A stretch of 64,000 nt of DNA from Elsinoe ampelina (taxonomy: Eukaryota): the NCBI GenBank assembly GCA_010093995.1, contig ML992507.1, forward strand, positions 1,361,868 through 1,425,867, in the 5' to 3' direction. This document shows positions 1-64,000 of the stretch, piece by piece; position 1 is the first letter of the stretch; every line of letters begins with the position of its first letter. The position numbers and the translations under genes were made by a program. The notes under the pieces are model-generated. The model made no database searches. It was not told where the DNA came from and saw only the letters and a program-made list of their open reading frames with translations.

Positions 1-29
1 AACAGCGACACTCGACCAGTCCCAGACCC

Positions 30-650
30 CTAAGGCACCTTCCAAAACGCCTTCTCCACCTTCTCCTCCCTCACCTCCCAGACATCCTCACTACTCCTCC
101 CCCCGGCCCTGCGCTCCCTCTCCCTCCCCTCCCTCTCCTCGTAATACCTCGCGATCGCCTCCCCCTTCTCCTTCTCCCCCCAGCTCTTGGTGCGCATGCA
201 GAACCAGAACGCGTCCCAGTGCTCGCTGCAGGGCTGGAGGGATCCGAAGCGGTAGATGTCGTTGAATTTGCCGCCGAGGCTGGCGCAGTAGAAGGCGCTG
301 TCGAAGAGGGTCCGGCAGGACATGGTGCGGGGGCGGAGGGAGGCCGGGGAGATGTCGGAGGGGGAGCGGGTCCAGGGTGTTGGGGGGGGAGGAGGAGATG
401 GGGAGGTGCTGGTGGTGGTGGAAGGGGAGTCGGGGGTTGGGGGGGAGTCGAGGGAGGCGAGGAAAGCGGTGAGTTCGGCTTCGGCTTGTTCGTCGCGGTT
501 GGGGGGTCGGGAGGTGGGGGTTGTGGGTGGGAGGAGGGAACTGGGTTGGGTTGTGGATGGTGGTGGTGGTGGTGATGTGGATGAGGGTGTGGGTGTCGAG
601 GGGTCGGAGGGTGTGGATGAGGGTGAGGAGGCGAAGGGCCACCAGCCCAT
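30..650 (-). CDS. EMI1: Early meiotic induction protein 1 family (DUF3128)
   Basis: Single-exon ORF starting MGWW. It contains the family-typical MSCRTLFDSAFYCASLGG-FNDIYRFG...CSEHWDAFWFCMR and SSEDVW motifs. Confidence 0.8.
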   Translation of the reverse strand: MGWWPFASSPSSTPSDPSTPTPSSTSPPPPPSTTQPSSLLPPTTPTSRPPNRDEQAEAELTAFLASLDSPPTPDSPSTTTSTSPSPPPPPTPWTRSPSDISPASLRPRTMSCRTLFDSAFYCASLGGKFNDIYRFGSLQPCSEHWDAFWFCMRTKSWGEKEKGEAIARYYEEREGRERERRAGGRSSEDVWEVREEKVEKAFWKVP

Positions 651-911
651 GTTTGCGGATGATGTGAATGTTCCTGGATATGTATGCCAGAGATAAGGCT
701 GCTGTGTGAGAGTGACAATTGCTATGATGTGGTTGCTGATCCCAAAATTTTAGCTTTTGGTAAAGATGAAGCTTTGGGCGGAACGGGCGCGCCGCTGACG
801 AGCATGTGACTGACCAAGTTTCGCGACCTTGCGAGCATGATTCTTCAGAACAAACTTCAAACTTCTCGGATATGATCACCATCTTGGATAGATACTCGTG
901 AACAGGATGCC

Positions 912-3455
912 ATGTTGACGCGACAGATCTGGCGTGGCCGGGGCTGCGCTCTGCAGCAACAACGACTACTCCGCCGACCAGGACCACAAGGTCATGCCTG
1001 GCGAAGATGCGCTTCCTCGGAGACTGGCGATAACAGAACTGGTCACATAGAAGCTGGACCCAATGAAGGCGTAATCTTCTTCAACAATGTATTTCCACTG
1101 TCATTCCAATGGCTGTTCCGGATACCCTTCTTCACTGGCGAGATCACTGCATCACGACTACTAAAGTCGTCGTTTGGGAATGATCCAACCCAGGTCATGA
1201 ATGCTGCTCGAGATGGATTGACCACCGAGGCCGGAAAAGCGCCTGCAGAAATCATTGAAGTGCTGCCACGGATGAAGGAAGGGGGGGCATTTATCAAATT
1301 CTCCCATTCTGGTAGCACTACCCCTGGTCAGATACAGGAGACTGTCTCCAAGTACTTGCGGGAGAAGAGCGTGCGCCGTCCACTTCTCTCGTTCCATGGC
1401 GTGTCAGCAGGACTAGTCAAAGGCAAGCCTTGGGTAGAGGACTTGCATCGGCTGCCCAGCCAGAGGGTAAAGGTCGAGTTCTGCCCAACCACACCTGGAG
1501 AGCAAGCCGCAGAGTTGTCTCAGGAGGATCTCTACAGCTTCTTCAGACCGTATGGAAAGCTCGCCGATATCATCTCCCAGCCACAAGATTCCAAGGTCGT
1601 GCCTAGATACGCCTACCTGGACTATGCAATCACGCGAGAAGCGGTAATGGCCAAGAACTGCATGCACGGGTTTATCTTGGGCGAGTCACAGGGGGGAGGC
1701 AAGACTGGCACGCTTCTTAGGCTCTCGTACGAAAAGAAGCAACGCACGCGATGGATCTGGGACTGGATCAGTGGTCACACCAGGATTGTCATCCCGCTAC
1801 TTGCTGCACTGGTCGCGACCATTACGGTCACTGTCTTTGATCCTATCAGGACATTCTCCATCAAAACCCACATCACAAGATCTCTACATCTTGAAAATTA
1901 CAAGATCTTCAGATGGCTACGCAGTCGGACGCAAGACTTCGTCGACACATTTAAGAAGCGTATTGGCGTGGCAGAGGCGGCGGGCATGCAGGCTATCTGG
2001 GAGGATCGCAGAGAGTCTATCGAGCAGATCCAGACGTGGTTGATGGAAACGGCCGACACATTCATAGTCGTTCAAGGACCTCGTGGATCCGGCAAGAAGG
2101 AGCTGGTGATTGATCAAGCACTGAAAGACAGGAAGTACAAACTTGTGATCGATTGCAAGCCGATCAAAGAGGCAAGAGGTGATTCCGCCACCATTAATGC
2201 GGCGGCAGCAGAAGTCGGTTACCGACCTGTCTTCTCCTGGATGAACTCAATAAGCGGACTTGTCGATTTAGCTGCACAGGGTACAGCCGGCATCAAGACT
2301 GGCTTTTCAGAAACACTCGAGAATCAACTTGTCAAGATCTGGGCGAACACTTCCGCGGCACTCAAGCAGATTGCTCTCGAAGGTCGCAAGAAGGACGACA
2401 AGGATGCGAAGATGAGCGACGACGAATATTTGGAAGCTCATCCCGAACGCCGACCCGTCGTTGTCATTGACAACTTTCTGCACAAGAGTCAAGATGGCAC
2501 GATCATCTACGATAAGATCGGAGAATGGTAAGTTCTGGCAGAGACACGGGAAGGATCAGACTGACAAACTACCAGGGCTGCATCTCTCGTTACATCAAAC
2601 ATCGCCCATGTGGTCTTCCTTACTCATGATGTGTCATTTTCCAAGTCACTAGCGAAGGCGCTGCCAGATAGAGTCTTCCGCACCATTCCGCTATCGGACA
2701 CCTCGCAAGAAGCTGCAAAGCGATATGTTGTGAACCACCTGGAATACGACATGGCTGATGCAGATGCTGGAATCAAGAAGCTATCTCCCTCTCAGCAGCG
2801 TCGTGATCTGACCGAGCTAGACGAGGTTCTTCCACTCCTGGGAGGTCGTCTGACGGATCTGGAGTTCCTCGCTCGCAGAATCAAGACCGGCGAGACACCT
2901 CGAAAAGCGGCCAAGGAGATTATTGAGCAGGCCGCGAGTGAGATCCAGAAGCTATTCTTAGCCTCCAGCAGCGAAGAGAAGCGGTCATGGACGCCACAGC
3001 AAGCATGGCTTTTGGCCAAGCAACTCGCAAAGAACGACGACCTGCGATACAACGAGATTTTGCTTTCCGATGCCTTTAAGACCGGCGGCGACAAAGCACT
3101 TACGGAGTTGGAGCAAGCAGAATACATCTCGATCCAGTCTCACGGGGGTCGGCCTTATAGCATCAAGCCCGGCCGACCGGTCTTCTCTTCTGCTTTCCGA
3201 CGTTTGACAGAAGACTCTGTCCTGTCCAGCAAGCAGGAGATGTCGCTTCTTTCGGAGAGTATCAAGGCGGAGACACAGACGATCGAGAAGTGCGAGCAGG
3301 AACTACACTTCCTTGGTGAGCTGCCGAAACAGCCGGCTGAGCTTACGGGAAGGGTGCAGTGGTTGCTTGGGAAGATATATGCCAGTCAGGTCAAGATTGA
3401 GGGGTATGAGAAGCAGCAGGGCGAGCTGAAGAAGATTTTGCTTAGCGAATACTAG
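912..3455 (+). CDS. YME2: Mitochondrial escape protein 2 (RRM plus RNA12 P-loop domain); 2 exons
   Basis: Mitochondrial-type N-terminus, PRMKEGGAFIKF, RRM, TM helix, VQGPRGSGKKELV, RPVVVIDNFLHK and LGGRLTDLEFLARRIK. Intron 2528-2575 (GTAAGT...CTGAC...CAG) joins ORFs 912-2531 and 2610-3455 in frame. Confidence 0.93.
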
Positions 3456-4009
3456 GTCGCTGGTCCGAATATGATGTTTCGATGCCTCCGTTGGGAACAA
3501 TAGCGGATGAGTCGCGAATTGTCCTGGATCCAGTGGACTTAGTTGAGTGGAGTGAAAGGTCACGTGTATGGAAGTCAGGCGGCGTCAGAACTGCTAGTTT
3601 TGGGCAAGGCAGTGAAGTCGGAATGCGGCATCATGATATTTAGATAACGACAGACACCACTCAGTTGAATGAACACACGTCTACTCTTCCGGGCTGTGTA
3701 AAACCGTCAACGTTGTTGAGGCCGAGGAGAAGGAGAGAGAGAGAAAGAGAGTCACGCGTGTTTTGAGCCTCTCACGTGCCAAGGCCGAGTCCAATCATCT
3801 GCGGCCTTGAACTTCAGGGCCGCGACTCTTTATTCCACAAACTCATCACGTTCTCTCGACAACTGACCTCCCTCTTCGAACGACTGCTGCTGCTGCCTGC
3901 TGTGCTGTCTCTAGACCGACACTCTGCGACCTCGACGCTAATTCCTTTCTCAACCACAGATCCAACCTATCGCCTGATTCCGTGATACCCTGAAAGACAC
4001 ACATCAACC

Positions 4010-4983
4010 ATGGCCGGTCAAGAGTGGTTAGTCCTCGCTACACGAGGCGATAGCCAGTCGCCTCACATACGGGAACAGTACTAACTTGGGCTACAGAGTA
4101 ATATCCCACAAGCACACTATGCGCATCCTCACCTCGCCCGACACTCCGCAGCCTGCTGTACGCCCAAGACAACGTATACTGATCACGCCATCTTAGATTC
4201 GACTACCTTTTCAAGCTTCTGCTTATCGGCGAGTCTGGTGTCGGAAAGTCCTGCTTGCTCCTTCAGTTCGCAGACCAGACATACACAGACTCATACATTT
4301 CCACGATCGGTGTCGACTTTGTAAGAGCAGAGACAGATTAGGGCGCTCTATCAGGGCTGACTTGGGCTAGAAAATCCGCACAATCGAGGTCGACGGCAAG
4401 CGCATCAAGCTGCAGATTGTATGTCAAGATGGGGAGAAGTGGCATTTTTCAGATGGCTGACAGGTTATACAGTGGGATACCGCAGGTCAAGAGCGCTTTC
4501 GCACCATCACCTCCTCATACTACCGCGGCGCACACGGTATCTGTATCGTAGCGGACGTTACCGATGCCAACAGTTTCGAGAACGTCAAGGTCTGGAACGG
4601 AGAGGTCGAGCGCTACGCCAGCGAGGGAGTACAGAAGTTGATGCTCGGTAACAAGTGCGATCTTGCAGACAAGCGTGTGGTCGACTATGAGCAGGGATCG
4701 GTACGGACTTTGTCCTCATATTCTCCGCAATAATTATCTCTGACAAATGCTACAGGAGGAAGCCCGCAAGCATGGCATGCAATACCTCGAGACCTCGGCC
4801 AAGAATGCAACCAACGTCGAGCAAGCCTTCGTCACCATGGCCAAGCTCATCCGCGACCACATCGCCAGCCAGCCAACCATGACCTCAGACAAGGCCACTC
4901 TCGACGTCGGCCGTGGCCGCGCCGTCAACCAAAAGTCGGATGGGATCTTCGGTGCCGCCACACCCAGCTGTTGCCAGCAGTAA
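4010..4983 (+). CDS. Rab1/Ypt1-like small GTPase (divergent). Exons 4010-4023, 4197-4320, 4371-4418, 4473-4700, 4756-4983
   Basis: Spliced product [26 protein letters not shown]...[14 protein letters not shown]...[26 protein letters not shown]...GNKCD...ETSAK...CCQQ. All G-boxes and a CC prenylation motif are present. Confidence 0.92.
4024..4196 (+). other. Stwintron (spliceosomal twin intron), [D3,4] type: internal intron 4027-4096 interrupts the donor of the external intron
   Basis: GTG|GTTAGT...TACTAAC...CAG|AGT. Removing the inner intron creates donor GTGAGT. The outer intron has branch TACTGAT and a TAG acceptor at 4196, and the reading frame is restored (GA|A TTC GAC TAC). Confidence 0.8.
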
Positions 4984-5935
4984 ACGTCTTACACCAGACC
5001 ACACCAGACTGCATGGCAACCATCCCCTTCATACCCAGACGAGCACGTAATGTCCCTTCCCCGCCCACGCTCGCCTTCCACCAGTCTGCATCCCATCTTA
5101 GACCAGCTTTCCCCCAGGCTGAACACCCTCCCCTTTTCTCCACCGGCTAGGGATCTTTTCTGCACCAGGCGTACTAGGGTCTTTTCACCACATCAACCTC
5201 CACCCCACGGAATGAAGAGCGGTTTTTTCGTCATATCACAAGTGCGTCTTTTCTTCTGCTCGTGGCTTCGAGGATGCATGCGGGACGGGAGGGAGGGGGG
5301 ATGGTAGTGGTAGATAGGAATCTTTCTCGGTCCTCCCCTAGCACATCCTTACTCTATCGCGTCTATTTGTCTGTCGCGGAGACAGGAGAGGGGGGAGGGA
5401 TGGGGAGTTTTGTATACACGGTGGTTGAATTATTGTGTCTTGACTCACGTGCTATTGGGTGAAGTGACACTTTGCTTGCAGGTTTTGACGGAGGGACTAT
5501 GACATGTACATGTATTGTTCGTCCTACTCGAAGCGCTGTGGTACATGTGGCATGAGCCCGCCTGACTCTCCTCTATGCTTCTCCCTCTACTCTTCCGATG
5601 CGGTGAACATCCTCCTTCCCCGTCTTCCGCCCACAGGACCATGTCGCAGCAGACTATTCATCGCCACCGCCATGTATCTCTTTTGTTCTCGAGGCGACCG
5701 GTCTCCCATGGTTTCTGTTGTTTACCAGTCAATCTGCCACGACTGTCCCAAATGCACTCAGAGGAGCACAAATCCCATGTCCCTCGTCACCATCTTCATC
5801 CAGGCCGAGTGCACCCTCCCCCTCACCCTTCCCAGTCTTTCAACGTCCAATCTATTCCTCCCGTCGAACCCGTCCCCGTTCCCATATCACTTCCCCCATC
5901 TAGCTCCTCACCCCCCACCCCCTCCCTTCCACCAC

Positions 5936-8604
5936 TCAATTCCCCCCCTCTGCCCTCCCCCTCTCCACCACCTCCGCCCCCACCTCCCCTTTCAACATCT
6001 CCAACCACCGCCCAGCATTCCACAGCGTCGGCGTCTGCACCCCCTCCAACCGCTCCCTCTCCCTCTGATCCGCACCCGTCACCACCCACGGCGTATCCCT
6101 CCCCGCACACTTGCTGCATTTCCAGTTGGGATCACGCACCGGTGTGTTGACGCAGGGCATGTGGAAGCCTGCGGTCGGGCAGGACTGAGGGTAGTCAGTT
6201 TTCACGCTCTGTGGGCGAAAGGGAGGACGGGGAGGCACCAGGGAGAAGAGGGGAAAGAGGGGGAAGAGGGGGAAGAGGAGGAAGAGGGAAAGGAACGTAC
6301 AGTATTCGAGCAGTAAATCAACGACCCCGTCTCCGTCACCGTCTGTCCGCATACACAAGTGCCCTCGTGTACCGCGATGGGTGCCGAGTCGGCGAGTGCG
6401 GAGAGCCAGGATTCGTAGTCTGCTTCGTAGACGCGGAGGGCGGTGCGGCCGTGCACGATGCTTTGGAGGGTCTGGGAGGCGTCGTGGCGCGTTTGGGGAC
6501 TGTGCAGGATGGAGAACAAGAGGGGTTGGAAGGAGGGATGGATGGCGACGAGGCCAAGGAGGTTTTGGATTTTGGGGTGGCCGGTGAGGGGGTGTGCGTT
6601 TGGGGCGTTAGGGGCGAGGGGGAGGGTTGACCATTGCTGGAGAGTACGGCGGATCTGAGACTGGGACGAGCGGTCGATGTCTATGTTGGTGTGTCCGTTC
6701 GTGAGGCCGTTTGTTTTTGGAGTCTCTGTGCTGGATGGAGAGCCGTTGGCGGGGGGTTCTTCGACGCCGTCGCCTCCTTTCGTACACAGCTCGATGCAGA
6801 AATCGTGGTATAGGCTGGAGAGTAAGCCGGTGAGTCGAAGCTGTTTTAGCTTGGTCTTCCAGTCTCTGAACACCAACGGTCGCCGAAGTTGCTTGTGATG
6901 TGCCTTTGCAAACCTGATGACCGCGTGCTGTAGGTGCTTATCACTGCTGATCCGTTCTCTGTGGATATACTGATCGAAGACCTTGAAGAGTTCTCCTCGG
7001 CTTTCGCCTTGCAGGTCTGTTTTCCTTAGTTTCTGCTTCTGTGCAGCCCAGTCATCTTCCGACTCCTCGTCGCTCTCACTCAGCTCTTCTCCGGCTTCTA
7101 ATGGACGCTTGCTAGTTTGACGATAGAGTTCCACATCTGGTATTTCAGGGACTTGATATCGCTTCCTCTTTCGAGGCAGTATCGATTGCTGGATCTCCGC
7201 TGGTGGTACCTCCTTGGCAGGCCCGTAGGTCTTTAGCTGAGCTGTAGAAATTTCTCGTCCTGGCGATCTTGGGCGGACTCTACGGCCAGTAGCTCGGCAA
7301 GAGGTCCACGAATCATCTCCCTTCAGATACTGCGACAAATCGAATGGTCTTACTGGCCGCACCCATTCCATTTCTCGCTCATCTGGCACATCGTTGCTCG
7401 CCCTTGTCAGCCTAGGACGCTCGTTGAGTTGCAGCAGAAGTGTCTTTTGCTGCACACCATTCACGACCCTGCTTTGTGTAATTGAGAAATCCAGGTGGTC
7501 GTGATTAAGCACATAGTGCATGTGGAGCCTGTCAAATGACGAGTGTGGTAGTCGCTTCTTGCAGAATTGACATCTCAAGTCGTCTACCACGAGCGAGCGA
7601 AGCTGACCGGCGGAACCTTTAATGATATATGTGATCTCGTGCTCTTCTTGAGCTGATTCTTGGGTGGTCTTGATCACACTCCCATTGACTGCTGCTTCGC
7701 GCCTCGACCGCATCGTCCTTTCCAACACGGATCCTTCGTATTTGTTCCACTTTAGATCCACTGCTAGCTCGTAGCCAGTCTGCTCGGTAGTGCCGACACG
7801 GCCTGATGTTAACTGAACAAGGTCTTTGCCGCCAAGCTTGTCTAAGCCTTTGATGAATGCCCGCAGAGGAGCATGTACTCCGAAAGGCACTGCAGAAATA
7901 TCTTGTCCGTACATGAATGTGTGCAGGTCCTTCTTCATCGTTAAATCTGAGCACGAGATATGCAATTTGAGTCGATGGTTCTGCAGATCCCGACTGTTAT
8001 CTGCACCATTCACTGGTTCGTCTCCGCCCTCCCCAGACCTTGAGAGGATGCTCAAGGGGAGAATGAATGGCGCGTCAAGCTCAATTGTGATGCTGGGCTT
8101 GCCGTCGTCCGACCGAGTGCAGATCAAAGTGGCTGGCTTAGTCTCGTGCTGGACAGCCGCCCACTTCGAGACATCTGATCGCTTCTGGACCATACATTGA
8201 ATCTCGCACTTCAACTTCTGCGTGTCAGGCGCTGGTAGCCATTCGGGCTCGGCTTTGACTTTGGTCGCGCCATCGTTCTTCGGTACTGGACGCGTTGACC
8301 CTCTTGATACTATTGCAAATGGAAGAACCTGCATCGTAGGTTCTCTGGCACATTGCAGAATTTCCTTTTTGACTGGAAACCAGTCGTGTCGTCTTCTTGG
8401 TGGCATCTTGTCCTCACAGGACTGCTGCCGTCGTGAGTCGTTCAGCGCGCCTTTGGATCTCCGTACGTGATCGTGAGCGTCCAACGTCTGCCGAATATTG
8501 CGTTGCAAGAAGTGCGGTATAGAAACCCTCTCTGCGATTTCCAGTGTCGAATTTAGTGATACAGTTCCCAGATATCCCTGTCTGAAGCCTGACTCTAGCG
8601 GCAT
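5936..8604 (-). CDS. Polycomb SUZ12/VEFS-box-like protein with C2H2 zinc finger and C-terminal PHD finger; 2 exons (intron 6185-6300)
   Basis: N-terminal PHFLQRNI, C2H2-like CQFC...HMHYVLNH, and VEFS-like SKRPLEAGEELSESDEESEDDW. Splicing GTACGT...ACTGAC...CAG completes CVC...IYCSNTSCPTAGFHMPC...WKCSKC. The start codon is uncertain (8604 chosen). Confidence 0.65.
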
Positions 8605-9247
8605 GATGTCTGTGATTAGGGCTCCGGCAGAATCTCCGCGGTCGCACAAAGTACCACCAGCAGGGCCGGCATGACAGTATTGGATCGGTCGCGTGTAGCG
8701 CCTGAGAAATGCAGGCAGCCAGAAGGACAGGCAAAGCTGAGGACAAACAGGTGGAACTGATGAAGCGATCTGCGGGATCCCACCGCGAAGCGCAGAGCCT
8801 AATTTCGCATCGAATGAGCCGCAGGCACCACGCCAGGAAGGGTACGAGGTTATTGAACGATTGGCAAATCTATTGAGAACTGGGAATGTGAATGGACATG
8901 CGAATGTCTTGATGATAATTTAGATTCGGTATTTACGTGTGATCACATCGAAGAATGCGGCGTGGTCTCTCGACGGCGCTTGCAATTGCCAATTCATGCT
9001 TCGCTTGAGCCCGGGCCGCATTCGAGCATGTCTTGGCGTTTCACTCGCCACATAGTTTGCCTTCCCATTCAAAAGTGGCGAGGTAGAGTTCATGACCTGC
9101 CGTTCTGATAGTCCGAGGTGCACCGGCCACCAGAAGTGGTCGACCATGTCTTTTTCGCAAGTCTTTCGATGTCGATTGAAGCTCCACTCAGGCCTCCGAT
9201 CGGGCACGTATTAAGCTACTAGGGACATGCTGTCAAGTCGTCAAGCT

Positions 9248-10060
9248 TCACTCCTTGTGCTCCTTCTCGCTGTCAGCAGACTCGCTCAATCGGCTCCAGA
9301 CAAAGTTCGACACAAAGAAGCCGGCAACAGCCACAACAACTATGTATCCAGCAGTCGATATCAAGGATCTGGGAAACACGTTGAATGTGTATGGGTCAAG
9401 TACTGCTCACACATCAGACGGATCTTTGTAAAGACTGCATGCCACTCACTTATATCGATCTTGACAGGCTTTGGGTTCGTCATGAGATCTTTCTTGAGCG
9501 TGAAGTAATCCGCTGCTCCTGACAACCTCAGGAATAGCAACGATTGCGGGGATTGGATATTGATTTTCGTCTGATCCACGTCCTGAGGACCACGAGAAGT
9601 CGTTCGCTCTTCAGCCGACATGGCCAGACTCTGAATAAGCTCTGGCGTTTCCATAGTCTCCTTTAAGGTGAACACGTCCATATCCCAGGCTGTGGGTTGC
9701 TGCTACCGTGTCAGCTAGCCGTATGCAATCATGTATCTTGGCCAAGCCACTCACTGTAGCCGCCCAACAAACGCGAACTTCATATCGAGCTCCTGGTGTC
9801 AGATCGTGGAGGACATACCAGCTTTGTAGACCTTTGGGATATGTGCCGTTGGCAAAAACTACTGGTAGTGCGCCTCGATACGTTGTGGTTTGTGGCGACA
9901 AGGAAACAAGGCCGAGATCTTCGATCGACGGCCCATCTTGCGGCAAGTCGATACTCTCTGGTCCAAGAAATATGATCTTCTCTGTATTGGCAAAGACATA
10001 CGGAACGAATATGAGAAATGACCAAAGCAAAAGGCTTAATGATCTAGGTAAAGGGGACAT
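9248..10060 (-). CDS. PGA1: GPI-mannosyltransferase II co-activator (Pga1 family); 3 exons
   Basis: Signal peptide, then ANTEKIIF, YEVRVCWAAT(Q)QPT, AADYF, DIILDPYTFNVFPRSL and a C-terminal TM helix. Introns at about 9700/9703-9754 and 9403-9449; stop TGA at 9248-9250. Confidence 0.75.
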
Positions 10061-10407
10061 CTCGCCTTGTCAATCGGAAGACGACTTTGCAAGATTGTCA
10101 AGCTCATGACATGGAACTTGGAATCAAGTACGCAGGTTGCACCGTCAACATTGTGATCTAGCAAGAATGCAGGCGCCTGAGGTTCAGAGGATGAGAGGCA
10201 GTCGCTGGATGCGCTTTAGGCTTAGCCCCGCGCACAATGTGGCCCTGCGCACGGGCCACGATAAACATAACTCGTCCCTCCTCGCTTGGTGAATCTAATC
10301 ATCTCTTCGATACACCGTTTTAACCTCCACCATCACTTGAGGAGCTTGATATTGAAGCTCGACAATACCGCAACTCAAGCTTCTCATCCTCTCTCACAAC
10401 CGCCACA

Positions 10408-12144
10408 ATGCGTGAAGTTATCAGCTTGAACGGTACGTCCTCAACCAAGGCTTACTCGCCGCCTGACCGCCTCTGCCTATCCCATCCAAAAACTTCAATA
10501 TGCTGACATTTGACGCGTTTAGTCGGCCAGGCCGGTTGCCAGATCGCCAATTCGTGCTGGGAAGTAAGTTGACACGAGAAGACCATCGTCGTGATGGATT
10601 TCGGTCAAGCAAGAGCAGAGACTGACAACTCGCCTAGCTCTACTGCCTCGAACACGGCATTCAGGTTCGTGAATCACCTCAGACCCCACGACACATATCA
10701 GAGGACCTCAATTGACTCTCAACACAGCCTGACGGATTCCTGTCCGAGGAGCGCAAGAATGCCGACGAAGACCACGGATTCTCAACCTTCTTCTCCGAGA
10801 CTGGTACGCGCCCCACCTTTGTGAAAGAGCAGGTCATGAACAGTGTTTCTAACATATACAGGCAATGGCAAGTACGTGCCACGCACCATCTACTGCGATC
10901 TCGAGCCCAACGTCGTGGACGAAGTCCGCACTGGCACCTACAAGGACCTCTTCCACCCTGACCAGATGATCACTGGCAAGGAGGATGCCTCAAACAACTA
11001 TGCTCGTGGTCACTACACTGTCGGCAAGGAGCTCATCGATCAGGTTCTTGATAAGGTCCGCCGCGTTGCCGACAACTGCTCGGGTCTTCAAGGTTTCCTC
11101 GTCTTCCACTCCTTCGGTGGTGGTACCGGTTCAGGTTTCGGTGCACTTCTGATGGAGCGTCTATCCGTCGACTACGGCAAGAAGAGCAAGCTCGAGTTCT
11201 GCGTATACCCAGCCCCTCAGGTCGCCACATCCGTTGTCGAGCCATACAACTCCATTCTCACAACCCACACCACCCTCGAGCACTCTGACTGTTCTTTCAT
11301 GGTCGACAACGAAGCCATCTACGACATCTGCCGCCGCAACCTTGGTATTGAGCGTCCCAGCTACGAGAACCTCAACAGGTTGATTGCACAGGGTATGTGT
11401 TTCAATCGATGCTTGCCGAAGGGATTTCTAATATTTTGTCTAGTCGTCTCCTCTATCACTGCTTCTCTGCGCTTCGATGGCTCCCTCAACGTCGATCTCA
11501 ACGAGTTCCAGACCAACTTGGTCCCATACCCCCGCATCCACTTCCCTCTTGTGGCCTACGCACCGATCGTCTCGGCCGCAAAATCCGCCCACGAGGCCAA
11601 CTCGGTCCAGGAGATTACCATGTCCTGCTTCGAGCCCAACAACCAGATGGTGAAGTGCGACCCGCGCAACGGAAAGTACATGGCCACCTGCCTGCTCTAC
11701 CGTGGCGACGTCGTCCCCAAGGACACTCACAGTGCTGTCGCGACTCTCAAGACCAGGAGGACCATCCAATTCGTCGACTGGTGCCCAACTGGCTTCAAGC
11801 TTGGTATCTGCTACCAGCCACCTCAGAACGTGCCCAATGGAGATCTCGCCAAGGTCAACCGCGCTGTGTAAGTGATTCATGACCTGGATCATGTTCAGAA
11901 CTAATTATGTTACAGCTGCATGCTTTCCAACACCACCGCCATTGCCGAGGCCTGGTCCGCTCTCTCACACAAGTTCGATCTTATGTACTCCAAGCGTGCT
12001 TTCGTCCACTGGTACGTTGGTGAGGGTATGGAGGAAGGCGAGTTCTCCGAGGCTCGTGAGGACTTGGCCGCTCTCGAGCGCGATTACGAGGAGGTCGCCG
12101 CCGACTCTGTCGAGGGCGAGGAGGGCGTTGAGGCGGAATACTAA
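10408..12144 (+). CDS. tubA: Alpha-tubulin; 7 exons
   Basis: [34 protein letters not shown] after splicing, GGGTGSG signature, and C-terminal [21 protein letters not shown]...EY. Confidence 0.98.
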
Positions 12145-12699
12145 GCGTTTCCCATCTCGATATTCAGCTCGACGACACACGTCGATAGCACGACTTATGC
12201 ACACATAATCACCCTTTCACCTGGTCATGTTTGCGGGATGATGATTGGAGTCGGTAGACCCATGGGCTGCAAACTTTTCCTTTATTTCCTGTTTCTGTAG
12301 AGCCGTGGAGCGGGCAGGCGTAGGTACAAAGATTGACAATCAAGGAGCAGTGCTCTGCCTACAATGAGGTTTCCTGCGGCATTTGTTCGTGCATGATCAT
12401 GCCACCTGAAGCGACCTCCATAAATATCTTTGGCGAGGCGGTTTTGACGAATGGATTGTGCCAGAGAGGGGCTCAGCCACGATTGATGTGCAAACGACGA
12501 GTCCACACGTCCACGGTCGACCAGGCTTACTTTGCGCTCGGGTCAACATCGCCGCTACTGATTCGATTATCAGAAGTACGGCTCTTTCCCTTTCTTTTTT
12601 GTTCATTTCGCCCTTCAATTCACCGTTCGTCCAGTTGCACTCACAAATTTCGCCGAGGTGGTTCAAGAAAGCTTGAAATCCAACTTTCTTGACGCAAGG

Positions 12700-14003
12700 A
12701 TGACCGCCGACAACGACGACGCGGGCCCCGACCACAGTCCACCATCTCTGCCGACGGGCTGGTATGCTGCATTCTCTTCCCAGCCTGACATTCCTCGCTG
12801 ACCGCCTTCTCTCTGCAGGATCGCCCAATTCGACGCAAAGTAAGACACCTTCGCTACACATGCGCCCGTGGCGTCACGACCGCTAACGTCTCGATCAGCT
12901 CGCGCAAGTACTATTTCGTCCAGATCAGCACAGGTGTCTCGACTTGGGAAGTACCCACTACTCCAGCGCCTACAGTACCCACACCCGGTTCGACGCCAGC
13001 ACAACCGACGAATCCGTATCCAATGCCTGAAGGTCACAGCCCCGGTCCAGGTCAAGAGGGGACAAGAGGTGGTGGAGAGGGAGAGCGCGGGTTCGGCGTG
13101 AGTAGCGACTGAGGACATTTTGAGGGAGCACAACTGACGGCGACGAACAGAACATGGCCATGAATGCTCTTCTCAGCGGTGGTAACAAGCCCCAACACGG
13201 CCAGCAGTCTCACAGCCAAGGTGGCCTCGGTGGGATCGCCTCGTCACTCCTCGGAGGAGGAAAGCAGAGCGGCGGTCATGGAGGCAGTGGTGGCGGCAGC
13301 GGTAAGCTAGTCGGCCAGCTCGCCAACAGTCTGCTGGGAGGAGGCAAGCAAAGCCACGGAGGGTCTTCGTCAGGCGGCCACTCATCAGGAGGAGGCATGG
13401 GCGGCATGATTGGCGGACTGCTTGGAGGCCACGGATCGGTATGAGCAAGAGCACGCTTTCAGACAGATAATAAGCTGACCAGTCTAGTCCAACAACCAGA
13501 ACAACTACGGCTACAGCCACAATCAATCCCACAACAGCGGCACCTACAACGCCCCACCGCCCGCCAGCTCCTACCAACAAGCCGCCCAGCCCGCCACAGC
13601 AGGCAGCAACAACTACGGCGGCAACTCTCACCAGAACCCTCCCTACGGCGGGCAGCCACAGCACAACCAAAGCTACGGCGGTCCACCACAGCATGACCAG
13701 CACAACCAGCACGGCTACGGCGGCGGCTACCAATCCCCTCCCCACCAACAGTCCGGCTACGGCCACCACGACCAGCACGGCCAGCAACAAGGCGGCTACC
13801 AGAACTTCCCTCCGCCACCGCAGCAGGGACAGCATGATGGCGGTCATTACGGCCAGCAACCACCCTACAACGGCGGCCAGTACGGCCAGCAGCAAGGCGG
13901 GTATGGCCAGCAAGGACCGGGTGGTTATCCAGGACAGCAGTATGGAGGGCAAGGACAAGGAGGGCAGGGCTACGGAGGGGCGCCGGCGCCGCAGTGGAGA
14001 TAG
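12700..14003 (+). CDS. WW-domain protein with long Gly/Gln/His/Tyr-rich low-complexity tail; 5 exons
   Basis: Spliced N-terminus LPTGWIAQFDANSRKYYFVQISTGVSTWEVP (WW domain). Introns 12762-12818, 12840-12898, 13098-13150 and 13439-13487. The last exon is open to TAG at 14001-14003 (...APAPQWR). Confidence 0.8.
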
Positions 14004-14766
14004 AACCTATACGTTGCTATCGTGATACTACTGCGACGGGAGTCTTCATATACCCATTGAGTCTACCCTGTTCCGCTTCCGCTGGTTTGAAGATGGCCTT
14101 GTTGGTTGCGGCAGGCCCGAGAGAGTTCTGCGAGCTGGGAATGTGTCTCGATTATGTGATCAGAATGCTACGACGAGAGATGTAGGGAAGCGCGATTTGG
14201 AAGGATTTCTTTCGCGTAGATACCTCATGGGCGCGCGTGCTTTGTTTCGCGGGGATGATCGAATGAAAAGCTATTACTCCAAGCTGCCGATACCAAACAG
14301 AAGCGCTTTGCAATGACGGGGAACCATACCAAGGGGGTGCATGAGCTCCGACTCGGTGGTGCACCGAGGTAGGGGAGCATAGTCCTGTTGACGGGACACC
14401 TACCAGCGATCACCACCAGAAAGCTCACAGCTGGCGGGGCAACAATGTGCAAGATCCATTATGAACCATGGAGCCGAACTACTTCGAGCTGACAGTCAGC
14501 CGCCTTGCCAGCCTGGGGTGACCAAGGTCGATGGCGCATCAAAGTCACGTGATTGTCTTGAAAATGGAGGTGTTGTGATAATGTTTAAGCTAAGTGTCCT
14601 ATGTATATGAATGCTGTTAGGCTAGTGAGTACATTTACTTTACGCATGTCCCTGTCCGCGTAGTCAGGGAGATTCGCCTCTCCTTGACTCCGCTCAACCT
14701 GTATACTTGTCAAATCATTTCCGTATTCAAGTCACGTCCAACCCCACCTGATCTCTTTGCGTAGCC

Positions 14767-15700
14767 ATGCCCGTGACATGCAATGGCATCAAAATCGTGC
14801 TGCTCGACATAGGTAGTCTTGCCCGCTCCCACGAACGTCAACATCAGAATCTACAGCTCACGGGAAATAGAGGGCACCATCTGCTCCATCTCTTTTGTCA
14901 AAGACACACTCGTACGTCCCTTGCCCCATCCCTCTTACAGATCCAGACTACACATCTTCGAGCGGTAGCCTGACCATCCGCTAGTTCCCCTACGCCATCT
15001 CCGCCCTCCCCTCGGTGCTCGCGCAAAAATGGCACGACCCCGAATTCAAGTCGTACCGTGACGCCTTTCCCTCAGAAGCGCAGACGAGTCCTGAGGCATT
15101 CGAAGCACATGTCAGAGACCTGATGGCGAGGGACGTCAAGGTGGCGTATCTGAAGAATCTGCAAGGTATTCTCACGCACGCAGGCATGGATAAGCAGGAG
15201 GCAGGCTTGCTGATCATCTGGTAGGATATCTCTGGAAAGACGGCTACAGGAACAAAGTCTATGCTACATCACTTTTTCCGGACGTGGTGCCACGGCTCAA
15301 AGCCTGGCGGGATGCAGGGCTTGGGTTGGCGATTTTCTCGTCTGGGAGTGTGTTTGCGCAGAAGTTGTTGTTTGAGCATGTCAAGCGGGACGATGGAGGG
15401 GGAGAGCATGAGTCGGTGGATCTGAGGGGGTTGGTCAGGGGATGGTATGATACTGTGAATGCAGGGGGGAAGATGGAGGCGGGCAGCTATGGGAAGATCG
15501 CGAGGGAGTTGCAGGCGAGGCCGGGTGAGGTGTTGTTCTTGAGTGATAATGTCAAGGAGGTTGCGGCAGCGTTGGGAGCAGGGATGAAGGCTGTGGTGGT
15601 GGATAGGCCTGGGAATGCGCCTTTGACGGAGGACGATCGGGGCAAGTTTGAGGTCATTACGTCGTTAGAAGCGGTGGATATACAGGCTGGAGGAGATTGA
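14767..15700 (+). CDS. UTR4: Enolase-phosphatase E1 (methionine salvage, HAD family); 4 exons
   Basis: VLLDIEGTICSISFVKDTLFPYA after splicing, DVKVAYLKNLQGYLW, IFSSGSVFAQKLLF, LFLSDNVKEV and RPGNAPL. Introns 14813-14870, 14912-14984 and 15166-15224. Confidence 0.93.
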
Positions 15701-15708
15701 GAAGGGTG

Positions 15709-16460
15709 TTATTCTGGTCGGCATGCAATGGCCCACCAGTTGTCCTTCTCGTATCCGGCCTCGAGTACCTTGCCTCCAGCAGCTTCAATGTTGGACTCGA
15801 GCTCACCCTTGCGATAGAGGTGGTAGTACCTGTGGAAAGTCTTGTCCTGCTGGCCCGGCTCGTCTCCTTTCTGCTTCTTGCCTTTCATTACCCATGGTAC
15901 CATGACATCTTGCTCGTGTCCCTCGTCCCATCCTCGCCTGCTGTCCTTCTGCTCGAGTGCCCAGACGTAGATCAAGGCTTTGCCACCTTGCTTCGTCAAA
16001 GTGGTGGGTCTAAGGACATCGAGAATCTCTTTGACAGCCTCCACTCTTCGTTCTGGCGTCGAGAGATGATGTACGACCGCGATAGAGATGGCAAAGTCGA
16101 ACTTTCCAGGTTGATGTGGTACTGCTAGAGCGTCTGCCACCACGGCATCGTGCCTCTGATGCGTTCTCGCGATAGCGGTCAGGTTAATGGACCGATCAGA
16201 CCCGATGAGAAAGACGTCTGAGTTCACGGCAAGATATTTGCCGTTTCCACAGCCAATATCAACGCCGACAGCGCCTGGTGTGAGGTTTTTGAGAAACCGT
16301 TCAATGATCGGCCATGGCTTGGCCTAGTCAGCTCATGACGGCAGATTCAGCGGGACGATCGCACCTTGTATCGGGTGGAGGAGAAATGAGAGGCTATCTG
16401 TTCATAGACGGAATGGACATGCTCCTCCTCATATGTCTCCGATTTGACACCGCCCGGCAT
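15709..16460 (-). CDS. TRM9: tRNA wobble-uridine carboxymethyl methyltransferase; 2 exons (intron 16318-16364)
   Basis: [55 protein letters not shown] and RYYHLY...GYEKDNWW. Confidence 0.92.
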
Positions 16461-17028
16461 GTGTTGTGGTTGTCAGAGATCAAATGGCGGCTAGCGGGAT
16501 AGAGTTTGATGTGGAAAATCTCAAGACCTCACTTTACTTCCTCGATTCCAGACCACTTTCGCCGCAGCACTCATAATACAACTTTCGCAACTCGCAGGCT
16601 CATTGTCGAGTCAGAGAGCTGGACTCAAGGACTTCAGAGCAATAGTGTCTACTGCCGACTCCTGGAGAGCGGAACCTCACATTTCACACCAGCCCGACCA
16701 TGCAAGAAGCTGAGAGACAATATCTGTCTTTAGGAGGCTTCCCAGCCCCCGTCCAATCTTTTATTCTCGTCTATTGTCACAGTATAGACACGCGATTCCC
16801 GCACATCTGACGTGGCTGGCGTTTGCTGTACTTGCCGAATAGCAAACTCTCACAACAATCGACTTCACAATGGAGCAATTGTGGAAAGAATGGCCTGAGA
16901 GGCCACAGAAGCTTCGTCAAAGGAGAAGGATACTCCTCCAATCTCTCAAAAGATTCATGAACTCTTCTTGTTTGCTCTGCAGTAATCGCTCCTACTACAC
17001 CCTCATACGCCACTTCAGAGCATACCTC

Positions 17029-18472
17029 ATGGCCATCACACGATCACAGAATGGCAAACTGCCAGCAAAGAAGATCCTTTACGACGAGCAGTTCCCGACG
17101 CATCTGCGTCGTCAAAGACCTCTCCAGACCCGGAAGAAAGGTACAGATACTTGGCCAGCAGCTCACATCGATCATTTGCTGACTGTGGTATCAGAAAAAG
17201 TGGCCAAAAGGTCACGTGTGGCCACCTCGTCTGCACCTCCCGCGCCCGCTTCTGCTCCTCCCCGAGCGGCGCCCGTCGCGGCCCTCCCTGCGGCCCTCCC
17301 TGCGGCTCCCTTTGTGGCTCCCTCTGCGGCACCCCCTGCGGCACCTTCCTCGGCTCTGTCGAGGGCAGCCAGGGCGACGAATCCTGTGGCTGCAGGCACG
17401 GCAACCTCTGGTAGTACCAGGCAGGCATCTGGGGTGGCGAGGCGGGCTCCTCGAGCCACAGCACCATCTGTGGCAGGAGCCTGGCCTCCCACTCTGGGGA
17501 GACCCCGGGCAAGGGGCATGGTCAACCCCTCCCAATGGTGCTACCGGAGGTCCGTACTCCAGTCGCTGTTTTCGACGCCGCAATTCTTCAATGTCCTCGA
17601 CAGCCATGTCCAGGGGAGGTGCCCAGGTGGCAACTGCGTAACCTGCGCACTGAGGACAGCGATCCGTGACTATCACAGTGGCATGCCGACAATGAGGAAT
17701 CAGATCATGCGACTCGACCAGACCATCGCCAGGACCGGGAGACAGAGCTCTGGCTGGACTCGAAATCGACAGACTCAGGAGGATGCTCACGACTTTCATG
17801 CATATCTTGTCAGGACCGTGGAAGAAGCTCGCTGTACAACGTGAGTTACTACCAGGCTACCACTATGCTGTTAGTACCTCTCATGCTTACACTACCAGGT
17901 CGGCGCAAATTCAAGCTGGATTCCAAATTGCTCATCAAGCGAGCTGGACATGCCAACGTTGCGGAAGAATCTCTACCTCTACCGACCCTCCTTCTGGTAG
18001 TATCAGCGTGCCGATCAACCCGAGAAACGGCACAGCCACCATACAGAGCTGCCTTGATACGTATCATACAGAAAATGGCCTTCAAATCCGCTGCGACGGC
18101 TGCCGCTCCAACATCGACAGACGCCGTATCAAGAAGATCCGCATCCTTCCCGAAGTGCTCAACCTTCACCTTCTTCGCTTCGCATGGACTCCACGCGGAC
18201 AGTCAGTCAAGCTCAAGGACAATGTCCACATACCAGACGAGCTCGATATCAGCCGCTGGGCAGTGCAAGGATCGACCAGGACAAAGTACAGGCTACACTC
18301 GATGGTGCTGCATGCCGGAGGACTGAATTCGGGTCACTACATCGCTCGAGCGAGAGATGGCAACAGGGTGACGGAGTTCGACGATACCTTGACATCGTCG
18401 GTGCAAGGAGGGATGCTGGCGGACCTTGGCAGCTTCACACCGTACATAGTGTCGTACGTTAGACAGCCTTGA
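17029..18472 (+). CDS. Ubiquitin-specific protease (peptidase C19), divergent; 2 exons (intron 17841-17898)
   Basis: Cys box GMVNPSQWCYRRSVLQSL, QEDAHDF, CxxC pairs, LPEVLNLHLLRF, and His box HAGGLNSGHY...FDD. The start codon is uncertain. Confidence 0.8.
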
Positions 18473-18594
18473 GAGCAATGACGACAGAGACCAAGAGTGG
18501 CGCACAGTCACCATATACCAAATAACCACAGCATGAATCGAAGATTTTGGTATTGTACAATGTCTTTTGCATTCGCTTTCTATGTGCCAGCCCT

Positions 18595-19214
18595 CTACTG
18601 GTGAGCGAATATCTGCCTTCGCTTCTCATGCACAGGAACCTCATTTGCTGGCGTTCCCGGAATGACTTTCTCCAAGTTCTGAAGCAAGTCAGCAGCATTC
18701 GCAGGACCACGATAGCACCAAGACCTACCAGCTTCTCAAAAACACACTTATTCAACGGCCTCTCCACCTTCCGACATTGCCACAATTGCTGGTTGTTGTT
18801 CTCCAGACATTGCCAATGCGCCCTGAACTCTGCCAGACAATTCGTCCTTACATCATCCAATCTGCCCGTCCATTAGCTGGTTGCCCCAAGGACCTGCCCG
18901 GAATATACATACACGCTCGCAGCGCATCTTGTGACCTTCCTCCCTTCCCGCAAGCAGTCCAGCTCTCCCGTACCACCTGCCTCTGTCTTGCACTTCATGT
19001 AGTCGTCATTGTAAGGTTTGCATCTCGCTCCGATGAAGAAGCTAGCACTGAGTAGTGGGGCGGAGGAGGCACCGATCTCTTCTACCCTTGGGATGCTGTC
19101 GGGAAGAGGTGTCGTGTCGATGAGGACTTTTTGGTTGAAGCTGCGGGCTAATTAGGGACTTCATTGGCAGTCAAACAGTTTCAAGAAGGCTCACCGTGGC
19201 TGTGAGGCTGCCAT
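18595..19214 (-). CDS. NDUFA8: NADH:ubiquinone oxidoreductase 20.8 kDa subunit (NDUFA8, twin CX9C); 4 exons
   Basis: Spliced RFNQKVLIDTTPLPDSIPRVEEIGASSAPLLSASFFIGARCKPYNDDYMKCK...CLREGRKVTRCAASV...CLAEFRAHWQCLENNNQQLWQCR. Confidence 0.92.
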
Positions 19215-19445
19215 CTTGCTTGTGTGCCGCTCAATGCGTGGTGGTGTTGGAGAGAGACTTCGAGGTGTGGTCGCGGGAATCAATCCGTCTTGCCGGCTTC
19301 TGATTGGTCAATTGAGCTTCGCGCGTGAAACTTGCAGTTGCTGTCGAGGTGCACTTCACAACTTTGTCTTGTCACTCACGACCTCGACCTTCGTGAACGC
19401 CATTCCTGAATTCTTCTCGCGTCGAAGCCGTGGCTGGTCTTCGCG

Positions 19446-20753
19446 ATGTCGCTCTTCGGCAATACCCAGACCCAGCAGCAGGGTTCATCCCTGTTCGGCA
19501 ACTCCACGGCAGGTCAAAATAAGCCTCTTTTCGGAGCCAGTACGACACAGCAGACCGCGCAACCTCAGCAGACTTCCTCGCTATTCGGGAACCTGGGACA
19601 GCAGAACAACCAGCAAGGCCAGCAGCAGCAAGCTGGAAGTTCACTCTTTGGTCAGAAGCCAGCAGGCACTACCAGCCTCTTTGGTCAATCTCAGCAACAG
19701 CAACAACCCCAGCAGCAGACCGGGCAGCAGAGCCTCTTTGGCGGTCTCGGAGCAAGCACGCAAGGTGCCAACACCTATGGCGCCTCGATTCTGGGGAACA
19801 GCACGTCGCCGGCGCAGCAATTAATGGCGCAAAGTCAAATAGCTTCAAAGCTGGCGGAGACTATGAAGCCGCGTGAGTACCTTCACCTTGAAATCACGTG
19901 CTCTTCGCCAGGGACATGATATGAGCTCGACCGTATACTGACCAGCACCAGGTGAAAAGTCCATCCCCGAGCAGATGGAGCTCATCTTGCGTCGCTGGTC
20001 GCCCCAATCACCACAATGCCAGATGCAAGCCTACTTCTACAATTCTGTCCCTCCCGGAACCGCACCCTTCTGGAAGCCCGGCCCCAACGACGACGAGCAG
20101 AAATGGGAAGAGGCACTTTCCAAGAAGCCAGATGAGAACAGCGTCCCTGTTCTGGCGCGTGGGTTCATGGAGCTTGGAGTACGTTTGCGCATGCAGGTCG
20201 AAGCTGTCCAGCAGCTTCAAGTGAGGTTGCATGAGATGAACAACAGTCTGGAGGCGATGATGCAAAATCACGAATTGAAGCTGAGCGTGAGGGCTGCAGA
20301 GGCTCGGAGGAAGCACATTGCTCTCAGCCAAAAGTGTCTGGCGCTCGCGATCAAGGTGCAAGTCCTCAGAAGCAGGGGATTCGTCATGGATGGTGCAGAA
20401 GAGGAACTGCGGAGGAAGCTGGAGGGACTTGAGAGGAAAGTGTTTGATCCTGGTTTCTCAGGGCGCGAGGAGGAGATCTGGGCGAGAATGGTCGGCTTGA
20501 GGCAGAGGATTGAGGCACTTCAGAGGGAGGGCGAGAGGGTGGGTAGACAGGTTGAGGAGAGCAAGGGAGGGTTGAGTGAGCCGATATTGGCGCAGGTCAA
20601 GAAGGTACGTGGTGTATCGTTGAAGCAATGTGCAGCGCTGACCCCCGACAGATCCTGAGCGACTACGATGTGCAGATCTCGCATCTCAAGAAGGAGCTTG
20701 GCCTGGTTCAGCAGGAGTACAAGGAATGGGAGTCTTCGCAGCATCCTGGCTGA
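19446..20753 (+). CDS. NUP57: FG-repeat nucleoporin, Nup54/Nup57/Nup44 family; 3 exons
   Basis: SLFG repeats followed by YFYN...WEEAL...PVLARGFMELGVR and coiled coil. Introns 19873-19951 and 20605-20651. Confidence 0.88.
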
Positions 20754-21143
20754 GACTAGGCGCGACATAGCAGCACAACCGAAACGTAGCAGTAGATATC
20801 TGCCGGGAGACAGAGCTCCAGCACCTACAGAGGCAATCTCACACTTCCGACGGGCCATAGCGACACCTTCGAAAGACCCAACCTTGTATAACCGGCACTT
20901 CGCCCCTTGAAAGCGCTATAGTTCCCCGTCTAGACACAATACCAACCACAAAGTTTACGAACCATGCGGTCGACTTTCAAGCCAGACTGGAGTTGCGCAT
21001 CACGAGAAAGTGTGGATGGTCTGGATTTACATGGCGCATGAGCGCACCGGACTGTAGTCTACCAGTCCAAATATCATACAGTATGTTCCGTGATGTCTCC
21101 TCGTTCTTTTGACCATCGGCCTGCCCCGGTCACCAATCCATGT

Positions 21144-21441
21144 TCATACAAGCTTCTTGACGTAGTCGATCGCGAAAGGTGCTTCAATGCTGTCAGTCAC
21201 TCGGTCGCGTTTCATGGCTTCAGGGTCCCTACAGAGATATAGCAGCACACAGGTGACTGCTGCGCCTGCGATGTTGGCGTTTGCGAACTTCTCCTGGGCC
21301 TGATGCTGTCAATCTCGTGCTCGTGACTTTGGTGTAGAAAGGTCTACCTCAAGCTCCGCCTTGCTGGGTGGTGGTGGTGCTATTTCCTGTCAGAAATCGT
21401 ACGCTGACGAGTGCTCAACATAACTCACGTCCTCCGAACAT
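21144..21441 (-). CDS. TOM5: Mitochondrial outer membrane translocase subunit Tom5 (49 aa); 4 exons
   Basis: Exons 21441-21429, 21379-21348, 21299-21233 and 21181-21144 give MFGGPPPPPSKAELEAQEKFANANIAGAAVTCVLLYLSPFAIDYVKKLV, with the MFGG start and LYLSPF TM motif. Confidence 0.9.
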
Positions 21442-21716
21442 CTTGAAAGCTATGAATCTGCTTTTATTGAAAAGTTGTGGTTTGCCAAAGAAAGCACATG
21501 TTGAGCTCTGAGATCATCCGCAAGTCGCGACAAATTTCGGCGGGAGTTGCCGTCCGCATTGAACGACGTGCAGAGTGAGCTCTATCCTTCTTTGTCACTC
21601 ACACCTCAACAACACGCAGAACTCCATCCTCAGAGGCTCTCAATATCTCGTGGCAGAGCTCATCACTAGTTCACGGGAAATATCAAAACCACCATCACCG
21701 CAATCGCACATCGACA

Positions 21717-23130
21717 ATGGAGGATCTCGAGGGCGCCAACAGCCCTCCCCTCAACGACAATGACATGCCAGAAGCTGGTCGCGACCCATCAGATCCCCTG
21801 CGCCCGGAAGTAGAGGAGGAGAATGCCGCAACCCCCCCGATGGCAAACCCGGATCTTGATGTGGAAGTCAACGAGGACGCTGATCAAGCTGGCCCAGTCA
21901 ACGACGATGATTCAGACGCTGGTGACTCTGATGTCCTGTCTGAGGTGGACGAAGCTCAATTCGAGGACTTTGACCCCAACGCGATTGCTATCGATGAGAG
22001 AAGAGTAGTGGACGCGAGCGATGTGGCCATGTTGGGGAAGCACAAGCGGAAGCGGGACGAGGGAGAGGAAGGGGGAAAGAAGAAGCGCAAGGAGGGCAGG
22101 AGGGAGAAGCCCAAGAAGAAGAGACGAGATAGTGATGAAGGTTTTGAGTTTGGTGCGACGGTCGAGGGAAGCAGGAGGAAGAAGGACAAGGGCGAGAGGA
22201 AGAAGCAGCGAAGTCCCAGCGTCGACAGGGACCAGTTCCTGACACCAGAAGAGCGTGAGTCTATACTACCGTGAGCTCCACTATCTGGCAACATGTTGAC
22301 CCTCTCCAGGCCGCAAGAAAGAGTTCAATCGCAAGCTCGACGAAGCCTTCAAGAAACCCAAAACCTCCCGTCGCCGCGCCGGCATCGACCTCGAAGCCAT
22401 GGCCGACACCGAGCTCGAAGACATGCGGCGCCGCATGGCAGAAGCCGCCCAAGCCGACACCATCGCCCGCGAAGCCAACAAACCAGCCATGCACAAACTC
22501 AAAATGCTTCCGGAAGTCGTCGCCCTGCTCAACCGCAACACACTCCAATCCGCCCTCGTCGACCCCGAGATCAACATCCTCGAATCAGTCCGCTTCTTCC
22601 TCGAACCTCTCAACGACGGTTCCCTTCCAGCCTACAACATCCAGCGCGAACTCTTCTCCTGCCTCGCCAAGCTTCCAATCAGCAAAGACGCTCTCGTCGC
22701 CTCCGGCATCGGCAAAGTCACCCATTTCTACACCCGCACCCCGCGCGCAGAAGCCAGCATCAAGCGCCAAGCCGAGCGTCTGGTGGGAGAGTGGACCCGG
22801 CCGATCCTGAAACGCAGCGACGACTTCCGCAAGCGCGAGTTCGTCGAGGCAGAGTATGATCCGGCGGTGGCGATGCGGGCGAGTCAGATGGCGAGTCAGT
22901 CCGGAGTGGGTGATCGGGAGGCGAAGAGGGCCGCTGCACGCAAGGCGGCGTTGGCGGTGCCGGGGACGCAGAATAGGGCGAGAGTCGAGGGTGGGGTGGG
23001 CACGTATACGATTGTGCCGAGGAGTGATATCACGAGGGTGCAGGGCGGAACGAAGAGGTTGGGGGCTAGTGGAGATGAGATGTTTAGGAAGTTGAAGGCG
23101 AGGCATGCAGGAAGGGGTGGTGGGAGGTAG
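21717..23130 (+). CDS. IWS1: Transcription elongation factor Iws1/Spn1 (TFIIS N-terminal domain); 2 exons (intron 22255-22309)
   Basis: Acidic/basic N-terminus, PAMHKLKMLPEV, FFLEPLNDGSLPAYNIQRELF, SGIGKV and WTRPILKRSDDF. Confidence 0.93.
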
Positions 23131-23712
23131 AGATCAGAAGGCATGAGAGATTGATGTTGGGCTGGTCGGGATGAGTCTGATGCATTCGTATGGTTGAAAT
23201 CGAAAATGGATCTGGGAGGTCAGAGTCTAGTATCGTGCCCAGGTAGGAGGTACTAGGTATGGGAACAGCAGCGTAGCATAGCATGGCAAATTGAACATCA
23301 CCAGACAAGGACTACTAGTAGTGAGTGACCACACCAGATAGGCACCGTGTAAATTGGCAGATCAAACACCAGGCAACAAGTCTTACCGTCAAGTCCTTCC
23401 ATCAGATACGGTCAATACATGCTGCTGGTGGGTAGGCCGCTTCTGGTAGGACAGCCAAGCATAGCAGTTGGAATACCTAGCTGCAAGTATCACCGTCAAG
23501 CACTGACGATACATGCTACTGACACGAACTACCAGCAAGTACCTCGATGCTGTGACGGCGAGCGTGACCTGCCCTCGGGGAACAGTTCCAACATCTACCA
23601 GCAACCACCTCACACCCAGTCACACAGAGGCTGCCATTGATCTCGAGCACGGCTGGCGAGCAGGCGAAGTGACACGATAATGGAGCCAGCTCGGGCGTTA
23701 GTGACACTACCA

Positions 23713-23748
23713 GCTCAGGGGTACATTGACGCTCAGGGGTACATTGAA
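23713..23748. repeat. 18-bp tandem duplication GCTCAGGGGTACATTGA(C/A)
   Basis: Two adjacent copies, directly visible in the sequence. Confidence 0.8.
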
Positions 23749-24547
23749 GCGTTGACTGCATGCTGGTAGGATCGTTAGAGGCAGTCCTATGTTAGAGTCC
23801 TCTTGCTCATTGCGTAGTGGACGGGCCTCGCAATTATTGTAACGATATCGCTGACCTGTGTCAGACATATCCGAATGCCAATTACGCCGCACTTGGTCGG
23901 CCCCCAGCAGCAGGATCAGTGTTTTGACCTAAGTGTAGTTTCATAGTCACTTTGCTTCCAACAGCCATCATATAATTACAAATTCCATTCTCACAGAACA
24001 GTGCTAGCCTTTCCTAGCAGCCGCCTACTGGTGAGGACCGCACGGCATGGCCCCACCGAGAGTCGTGCATGGTACAAGTAGTTCACTGGTTCGCCCACAA
24101 CCTAAGTACAAAACGCCTGTATTACTGTCGAGTGATCATGAGCAGGTAGACAAAATGCTCATTCGAAGTTGTAGCGACGAGAATCGATGAGGTCGGATCA
24201 CGTGTCTGCCGCTGCCCAACGTGTCCTGCAGACAATGCATCCTACATTTCGCATATCCCCCCATTGGGTAGCTCAACACTGGAAGGTCAAATCGGTCGAG
24301 GTATGTTGATTCGGCAGATTTGTGATTTCATGAGTAGTGTCAGCTAGTGCAGTGTTCTGCTGACTGTGTCAAGCGTCCCAGCTGGCATTGCGCTGACAGG
24401 GACTTGCTGATGTGCTTGAGCTCTCGAGGTCGATCAGTTCGAGCTGTCAAATATAAGTATCCAAGCACCTAGTCATTCTCATCATATTCAGTCGGATATC
24501 CGAGCTCCGTGCAGTACTCGGAGGCGTCAACAAAATTTTGACTTGCC

Positions 24548-25384
24548 ATGGCTCGAGTATGGCTGATCACAGGATGCTCTTCTGGGTTTGGAGAACAGCT
24601 CACCCGTGAGGTACTCTCACGCGGCGACAAGGTCATAGCTACAGCACGTAACAGTTCTCGTCTGGACGCTCTGAAGTCCGCCGGCGCTGATGTCTTGGAG
24701 CTTGACATGACCTTGAGCTCTTTGGAAATGCAAGAAGTGGCCAAGAAAGCCATCGCTATCCATGGTCACATAGATGTCCTCGTCAACAATGCCGGATCAG
24801 TGCTCGCGGGTGCCATCGAAGAACTCAGCACCGAAGAATGGAGCAGGCAGTTTCAGACCAACTTCTTCGGCCATGTCAACCTGACGACTGCTGTACTACC
24901 ACACATGCGCGAGAGGCGCAGTGGGACAATTGTATTCGTCAGCAGCGTCGCTGCGTGGACTGTGTTCCCCGCCGGCGCTGCGTACAACACGACCAAAGCG
25001 GCATTGAGTATGCTGTCCGAGACGCTGTCGGTGGAGGTGGAGAGCTTTGGTATCAAAGTCTGCAACATCGAGCCAGGATACTTCAGGACGCCACTACCAG
25101 AGAAAGCAAAGTCCGCGACACCAATGGCCGCGTACGACAACACGGTCGTGGGCCAGTCGAGAGACCTATTGGCCTACGTCGAACCATATATCAAAGGTGA
25201 TCTCAAGAAAGGCTGTAGAGCAATCGTCGACGTATTGACAGGGAAGGGTGGGAGGGAAGTACCTACCAGACTGCTGCTCGGAAACGATGCTGCCGTCATG
25301 GTGAAAGGCCGATGCGAGGCTGTATTGCAGGGCGTAGAAGATTTCAAACCAGTGCTTGGAAACACAGACATTGACGAGGCTTAG
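24548..25384 (+). CDS. Classical short-chain dehydrogenase/reductase
   Basis: WLITGCSSGFG, DVLVNNAG, catalytic YNTTK and IEPGYFRT; intronless. Confidence 0.92.
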   Translation: MARVWLITGCSSGFGEQLTREVLSRGDKVIATARNSSRLDALKSAGADVLELDMTLSSLEMQEVAKKAIAIHGHIDVLVNNAGSVLAGAIEELSTEEWSRQFQTNFFGHVNLTTAVLPHMRERRSGTIVFVSSVAAWTVFPAGAAYNTTKAALSMLSETLSVEVESFGIKVCNIEPGYFRTPLPEKAKSATPMAAYDNTVVGQSRDLLAYVEPYIKGDLKKGCRAIVDVLTGKGGREVPTRLLLGNDAAVMVKGRCEAVLQGVEDFKPVLGNTDIDEA

Positions 25385-28115
25385 CATGTAGCATGAGCAT
25401 AATGCGGAACGCGGCCTGAACAAAAGCTTCCTTGACCTGGTCCAATTCGTCGCGCGAAGCGCGCGTTACTGGTTGATCTGCGCAGCTACCTCGAGTTTCA
25501 CGTCGAGATACGAGAAACACTTCTGAGGAGACGCGGGCATCACTGCAGTACCTGATGTTTAACGACCGTGAAGAAATTTTCCCATCCTCTACAACTATGG
25601 TGTTGCAACAGTCTTGCCACACTTGCCGCCAACACGAGTCAAGCTGCATGAAAACACACTCACCGCTCAGGTACGGAAATGGCTTGGTTCTGGAACGCGA
25701 CTCGAGCAACCACGTTGAAAGAGAAGACGTAGAAGGATTATCTCAACAACTTGTCTCGGATTGATGGTAGGAATCTTTTGTCGAAATATCGACGGGGAAT
25801 GTTCCTTTTGAGATAGAGTTGGAACAAATGGAGTTGCTGCGAACGGCTTCAAGGAAACACAGCCAGATTGGAGCGCACGCTGCATCGTCTTCTCCACAGA
25901 GGCGTACAGAGCCCGGGCCAGCTCTTGCACTGGTCGAAACGCTTCTCTGTTAACGTTCCGGTCCGAGTGGGTATACCTGCATGGGCATCTGTGCGTGCTG
26001 CTTATTTGTTGACAGTGTCAATAGACAAGTTGCGTGTTCGTTGTCGGCGGTTCCTGTCGGCCGAACAACCCAGCGGTCAAAATTTAGCCGGGTCAGGAGG
26101 ACCCTGAACCGTAGAATGTTGCTCACGCTGGCCATGCATGTCTCGACGGAAGTAAGGACTGCGCGAGGAATGACAAGCAAGCACGGGCAATCCTGGCAGA
26201 GTCAAGTGTTCAGTGTGATATGGCACGCTGCCGTGCTGCAGTCGTTATCGGCCGAATAGGTTTACGCAGGCGGGAGCGGTGTCGATCACTCCTCCGGATG
26301 GCGTGATGCTAGTCTGACCACGGGATAGCCTCGGGTTGCCCTCCACTCACAAGGTCACGATCTCGGGGGTTGCAATCCAGCCGGATCCAGCCCTCGAGTC
26401 GGATACGCCTCCATATGGCTGGCAAATAGCGGGGAACCATGCCAATCCATGCATGTCCAGGGGGCGACGGGATTGATGAAGCACGCAGCTCGCGTTGGAA
26501 ATTGTTTCAGGACGGACAGCTGACGAGAGATCAAAGCGAAGCGTGAGGGCAGTCTGTGCATCAGTTCGTCATGCGTAATGGAGTGGGGACGGCGGTAAGG
26601 GCAACGACCGTGCGGGCAAACTCGCAACGCTGATTGTCAGGCACTGGGAGGGAGCAGAAGGAGCTTTGTTGTTTGTCCCTCGAGGAATGCGGCCAGAGTG
26701 TGTTTTTCGAAACAAAGCTGTCGGCAGGATTGGCCACGTAGAGGCAGTAGAGCAGCCGGATGAGGAGCTAGGGAACGAGGCCCGCTTGCAGTGAATGAGT
26801 AGCCAGACTGCCAGAGCAGAGCCACAATGACGCTAATGCCAGGATGGCTCGGATAACCTTGGCTGCTAGGCCCTGTTTGGCACTCTTTGGGGTTCCATTG
26901 GTATCCCTCCCGTACCCGGCCTGGCCCTACTACCCAAGTCCACTCACACTTTCATACACCGCTCTCCTGCCCAATCAAAGCTCAGTCAAAGCCTCTGCAA
27001 ACCCTCATGACCTCAAATATCCCCGTTGGACCTAAGACTTGAGACCAGGCAACGACTCGACCGTTCTCGGTACCACGCCACATTGACTTGCACGAGTCCT
27101 ACGAATCCGACGGGAACGTTGGAAACCAATCCAAGCGTGACTCCCCACCAGGCTTGCTCATCAACCTTGTAGCACCTTCCGAGCTCGACGATACCACATA
27201 CCTTACACCTGCTCACTCTTACTCCCTCTTCCGCCGCCTAGATTCTGTTCCATAAGCCTTCTAAACACTTCTATCGAGCCACAGACAACTTCCGTCTCGA
27301 TTGCCCAAGACAAAAGAACATCCATCCGCTTCCGCCTCGCATCCTCCACCTGTCTGCCAACTAGACAACAACTCCTACTCCTAGCTATCTACCCACCTCA
27401 AGAGCTTGGAAACAAACGCACAGGACCTGTACATTCTTGGTCTTTTGGATCTGTATCATACCCAATTGGCCTCCCAGCAAGCTCTACAGCCTCTTGAGCG
27501 CTTATCCTCCTACGCCTTCTACGGGCACAGCCCACCATTCCCCCTCGGGGGCTTCCTTCCAACTCGATACTCCTCTGGTACGATACCGCCAGAGACTCCC
27601 AATCCTTTAGGACGTCGAATTATTCTGGGAGACCCTAGCTGTCTACCTACCACCTCCATCCAGGATACCGAAGCAGACTACCGTCCACTCTTTTGATCGA
27701 CCGAGTCGACTCGGTCCGTAGACTGCCTCTGCACTTTTGCTACCTTTGCTCGACTGCTTGGTTTACAGCCCAATCAATGATACCCACGACACAACGATTT
27801 TGATCTGCACACTGCGTTCTTTTGGCTTATCTACCACAATCTACTGCCTACTACTGCCTACTACATTCCCCGACTACTACCTACTCCAGCCTACTACACT
27901 CCCCAACTACTGCCTACAACAGCCCCCGAAGCAAGCTGCATGTCTGCTTAGGAACTACCACGACTGCAATCTGCTCGATCTAGACCTTTGACACGAGATT
28001 TGCTACTTGCTCGTCTTGAAGGTCTGATCTTGCTGCCTACTCCTCTACTGCCTTCTCGTTGGACCTTTCTTCCGGATACCCCAAACAACCCCCAAAACCT
28101 TCCCACACTACCACA

Positions 28116-30107
28116 ATGGACTGCATGCAGGACAATTTCAAGAAGGATGTCATCCTTGGCGGTCGTTTCAAGACCATCGCTCCCCTTAACCATGGAACCT
28201 TCGGTATGGTCTTCAAGGGTCGCGACCTCAACACCGGAGACACTGTCGCCTTGAAGTGTCTGACCAAGAAACTACCAGAAGGTGTGCAATCCCCTTGCCC
28301 TTCTGCACTGGCCGTCGATGATCGCTCCGAGGAGCTCGAGATCCACAACCGCATTGGGCATCACCGCAACATTGTCAATCTCATTGCCTCCTTCGAGACC
28401 GAGAACCATGCCTACCTTGTTCTCGAATACTGCGCCAACGGAGACCTGTACGAGGCCATCCGTGCTGGCAAAGGACCTCTGGAGACTGAACACGTCCGCG
28501 ACTTCATGCTCCAGCTTGTCACTGCCGTCATGTGCTTGCACGACAATGGTATCTATCACCGTGACATCAAGCCTGAAAACATCTTCCTGTCTCAAGACGG
28601 ATCCATGAAGCTTGGTGATTTTGGTCTTGCTACTACCGAATCCTGGACAAACGAGTATGGCGTTGGTAGCGATCGCTACATGGCACCGGAACAATTCGAC
28701 TCGACCGCAACTGGCGGCTACGCTCCTGCAGCTGCTGACATCTGGGCAATTGGCATTTGCTTGCTGAACGTCCTCTTCGGTCGGAATCCCTTTGCCATGC
28801 CCACCCATCACGACCCGCTTTTTGCCGACTACGTCCGCGATCGTCAATCCCTCTTCGATGTCTTCCCAAACATGTCCCAAGACACGTACAATGTTCTTGT
28901 GCACTGTCTGGCATTGGACCCGACGAGACGCTCTTTGACGGCTTTGCGTGACGCTCTCCGTGCGGTCGTCAGCTTCACCACGGATGACGAGTCGCTCGAT
29001 GACTTCTGCAGCGGTAACGACAACGTCGTTGGTGCTACTCAAGGCAGAGAGCCACTTCGTACCCCATCTGTAACCAGCCCGCAGGTCGACAACGGCAACT
29101 CATTTCCCTGGGCCAAGGCTCTGCAGACGAGCCCCCAGAAGCATCATCGCCAGCTTTCTGTCATTCAGGATGCCGACGAGATGTTCCCTGCTCCCGCGAA
29201 AAAGTCATTCGAGCCGGACGTCGCCTCTCTTGCATCTGCTCTGGACTCTGGTATTGGCATGTCATACAAGTCAAGCAATATCTCAACTGCTCCTATCAGT
29301 GTTCCCTTCTCTACTTCGCTTCCCACTTCTCGTGCCATGGCTTCTATCTATGGCAAGGACCATGAGCTCTTCTCAAAGAGCTGGAGCGATCTGTGGGAGG
29401 AAGAAGAGGAGGAGAAGCAGCGTTCCTCTCTCGACCTCGACGACCATCATTTCGACCTCGCTCCCTACAAGCCTGAGGAATCTTGCCTCACCAGGTCGAG
29501 TACCCCTGCGATTGACATCAAGCCTTCTTCCCGTGGTAGCAGCACTCCCCGCATGGGCCTGTCCGAATTGAGTAATGCCAACAGCCGCAGCCAGAGCCCT
29601 TCTCTACCTCGTCTTGGTCAGTTCTCATTTGGTCAGTTCGCCAAATCTGCGCCCCAGAAGGATGCTCCTCTCAAGCGTACCGGCTCTTCTCTCATGGACA
29701 AATGGGCGGCACTTGGCAACTTGAGGCGTGGCAACAACAGCACTACGCCTCAAACGCCTCGCCATGCCACCGGCACAAATACTCCCACAAAACCTGCCGC
29801 AACTCCCACCCCGATCACGAATGCGAAGCGTAGCAAGACTCGCGATCGTTCAAGCAGCTGGCGGAAGAACGTCGCAGGCACGTCTCCTTTCTCCAATGAG
29901 CGCTGGAACCTCAGCAAGGACTGGCGTTCTCCCCAGCAACCAAATTACACCACTGAACCACTCCCCTCATTTACGCCCTCCAAATCACGAAATTCTGGAC
30001 TTTTCACGCAGCAACGACGCAAATCCCCACGACGAGGACAAGCTTCCTCTAATGATGACATTGGCGACCTTGAGTGGAATGGAGGTTGGTTAGACCTCCA
30101 TTCGTAG
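28116..30107 (+). CDS. KSP1: Ser/Thr protein kinase, Ran1/Pat1-Ksp1 family
   Basis: LNHGTFGMVF, ALKCL, GDLYEAI, YHRDIKPENIFL, DFGLAT, VGSDRYMAPE and DIWAIGICLLN, then a long Ser/Pro-rich tail. First ATG at 28116. Confidence 0.8.
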   Translation: MDCMQDNFKKDVILGGRFKTIAPLNHGTFGMVFKGRDLNTGDTVALKCLTKKLPEGVQSPCPSALAVDDRSEELEIHNRIGHHRNIVNLIASFETENHAYLVLEYCANGDLYEAIRAGKGPLETEHVRDFMLQLVTAVMCLHDNGIYHRDIKPENIFLSQDGSMKLGDFGLATTESWTNEYGVGSDRYMAPEQFDSTATGGYAPAAADIWAIGICLLNVLFGRNPFAMPTHHDPLFADYVRDRQSLFDVFPNMSQDTYNVLVHCLALDPTRRSLTALRDALRAVVSFTTDDESLDDFCSGNDNVVGATQGREPLRTPSVTSPQVDNGNSFPWAKALQTSPQKHHRQLSVIQDADEMFPAPAKKSFEPDVASLASALDSGIGMSYKSSNISTAPISVPFSTSLPTSRAMASIYGKDHELFSKSWSDLWEEEEEEKQRSSLDLDDHHFDLAPYKPEESCLTRSSTPAIDIKPSSRGSSTPRMGLSELSNANSRSQSPSLPRLGQFSFGQFAKSAPQKDAPLKRTGSSLMDKWAALGNLRRGNNSTTPQTPRHATGTNTPTKPAATPTPITNAKRSKTRDRSSSWRKNVAGTSPFSNERWNLSKDWRSPQQPNYTTEPLPSFTPSKSRNSGLFTQQRRKSPRRGQASSNDDIGDLEWNGGWLDLHS

Positions 30108-31299
30108 CCCAGCACGCACCGCATCTTCTTTCCTTCACTTTGATCTTCTACTTTCGCCCTGGACATATTTGAACAACCAAAAACATTCAGAATGAACAAT
30201 CTCCTCGGACGACACGTTCCGATACTCCTGTACAATCACCACCTCTTCTGCAGCCAACCTCCCGACCATCTCCACCACAGTACAGCTCTTGACACTTTCT
30301 TCGCACTTTGGGATTCCTTTGTCCAAGCATTTTAGCGACTGTCTATACTAGCAATCTTCAATACAAGCGGAACATCAACACTTCCGCCGGCGGCTCGAAA
30401 ACCTTCTCAAAAGAATCGTACCTTCTGGATGGGAAAAAGCTATTCTTAAATCATATTGTCGATGAGCGACAGGTCTTGTTAGAGGCCCATCAGTTTCTTT
30501 ACTCCATGTTCCACTCCTCAGCTAGTACGCCACGGCTGGAAAGCAGGGGAGGGAATTACTTCTGATACCCAAGAAATCTCGTTATATTTATTTTTCTTAC
30601 CACATCACACACTTTTGCTACCGCAAGGTGACAAAAACAACTCCGCTGGCTGCGGAAGGGGATAGATGGTGCTTGCTAGCATGCATGCATCTTGTCAGAG
30701 GAGGAGATAACATGGGCGACGCGAGAAGAATGAAAGACGATCGACGACGAATGGCGCGACTGGTCTCGCTGTCTATGGACAGGATGCCAGCTTTTAGGTA
30801 GACTGAAACCCCCTTGAAGGGGGCTAAACATGGACTCTTATCCACTCACGCTATGGTGCCATTTATACCTTTTCTAACCCCATGTGATACCGTGACCAAA
30901 CATCAACTTGTCAGATATGCGTACATGTTCCTGTTAGCTTATAGAAACTACCAGCTGCAGATAGATGTGCATGGATGCAGGACGGCGTAAATGCTTCCTG
31001 CACGACTGACTACTCGCCGAGGGGATACCGGCCGCTGAGTAATCGGTGTATGCTCACGTCGCTATCTAGCTCTGCGATTTCGAGTGTCAGCCATTTCAGT
31101 AGCTGTATCTGCTTTTTTCACAATCACGACAAAATTCTATGGTAAGTAGGATGTGAGCATCCTTTTGGTCTGACCAATCGTTGCAAGCCACCGGCGTGTG
31201 CCACAGGATGAGTCGAAGTTGCTCTAAAAGCATCCCACCTCGTGTCGCCTGCATCGCTGACCAGGTCCGCTTTACGGACTTCCTACCAGCGGACACATT

Positions 31300-32739
31300 A
31301 TGCCGGTCACTCTACGCATACCCGAGTGCGCTCCGAGAAAGGTGTATTGTCCTGGCAAGGACATCAAGACGACAGAAGAGCTCTTCAAGTCATCTTGTCC
31401 AGATGATACTCGAAAGAGCAAAAGAGTGTTGCAAAGCTCCTTCACCAACGAATTCCTGCAGCAGAACCACGTTCATTCATGCAGCAATGGGTTCGTCAGG
31501 GCTGCCGTGGACGCTTACAGTGGACACCACCATCTGACCATTCGACCCGAGGATGTCTGGTTCGCCATATTGTCCCAATTGAGCTTCTACATCAACGCGC
31601 ACGCCGAGGAACTTCGACATTTCTTTGTTGCCCACGAGGGACAGAAGGAGGTCGAGGTTGTAAGCGGGGGAAACATCTACACTGTAGACATGGGACAGCT
31701 TGCTCGTGCAATGACGACGGAAATGCAGAAGCACATCTGCGACCCCGACTTACGCACGTGGGTCATGCCGAACTTCAGTACCACCACTGATCAGGATCGT
31801 GCTACTGCAGCTGTACTGATGATGGGCTCTCTACAGAAATACTTCAAGTATCAATTCACTTTGAGATGCGGCCTTCCGTCTATCACTCTGCTGGGTGAGC
31901 GCAGCGACTGGGAGAAGATCTTGCTGCGTTTGGACAAACTATCCATGCTCGGTTCAGAAACAACGACGTTCATGAATCTACTTCGACCGATCCTTCGTCG
32001 TTTCGTGGAGTCGTTTGATGATCAACCATCACCCTCGGTGTACGATTTCTGGACCAAGATAGCGCATCACACTGGTGGCAGCGGTCCCAAAGTGGTCACT
32101 GGCTGGATCACCGGCTTCTGCTTCTGGAACAGCATGGGAGAATGTCTGGTGGGCTCGACGACTGCGTGGCCTAAGAGAAGTCGGCATGTGGGTCTTGAGC
32201 TGGACGAGATGGTGTACCACGCTGTTGATTCGAGTGACATCCCTCCCGGACACGCCTCTGTTCCTATGACGGTGGACGACAATGGGAGAATATACAAGAC
32301 TAGGATGGTAGCTGGCTCATTCGCGCAGCTCGTCACACGGAGCGGCGGGTTGACACGAGCCATGGAGATTCAGGAACTGCATAGAAATGGTCACTCTCCT
32401 GTTGTTCGCCCGGAGGACGATCCACAAGAGCTACTGCTAGATTCGTTACAACCGATTTCAGGCTGGCTAATGTACGAAAGGACTGCAGAAGATGATTCAG
32501 ACACAGAAAACAACGAATTGAAGGAGCTCAAAGGTCGAACGGCACAACAAGGTGTTGGCCAAGATGCGTTGCTCGCTGACAATACCAGAGAGCAACTGGA
32601 AGCACGGCGAGCTCTACTGCTTGCCCACCAGCAAGCCATAGCCGAAGAGTCAGCCAAACGGGTCACTCCCTGGATCCCTTGCACAATGGTACATTACCCG
32701 CGCAAGCGCAAGCGGGTCAGAGCCAGCTCCGGTGAATAG
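31300..32739 (+). CDS. DUF4419-like protein
   Basis: NGFVRAAVDAYSGHHHLTIRPEDVWFAILSQ, HAEELR, PNFSTTT, MMGSLQKYF and CGLPSITLLGERSDW motifs. Confidence 0.78.
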   Translation: MPVTLRIPECAPRKVYCPGKDIKTTEELFKSSCPDDTRKSKRVLQSSFTNEFLQQNHVHSCSNGFVRAAVDAYSGHHHLTIRPEDVWFAILSQLSFYINAHAEELRHFFVAHEGQKEVEVVSGGNIYTVDMGQLARAMTTEMQKHICDPDLRTWVMPNFSTTTDQDRATAAVLMMGSLQKYFKYQFTLRCGLPSITLLGERSDWEKILLRLDKLSMLGSETTTFMNLLRPILRRFVESFDDQPSPSVYDFWTKIAHHTGGSGPKVVTGWITGFCFWNSMGECLVGSTTAWPKRSRHVGLELDEMVYHAVDSSDIPPGHASVPMTVDDNGRIYKTRMVAGSFAQLVTRSGGLTRAMEIQELHRNGHSPVVRPEDDPQELLLDSLQPISGWLMYERTAEDDSDTENNELKELKGRTAQQGVGQDALLADNTREQLEARRALLLAHQQAIAEESAKRVTPWIPCTMVHYPRKRKRVRASSGE

Positions 32740-32801
32740 CCAAACAAGCTGATGACGACTTTCCTTCCATTGCACTGATACGTCGACCTCTACCGTTCAG
32801 A

Positions 32802-33311
32802 TCATACGACATTCGTTGTCTGCGCCGCTTCCTGCACACTCGCGGTGAACGTCACGGTGACAGTACGAGTATTGCCAGCCTCACCCCTCTTCCTCGCATC
32901 CGCGCGGCACTGATCTCTCCCCTCGCGGATATACATCTTCTCCGCGTCTCGCATCTTCACTTTCTCCTCCAGGCTGCGCACTTTCCCATTGCAGCGCTGG
33001 AGATCATCGAGGAGACCCCGGACTCGCTCGGTGTGCACTATGGCCATCTTCTGCATGCACTGCTTTTCTTCGTCGACTTCGCAGAAGTAGCCTTTTTTGT
33101 CACTCCAGGCGCAGCTTTCGGGACATATGTCGGCCTGGAGTGGGTGTTAGTGAGCTCAGGGAGCGGGGGGGGGGGAAGCGTGACTGACTTGGGTGTAGGA
33201 GTTGAGCTTTTCTGACTCGGGGAGGATCACGGAGCCGGGGACGTTACTGGGAAGTAGAATCTTGGCTGTTGCGGTGGCTGCGGTGAGGGCGAGGAGCGGG
33301 AGGAGCTTCAT
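32802..33311 (-). CDS. Small secreted cysteine-containing protein (151 aa); 2 exons (intron 33135-33188)
   Basis: MKLLPLLALTAATATA signal peptide. Intron GTCAGT...ACTAAC...CAG joins in frame to ORF 32802-33056; 6 Cys. Confidence 0.75.
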
Positions 33312-34311
33312 CTCGCTGGTGTTGGCGTTGGCGTACTCTGTTGTCTGGATTCAGGACCGCTGGGACACTGCGGTAATGGTGGTTTTGTGATTGCGAGAAA
33401 CGACACTGACATATCGACTTTGGATGTATTTGACAAAATTTTCAAATTGCGTGCGAAGTAGAGTTCAACATCAAGCAAAAGCATCGAGTGGATGACCATG
33501 TAGAGAGCTCCACTTACTACTATGTGTACTTACGTGTCTAGAACTATGCTTTATTCACAAATTCCAAGTAGGGTCATCTAATCCATAATACTGACGACCC
33601 AATGGCCATGAAAGTACTCATTTGGCAGGATGGATTACGTGGACATGCATGAAGAAGGCAAGGTTATGGCTGGACTGTGGTGCCTCTATATAGCCCAAAT
33701 CTTAACCGAGGTTAAATTTTGGGCTTGAATCACATCTGGCACCTTAATATTCCTCTTTTCCGTTACTTTTGCCTCAAATGCTTGCTTCCAGAAGAATGAC
33801 TAATGGATCGACTGGAACTGTGCAATCTTACCGCATATGCGGAAATTTGGGGCTCCTGATCATATCGTACTAGACGCCGAATCCTCCACACCGTGGCGAG
33901 CAGCTTGACAGCAGCACTTGCTCCAAACCACATGACTACCTGGCTGTCGCACGGAGACTGACGTCTAGCCCTGCTTATTGATTTGGTTTGCGAGCTACTG
34001 TCAAGTGAACGGAGCTCATAGCCCGACTGTCCTTGCCACCGAGACATTCGCCCGCAGAACTCGAACAGTTGCCATGCTGAAACTGCAACGGTCGGCTGCC
34101 AGGTCGTTTGACAGCATCAAGTCCTACCGAAATTCCGGAAGGATACTATGACACATGTCATCGGTGTGTCAGGTTGCTCTCTGCACGGCTCTCCTCTTTG
34201 AGGGAGTCCTGGCCGTATGTCATTGCCATCTGATTCAGACATATATCCATCGCGAAATGGTTCGCAGGTGAGCGCGTTTTTTCCTTCTCGCAACATTTCT
34301 ATCCTACCAAG

Positions 34312-35751
34312 ATGCGTTTATTCCTAACGACTTCCTTGCTGGCGGCTTCCCTGGTGGAAGCACAAGCCCAGAATCATCATTCCACTGAAGAGCTTATGTC
34401 ACGAGATACTACTGGTACCAAGAAGACCTGCACTAATGGCGTCCGCTATATCAATGGACGATACTGTAATGTTGAGTGTCAAGTCAGACGACCAGCAGAG
34501 AAGTACAGAACAGTCAAGGTCGCTGGGCTATCCAAGTGTATCTCCACTTGCGCAAAGGATCTGCGCTGTTGGCATGCTCAGTACAATCGGGACAACCAAA
34601 ACTGTACATTGCGCAAAAAGCTGGGGAGGAAGATAGCTACACCTCAGTTCGACTCTGTCGTTTGTTCAGATCCGATCCCGATGTCATCCCTGAGCATATC
34701 CAACGGAGTGACAGTCATTGTCACCCCAAAGCAAGGATTTGGTAGCCAAACAACTTCGCAACTCATCTCGACGACGATCAGCCCGAGCCTCGAAAGCACT
34801 CCGACTGATGTCTCTTCGACAAAGTCGCAGGGTCCCAATACAGATGACGGCGGTAACTCAGCTGCATCGACTGCTAGGCCACCCTCCGATTTATCCACGA
34901 GCCTGACATCCTCCGCGTTGGCATCATCAACGACAAGTGCAAGCCTGATTCAGAGCTCGGTTCCAAGCAACAACTCAATGACGACCGTCTCCGAAGTCTC
35001 TCCTTCCAGCACAACATCATCGGATGTGAACAGCACATTGCAAATTACATCCTCAAGCTCTGCTACATCATCAGGCTCGACATCCTTCAGCTCCAGTGTA
35101 ACGAGAGTCACGACTAAAGTAAGCACAAGCTCAGTGAGTGAGGCGGTCAGCCCATCGACAACGATCTCCACTACAACAAGTCGCACGTCTTCAATCCCCA
35201 GTACAACCTCAGCCACGACCACCACAAGCATGACGACGACGACCAGCACAACGTCCTCCACGACAAGGTCAATAGCACCAACAGGCACGCCCTTCAGAAT
35301 CGCAGCCTACATCTCCACAGCCACAGACGCACGATGGCTCGTCATTCAGTCCGACGAGGCATCCGGCGACTTTCTCGTCTGGGATGAGTTCACCGTCGCC
35401 ACGAACGCCTCTAGATTTTCCATATCATCTGCTTCTTCATCTCTGGCCTCGCTATCCGATGGTGCGAGCAAGTACACACAGGCATACTCCGAGGGAGAAG
35501 TGCTCCGCTTCAAGACCCAATCCCCGACGATTGGTGGCATCGTGCTCCGCCGTGTCCCGACCAGCTCGACGACGACAGCAGCGGTGGGCAAGATGGCTAT
35601 CGTGAAGAAGGGGGCAGCGACGCTTATGGATCCGTGGGCGCTGTGCGAGACGGATATGACCCGGGCTGGGGCTATGGTTGTGAAGTACCTGCCTGTGAAT
35701 CTGATGGATGGGTGCAGGAGGGCGGTGTTAACTGTTGACTATGATGTATAA
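34312..35751 (+). CDS. Secreted protein with Cys-rich PAN/Apple-like N-terminal domain and Ser/Thr-rich linker
   Basis: Signal peptide MRLFLTTSLLAASLVEA, CISTC...C..AQY....NCTLR spacing, a Ser/Thr-rich stalk of about 200 aa, and a C-terminal globular region. Confidence 0.72.
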   Translation: MRLFLTTSLLAASLVEAQAQNHHSTEELMSRDTTGTKKTCTNGVRYINGRYCNVECQVRRPAEKYRTVKVAGLSKCISTCAKDLRCWHAQYNRDNQNCTLRKKLGRKIATPQFDSVVCSDPIPMSSLSISNGVTVIVTPKQGFGSQTTSQLISTTISPSLESTPTDVSSTKSQGPNTDDGGNSAASTARPPSDLSTSLTSSALASSTTSASLIQSSVPSNNSMTTVSEVSPSSTTSSDVNSTLQITSSSSATSSGSTSFSSSVTRVTTKVSTSSVSEAVSPSTTISTTTSRTSSIPSTTSATTTTSMTTTTSTTSSTTRSIAPTGTPFRIAAYISTATDARWLVIQSDEASGDFLVWDEFTVATNASRFSISSASSSLASLSDGASKYTQAYSEGEVLRFKTQSPTIGGIVLRRVPTSSTTTAAVGKMAIVKKGAATLMDPWALCETDMTRAGAMVVKYLPVNLMDGCRRAVLTVDYDV

Positions 35752-35809
35752 TGTATGTATGATATGTTACTAAAGCGAACATGCACACATCGAAGCACGT
35801 TACATGAAA

Positions 35810-37234
35810 TCAAACATGAGGTATGATCTTCAACCAATCAATCGCCACATACGCCGACGGCTCCAATGCCCTCAAACCCCAGAACGCTTCCACAAACAAG
35901 TACAACCTAGCAGACCCATAGACCAATGCCAGGCAGAACATGACCCAGAATTCGCTCTTGAGAGGAAACGGGGGCCGCCCGTCCAATTTGCTCTTCTTCT
36001 CCCTTTCGGCCTGCAATCGTTCGTACTCCTCGAGTTGGCCCCACAGTTGGAACCAGTACCGCTCGCCGCCGTTCCAGCGATACCATACCGCGACGGTCTC
36101 TACTACCCAAAAGGCGACGGTGCTGCCAACCATGATCATGCTGGAGATACGCCAGAGGATGCTCTCTGTCTGGGAAGGAAAACTCCAATTCCACGCGAAG
36201 AGGTGGATGCCAGCATATAGCAAAGTGGCGACGGAAAGAGCAGTGCTGTGGGGTAGTTCGAGCCATGGGAAGCGGTCGTTGCCGAATCGCGGGATGGGAC
36301 GCTCGAAAGGCGGGATGGGCATGTGGACGTAGGTCTGGATATTGAGCGACCAGCTGGGTTTGAGGTCGTCGATGAAGTCCAGTGGGGTCTGTTGATAGGG
36401 TCTCGCGGCTTCGTCGCCGGCGGCACAGAGGAGGTCGGAGATGCTGGTGGCCATGTGGAGCTTCATTGGTAATTTGAAGTCGACGGGCTTGTGGCGCCAG
36501 CAGAAGCTGATGGGGATGGCGCAGACTACGATGGCGAGGGCGAAGAGCTCTAGTGTGGTGATGGTTAGGTGTTGGATGCCCCGCGCCACGCATTGCAGGA
36601 TCAGGTAGGATACCTGCAGCAGTGTGATGAGCTTTGCGACGCTATCGAACTTTGATTTGTCCCAGATCTCTTCGAGGGGTATGTCGGGAAAAGGGAGGTA
36701 TCCTTGGGTGACGAGCCAGTGCAGATGAGTCGCATTGATACGAAAGGGAGGACTGTCTCTTGCGTTGAGCTCTATGCCGCCCATGTCAGCGAAGAAGGCG
36801 TGCCGCATCGTCCATTGAGGGTATCCGGCGATTTTAAATGCCTCGACAGATCTAGTTGCCGCAGCCCATTGTCCTGATGCTGCCGCAAGGACAAACTCAG
36901 GGCCTAGCATGGCAACCCCCATCCACAGAAATCTGCGAGCGAGCGGCCATACCCAAGACTCTCCGCGTGAAGGGACATTCAGACAGAGTATGGTATATGT
37001 GGCGAGAAACGTGGTGACCAAGCTCGTCCACAAGATGTCGGAGGTTCCCCGTAAGCCTGTCTCGTCCACCCACCCAGAAACCCTGCCGTCTGCTGCTATA
37101 AGCAAGCTCTGTTTGCAGACGAAAAGAGTTGACCCTTCTTGACCACACTTGCTAGCATTTTCGCTCAGAGGTGCTTCTATCGACGGACGAAAGAGAACGA
37201 AGAGAGTAAGAAGGGCCAGGTAGAATGAACTCAT
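35810..37234 (-). CDS. Uncharacterised multi-pass membrane protein of a widespread fungal family
   Basis: GWV...RGTSDILWTSL, PEFV, WTMRHAFFADMGG, IWDKSKFD..AK, ITTLEL, WRHKP, AWNWSFPSQTE..LWR and ARLYLFVE motifs. Confidence 0.75.
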   Translation of the reverse strand: MSSFYLALLTLFVLFRPSIEAPLSENASKCGQEGSTLFVCKQSLLIAADGRVSGWVDETGLRGTSDILWTSLVTTFLATYTILCLNVPSRGESWVWPLARRFLWMGVAMLGPEFVLAAASGQWAAATRSVEAFKIAGYPQWTMRHAFFADMGGIELNARDSPPFRINATHLHWLVTQGYLPFPDIPLEEIWDKSKFDSVAKLITLLQVSYLILQCVARGIQHLTITTLELFALAIVVCAIPISFCWRHKPVDFKLPMKLHMATSISDLLCAAGDEAARPYQQTPLDFIDDLKPSWSLNIQTYVHMPIPPFERPIPRFGNDRFPWLELPHSTALSVATLLYAGIHLFAWNWSFPSQTESILWRISSMIMVGSTVAFWVVETVAVWYRWNGGERYWFQLWGQLEEYERLQAEREKKSKLDGRPPFPLKSEFWVMFCLALVYGSARLYLFVEAFWGLRALEPSAYVAIDWLKIIPHV

Positions 37235-37793
37235 GATCTTGCACTAATCTGTACAAACAAAATCGCGTAGAGGGGGGATAGCTCTGAGGTTAAGAAGGCA
37301 TAGCTGTGCCGTGCAGCTGAGATACTCCACCCATCAACCCGTAGTATTGATACAGCAAGTACGCGGAGCGCTTACTGTATGCAGCCCAGCAGACCTAATG
37401 CATGTTCTGAAACCCAATAATCAATACGTGCAGAAACAAGTTTGTTCCACAGAGACAAGGTAAACTGGCCATTTCACCGTGAACTGGTCATCAGCTGAAG
37501 AGGTACATCATGATTGAGCAGCTGACTGTGTGGTTCTCGAAAAATTCTGCATCGCTGAGTAGTGTCTCGACATGGAATACCTTATATCAAGTATGTGAAG
37601 AGAATGGAGCGAAGGAGAGCGGACAAGGCTCGGTGGATTGGGAGACTGCCGGGGTCGTTTCTTGGCGCTTCTGCAGCCTAAATTCACAGGCAATTTTTGG
37701 TGTATTTACGGGTTTTATGAGCAATTAAGCAATCTGATCGATTTAAAAACATGAAGCTGAAAAAAGGTGTTGTTAAAACTCTGTAAAGGCTCT

Positions 37794-39150
37794 TTACTAC
37801 AGCGTATAAAGGCTGTTATGCCTTATGCTCTCCCTTATACGCTCTAGTAGTATAGTCTCTACTAGCTTGTTAATCTCCTTCTAGTTAATCCTCTCCTATT
37901 TGTACCTAATAGCTGCCTTTAATTCGTCGACTAAGGTATAGTAGTAGTTCTTAACACGTTATTTAAGGATCCTCTACACATTCTTAATAATGTTAAAGTT
38001 AGGTAACTAAGGGCAATTAGCGTACTAGTAAAAGCCTCTATACCTCTCTAGATAAGCCTTATATTGCGCTACAATGTTGTTTTTAGTTCTTGTGCTATAA
38101 CTACTATTATTGTCCTCGAGAAGCATAAAGAGCTAGTGCTTTACTTTAGCCTTAAGCTATGCCGGTTCGATATAAGGGTAGAGGATCTTAGATTCTTAGT
38201 AAGGTACTATACTTATATAAGGTTACTAGTAGCCTTTAAAGAGCAATAATTAGGCTTGTAATAAGGGTGCTTATAAGCCTCCTTATTGTAATAGCAGTGC
38301 TTACACATTAAAGGCCTTATATCACCGAGTATAGAGTAGTTAAGTAGGTTAATACTATACTCTTTAGAGTATAGTAATTATAACGTGACTTTTCGTGAAA
38401 TTTTCGTGTTTTTTGATGTTTTTACGTGTATTAGTAAGCTCCTTTTATAATCTAAAGTATTTTTTCTATACTATAAAAAAATCTACATTTTTTGGTACTA
38501 CTTTCGCTTACGTAATCCTAGATCCTGATTTTTAGAAGAAGAAAGAAATTTGAAATCACTACTAAAAATCAGGATCTAAGATTACATAAGCAAAAATAGT
38601 ACTAAAAAATGCAGAATTTTTGATAGTATAGACAAGATATCTTTATTAGTAAAATACGCTTACTAATACACGTTAAAATATTAAAAAAACACGAAAATTT
38701 CACGAAAAGTTACATTGTAATTACTATACTCTAAAGAGTATAGTATTAACCCACTTAACCACCCTAACCGAGTAACTAGCGCTCTTTCTCCTCCGTCTCA
38801 ACTGCTGGTTCTAGTGACATCTCTTCGGTGTTAATATAGTTATAGATAAAAGCTATACTCTTAGACTTATTATTAGAGTTAAAGAATACTATATCTAACT
38901 TATAGCTATAACTAACTATAGCCTAGTAGTGTAGCTAACTTCCTTATGCCCTCTTCTTAAACTAGATATAAGTCTTATAGTAGCGCTCCTTCTTATTATA
39001 GATAATAACTATAGCCCTCTATAACTCTATTAAGAAGTGTACTTTATCTATAAACTATACTACTCTCTAGAACCTCTATAGCTTAGTATAGTACTCCTTG
39101 TAAAAGGCCTATTACGCCTTTTTAACTGCTTTTTTTAAGTAGCTCTTTAT
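37794..39150 (-). pseudogene. RIP-inactivated, 5'-truncated Tc1/mariner-type DDE transposase
   Basis: Reversing C>T/G>A changes gives F(T)D(E)VHF at about 39046, LLEDN(D)S(GHG) at about 38112, NCP(QS)P(D)FNII(E)NV(W)RILK at about 37960-38020, and a Tc1-like C-terminus. Many TAG/TAA stops. Confidence 0.85.
38332..38766. mobile_element. hAT-type foldback MITE (435 bp) inserted in the Tc1 relic
   Basis: About 204-bp inverted arms (38332-38535 and 38562-38766) with a 26-nt spacer, TAGRGTRG termini, and an exact 8-bp TSD ACCGAGTA (38324-38331, 38767-38774). Confidence 0.88.
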
Positions 39151-39598
39151 AGTAATAAAAAGCATATAGCAATACGATTATTTCGAGCACTTACACGCCC
39201 CATTTGATGTAGTGTTAGTGGAGTTATTAATTTATGAAGAAGTCGTGAGGTAGAGTTGTATACAAAAGTAAGCAATTTACCCCGGCAACCTCCTAATCCA
39301 CCGAGCCTTGGGAGAAATCGCACAAGAGACATGGACAGATTCGGACTATTCTCAGCCAATCAAACAGGCTGCTGTCCCTCCATGACCCGCTCAGCTGCAG
39401 CCAACCAAGACTGCTTCGTCTAATTTCGTGTCATGCTGGCGCTTAGAGGTGCTTGACGATTGCGGCGTGGCCATGTGTCTTGTGCAGCGACATGCCAGGT
39501 AAGAATGTATTTTATAGACCCCGAGATCACCCTTACTAGACTCCCAATATCCTTTGAGCTCTTCATCACGTCTCACACGTATGCTACGCCACACCGCA

Positions 39599-40567
39599 AT
39601 GCCAGACGCGGACGATCAGAAACGTTTGCTCTCGACAGATAGCTCTGAGCGTCACAGCACTCCGCAGGGCAGTCGGCGACTCGTCAAATTTGAGGATATA
39701 CCACCATGGTACCAGGAGAACGAGTTTATCCAGGCCGGCTACCGACCGGTATCTGGGTCAATAAAGGAGTGTTTCCAGAGCTGGACCTACATCCACAATG
39801 AGACGTTCAACATTTTCAGTCATTTGGTACCAGCTGCTCTCACAGTCTCGTCTCTCTTTGGAGCCGATCGACTGTTCTTGACCTTCTATCCTCAAGCCAA
39901 CCTCAAGGATCGAGCTGTCCTTACCTTTTACCTTCTCTGTGTGTCCACCTGCTTCGGCTTGTCGGCGCTATACCACACAATGATGAACCACTCGGCACGT
40001 TATTCGCATACCTGGGGCAACGTAGATTACTGCGGCATCATGGTCTTGATTTTCGGCGACTTCATCACGGGCGAATACGTAGGCTTCTACTGCGAGCCAC
40101 ACTTACAGAATTTGTATTGGACGCTTGTAAGCTTCCATTGATCACCCGCTGTGGCGAGGGACCGATTGACTGACCGCGTACAGATAACAAGCTTCACAGC
40201 CATGACGGCATACATCGTCCTCAACCCCAAATATCAATCCCCGGCTCACCGGCTTCTGCGGCTGTTTTCATTCACCTCTTTGGGACTGTCCGCATTCGCG
40301 CCCATCGTGCACGCTCTGATCCTCTTCGACGCCCAAGAGCTGGCTTTGCGTTCTGGACTCAACTACTACTATGCCGAGGGCGCCATAGTGCTCATGGCAG
40401 TGATTATCTATGCTTGCCGATACCCGGAGAAAGCGAGCCCTGGATCATTTGATACCTGGGGAGCGAGCCACGGTATCTTTCATGTCCTGGTTGTTGTGGC
40501 GACGATGGTCCATTTCAGGGGAGTCTGGACTGCTTACGAGGTCAATTACAACAGCAGTCGCTGTTGA
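39599..40567 (+). CDS. PAQR / haemolysin-III family (IZH-like) membrane receptor; 2 exons (intron 40127-40183)
   Basis: PPWYQENEFIQAGYRP, HNETFNIFSHL, SALYHTMMNHS, DYCGI and PEKASPGSFDTWGASHGIFHV. Confidence 0.92.
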
Positions 40568-40976
40568 CTTGGCGGGCCGAAGCCCATCTTCAAGGGGTCA
40601 TTCGTCGGTGTGGTTCCACTATGCTCCTACCTCTGCTAGTAGCCCCTCCTGGTATACCAAACCTGGCATCCTTGCCGACGCCTCGCCTGAAAGTTGACCT
40701 GGCAAGACCTCTTAAGCATTCGGTAACACCAGAATCTTCTGAGCCGCCAAATGGTACACCCTCTAGCACGTAATCCGACTCTGAGTGGAAGGCACTACCA
40801 CTACCGTCAAGCCTGGTGGTACCATCGCAAAGCTCTCTGGCCAAGATTTGCGCATCAAGTCAGTCCGTTGTCCAGTCCAGACCGACCCCAGCCAAAATCT
40901 CCCATTTTTAACGGAGGCAACACGTTCAGCGCCATCGGTGGCTTCCGCGTCACAGCTTCAACAAGACCCTCGCCAA

Positions 40977-43900
40977 TCACTCCCACCACCCCTCACCCAA
41001 TCCCCCCAGAAAGTCCGCACTCACCCCGACCCAACTCTTCCAAGGATCCACCTCCAACCTCCACGGCCTCGTCTGCACCGCCCACACCGCCAACGTAGTC
41101 AACAATTTACACTCGTCCCGATCCCTGGTCAGCACCAACAGCCTATCCCTCTTCACCACCACCCTCCCTCGGAAATACCACTCATACTCCTCCACCCGGC
41201 CCCTCAGCGTATGATGCACACTCCACTCACTAGATGGCATATCCTTGGGCACAAACTTCCACTCCCACATCCTGCCCTGGCTGTCTGAGAAGCTTGTCCT
41301 GGAGCGGTTGTGGTACCCCAGCATCAGGGGGTAGAAGTGCGGGGCGGACCAAATCCTAAGGACAGAGAAGACGGCGTTGGGGTGGGAGGTGGCGAAGCGT
41401 GCGGCTTGCTCGGGGAAGGGGTCGATGCTGAATGGATCCTGGAGGTCGCGGGCCATACGTACGTCGGAATTGTGGTGGCGCCAATCGAAGTATAGGTCGG
41501 GTTTGCCTGGGCGGAGGGGCTCGGTGAGGCAGATGGCCATACCGCTTGCGCCGGGGTTGTAGGAGTTGACGATGACGCCTTCGCGGTAGAGGTGGGCGAT
41601 AGTGGGGCGGGTGATGGGTTCCCAGTGCTGGGGGAGGATTTTGAAGAGGGTCTGGTCTGTTTGGCGAGTCTTCATGACAGTGTCCCATTCGGTCCAGTGG
41701 GCTTTTGGTCGATAGCGGCAAGAGTGTGGCGAGCGATGATCGGGAGGGGTCTTGGCTCGTTGTTCTTGGTTGAGGATATCGGTGTGCTTGAATGGTAGTC
41801 CGGCCGGGGTGTTGAAGAAGGATCGGTAGCCACCGAAGAAGACCTGGCAGAGGTTGTATGCAAAGTACATGTCGCGGACCACTTTGTGATGACAATCGTC
41901 TGGGACTCCAAGCTCGTCCATTAGGTCCTCAACGGCGATGTCTGTGCGAACTGTACATGCTGGACCACCTCCTTTTTGATCTGGATCGGCCCACTTGTGA
42001 AGCGCTTTCATCATCGTGGAGTACTCTGACCATCGGACCTGCGCACCAGGTTCCAAGTCGGCCTTGTGCCAGCAGTCTTTGAAGCCTGGTAGTGTCAGCG
42101 ACTCAACCTATCAGTCTTTGCCATCCACCTCAATTGTCAAATGAAGCTGCAAAGGAAAGCGAGACTTACAAGCAGCTTTCTCGCGGTCCATGTAAAGCTC
42201 GAACTCATCGCTCATCTCTGCATGCGCCTGTGCCTTCTCCTGGGATTTGGTGAGCTTGCGTGGCTTCTTGCGCTTCTTGGCCATCGCTGATGACGCTGCT
42301 GGCACAGCTGCCAGACTCTTTGTCTTCTTTTCCTGCTCCATTTCGTACTTTCTCATGACGGCTCTGGTCAACAACTCTGTCGCATCCTCACCAGGAATGA
42401 TATTGACCTCCCGCAAGTTCTCCCACAATTCGTGCCAGCTCTCAGCTCCAGGGAATCCAAACTTAATGGTTGCTTCCTTCAAGCAGTCGGTGTCCTCTGC
42501 ATCCGTGGCTGGTAGTGAAGACTGCATACGTTTCAGTATGGCTTCTTTGGGTGTTGCTCCTAGCTCCACGTCACGGAAGCTATCATCCGACTTAATATCG
42601 TCATCAGAGTCACTTTCTTGCTCATCCTCCCAATCTTCATCTTGCAAAGCCTCGGGATGAGCATCACCATCGATACCTTCGTCGGGCAGCTTGACGATGG
42701 ACCGGACGTGGTCGCAATCATTGTCGCAATCCGAATCGCAGTCCGAAGGGAGTTTCTCATCGGTATCGAGGTTGAAGACAAATCGCTTCATGACGTACTT
42801 GATACTGTTTTCGAAGCGATGCATCTTGCGCTGTGTCACAAGCTCCTTTGTCTCTTCGTTCTCGATTTTGCGCAGACTAGCATTAGACCTCTCATCAACT
42901 GTGGTGGCTTTGGAGGGCGACGCAGGGCTGTCTGTTCCTTCTACTAATTCTCCAGCTACTGCATTACCAGAGGCGGTGCCATTGCTGCCAGCTTGTCCAG
43001 TGTCAATTACCACGCCCCGGCTGTCGTGTCTTTGGCTGTGGAGGTCCTGACCGTCTGCAATCGTGTCACTACGGCCTGTTGATTCATTACCATTGATCAT
43101 GCTGGTAGGATGAGCAGTCTGCTCCCATGGGAAGAGGATCTGATCCTCGAGCATGTCTGCCTCTGAGTACTTCCACATTTCTGGTAGTTGGTACGACTCT
43201 ACATGCTCTTGAGGGGCACCGTCTCTATCGACCGACACGGAGAAGTGGCGCATTTGGAACCTGGTATCATCGGAGTTGAGAATATCCCTGCTGGGTTTAG
43301 TCTCGACTCACCACTGGGGAATATCTGCTTACCATAGACTCTTCTCGCCAGGCTTCACGTCTCGCGTCCGACCGGTCTCCTCGTCTTGAACAATTGTCTT
43401 CAAGACTGACCCCGATGGTCGGTACAGATCAACACCAACTTGGAATCGGCGTGCCTTGACAAGAGTGGTCTGAACATCGTTGTAGAGGTCCGAAAAGTTG
43501 TTACCTGGCTCATTATCCCAGATGACGACGTCGTAATACTCGGAGAAGTTGAAGTGCCACGAGCGCATTTCATCCATCTCTTCAAAAAACTCAGTGTCCA
43601 CTTTTTTCAGCACATTCCACTCATTTCGTGATGCACGTCCAAGGCCTGACTTCTCTCGCGCGATCCAGCATTGATCTTTGGGCGGCCCAGCGAGGATTCT
43701 TCCTGTCTTGACGTCCCGGACAGTGACGAGCAGGAGTGAGCTCTGCATGACCAGATACTGTATGAAGCGGCGAGATACAGGGTCGTTACGCTTCAAGCAA
43801 CCACATATGAAATTGCGAGACTCGAAGTGGGCATGTTGGCGTACAGCGTTGCCACGAGAGCCTGTCTGATGATGTCTGGTGAAGTGATCTGCTCGTCCCA

Positions 43901-45771
43901 CCTCATAGTATGGGATGAAGCCCTGTACGAACTTAGTGTTGTCTGTAGCAACAGATTGATGTACCTACCAGCTGAAGAAGCTGCTGGTGGGATTGATCAC
44001 CCACCCAGGTTGTCCAGTTACCTAGTGGAAAGTACTGGTAGAGAGCAAGGATACTGAGCTCGAAGAACTCGTCCCAATTGCGACAAAATCCAACGGCATC
44101 GAAGAGCGAGCAGTCTTTTGCAAGCACAGAGAATTGTAACCACCCACCCCTTGACATGGCTTTCTCGCTAGGATAGTTGTAGATATACCTACCACAAACC
44201 TTGACGCGAATCTTTTTGATGTGATACTGACCTCGATCATCAATATCTCCAAAGTCGATTATAGTACCGGCAGGTTCTTCCGTGTCAACTCTGTGTCTGC
44301 GATTCTTCATTACTCTTTCACGAAAGGTCTGGTAGTATCGTGGCATGTCGTGGTGAGACTTGACATCGTACCGCATGCCACGTCTGTGGACGAGATCGTC
44401 ATCCACCGAATCTTCTTCCTCCTGTTCGCCCCGGTCGAGGTCGGCACAGGCATCGCGAAGTGACTGCAGGTCCGGCTGTTCGACCTTCAAGCAGAGATCA
44501 CGCAATTCAGTGTTTGTGACTTCCTCGTCCGCTAGAAATTCATCAATGCTGTTGCAGCGAAGAGCGATGGGAAGGAGAGTGGCATGTTTCAGAACAAGCC
44601 GGCAGAACAGCAGCTGCTTGATGTCAACAAGCTGCCGTTCCAGTATATCGATCTCGTCTTCTGGCATGGGTGGTATGGAGTCCGTTTCAAGATTCTCCAT
44701 TGTTCCCGAGATATGCCAGCCGTGCGCTCTTTTGATCTTGGAGCCATTCCGGGTTCTGCTGCGAAGTTCCTCCCTGCTCTCAACATGGACATCTCCTGGC
44801 TTGACAGCGGGCTCCTGCGATGTGGCAGGGACGAGAGCCTTGTTGGCCTTTTGGCGTGCACGCTTCTTTGCCGCTTTGCTTTTTGGTCCATCGCCAGTAG
44901 TCGCAGCGCTTTCCTCGGTTGGTTTCGCGCCATTCTGTTCTTCCGAAAGCGGTGGACGGGATGCTGGTAGTTCCACAGAGCCATTCTTTCGCTCTACCTC
45001 TCGGTCCACTGACTGCCAGAGAAAGACACGAATAAGGTCCACATAGTTGCCTCTTTCGTCCTCGACTGAGTCTTCGATTGGATCCCATTGTTCATCGACA
45101 GTTTCCTCATCCAGCCGAGCTCTCTCCTCATATGCGTTGTTCAGAAACTCGTCTTGATTCTTCTGTTGCTCTTTGGTTCGAAGCTCTTGGAGCCTCGCTG
45201 CTAGCTCTTTCCAGTGTCTGCGCATCAAAGCAGCTTCCTGCTTTACCTTCTTCTTCTCGGCGTCCCTGGCAGCTTCTTCCTCATCCTCGAGCTGACGAAC
45301 CCACTTGAACCATTTTTGCTTCTCGTATAGTAGCTCAGCATTTCGCCTTTCGAGACGTTCAAGTGCTCGAAGAGCAGCATGCCTCTGGCCTTGCAGAAGC
45401 TCCAGGTACTTTTCGTGGCCGTAGTCCAGCTCCAGCGCATAAAATCGCGAGTGATGTAATTTGCGCGCTCGAATGACTCTGTCTAGCAGAGCATAGCGCT
45501 TTAGAAGATGGTCGTGGAGTTCTTTGAGCTCTTTCTCGTCTTCTATCGATGTGAAGTCCACCTTGCCAAGTGGCAAGTCGCCTTGGGAAGCTAGAAACGG
45601 CGGAGGATGCTCCACAAGATAGTCCAGCTGAGCATTGCGCCTCTTGTATCCCTTGTACAGCCCGTAGACCTGACGAGCGTGGAAGGGGCAGAACAGGCCG
45701 TTGACATTGGTTGCTGCATCGTTGCATCTTTGCTCGTCAGACAAGTTCAAAGCCTGACAAGTAGAAGCCAT
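40977..45771 (-). CDS. Large (about 1500 aa) conserved fungal protein of unknown function; 4 exons
   Basis: Introns 43923-43968, 43288-43332 and 42086-42169 join four long ORFs in frame. N-terminal C..C..FC.FH cluster, coiled coil, and a C-terminal WSAPHFYPLM/WKFVPKDMP/QTRPWRLE domain. Confidence 0.75.
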
Positions 45772-46717
45772 GATTGACGACACGGCTGCGTGAACAGTCG
45801 AGGGTGGTCCTCACAGTTGAAGATCTCTGAGCTTCGGGAGCTCGAATCTCAATGAAGCTCAAGCTTTCACTGACGCGACGCGATGAACCCACTTGACAGG
45901 GTCCCATCACCAAAACTACCAGAACCTGATGGTGGCATATCTTCCTTCTTTTATATAGTTGAAGATGCTTCCAGACCTGGTAGTATAGTAGAAGGCACTA
46001 ACAGCTTTCACACCCCGGTAAGCTGTATAGTTCAACGCCTGGCAGTTGGTATAAAAAGCTCCGAAACGTTGGCCCCACATTGGGAGCAGCCAACTGGCAT
46101 TCAAAAAGAAGGAACCTCCTCCCTTATTTATTTTTCATTTATCCTCACTAAACTATCGAGATTCATATGATGCATCTTCTGTGAGCCCACGGAGACTGGC
46201 ATTCATGTAGATCGAGCTCCAAAGTCGTGCTACTCCTCGTGAGCGAAACATGGTAGACGTGGATATGCGTGCGATCGTGCCATGCGAGACGGCATTCGAA
46301 GGGAACCCTGGGCACCGGCCGTGAGGGCAGTACTCCTATCTATGTCTCTTCGTTACACTACAGCGTGTTCCTCGTGGTGACTTGGAGCCACACAGAATCG
46401 TGAGTAGAGATTGTCATTCTGCTTCTACTGAACTATCATACGGTATTGGGAACATGTAGATATTGCAGCGTGCAGATGGAAAGGCAGAAACTATAGTTGT
46501 CTATCCAGCATACCGACTGGGAACATGTGACGATCTCGTGCAGACGGAAAGTCCCAATTTCACATGCTGGAGAGCGAGAACGGAGGCACGACGACTCGCT
46601 GGCCTCCTCGCGTACCAGCGCATCTATAAAATCTCTTCCTCCGACTCACGAACCTCAACTTCTTACATTTACGAAATCATCAGCATTTTCGAATCATATT
46701 ACATCAAGACAGTCACC

Positions 46718-47744
46718 ATGGGTTCTAAGAAAGCTAAGAACGCCGAAGAACAGCCCATGAGCAAGAGAGCAAAGAAGAAGCTCAAGCAAGAGCAGCAGGC
46801 CCAAGCTGCACAGGCCGCACTCCCAGCTGCTAAAACGCAGACTGTAGTCAACAAAGACACCGAGAAACCTCAGCAAGCGTCCTCCGGCACTGTAAGTATT
46901 TTTCCGATCTCTTCTCTTACTGACTGCTGACCTCTCGTAGACAAAGAAGTCCAAGCAGAAGAAAGCTAAGGAGGCTGCCACTACCCAGCCAGCTGCGCCC
47001 GCTCAGCAGCACGACCAGCCTTCTCAGCAGCACGACCAGCCTTCTCAGCAGCACGACCAGCCTTTCAGTTTCGCCAAGTTGCAGTCGGCCTCAACCTATG
47101 TGCCTGGTTTCACCTCTGACGTTAAGGCCAGCAATGCAGTACTGCCTCAAGCTCCCGCGCCCGCTATCAAGGCGACAAAGCGCAAGTTCTCTTCCTCTTC
47201 CTCTTCCGGACCCGACAGCGACTCAGACCACTCCGGACGTCTTGTTGCCAAAGCACCAAGGGTGGACAAGAGTGCGTCTGCGTCTGCGTCTGCATCTCCA
47301 TCTCCTTCAGTCTCTTCCGTGGTCTCCACCTCTAGCGAGGATGATGGACCAATCGATATTTTCACGAGGGCTGAGAGGGGACTCGCTGAAGTCGCTGCGC
47401 GTACCGGTCTCGTCGGCAAGAATTTCCGCGACCCCAACACTTTCATCACTGCCAGTGACACGAAGAACACTCACGCCAAGAGCGCACCTAACAATCAACA
47501 GAGCGAAGGGAAGTCTCGCGTCCATGCTGGAGGAGATCACGCAGCTCTGGTCGCTCATGACGCGGAAGGGGATGCCGGCAACGACAAGCAGGTGATGCAG
47601 ATCCATGGGTCGGACAAGGTCACTCTAGCTGATGCTTTGTTCGAAGTCAACAAGAACTTGTTCGGCTTGAGCAAGGGGTTCGTTGACCTCAACCAGAATC
47701 TGGTCAAGTTGACTAAGGTCTTGGGGGAGTTGAGGAGGGGCTAG
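46718..47744 (+). CDS. Hypothetical Lys/Ser-rich low-complexity protein; 2 exons (intron 46892-46940)
   Basis: ATG in good context (CACCATGG). A canonical intron joins it in frame to ORF 47079-47744; the C-terminus looks coiled-coil-like. Confidence 0.65.
47002..47064 (+). repeat. 21-bp x3 coding tandem repeat (QQHDQPS)
   Basis: CTCAGCAGCACGACCAGCCTT occurs three times exactly. Confidence 0.95.
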
Positions 47745-48261
47745 AAGCTCTTATGGGCGGTTGATACAATTTCTGGCTATGATAGCTGGCTGCGTACACC
47801 CCTGTTGAAATGGGATGAGCAGAGGTAGCGCAACTCCGTAGCTCAATTTGAAGATTTGACGCTGCATACAGTCTCTCGTATGTTTAACTGCCTTGTCAAT
47901 CATTGCCCACTCGCCAGATGGTCATAGTAAGTGAAGTCAAGGAGTCATGACAAACTACCAAGATGTGAAGGCGACACATCTAACAAAGCAGCGACAGAAC
48001 CGCCTAGGCGCCTGGTAGTATGACAGGAATTATTACCAGCTATGATACGCACCTTCCAGAGGCTCACGGACTGACTGCCTCGCTGCCAGTAGCTTATGTA
48101 GTGAAGCCTATTGTCGGTTGCATACCGTACCTGTCTCGGGTGTGCGGTGCAATCTTCCCCATCGGCCAGCTCCGACACGCTCTATCAACACAACACCTTC
48201 ATATAAAAGTGACCGGACCACTTTCCTCTGAAGCAGTGACATCACAGCTTTACTAGGCAAG

Positions 48262-49963
48262 ATGGCCACCACAACCCACGAGATGTGGGTGCTAGGCAAA
48301 CCCCAACCCGGCAACGGCGAGCTGTCCCCCTCCCCCGCTCCCCTTACCCAGCACCGCCCAGCTAACCCCACCAGCATCCCCATCGAAGACCCCTCCACAG
48401 GCGAAATCTTCGCGCAGTAAGCCTCCCCCCCCCCTCTTCCTCCTCCCACCCCTTCTAACACTACCAGCGTCCACTCCGCCTCCCCCTCCGACGTAACCCA
48501 CACCCTCTCCCTCGCCCACGCCTCCCACCTCTCAGGCATCTGGTCCCGCACCCCCGCGCACCACCGAGCCGACATCCTCGACCGCATCGCCCTTCTCCTC
48601 CCGCAATACCTCCCCTCGCTCATCGCCACCGAAGTCCGCCAAACAGGCCGACCCCTCCGCGAACTCCGCGCCCAAATCCCTTCCCTGGTGCGCTGGTTCA
48701 AGTACTACGCCTCCTTACTCCGGGTGCACGAGTCCGCCGTCCTCCCTACGCAAGGGAAACTGCACAACTTCCTGACCCGCCGCCCGCTTGGCGTCGTGGT
48801 GCTCATCACGCCGTTTAATCATCCGCTGCTGATTTGCGTGAAGAAACTCGCCCCTGCACTCGCGGCGGGCAACACGGTGGTGGTGAAACCGAGTGAGCTC
48901 ACGCCGCTTACGACGTTGAAGCTGGCGGAGATCTTAGCCGAGGCGGGACTGCCGGAGGGGGTGGTGAGCGTCTTGCCCGGGTATGGGGCGGTAACGGGGA
49001 GGGCGTTGGTGGAGGATGCGAGGGTGAGGAAGGTGGATGTTACTGGTAGTACGGGGGCGGGGAGGGCGATTGGAAGTGTGGTAGGGGGAAATTTGGCAAA
49101 GTTCACGGCGGAACTGGGGGGCAAGGCGCCGCTGGTAGTATTTGACAGGGCGGATGTGGGGGCGGCGGTGAATGGGGTGGCGTTTGCGAGTTTCATGGCG
49201 AGTGGGCAGACTTGTATCGCTGCGACGAGGATTTTGGTACAGAAAGGGGTGGTGGGGGAAGTGAGGAAGGGGGTGTTGGGGAAGATGGATGGGATTAGGA
49301 GGAGGATTGGGGCGCCGGGGAATGAGGGGTGTATGATGGGGCCGATTGTTTCGGCAAGGCAGTTGGAGAATGTCCAGAATTTGGTACAGAGTGCGAGAGA
49401 GGAAGGGCTGAAGGTTGTGGTAGGTGGCGAGAGGATGACGGGCAAGTCGGAGCTGGATGGGTCGGACTTGAGCAAGGGATACTACTATGCGCCGACACTG
49501 ATCGAGGCTCCTGAAGGAGTGGATGTGACGAAGACAAGGATATGGAAGGAGGAAGTGTTTGGCCCAGTCATCGTGTTGCAGCCATTCGAGACCGAGGAGG
49601 AGGCAATCCGGCTAGCAAACGATTCCGAATTTGGTCTAGGAGCAGCGATATGGACGCAGGATCTGTCACAGGCCCACCGAGTGTCTGACCAGATTGAGGC
49701 GGGCATATGCTGGGTCAATACGCATCACAGGAATGATCCCAGCAGTCCATGGGGCGGTGTTGGTAGTTCAGGGGTTGGGAGTGAAAACGGTATTGGTAAG
49801 CGGGATCACGTCTTTCGTGTCGACATTGCAGCTTACGGGAGCAGATGCTTACCATGCGTACACAACGGTCAAAAGCACCATTTTCAACTATGCTTCTGCA
49901 GAGGAGGCAAAGGCCACGGAGGATTGGTTTGCGGAAGAGACGAAAGAGGTACGGTACGGCTGA
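48262..49963 (+). CDS. Aldehyde dehydrogenase; 3-4 exons
   Basis: IEDPSTGE, PLGVVVLITPFNHP, LAAGNTVVVKPSELTP, ELGGKAP, GQTC and EEVFGPV. Introns 48417-48467, 49796-49843 and probably 48324-48374. Confidence 0.92.
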
Positions 49964-50045
49964 TACTTGGATACCGAACCCAGCATGCGCGGGAAGTCGG
50001 TGGTATTCCACTCGCTGGGTCCTCCCCGTCCAGCCTTGCGAGATC

Positions 50046-51186
50046 CTACCTGTAGTCTCCCTCCTTGATCTTGTGGTTCCAGAACCCTCTAAAGTCCTTC
50101 TTCCTGCCCAATGCATTCAGCTCCTCGATCTCCTTGGGCGTCAACTTGAATGTCATCGCTCTCAGGTAGTCGCTCAGGCGCTGCTCCTTGCTGCTCGTGG
50201 TGATCGCCACCACGTCCTGGTCCACACACCATCGCAACAAGATCTCGCCTGGATTGACAGCGTACTTCTTCGCCAGAGCAGCGACGTAATCATCGATCGG
50301 GCCGCCTTGTGCTTTTGTGACTGGTGTGAGGGGTGCGTATGCAGAGGTGGCGATCTGGTGCTTCTTGTGGAAGGCAAGTAGGTCGGGATGCTGCAGGTAG
50401 GCATGAAACTCGATCTGGTTCAGAGCAGGAGGGACAGTGGCGACTTGGATGATAGGCTCGAGCTGCTCGGCGATGAAGTTGGAAACACCAATTGATTTGG
50501 TCAGGCCTTGAGAGCGAACTTCCTCCATTGATTTCCAGGCTTTCTGGAAGTCTTCTGCAGAGGAGTTGCCAAAGAAAGGAGCGTGGATGAGGTAGCTGGT
50601 AAGTATTAGCAAAGGTCCTTCAGGCAGAAGTCATGACTTACAGATCGACATAGTCCACTCCCAGCTTCTTCAAGCTCGTCTTTAATGCAGCAGGGATATC
50701 GGCAATGTTGGGCAGGACCTTGGTCGTGATGAAAAGCTTCTCACGCGGCACACCACTCTCTCTAGTCATGATCAGCATCTTTATCTAACGACGAGATGCA
50801 TGACACCCACTTGATAGCCTTGCCTTGTTCCGTCTCGGTCTTGTACACTATTTTCAAACATCAGTACTCCGCGCCTTCATGGCAAACAGTCCCAACGTAC
50901 CCTCGGCGCCATCGAGGTGTGTGTACCCAAGGCCAATCGCCAACTTGGTAGAGTCTACGCAGGCCTGATCGAGTTCTCCCTCGTCACCCTGCTTGTACCA
51001 TGCTGTGCCGAGGCCGTAACCAAGCTGTCATCTAGTTAACTCGTTTGCCCTGCATATTTGGCAGTCGTCTGGAGGTTCCGCCGAGCCGGCAATGGCCATG
51101 AGATTTCTTTTGTTCCGACGTACCATTGGGATAGAATTGCCATCATTCAGCTTCAGTAGCGGAATCGGGGTGTGAATGTTTGCCAT
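50046..51186 (-). CDS. Aldo-keto reductase; 5 exons
   Basis: [57 protein letters not shown] and NQIEFH. A possible in-frame upstream ATG lies at 51297. Confidence 0.93.
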
Positions 51187-51786
51187 GTTGCCTGCAAATC
51201 GTGCTCGCGTGCTTGCCGAGGGGCGAGGAAGCTGGTAGGTCGGCGTGCCCGTGGTCTGCTTGAGGATTTGTCTGATGCGTCTCAATGCAATGCTCATGTG
51301 TCGATTGTGAACGACTGGCAAGATAGTAGTGGAGAGAACTTGTTTTCAGCTGGACGCTTCAAGAGCCTGCGTTCTTGGTGCGGGTGCAAAGGAAAGCACG
51401 TCAAACCCGTGGCGGGGCACAACCCGACGTCGTGAGGGGGCGGGCATCGCTGGGTACCGCTGCCGCCGATTGCCGCCTTGCCGCCTTGCCGCGCGGAAAG
51501 GCGGTAATTGGCTGCCGTTCGAATGAAGCTGTCGAGAAATTCAATCACTCGACCTCTTCAAACTTGGCCCACACATGGCTCCCGAATCAGTTTCCTCGGA
51601 CCTGCGGGACTTGCCGAATGCAAGACTCTCAAATCTAAGCAAATTGATCAGGTCCGAATATCATATCACGCGACGCAACTAGACCATCACTGCGTGTCCT
51701 CACCTCCCGGCGATGATGTCCACCATCCAGCAATAGCTCGTCTTTCTGGCAGCCCGCCAATACACTAGGATCTGGACGTGCTCACT

Positions 51787-53634
51787 ATGGATCGCGGTCC
51801 TCCAAGGAGGTCAGTAAAGCTCCATTGGGTTGATGTACAATCTTCGCAGTCGCACGCGACGCGCAGTCGAAGGAACTGACACTGAACTCGCAGGCGTGAG
51901 CTGCCACCAAACGTTCCCGAGGAAGATAGATTCGGCACAGGTTCAGGACAATCATACCGCCCAGGTAATCGCTCGCCTCCTCCACGACCAGACTACCGCC
52001 GCAGGTCTCCACCTGGACGCCCACCTCCGTACGGCGATCCATATGCCAGAGGCATTCCAGCTCGACCTCGAAGTCGATCACCGCCTTACAGGAGAAGATC
52101 GCGCAGTCCACCGCCGTACAGAGGACGAGATGGAGACTTCAGACCAAGACCAAGATCGCCCCCGCGCAGGGATTTCGACCGCGATCCGTACAGAGGGCCA
52201 CCTCCACGAGACATGAGAGATCCGAGAGATATCAGGGATATGCGCGATATGAGGGATCCAAGAGATATCAGAGACCCTCGAGACACCAGAGATCCTAGGG
52301 ATTTGAGAGACGCGCCAAGATACAGGGACAGATCACCTCTACGGACTCCAGCTGAAAGATCTCCACTGCCCGTAAAGAGGAGCAGGGATGTCTCACCAGT
52401 TAGCAGTCGGGGGAGAGAAGCACCGCCGGCCAAGAGGGAAAGGTTCAATGACTATCCTGGATCAAGAGATAGGAGGTATGATTGGAGCAGTACGTTTTGG
52501 CTTCCATACTATACTGATGTTCGCAGTCCACCACGGCGAGGCTACTCTCCGCCGCGAGATCGTCCAAGGGGCGGGCCAGACTACAGACCTGCTGAGAGAT
52601 CGCCGCTCCGCCCCCTTGACCGACCCGATCCACGCTCAATTGATAACTGGCGCAGAAGATCACCATCTCCAAGACGTCCGGAAGCGCCTATCCCATCGGA
52701 ATCACGACCGGAGTCAGGTGCAACATCGAGAAGGCCATCACCACCAGTCCATCCAAGCAGGCTGGCTGTGCTTACAGATGACCGACCAAGGGGACCGAGA
52801 GAGGACTTCTCAGCCCGCGGCCCTCCTCCCGCAGCACATTCACCCCGTCCTCGTTCTCCGCCTCGACGTACCGACCCACCAAGCGCCACGTATCGAGATG
52901 CGCCACCGCGAGCCGAAGCACCTTCAATCAGAGATGAGCCTTCAGAGCGTCCACCTCCGACCGGCCCAGGAGGATCTCGTATGCCATCTGATGTGCCTAG
53001 CGGACCATCTAGGGCACCCCCAACAGGACCAAGACCAGCCGGCGGAGCACCACCATCTGCACCTCGGGCTGCACCTCCACCAGCTCCAGCCGCTCCCAGA
53101 GCAGAGCTGCCATCCGGACCTAGAGGCCGAGGTGGGCCTTTCTCAACCCCATCCTACCGAGGAAGGGGTGGCTACGCGCCATCCTCTGGCCGTGACTATG
53201 AGTCGTCCCCCAACATCCCATCCGGTCCTCGGGGCGCGGCGCCACCAGCAGCACCCTTCAGATCGCCTTCGACACCGAATGCTCCAACCTACCCACGAGC
53301 TCAGCGATTCAACTCGAATGCCGGCATACCTACTTCTCCAGCAGTCGGAGCAGGCCGCAAGATCTCCAACCCCTACCTCTCCTCCTTGCCACCCATCCTG
53401 GACGAAGGGAAAAAACTCCCACCCCTCTATGACCGCAGCAAGCTCGACAGACTGGAAGAAGAATCCGAGAGACTACGCAAAGTGTTGGACGAAAAGCAAA
53501 CCAAGAAACGCGAGAAATTGAGAGAATGGGATCGTTTGGCGAGGGACGTGCAACTTGCGGAGTTGAGGAGTAATTTGGCCGAGGAGAGCCTCATTGCCAT
53601 GAGTGGTGGCGAGGGCAACTCTGCGGCTTTTTAG
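51787..53634 (+). CDS. Arg/Ser/Pro/Asp-rich (SRRM-like) protein with C-terminal coiled coil; 3 exons
   Basis: ATG 51787, intron 51810-51893 in frame with ORF 52213-53634, and probable intron 52476-52526. Contains RSP/RD repeats, PSGPR repeats and a C-terminal helix (LEEESERLR...LREWDRL). Confidence 0.72.
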
Positions 53635-54452
53635 TAGAGTGAGAGAGGAGAGATACTGGATAGGCAGGTTCGGGAGCAAGTAGGGCAGAAGTAATGGGGG
53701 TATAGGCTTGATCCGCGGAGGAGGCAGCGGCAGAGTGTCACGGCGGTTGCGGATGGGAGGTGATGGAGAGGAGGTGCTGCGTAGATGGATGGATGGACGT
53801 CGTTTTCATAATACCCCAAAACTTGTTGTATGATTGTCAATGGAATCTCGGCCTTTTTTTTGCACATTGCACCCTGGTGGTGGATCGATATGAATGCATT
53901 GTTGAGACTCATGGGGAGTGAGAGACGAGCTCTGGCCGTCTGCGTGGGGGTCAAGCAGCAGTGCTAGGACGATGGCGGTGGACGGTTAGGGTCATTGGCC
54001 GCTCCGCTCGATGGGTGGCAAGGAGGATGCGGCGGGAGTACGTACGTGTCTGTGCCGTCAGGACCGGTGCAACGGCACCGGGACGCGAGAATCTCGCATG
54101 ACTGGGATTGGTATGGGAGCGGGAGATGGTATAGGAGGATGTGTATGACGGTGTCATCAGCGATGGGTCAGTGGTGTCGGGAAACGGGGAGAGCCGGTAC
54201 TGCACTCACTACAAGCTGTCGAAGTTGGACGGACGTTCTGATCGTATGTGCGTGATCGAACTACCAGTGATTGCATCGACAGAGCTCGGAAGTTGAGCAG
54301 GTCCGCGAATCGTAGGGGCTTCTGGTAGTAGCATAAGCTGGCAGTAAAAGCACTTCAAGGTGGTTTAGCATTTGTGCTATACATGTGCGGCTATGGCTCT
54401 GTTATCACGCTATCTGCTTGAGCTCCTTTTGTACAAGATCCCGCACAGCTCC

Positions 54453-57337
54453 TCACTCGTCGTCATCTTCCTCCTTGAACACCGGAACAGTGTCCCATTC
54501 CTCGTCATCAATCATAGTGGCGTCTTTGTCCTGAGCCGCTCCCGGCGCATCGTTCTCAAACTCCCACTGCCTGACCTTGTCGAGATACTCTTTGGCCATG
54601 TCGAACTTGTGCTCGGCGTCAGGTAGGATTTGTGCGAGGCGATCCTTGATCTTCTGCCTAGTCGCCTCGTCTAGGTCGTCGTGTAGCTCCTCGAAACGAC
54701 TCTGTAGCAATTTTTTGATGCGGTTGAATGGGGCTTGGACCACTTCGGCAAGATCCTGCATCAAGGAGCGGACGATCATCTCGAAACACCTGAACATGTC
54801 CAGGCGAAGAGCTTTGATGGGCTTCATCTTCCCGCTACCGCCGCTGGATGTCAAAATCTGGTCCAGGATATACTGCAGGCGGAATGGTGTGACGGCTTGG
54901 GACTTCTTTTCAGGCTTACGCTTTGAGGCTTCTTCGTATATTGCGGCCATGGCGGTGACGAAGCCACGTCCTACAGCTGGTGTTGTAACGTCGAAGGCTA
55001 GAGCAGAAGCCTTGTCCCGGAAGGTCTTGAAGATGTCTGGTAGGTTCTCTAAGAAGTCATCGTAGCAGATTCTAAGACCTCGAAGAATCCCGTCCATGTT
55101 GATGGCACCAAGTTCACCACTCTCCCTGAGCTTACGCCTGAGGTCAGCAATCTGCTGTTTGAAGAAGTTGGCAATCTTCTGTTCGACGCCGCTAACTCTC
55201 CTGTCAAACCTCTGGAGTATGACGTTGAATCCCGGTTGGAGGACACTGATGAGGTCGTTGCTAAAGTCAATAGGGCTTTTACCTTTCGGATTATGGACTC
55301 CACCCTTTCGTAGAGTGGCAGCGATTGTGCCCGGATTCAGCCGCTTCCATTCCACCATGATAAGGTCGGTCAAGTCCCTGTGCCATGCTCCATTAGGCTT
55401 GACATTTCTCTTCGCACCCTCAGCCATGTCAGCCTTGAGGCGTCGATGATACTGTCCTCAAATCTCAGTATATGCTGTGCGCTAGCCTTGGTAGCTTCCT
55501 CCACCGCTACGAAGACACATTCCTGCCGCTCTGAGACGTCCTTCTCCAGTACCATCCGCAAACAAATAAGCGGAATACGCATGCGGGTATCGATGTGGCG
55601 TTGAAGCTGTCGCAGGCGTCCTCGTTGACCACGGGTAAAGAGTGGACGTCGAAGCTCGGCAACGCCGTCTTCACCTGGGTGCAGACAAGTCGGCTCAGAG
55701 CCAAAGCCGGAATGGTACTGGTATGCGCGGCTTGATGTAGGAATCACCGTGAGTTCCTGACCCTGGAGCACCTCTGGTAAGATAGACTGAAGTTCCCTTT
55801 TGACGATTTTGTTGCGTAGCATGATCTTTGCACGCTTGAACTCTGCTTCTGGCTTGACGAGACGGTCCTGCACGTTCTTGGCAAGCTCCTTCTTCATGTT
55901 GGCCAAGTCTCGCTTGTTTAGACCTCTTTTCGTCTCCTCAGAGATGTGTGTACCTTTCTTGATGGCAGTAATTTCATCCTGCCACTTTTTAAGCTCCAGC
56001 TCTTCCCTGCCAGAACCATCGGAGCGAGGTGGCTCGTTGATGTCGTCTATCATGGTAGGGATGACTACAACATTGGCGAGACCTTTGAGTGCGGCATATG
56101 TGCGAACGTACTTTCGTACGTCAGGGTCGTCGATGATGCGACGGATAGGCGCAAGGATGAAGATAATGTCGCATTTCTTGAGGTAGTCTTCAGCAGCCTG
56201 TCTTCTCAATGCGTGATAATCTGTAAGCCCAGGGCAGTCGACAATACTAAGCCCTCGACCGAGCAACTTAGACGGAAGGCATATTTCGACTCGTTCCACC
56301 AGCTGCCAGAAGCCGGTGCTACCAGTCGAGGGCCTCTCCGAATATGGCCGGCACTCCTCCCGAATGAAATCAGGATCAGGATCCCTGATCCGAATGCATC
56401 GCTCCTCTGTGTACCCGCCAGAATGGTCATCCAGGTGACTTCTGATAAGGTGGTGGAGATGGGTTTGCAGCTTGACGATATATGACTCGATAGCGCGCTC
56501 ATTGCCAGGATGGTTGAGCTCGTCGACCGCAGCGTCCAGGGCGGTGTTGTCTGGGAATATGCCCTCAACGAACACTTCTAGAAGAAAGTTCTGTGCGGTA
56601 TGATAATCATTGTAGTCGCCGTTGTCGTCGCTTTCGACACTTTCGTCTGTCGCGCCGGATTTTCTGAAGTCGGCATACGCCCTGAAGAAGCTGTTCACCA
56701 ACTTGTCGATTTGGTTCTCTGATCTGAAGAAGACTGTAGCGTTGATGTCCTCGGTGGAATTCGGATTGAAGAGAAATTTGCTGACGACTTGAGTCACAGA
56801 GTTACCCGAGTCGCCTTGCTTGGCCAGCTCATCATAGCCCAGAACAGCATTTTCGAGTCGGGATTTGCCGCAGCCAGTCTCTCCAACTACGCCACCTTGA
56901 ACTTGCTTGCCATAGTCAGCATCCTTGGCCTGCACCATGCCGTCAAGGATGGTCGTGATTTCTTTTCCCAAAGTCTCCAGATTCGCCAATCCCTTGTTCA
57001 TGACATCGACACCGTCTCTGGCCGCTTGGAGGCCTGCTTTGTATTCGGCGCGGCTTGCAGCCATCTGTGGTACGCCTTCGTGTGTATCACTATCCCAACT
57101 TCGTTCGCCCTCGTAGATCTCGACCTCCTCATCCAGATAATTGAGCTCCGTGATACCGATTGAACGCGATTCAGCCTCGGGTGCATGGTCGAGGAGTGGC
57201 GAAGGCGACCTTTTCACTCTGTCGGGCTGCAGTCTCTTGTTCAAAATCGAGGTTGCTGAAAGAGCTAGTTTCGTTGTTGGATATGCTTGATTGTCTCTGT
57301 TCTCGACGCCAGCATCGGCTGGATCTTCTGGATCCAT
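54453..57337 (-). CDS. Dynamin-superfamily (SLIP-GC-like) GTPase, copy 1
   Basis: G1 GETGCGKS, G2 SVTQVV, G3 VDCPGL and G4-like TMID, followed by a helical C-terminus. Two ORFs join through a possible intron 55452-55510 or a frameshift. Confidence 0.75.
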
Positions 57338-58438
57338 TGTGTGAAGCGGGGAAGTCAAGAATGTCATGTTGCTGGTGAGGCGAAAATTCGGCTTTGAGGG
57401 ATTTACGTGCTGGACCAAGTGCACGCACGCGACGAAGGAATCGCGGGCGAATCGCGCTGATAAAATCTTGTGGGGACGCAAACGCTTCGTCCGTGTCAGA
57501 CTGTCGACTTCGCGATACTAAGCAGCTTTCAGCGTGCCCCCATTCTTGAGGGTGTCGTACCTATTGAACTGCTGTGGAAATGGCTTTGAAGAGATCGATC
57601 GCGAATCGAAGATGTTGTGTCGAAGAGGCGAGTGAAGATGGCTCCGTGAGTCGACCACCTGGAGTGTTTCGTGGTCTGGGACAAGGATTGCGCTTGAGGT
57701 ATAGAATCTTGACCAGGAATTTGGAAGGACAGCAGTACCTATATGGAGAAGGGTGTGAGAGGAAAATTTATGTATCGAGGGAAGTGGTGCGAATCTATCC
57801 AAGGTCTCACACGAATGTATTTGTCGCCTAGGATGGTGAATCCAAATAGGATGTGAGAGTCCAGTCCGCCCGCTGGCATGTGATCGTTGTTGTCGTGGAG
57901 TTCACTTTGGATCAAGATCGCCATCACATGAAATCCCCGTTGGTCTGATGGTCACGGGTCATACAGAAGCACTACAAGACCAATTGCACTCACATCGCCT
58001 TGAGAAAATGTCAGAGCTACGCATGTCACCTCCAGCAATTAGTTAATTGCCCCCCAAAAAAGTGCCCGCGCCGTGCAAGCAAATCTTGCGCATGAAGGCA
58101 GATGCCTCGATTGTACCGTAGTGTAGCAAACACGCAAGAAGCTGAAATCGATCATAACGCTCTTTCGAATGGACATCTTGGCATCAGACGAAAGACGAAT
58201 GTGAATGCTAGGTGAGACGCGAGATCGATGAGGAAGGGGGTATATGTTGCGGTCACGCATGACTAAGCGCGCCAAAGTTTAGATTGGTCCAAGTCACATC
58301 ACGGTACTGGCGAAAGGATTCTCAAGAAGTGTGTAGTCTGTCATTCACCTTCCCTTCTCTTTCCACGTCATTGAGAAGAAGGGTTTCCTCTCTGGAAGCC
58401 GTGCTCAATGAGCCCTCTACCCCAACGTCCAAGTTACC

Positions 58439-59806
58439 ATGGCTCGTGACGAGGCCTATGCCCCCTCAGACGACGAAAACGACTCCGACCACGACCTCCA
58501 CATCTCCCGCAAAGGCGGCCGTGCCAAAGCGCGCGCGACACAAGCATGGGAAGCCTCTGCTCACCGGAACTGGGATCTGCAAGAGGATGCATCCGGCTCA
58601 TTGACCTCGACTCTCACCAACCTCGAAGAAGCAGCTAAGCGGAAGCGATTACTCAAAGACACAACTCCGCTCCAGCGCGGTATCATCCGACATGTCCTGC
58701 TCGTGCTGGACCTCAGCACGGCGATGCTAGAGAAGGATTTGCGTCCGAGCCGATTCTTACTTACCATTCAGTATGTGGTGCAGTTCATCGGCGAGTTCTT
58801 CGAGCAGAACCCTATCTCGCAGCTCGGGATACTTGGCATGAGAGATGGTGTGGCGGTGAGGATATCGGAAGTCGGCGGCAACCCGGTGGAGCACATCAAT
58901 GCTGTTCGAGGATTGAGGAACAACTACGAGCCAAAGGGCAATCCATCGCTGCAGAATGCTCTGGAAATGGCAAGAGCAGGGCTCTATCACGCACCTAGTC
59001 ATGGAACGAGAGAGGTGGTTATCATTCTGGGAGCTTTGCTGAGTAGCGACCCCGGCGACATCTACGATACGATCAAGAAGTGTGTCAAGGATGGTATAAG
59101 AGTCGGGATAATTGGGTTAGCGGCGAGGATGCACATTTGCACGGAAATAGTCGGCAGGACGAATGGAGGAGACGAGTCCGGCTACAGTGTTGCAGTCGAT
59201 GAGGTACAATATAGAGAGCTGCTGATGGGCATCACCACACCGCCAGTGGTCAGGGCTACAGACAAGAGGAGAGAGAAGAAGGCAGGCTTGCTGATGATGG
59301 GCTTCCCAAGCAGAGTCATGGAAGAAACACCAACTCTATGCGCCTGTCATGGACGACTGGAGAGGGGTGGCTACGAATGCAGTCGATGCAGAGCGAAGGT
59401 GTGCGGACTGCCAGCGACATGTCCTGGCTGCGATCTTACTCTCATCCTGAGTACGCACTTGGCAAGGAGCTACCATCATTTGTTCCCATTGATGAATTGG
59501 GTGGAGGTCACTTGGGAAAGAGCAAGAGAAAAGGGGAGCAGAGAATGCTATGGGTGCATGAGCGGATTTCCACCAGTACCTGGACAGAATGGAGAGGTCA
59601 ATGGTGAAAGGAGGAGAGATGTCACGAAAAGGGCAACTGCGGAGGGGGCGAGTGAGAGCAGTAGGTATGAGTGCACCGTGTGCGAGAGGCACTTCTGCAT
59701 CGACTGCGACGTCTTCTGTCATGAGGTCGTTCACAACTGCCCTGGATGCCAGAGCAACACCATTCTACCTGGACAGCAAGCGGATGAGGCTATGAATGGG
59801 GATTGA
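58439..59806 (+). CDS. SSL1: TFIIH subunit Ssl1/p44 (vWA plus zinc fingers)
   Basis: LQRGIIRHVLLVLDLS, EKDLRPSR, FFEQNPISQLG, PSLQNALEMA, LILSTHLARSYHHLFP and CIDCDVFCHEVVHNCPGC. Confidence 0.96.
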   Translation: MARDEAYAPSDDENDSDHDLHISRKGGRAKARATQAWEASAHRNWDLQEDASGSLTSTLTNLEEAAKRKRLLKDTTPLQRGIIRHVLLVLDLSTAMLEKDLRPSRFLLTIQYVVQFIGEFFEQNPISQLGILGMRDGVAVRISEVGGNPVEHINAVRGLRNNYEPKGNPSLQNALEMARAGLYHAPSHGTREVVIILGALLSSDPGDIYDTIKKCVKDGIRVGIIGLAARMHICTEIVGRTNGGDESGYSVAVDEVQYRELLMGITTPPVVRATDKRREKKAGLLMMGFPSRVMEETPTLCACHGRLERGGYECSRCRAKVCGLPATCPGCDLTLILSTHLARSYHHLFPLMNWVEVTWERAREKGSRECYGCMSGFPPVPGQNGEVNGERRRDVTKRATAEGASESSRYECTVCERHFCIDCDVFCHEVVHNCPGCQSNTILPGQQADEAMNGD

Positions 59807-60731
59807 GGCTAGATGATCCAGGGCCATGCCGAACAGCACTTCACAACGCATTTGCTGGACAGCTGTGTGAAGCGAGAGAGTGCTACTTGGTAGGTATGTA
59901 TGACTACACGAATGATGGTGCTTCACATCATTCCTCCGCAAGAGCGGCAGTAGCTTGGTGAGATACCATGGCCGACATGCTCGGCTGTCTTTACTTTGTA
60001 GTGCTATCTGCATTCCTCGGGAGCGTGCCGAACCGAACAGCAGTCAGAATGGCAGGCTATCAAATACCGACGACACAATGCATGATAAAGGGTCGACGAA
60101 GCGCTCGACGAACTAGTCAAACAAAGCATCCACTGGATCCAGGTTGCTATACCAGCACAGCTTCGGACCTTGTGAGGTCTCACACCTTCGTCATTGGTGC
60201 ATCGGATACCACCACTTGCATCATGCCGAGATTGAGAGAACTTTACAGCTAGCTACCTGGCAAGCAAACACAATCACTTTGCCTCCCAAGCCGGCATGGC
60301 CGTTTCGACGTGCGGCCAGACCATTTAGAGTTTGACCCTGTCTGCTCTAGCGCGCATCCGCACCCCACACGCCGCACACGGTCAGGCCGCTTGGACCGAG
60401 CTTTTGCAGGAAATTTGCGAGAGGCAGCTGGTGCGCGCGACGACAATTTCGCCCACTTTACATTCTCGCTAGGTACACTCTTCCCTCACCTTCTCTTCAA
60501 CTCGTCGACCTGTCTTGAAACTCGTCGATATCGTCAGAACGACTACTTCATCACTCCTATCACTTCACAAGGTTCGTCAATTCCAACGGCCCGCTGCCTG
60601 TCAGCTGAAACTTCACACCAAAATCTCTCGCCTTTCAGTCGCACAACCGCCGCCGCCTCTCTTACTTGATCCAAACCTGACCTTTACACAGTCTTCAATC
60701 TCTCAACCATCAACTCACCACCCCATACAAT

Positions 60732-61480
60732 ATGCAAGACTACGGAGCTCCTCAGGCCCAGGGCGGTCGTGCCTGCTACAACTGTGTAAGTCAACTACCC
60801 CGCTCCCCGCTTGTCTGGCGTTGTCAGACCTGCCGCCGAAAATTTCAGCTTTGCGCCTCCAGCACAATTCCTCCACACTCAACACTGTTCAACTATACTA
60901 ACACGCGTCTGTAGGGAGAGACGTCGCATCAAGCACGTGATTGTCCCTCGAAGGGGACGCCGTCGTGTTACAATTGTGGACAGGCAGGGCATATATCCCG
61001 AGAGTGCCAATCAGCTCCAAAGGAAAAGTCGTGCTATTCGTGCGGTGAGACCGGCCACATCTCTCGCGAGTGCCCCAAGGGCGGCGCTCCCGGAGGAGGA
61101 TTCGGCGGCCCAGGAGCTGGAGCTGGCATGGAATGCTACAAGTGCGGCAAGGTCGGACACATTGCCAGGAACTGCCGCAGCAACGGCGGTGGCTTCGGTG
61201 GCGCCCCCGGTGGTGGCTACGGCCAGGGAGGTTTCGGTGGAGGTCGCCAGCAGACCTGCTACACCTGCGGCGGGTTCGGACACATGTCCCGTGACTGCAC
61301 TCAGGGACAGAAGTGCTACAACTGTAAGATCTACCATTCCGTCTTGAAGGATATCACTAACAATTCGCAGGCGGAGAGATTGGCCATTTGAGCCGTGACT
61401 GCCCTTCTGAAGCCAGCCAGGAGCGCGTCTGCTACAAGTGCAAGCAGCCAGGTCACGTCCAGGCAGCCTGCCCCAACTAG
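60732..61480 (+). CDS. byr3: CCHC zinc-knuckle nucleic-acid-binding protein (CNBP/Byr3/Gis2); 3 exons
   Basis: Seven CX2CX4HX4C knuckles with Gly-rich linkers after removing introns 60786-60914 and 61324-61370. Confidence 0.92.
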
Positions 61481-62983
61481 ACACACCACACCGACCGCGC
61501 TTAGGCGCACAACAGATTCTTCAGACCTGCATCACGGCACACCCAGCATCGGCAAGGACACCCCAATATCGCTTCGGTTCGCGGCGGCAGACAGATGTAT
61601 GATGAGGATGAGGAATGAACCTTAGGGAACCCCGGCGTTTTATCAGTTGACCGTTTACAACAAACCCGGGCTGCGACTCGATCTTTGGGGGTACTGGATG
61701 CTTGGGATGGACGATGCTCAACCTTGCTTTGACAGGGCAGGCGGCCGAGACGACGACGACGATCAAAAGTGTTTAGTCGAGGTTTTCTTTCCGGTCTGAG
61801 CGGACGGACAAGACCCTCTCCATGCTCCCCGAGGCAGAACTTCGTGCCTGGGACTTTTCGGAGTATGATCTATTGTGATTGGTGACCTGCGTACGTAGCT
61901 GCCATCTAGAGAATGTGATGTTTGCAGCCCAACAACCTTTGTCCGCACCCGCGCTTGACATTTTTTTCATTGATGATGTGCGTTTCTGACTACGTATCTC
62001 GTCGACAACATGCTTAGGAAATGGCATGGCTGAAGTCGTCGACCATGGGGAGAGACAGTGTTGCGTTCAGTCACGTGCAGACATGGATCATATCGCACTA
62101 AGCCTCTTTCAATGGAAAATGGCCACGATGGCCGTTTTTTGACCAAACAGGTTAGCGCGACTGCAGGTCACCTTTTGAGAACATGTCATCTGGGCTCTCA
62201 CCTACTACCTTACAGCATCCATTGCATCATTTTACAGCCGAAACGCCTTCGACTCGTTGTGCGTACCCCTGCTTTCACGTGTCGAGAAGACACGTCTATT
62301 CACACCACTTGTCAGGGATCTAGGATCCAGAGACTCTCTCGTACTCAAAGAGCTTTATGCGGGAACATCTCGTGCTCCAGCGAGGGGTGATGGAGCTCCA
62401 TCAGATCTGTGGAGGGACTTGTTGGAGCTAGTCAGTATGGGGCCAGGAAGTGCTTCCATGCCAAAAGATCTGACCTGAAAGGCACTGACCTGGTAGGAGC
62501 CGGTCTGGTAGGTATTGATCAGGATACAGATCATGTCCGCCCCGCAAGCAAGTCTTCCCACTTTTGCTCTTTCGACAGCCGTTCACATGTTTAGCTTGTC
62601 GATCATCTACCTCCTCACTGCTTCACCTCACCGCTGCGAATTTAGATCCAACTTCAAGTTCAAGCTCACCTTCAACTTCAGCAGGCAGCCGTGGCATGTG
62701 CATCTACTGTAGCATGTGCTCGAAGGGATATATAAGACCACCTTCGCCCCCTCTAAAACCTTTCCTTCTTCCTACCACTCCACCCTTCCACTCCCTCGCC
62801 CCCTTTCCCCCCCTTTCTCACACCACCTCTCTTCTCTCCTACCACACACACTTACCTTTACAAGACCACCCATCAGCAACATCACTCGCCACTCCAATAC
62901 TGCCAACGACACAGATCGTGGCCCGAATCTTCAATTAAGCATCTCAGAACACATCAGGCAGGTCCTCCGAACTTATCACGATC

Positions 62984-64000
62984 ATGACGGACACGGCTGA
63001 TCCTTCAGCTAAGGACAGTCTTTTCGTCCCACCCCATGATATCCGTGGTCCATCCATGATGCCATCTGGTGGGACTGATGTTAGCTCTGCTAGGACTGGA
63101 ACGCCTCCCACGAGCTCTGCCTCTGAGACTGCTGCTGAGCCTGGCGCAGCTCCTACCAGCCCTCTCGCCACCTCTTTCAAAAGACCTGCAGATGAGCCAC
63201 CAGAAGACGAGCCTGACTCCAAGTCCGCACGCCGAACCATTCCCGGCAAAGTCAACTATCTCGGCGATGAGCTTGAAGAATACGACCCAGCTGAAGCGTT
63301 CTGTTTCGAGCTTCACGAAGGACTACCAATGGTTGCGTCGAGCCTGCCAGAATGCCGCCGAGCCGAGATCCTGTCGGCAAAGGGACTACGCCTGGTACTT
63401 GATGAGCTCGAAAAACTACCAGAGCAAGGCAAAGAGATAGCTCGTCTCGTGCAGCAAATGAAGATTTGCTTGAACACCAAGCTGAGCAAGAAGTTTGTGG
63501 TAGTACTTGTCGGCGATACGGGAGCAGGGAAGTCCACGTTCCTCAACAAGCTACTTGGTCTTCGCAAGCAGCTTGCTTCCCAAGGTGCAAACGGCAAAGC
63601 TCAAACTCAAGTGGTGACAGAATACCATTTCGACGAGAGATACTCGAAGGAGAATGCGACCAAGCTGTCGCAACGCTCCATAATTCATCTCAAGTCAAAG
63701 GACCGGGTCGATGAGGAGATCGAGGCCCACCTTGAAACCTACTTGACCTTCCACAACACCGCCTTCAGGAACTTGCGTGGAGTCCAGAGGAAGAAGGAAG
63801 ACATTGCTGAGGCTGAGACTGCAGAAGAGTTTCTCCTGACCGTTTTCGCTAAGCAGACTGGAGGCAACTTCAAGAATGCCGACAAACTTCGAGCGTACGC
63901 GAGGAAATTGAAAGCAAGAGAATACAACAAGACTCTCAAGGCTTTGCAGGACTATTGCGAAGGGCTACTACGACCACACTTTGCGACAAAAGGCGATCCA
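62984..64000 (+). CDS. Dynamin-superfamily (SLIP-GC-like) GTPase, copy 2 (runs off the window end)
   Basis: Open frame from ATG 62984 with VVLVGDTGAGKSTFLNKLLG...AQTQVVTEY. It aligns by eye with copy 1 and is absent from the ORF track because there is no stop in the window. Confidence 0.78.
   Translation, partial: MTDTADPSAKDSLFVPPHDIRGPSMMPSGGTDVSSARTGTPPTSSASETAAEPGAAPTSPLATSFKRPADEPPEDEPDSKSARRTIPGKVNYLGDELEEYDPAEAFCFELHEGLPMVASSLPECRRAEILSAKGLRLVLDELEKLPEQGKEIARLVQQMKICLNTKLSKKFVVVLVGDTGAGKSTFLNKLLGLRKQLASQGANGKAQTQVVTEYHFDERYSKENATKLSQRSIIHLKSKDRVDEEIEAHLETYLTFHNTAFRNLRGVQRKKEDIAEAETAEEFLLTVFAKQTGGNFKNADKLRAYARKLKAREYNKTLKALQDYCEGLLRPHFATKGDP

Follow-up and report, generated by a model that had tools for sequence, protein, structure and literature searches.

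The first intervening sequence of a Rab1-paralogue gene in Elsinoe ampelina is likely a donor-split spliceosomal twin intron (stwintron) of type [D3,4], i.e. one in which a complete internal intron separates the third from the fourth nucleotide of the donor of an external intron. The gene lies on the forward strand of the analysed DNA, a stretch of 64 kb (64,000 nucleotides) referred to here as the window, to which all positions refer. Judged by the arrangement of its splice signals, the segment 4024-4196 probably needs two successive splicing steps for its removal. The layout of the gene is given below, where X1, X2, X13, and X6 denote the assembled contigs of four sequencing runs.

3846 to 4023, + strand: exon 1, comprising the 5′UTR and 14 coding nt (ATG at 4010, 3′ end ..CAA GA)
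4024 to 4196, + strand: whole intervening sequence, 173 nt, candidate [D3,4] stwintron, in phase 2 within the codon for Glu-5
4024 to 4026, + strand: GTG, 5′ half of the split external donor, as read from the sequence; the hexamer at this place is GTGGTT
4027 to 4096, + strand: candidate internal intron, 70 nt, with donor GTTAGT (4027-4032), branch TACTAAC (4079-4085), and acceptor CAG (4094-4096)
4097 to 4099, + strand: AGT, 3′ half of the split donor; GTG and AGT together give GTGAGT
4097 to 4196, + strand: remainder of the candidate external intron, with branch TACTGAT (4177-4183) and acceptor TAG (4194-4196); 103 nt including GTG
4197 to 4320, + strand: exon 2, from contigs; P-loop GESGVGKS, Pfam Ras family (E = 5.3e-12)
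4321 to 4370, + strand: intron 2, 50 nt, donor GTAAGA; joint in X1, X2, and X13
4371 to 4418, + strand: exon 3, from contigs
4419 to 4472, + strand: intron 3, 54 nt, donor GTATGT; joint in X1, X2, and X13
4473 to 4700, + strand: exon 4, from contigs; Pfam Ras family (E = 6.1e-26)
4701 to 4755, + strand: intron 4, 55 nt, donor GTACGG; joint 4699→4755 in X1, X2, and X13, with the cut read one place rightward
4756 to 4983, + strand: coding part of exon 5 with the stop codon, C-terminus ..CCQQ; the transcript contig runs past 5300

The coordinates claimed in the original prediction for the nested intron anatomy were checked against the sequence and are all exact. The internal acceptor CAG (4094-4096) is also the first AG past the branch TACTAAC. 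At the sequence level, the segment displays the features that define stwintrons of class [D]: an internal U2 intron, an outer donor interrupted by it, and a canonical external intron once the internal one is excised.

Evidence for the spliced product came from the assembled contigs of the four runs, which were aligned to the window. X1, X2, and X13 derive from three studies of the same organism, and X6 carries another organism label. The RNA origin of the runs is a guess, with which spliced contigs and uncovered introns agree. Roughly two thirds of the sequence words of 3800-5300 occur in the contig sets. The junction 4023→4197, which skips 173 nt with GT..AG borders and had been predicted as the final splice joint, is present in the contigs of all four runs; the mature mRNA accordingly lacks the whole intervening sequence, as is required of a stwintron. 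The pieces flanking this junction show 0 mismatches in X1, X2, and X13. Those of X6 carry six mismatches in 3857-4023 and one in 4197-4293, and this set is therefore assigned to a close relative. Contigs start at 3846 (X1) or 3857 (X2, X13, and X6) and, except in X6, proceed without mismatch to 4023. Because the contigs begin at these positions and no upstream ATG occurs within 3846-4009, the first exon and the start codon are those that had been assumed. With the first intron and introns 2-4, four introns were RNA-verified in this analysis, and the joined reading frame encodes 213 residues with the N-terminus MAGQEFDYLFK.

For stwintrons, the authors who described them take as experimental criterion a splicing intermediate ('splinter') from which the internal intron alone has been removed. 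The junction 4026→4097 of the predicted intermediate is absent from the assembled contigs of the four runs; such contigs drop rare forms. Likewise, the bins 4055-4156 are uncovered by the assembled contigs of all four runs, and the sequence of the intron interior is that of the window, as the RNA contigs do not cover the intron. An assembly error could in principle have produced the appearance of a split donor within the intron, the true donor being, e.g., canonical, and the missing coverage of the interior by all four contig sets would be compatible with such an artefact. However, exons and contigs agree over more than 1,100 nt with 0 mismatches, and the error would have had to create an entire 70-nt intron with perfect signals rather than a single-base change. 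We regard an artefact of this kind as highly improbable.

One further contig deserves mention. Record 12 of X6, 315 nt in length, aligned to 4194-4271 with nine mismatches, and eight unmatched pyrimidine-rich letters precede the aligned TAG. Spliced Ypt1 mRNAs, unlike this contig, align from 4200 or 4204. The record may represent an unspliced Rab paralogue with an intron that ends at the position corresponding to 4196.

To assess the quality of the splice signals, the published stwintron search model was rebuilt, with its 24 accepted donor hexamers (all GTNNGN), branch DYTRAY, acceptor HAG, and stated spacings; the same source describes a strict bias of fungal donors at positions 1, 2, and 5 (PMC9024468). 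The minimum internal intron length in the stwintron test was set to 42 nt. Since GTGGTT is not an accepted donor, the 173 nt of 4024-4196 fail the single-intron form of the model. They fit one of the five donor-split forms, namely [D3,4]. Both component units agree with the canonical intron model: the internal 70-nt unit with its listed donor GTTAGT, and the rebuilt 103-nt external unit with the donor GTGAGT, which is listed as well. Each of these two donors matches the consensus GTAAGT at five of six positions. The outer hexamer GTGGTT matches it at three of six, lacks the G at position 5 (G5), and is outside the 24-donor list, which bears out the earlier view that its direct use would make a poor donor. 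The donors of introns 2-4 have four to five of the six consensus matches, G5 in all cases, and are all listed.

The observed joint could also arise from an ordinary single-step intron whose weak donor GTGGTT is cut at 4023|4024, the nested signals being incidental or unused. One-step splicing would yield the same mature junction 4023→4197. Non-consensus donors are known in fungi, and those without G5 occur there at low frequency. Against this explanation stand the properties of GTGGTT just described (3/6 consensus matches, no G5) and the presence, 3 nt further downstream, of a donor with 5/6 matches that would be a competitor for U1. The gene's other three introns, moreover, are 50-55 nt long and have listed donors. 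A third argument comes from the frequency with which the nested signals would appear by chance, which was estimated in several ways. When both strands of the 64-kb window were scanned with the five donor-split models, position 4024 gave the sole match, compared with a mean of 0.325 matches for the five types together and of 0.025 for [D3,4] in 40 dinucleotide-preserving shuffles of the window. The window contains 2,915 natural GT..branch..HAG segments with lengths of 120-230 nt, of which 4024-4196 alone fits. When the interior of the verified intron was shuffled while GT and the terminal 20 nt were kept, 43 of 300,000 sequences fitted any type and nine fitted [D3,4]. When GTGGTT was fixed in addition, i.e. 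when the weak donor postulated for the single-step intron was granted, a nested intron rebuilding a listed donor appeared in just 86 of 300,000 shuffles. The nested arrangement is more than chance, and we consider a purely single-step intron improbable.

Other ways of using the same signals can be judged by their products. If the donor at 4027 were joined to the acceptor at 4196, GTG would be left in the mRNA, in frame, and translation would end as MAGQE-stop. Removal of the internal unit alone also gives MAGQE-stop. Only the complete removal of the 173 nt is productive, and this is the form seen in the RNA contigs. Pairing of donor 4027 with acceptor 4196 was rejected as the account of the mature mRNA, as it contradicts the observed joint and creates a stop. 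The same holds for two introns around a 1-nt microexon, an alternative that the original prediction had dismissed as unproductive: its computed product contains a stop codon, and the observed joint differs.

The signals, the product, and the reading frame of the stwintron are directly observed; from them we infer an intermediate and which of the two reactions comes first. In the proposed first step, U1 would recognise the strong donor at 4027 (GTTAGT), which by intron definition would pair with the nearest branch and acceptor (TACTAAC..CAG), leading to excision of the 70-nt internal intron. Pezizomycotina pair nearest splice sites, and for this reason the smallest possible intron, here the internal one, would be excised first (PMC7138796). 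GTG (4024-4026) would thereby be ligated to AGT (4097-4099), forming GTGAGT as a canonical donor. In the second step, again an ordinary U2 reaction, TACTGAT..TAG would be used and the 103-nt external intron removed to give 4023|4197.

Two-step and one-step routes might also coexist, with most molecules passing through two reactions and some through one. The published cases provide a precedent: the complex intervening sequence of Lipomyces starkeyi can be excised by one reaction or two (PMC7138796), and infrequent direct use of distal sites is described for [D1,2] stwintrons (PMC9024468). In L. starkeyi, however, the abutting donors are both functional, whereas the outer donor in the Rab1 paralogue is non-canonical until it is rebuilt. 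A mixture of routes seems unlikely to us. Also unlikely is a regulatory role, in which the segment would be the first [D3,4] stwintron and its two-step route would also act as a switch, the choice of acceptor for the donor at 4027 setting the output of the Rab1 paralogue; for the earlier suggestion that the arrangement gates expression, we found nothing in support.

Some additional sequence properties of the segment were noted. In the 4027-4096 unit, the internal donor GTTAGT and the branch core ACTAAC are exact reverse complements, and the stretch between donor and branch contains an 8-bp hairpin (4044-4051 with 4057-4064). The predicted fold of the internal intron has an energy of -20.1 kcal/mol (z = -2.05). 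As 6 of 200 shuffles fold equally well, the signal for a special fold is weak. The donor/branch symmetry is reminiscent of Hypoxylon stwintrons, for which an 'underlying symmetry' has been reported, but is again a weak signal here.

Other classes of intron content were considered and rejected. A hosted snoRNA or other RNA was discarded, as 4024-4196 has no Rfam match at E<=1. A repeated introner-like element was discarded as well: there is no second copy in the 64-kb window, and the best other match spans 12 nt. Just 3′ of the split donor, the hexamer ATATCC (4101-4106, + strand) resembles a U12-type donor, a likeness that we judged to be due to chance. A U12-type intron starting there is incompatible with the observed junction. 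Pezizomycotina are not known to possess the minor spliceosome.

The host gene (4010-4983, + strand) encodes a Ras-family GTPase with the P-loop GESGVGKS and the C-terminal end CCQQ. All three of its long exons (2, 4, and 5) have matches to PF00071, the Ras family of Pfam. The top non-orthologous matches of the protein are fungal Ypt1/Rab1 with 60-73% identity; by its GTPase domain and its nearest similarity, the protein belongs to the Rab1/Ypt1 group. The canonical Ypt1 mRNA (MNPEYD...) was found as separate contigs in the same runs. In database searches with the exon-5 peptide and with P0002, identities above 90% were obtained for two clusters only, each consisting of six sequences, from Elsinoe australis and Myriangium duriaei. 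The protein from M. duriaei (P0002) has 213 aa, 93% identity over exon 5, and the same N-terminus, MAGQEFDYLFK. As all other matches were generic Ypt1/Rab1 with at most 73% identity, the host gene appears, by sequence comparison, to be a Rab1 paralogue confined to Myriangiales (Elsinoe, Myriangium) in the database searched. Metagenome contigs were searched with the exon-5 peptide too. Among the 80 loci kept there was no orthologue (best identity 59%), and all of them were either generic Rab1 loci from other eukaryotes or transcripts lacking introns.

The protein from E. australis (P0001) shows 95% identity over exon 5 but is annotated with 943 aa. Directly upstream of the Rab gene and on the same strand, the window contains a YME2-like ('mitochondrial escape protein 2') gene at 1197-3488 (+ strand). 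Residues 1-743 of P0001 align to this gene with 84.6% identity, and residues 736-943 align to Rab exons 2-5, with exon 1 and the twin intron skipped. On the basis of these alignments, P0001 is a mis-annotation in which the YME2-like gene, supplying the first ~735 residues, was fused to Rab exon 2 and the exons that follow. The original prediction had stated that gene finders would mis-model the locus; P0001 supplies one example, but the first exon with its 14 coding nt could alone cause such an error.

Elsewhere in the window, an AT-rich island was observed at 38001-39000, with a GC content of 0.30-0.32, a TpA/ApT index of 1.70-1.95, and a (CpA+TpG)/(ApC+GpT) index of 0.46-0.49. Judged by thresholds for such indices, we take these values to be a signature of repeat-induced point mutation, so that the island probably represents a degraded repeat.

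If the intermediate is confirmed, the split between donor nucleotides 3 and 4 will join the demonstrated stwintron types. Intron definition in filamentous fungi would then also have one more natural test case, as the mRNA is cut precisely at 4023 despite a strong donor 3 nt away from the true exon end. A practical warning for annotation follows from the public model of a close relative, which fuses two genes at this locus. No new question is opened, as both the phenomenon and its logic have already been described.

The types of stwintron listed as demonstrated in the literature consulted comprise (i) [D1,2], (ii) [D2,3], (iii) [D5,6], (iv) [A2,3], and (v) an arrangement in which the internal intron adjoins the donor (PMC5639578, PMC9024468, PMC7138796, PMC12403724, PMC6616335, PMC5587772). 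Types other than [D1,2] are rarely met, according to a paper from 2025 (PMC12403724). The type lists in the introductions and related passages of this literature do not name [D3,4]. The intron of the Rab1 paralogue is thus a probable new positional variant, with the donor split 3/4, of a known phenomenon.

The closest parallel is with the [D1,2] stwintrons, found in lipS and dhaoS of Aspergillus nidulans and, in 117 instances, in Hypoxylon sp. CO27-5. They need two consecutive standard splicing reactions, and automatic annotation frequently gets their loci wrong (PMC5639578, PMC9024468, PMC5587772). As proposed for the present case, the 5′ donor of one U2 intron holds another, complete U2 intron, and the units are small. 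The two differ in the position of the split, which is G|TRWGY there and GTG|AGT here. Use of the distal site in [D1,2] leaves 1 nt and shifts the frame, whereas in the Rab1 paralogue it would leave 3 nt, which keep the frame but create a TGA. Furthermore, the 'sister' stwintrons of Hypoxylaceae have sequence-similar copies, whereas none is present in the 64-kb window. Two other donor-split stwintrons, [D2,3] in bioDA of Sordariomycetes and [D5,6] in the reticulon-like gene rtnA, occupy old intron positions and have been substantiated both by RT-PCR of their intermediates and by conservation over a wide phylogenetic range (PMC5639578, PMC6616335, PMC7138796). Their split points differ from that of the present case, which is known from its sequence and its final junction.

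The complex intron of L. starkeyi, for which an origin by 'stwintronisation' of an existing intron was proposed (PMC7138796), also has two donor elements close together at its 5′ end. In the Rab1 paralogue, a single base distinguishes the internal donor (GTTAGT) from the rebuilt one (GTGAGT), which may be compared with the abutting donors of L. starkeyi. There, however, the outer donor is intact and one-step excision is possible, whereas the outer donor here is split. Stepwise removal is also known from long animal introns, in which the first reaction of recursive (ratchet-point) splicing regenerates a 5′ splice site. The whole of that donor is located 3′ of the first acceptor and becomes joined to the exon, and the introns concerned are very long. 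In the candidate [D3,4] stwintron, by contrast, half of the donor would be an upstream intronic remnant, and both units are short.
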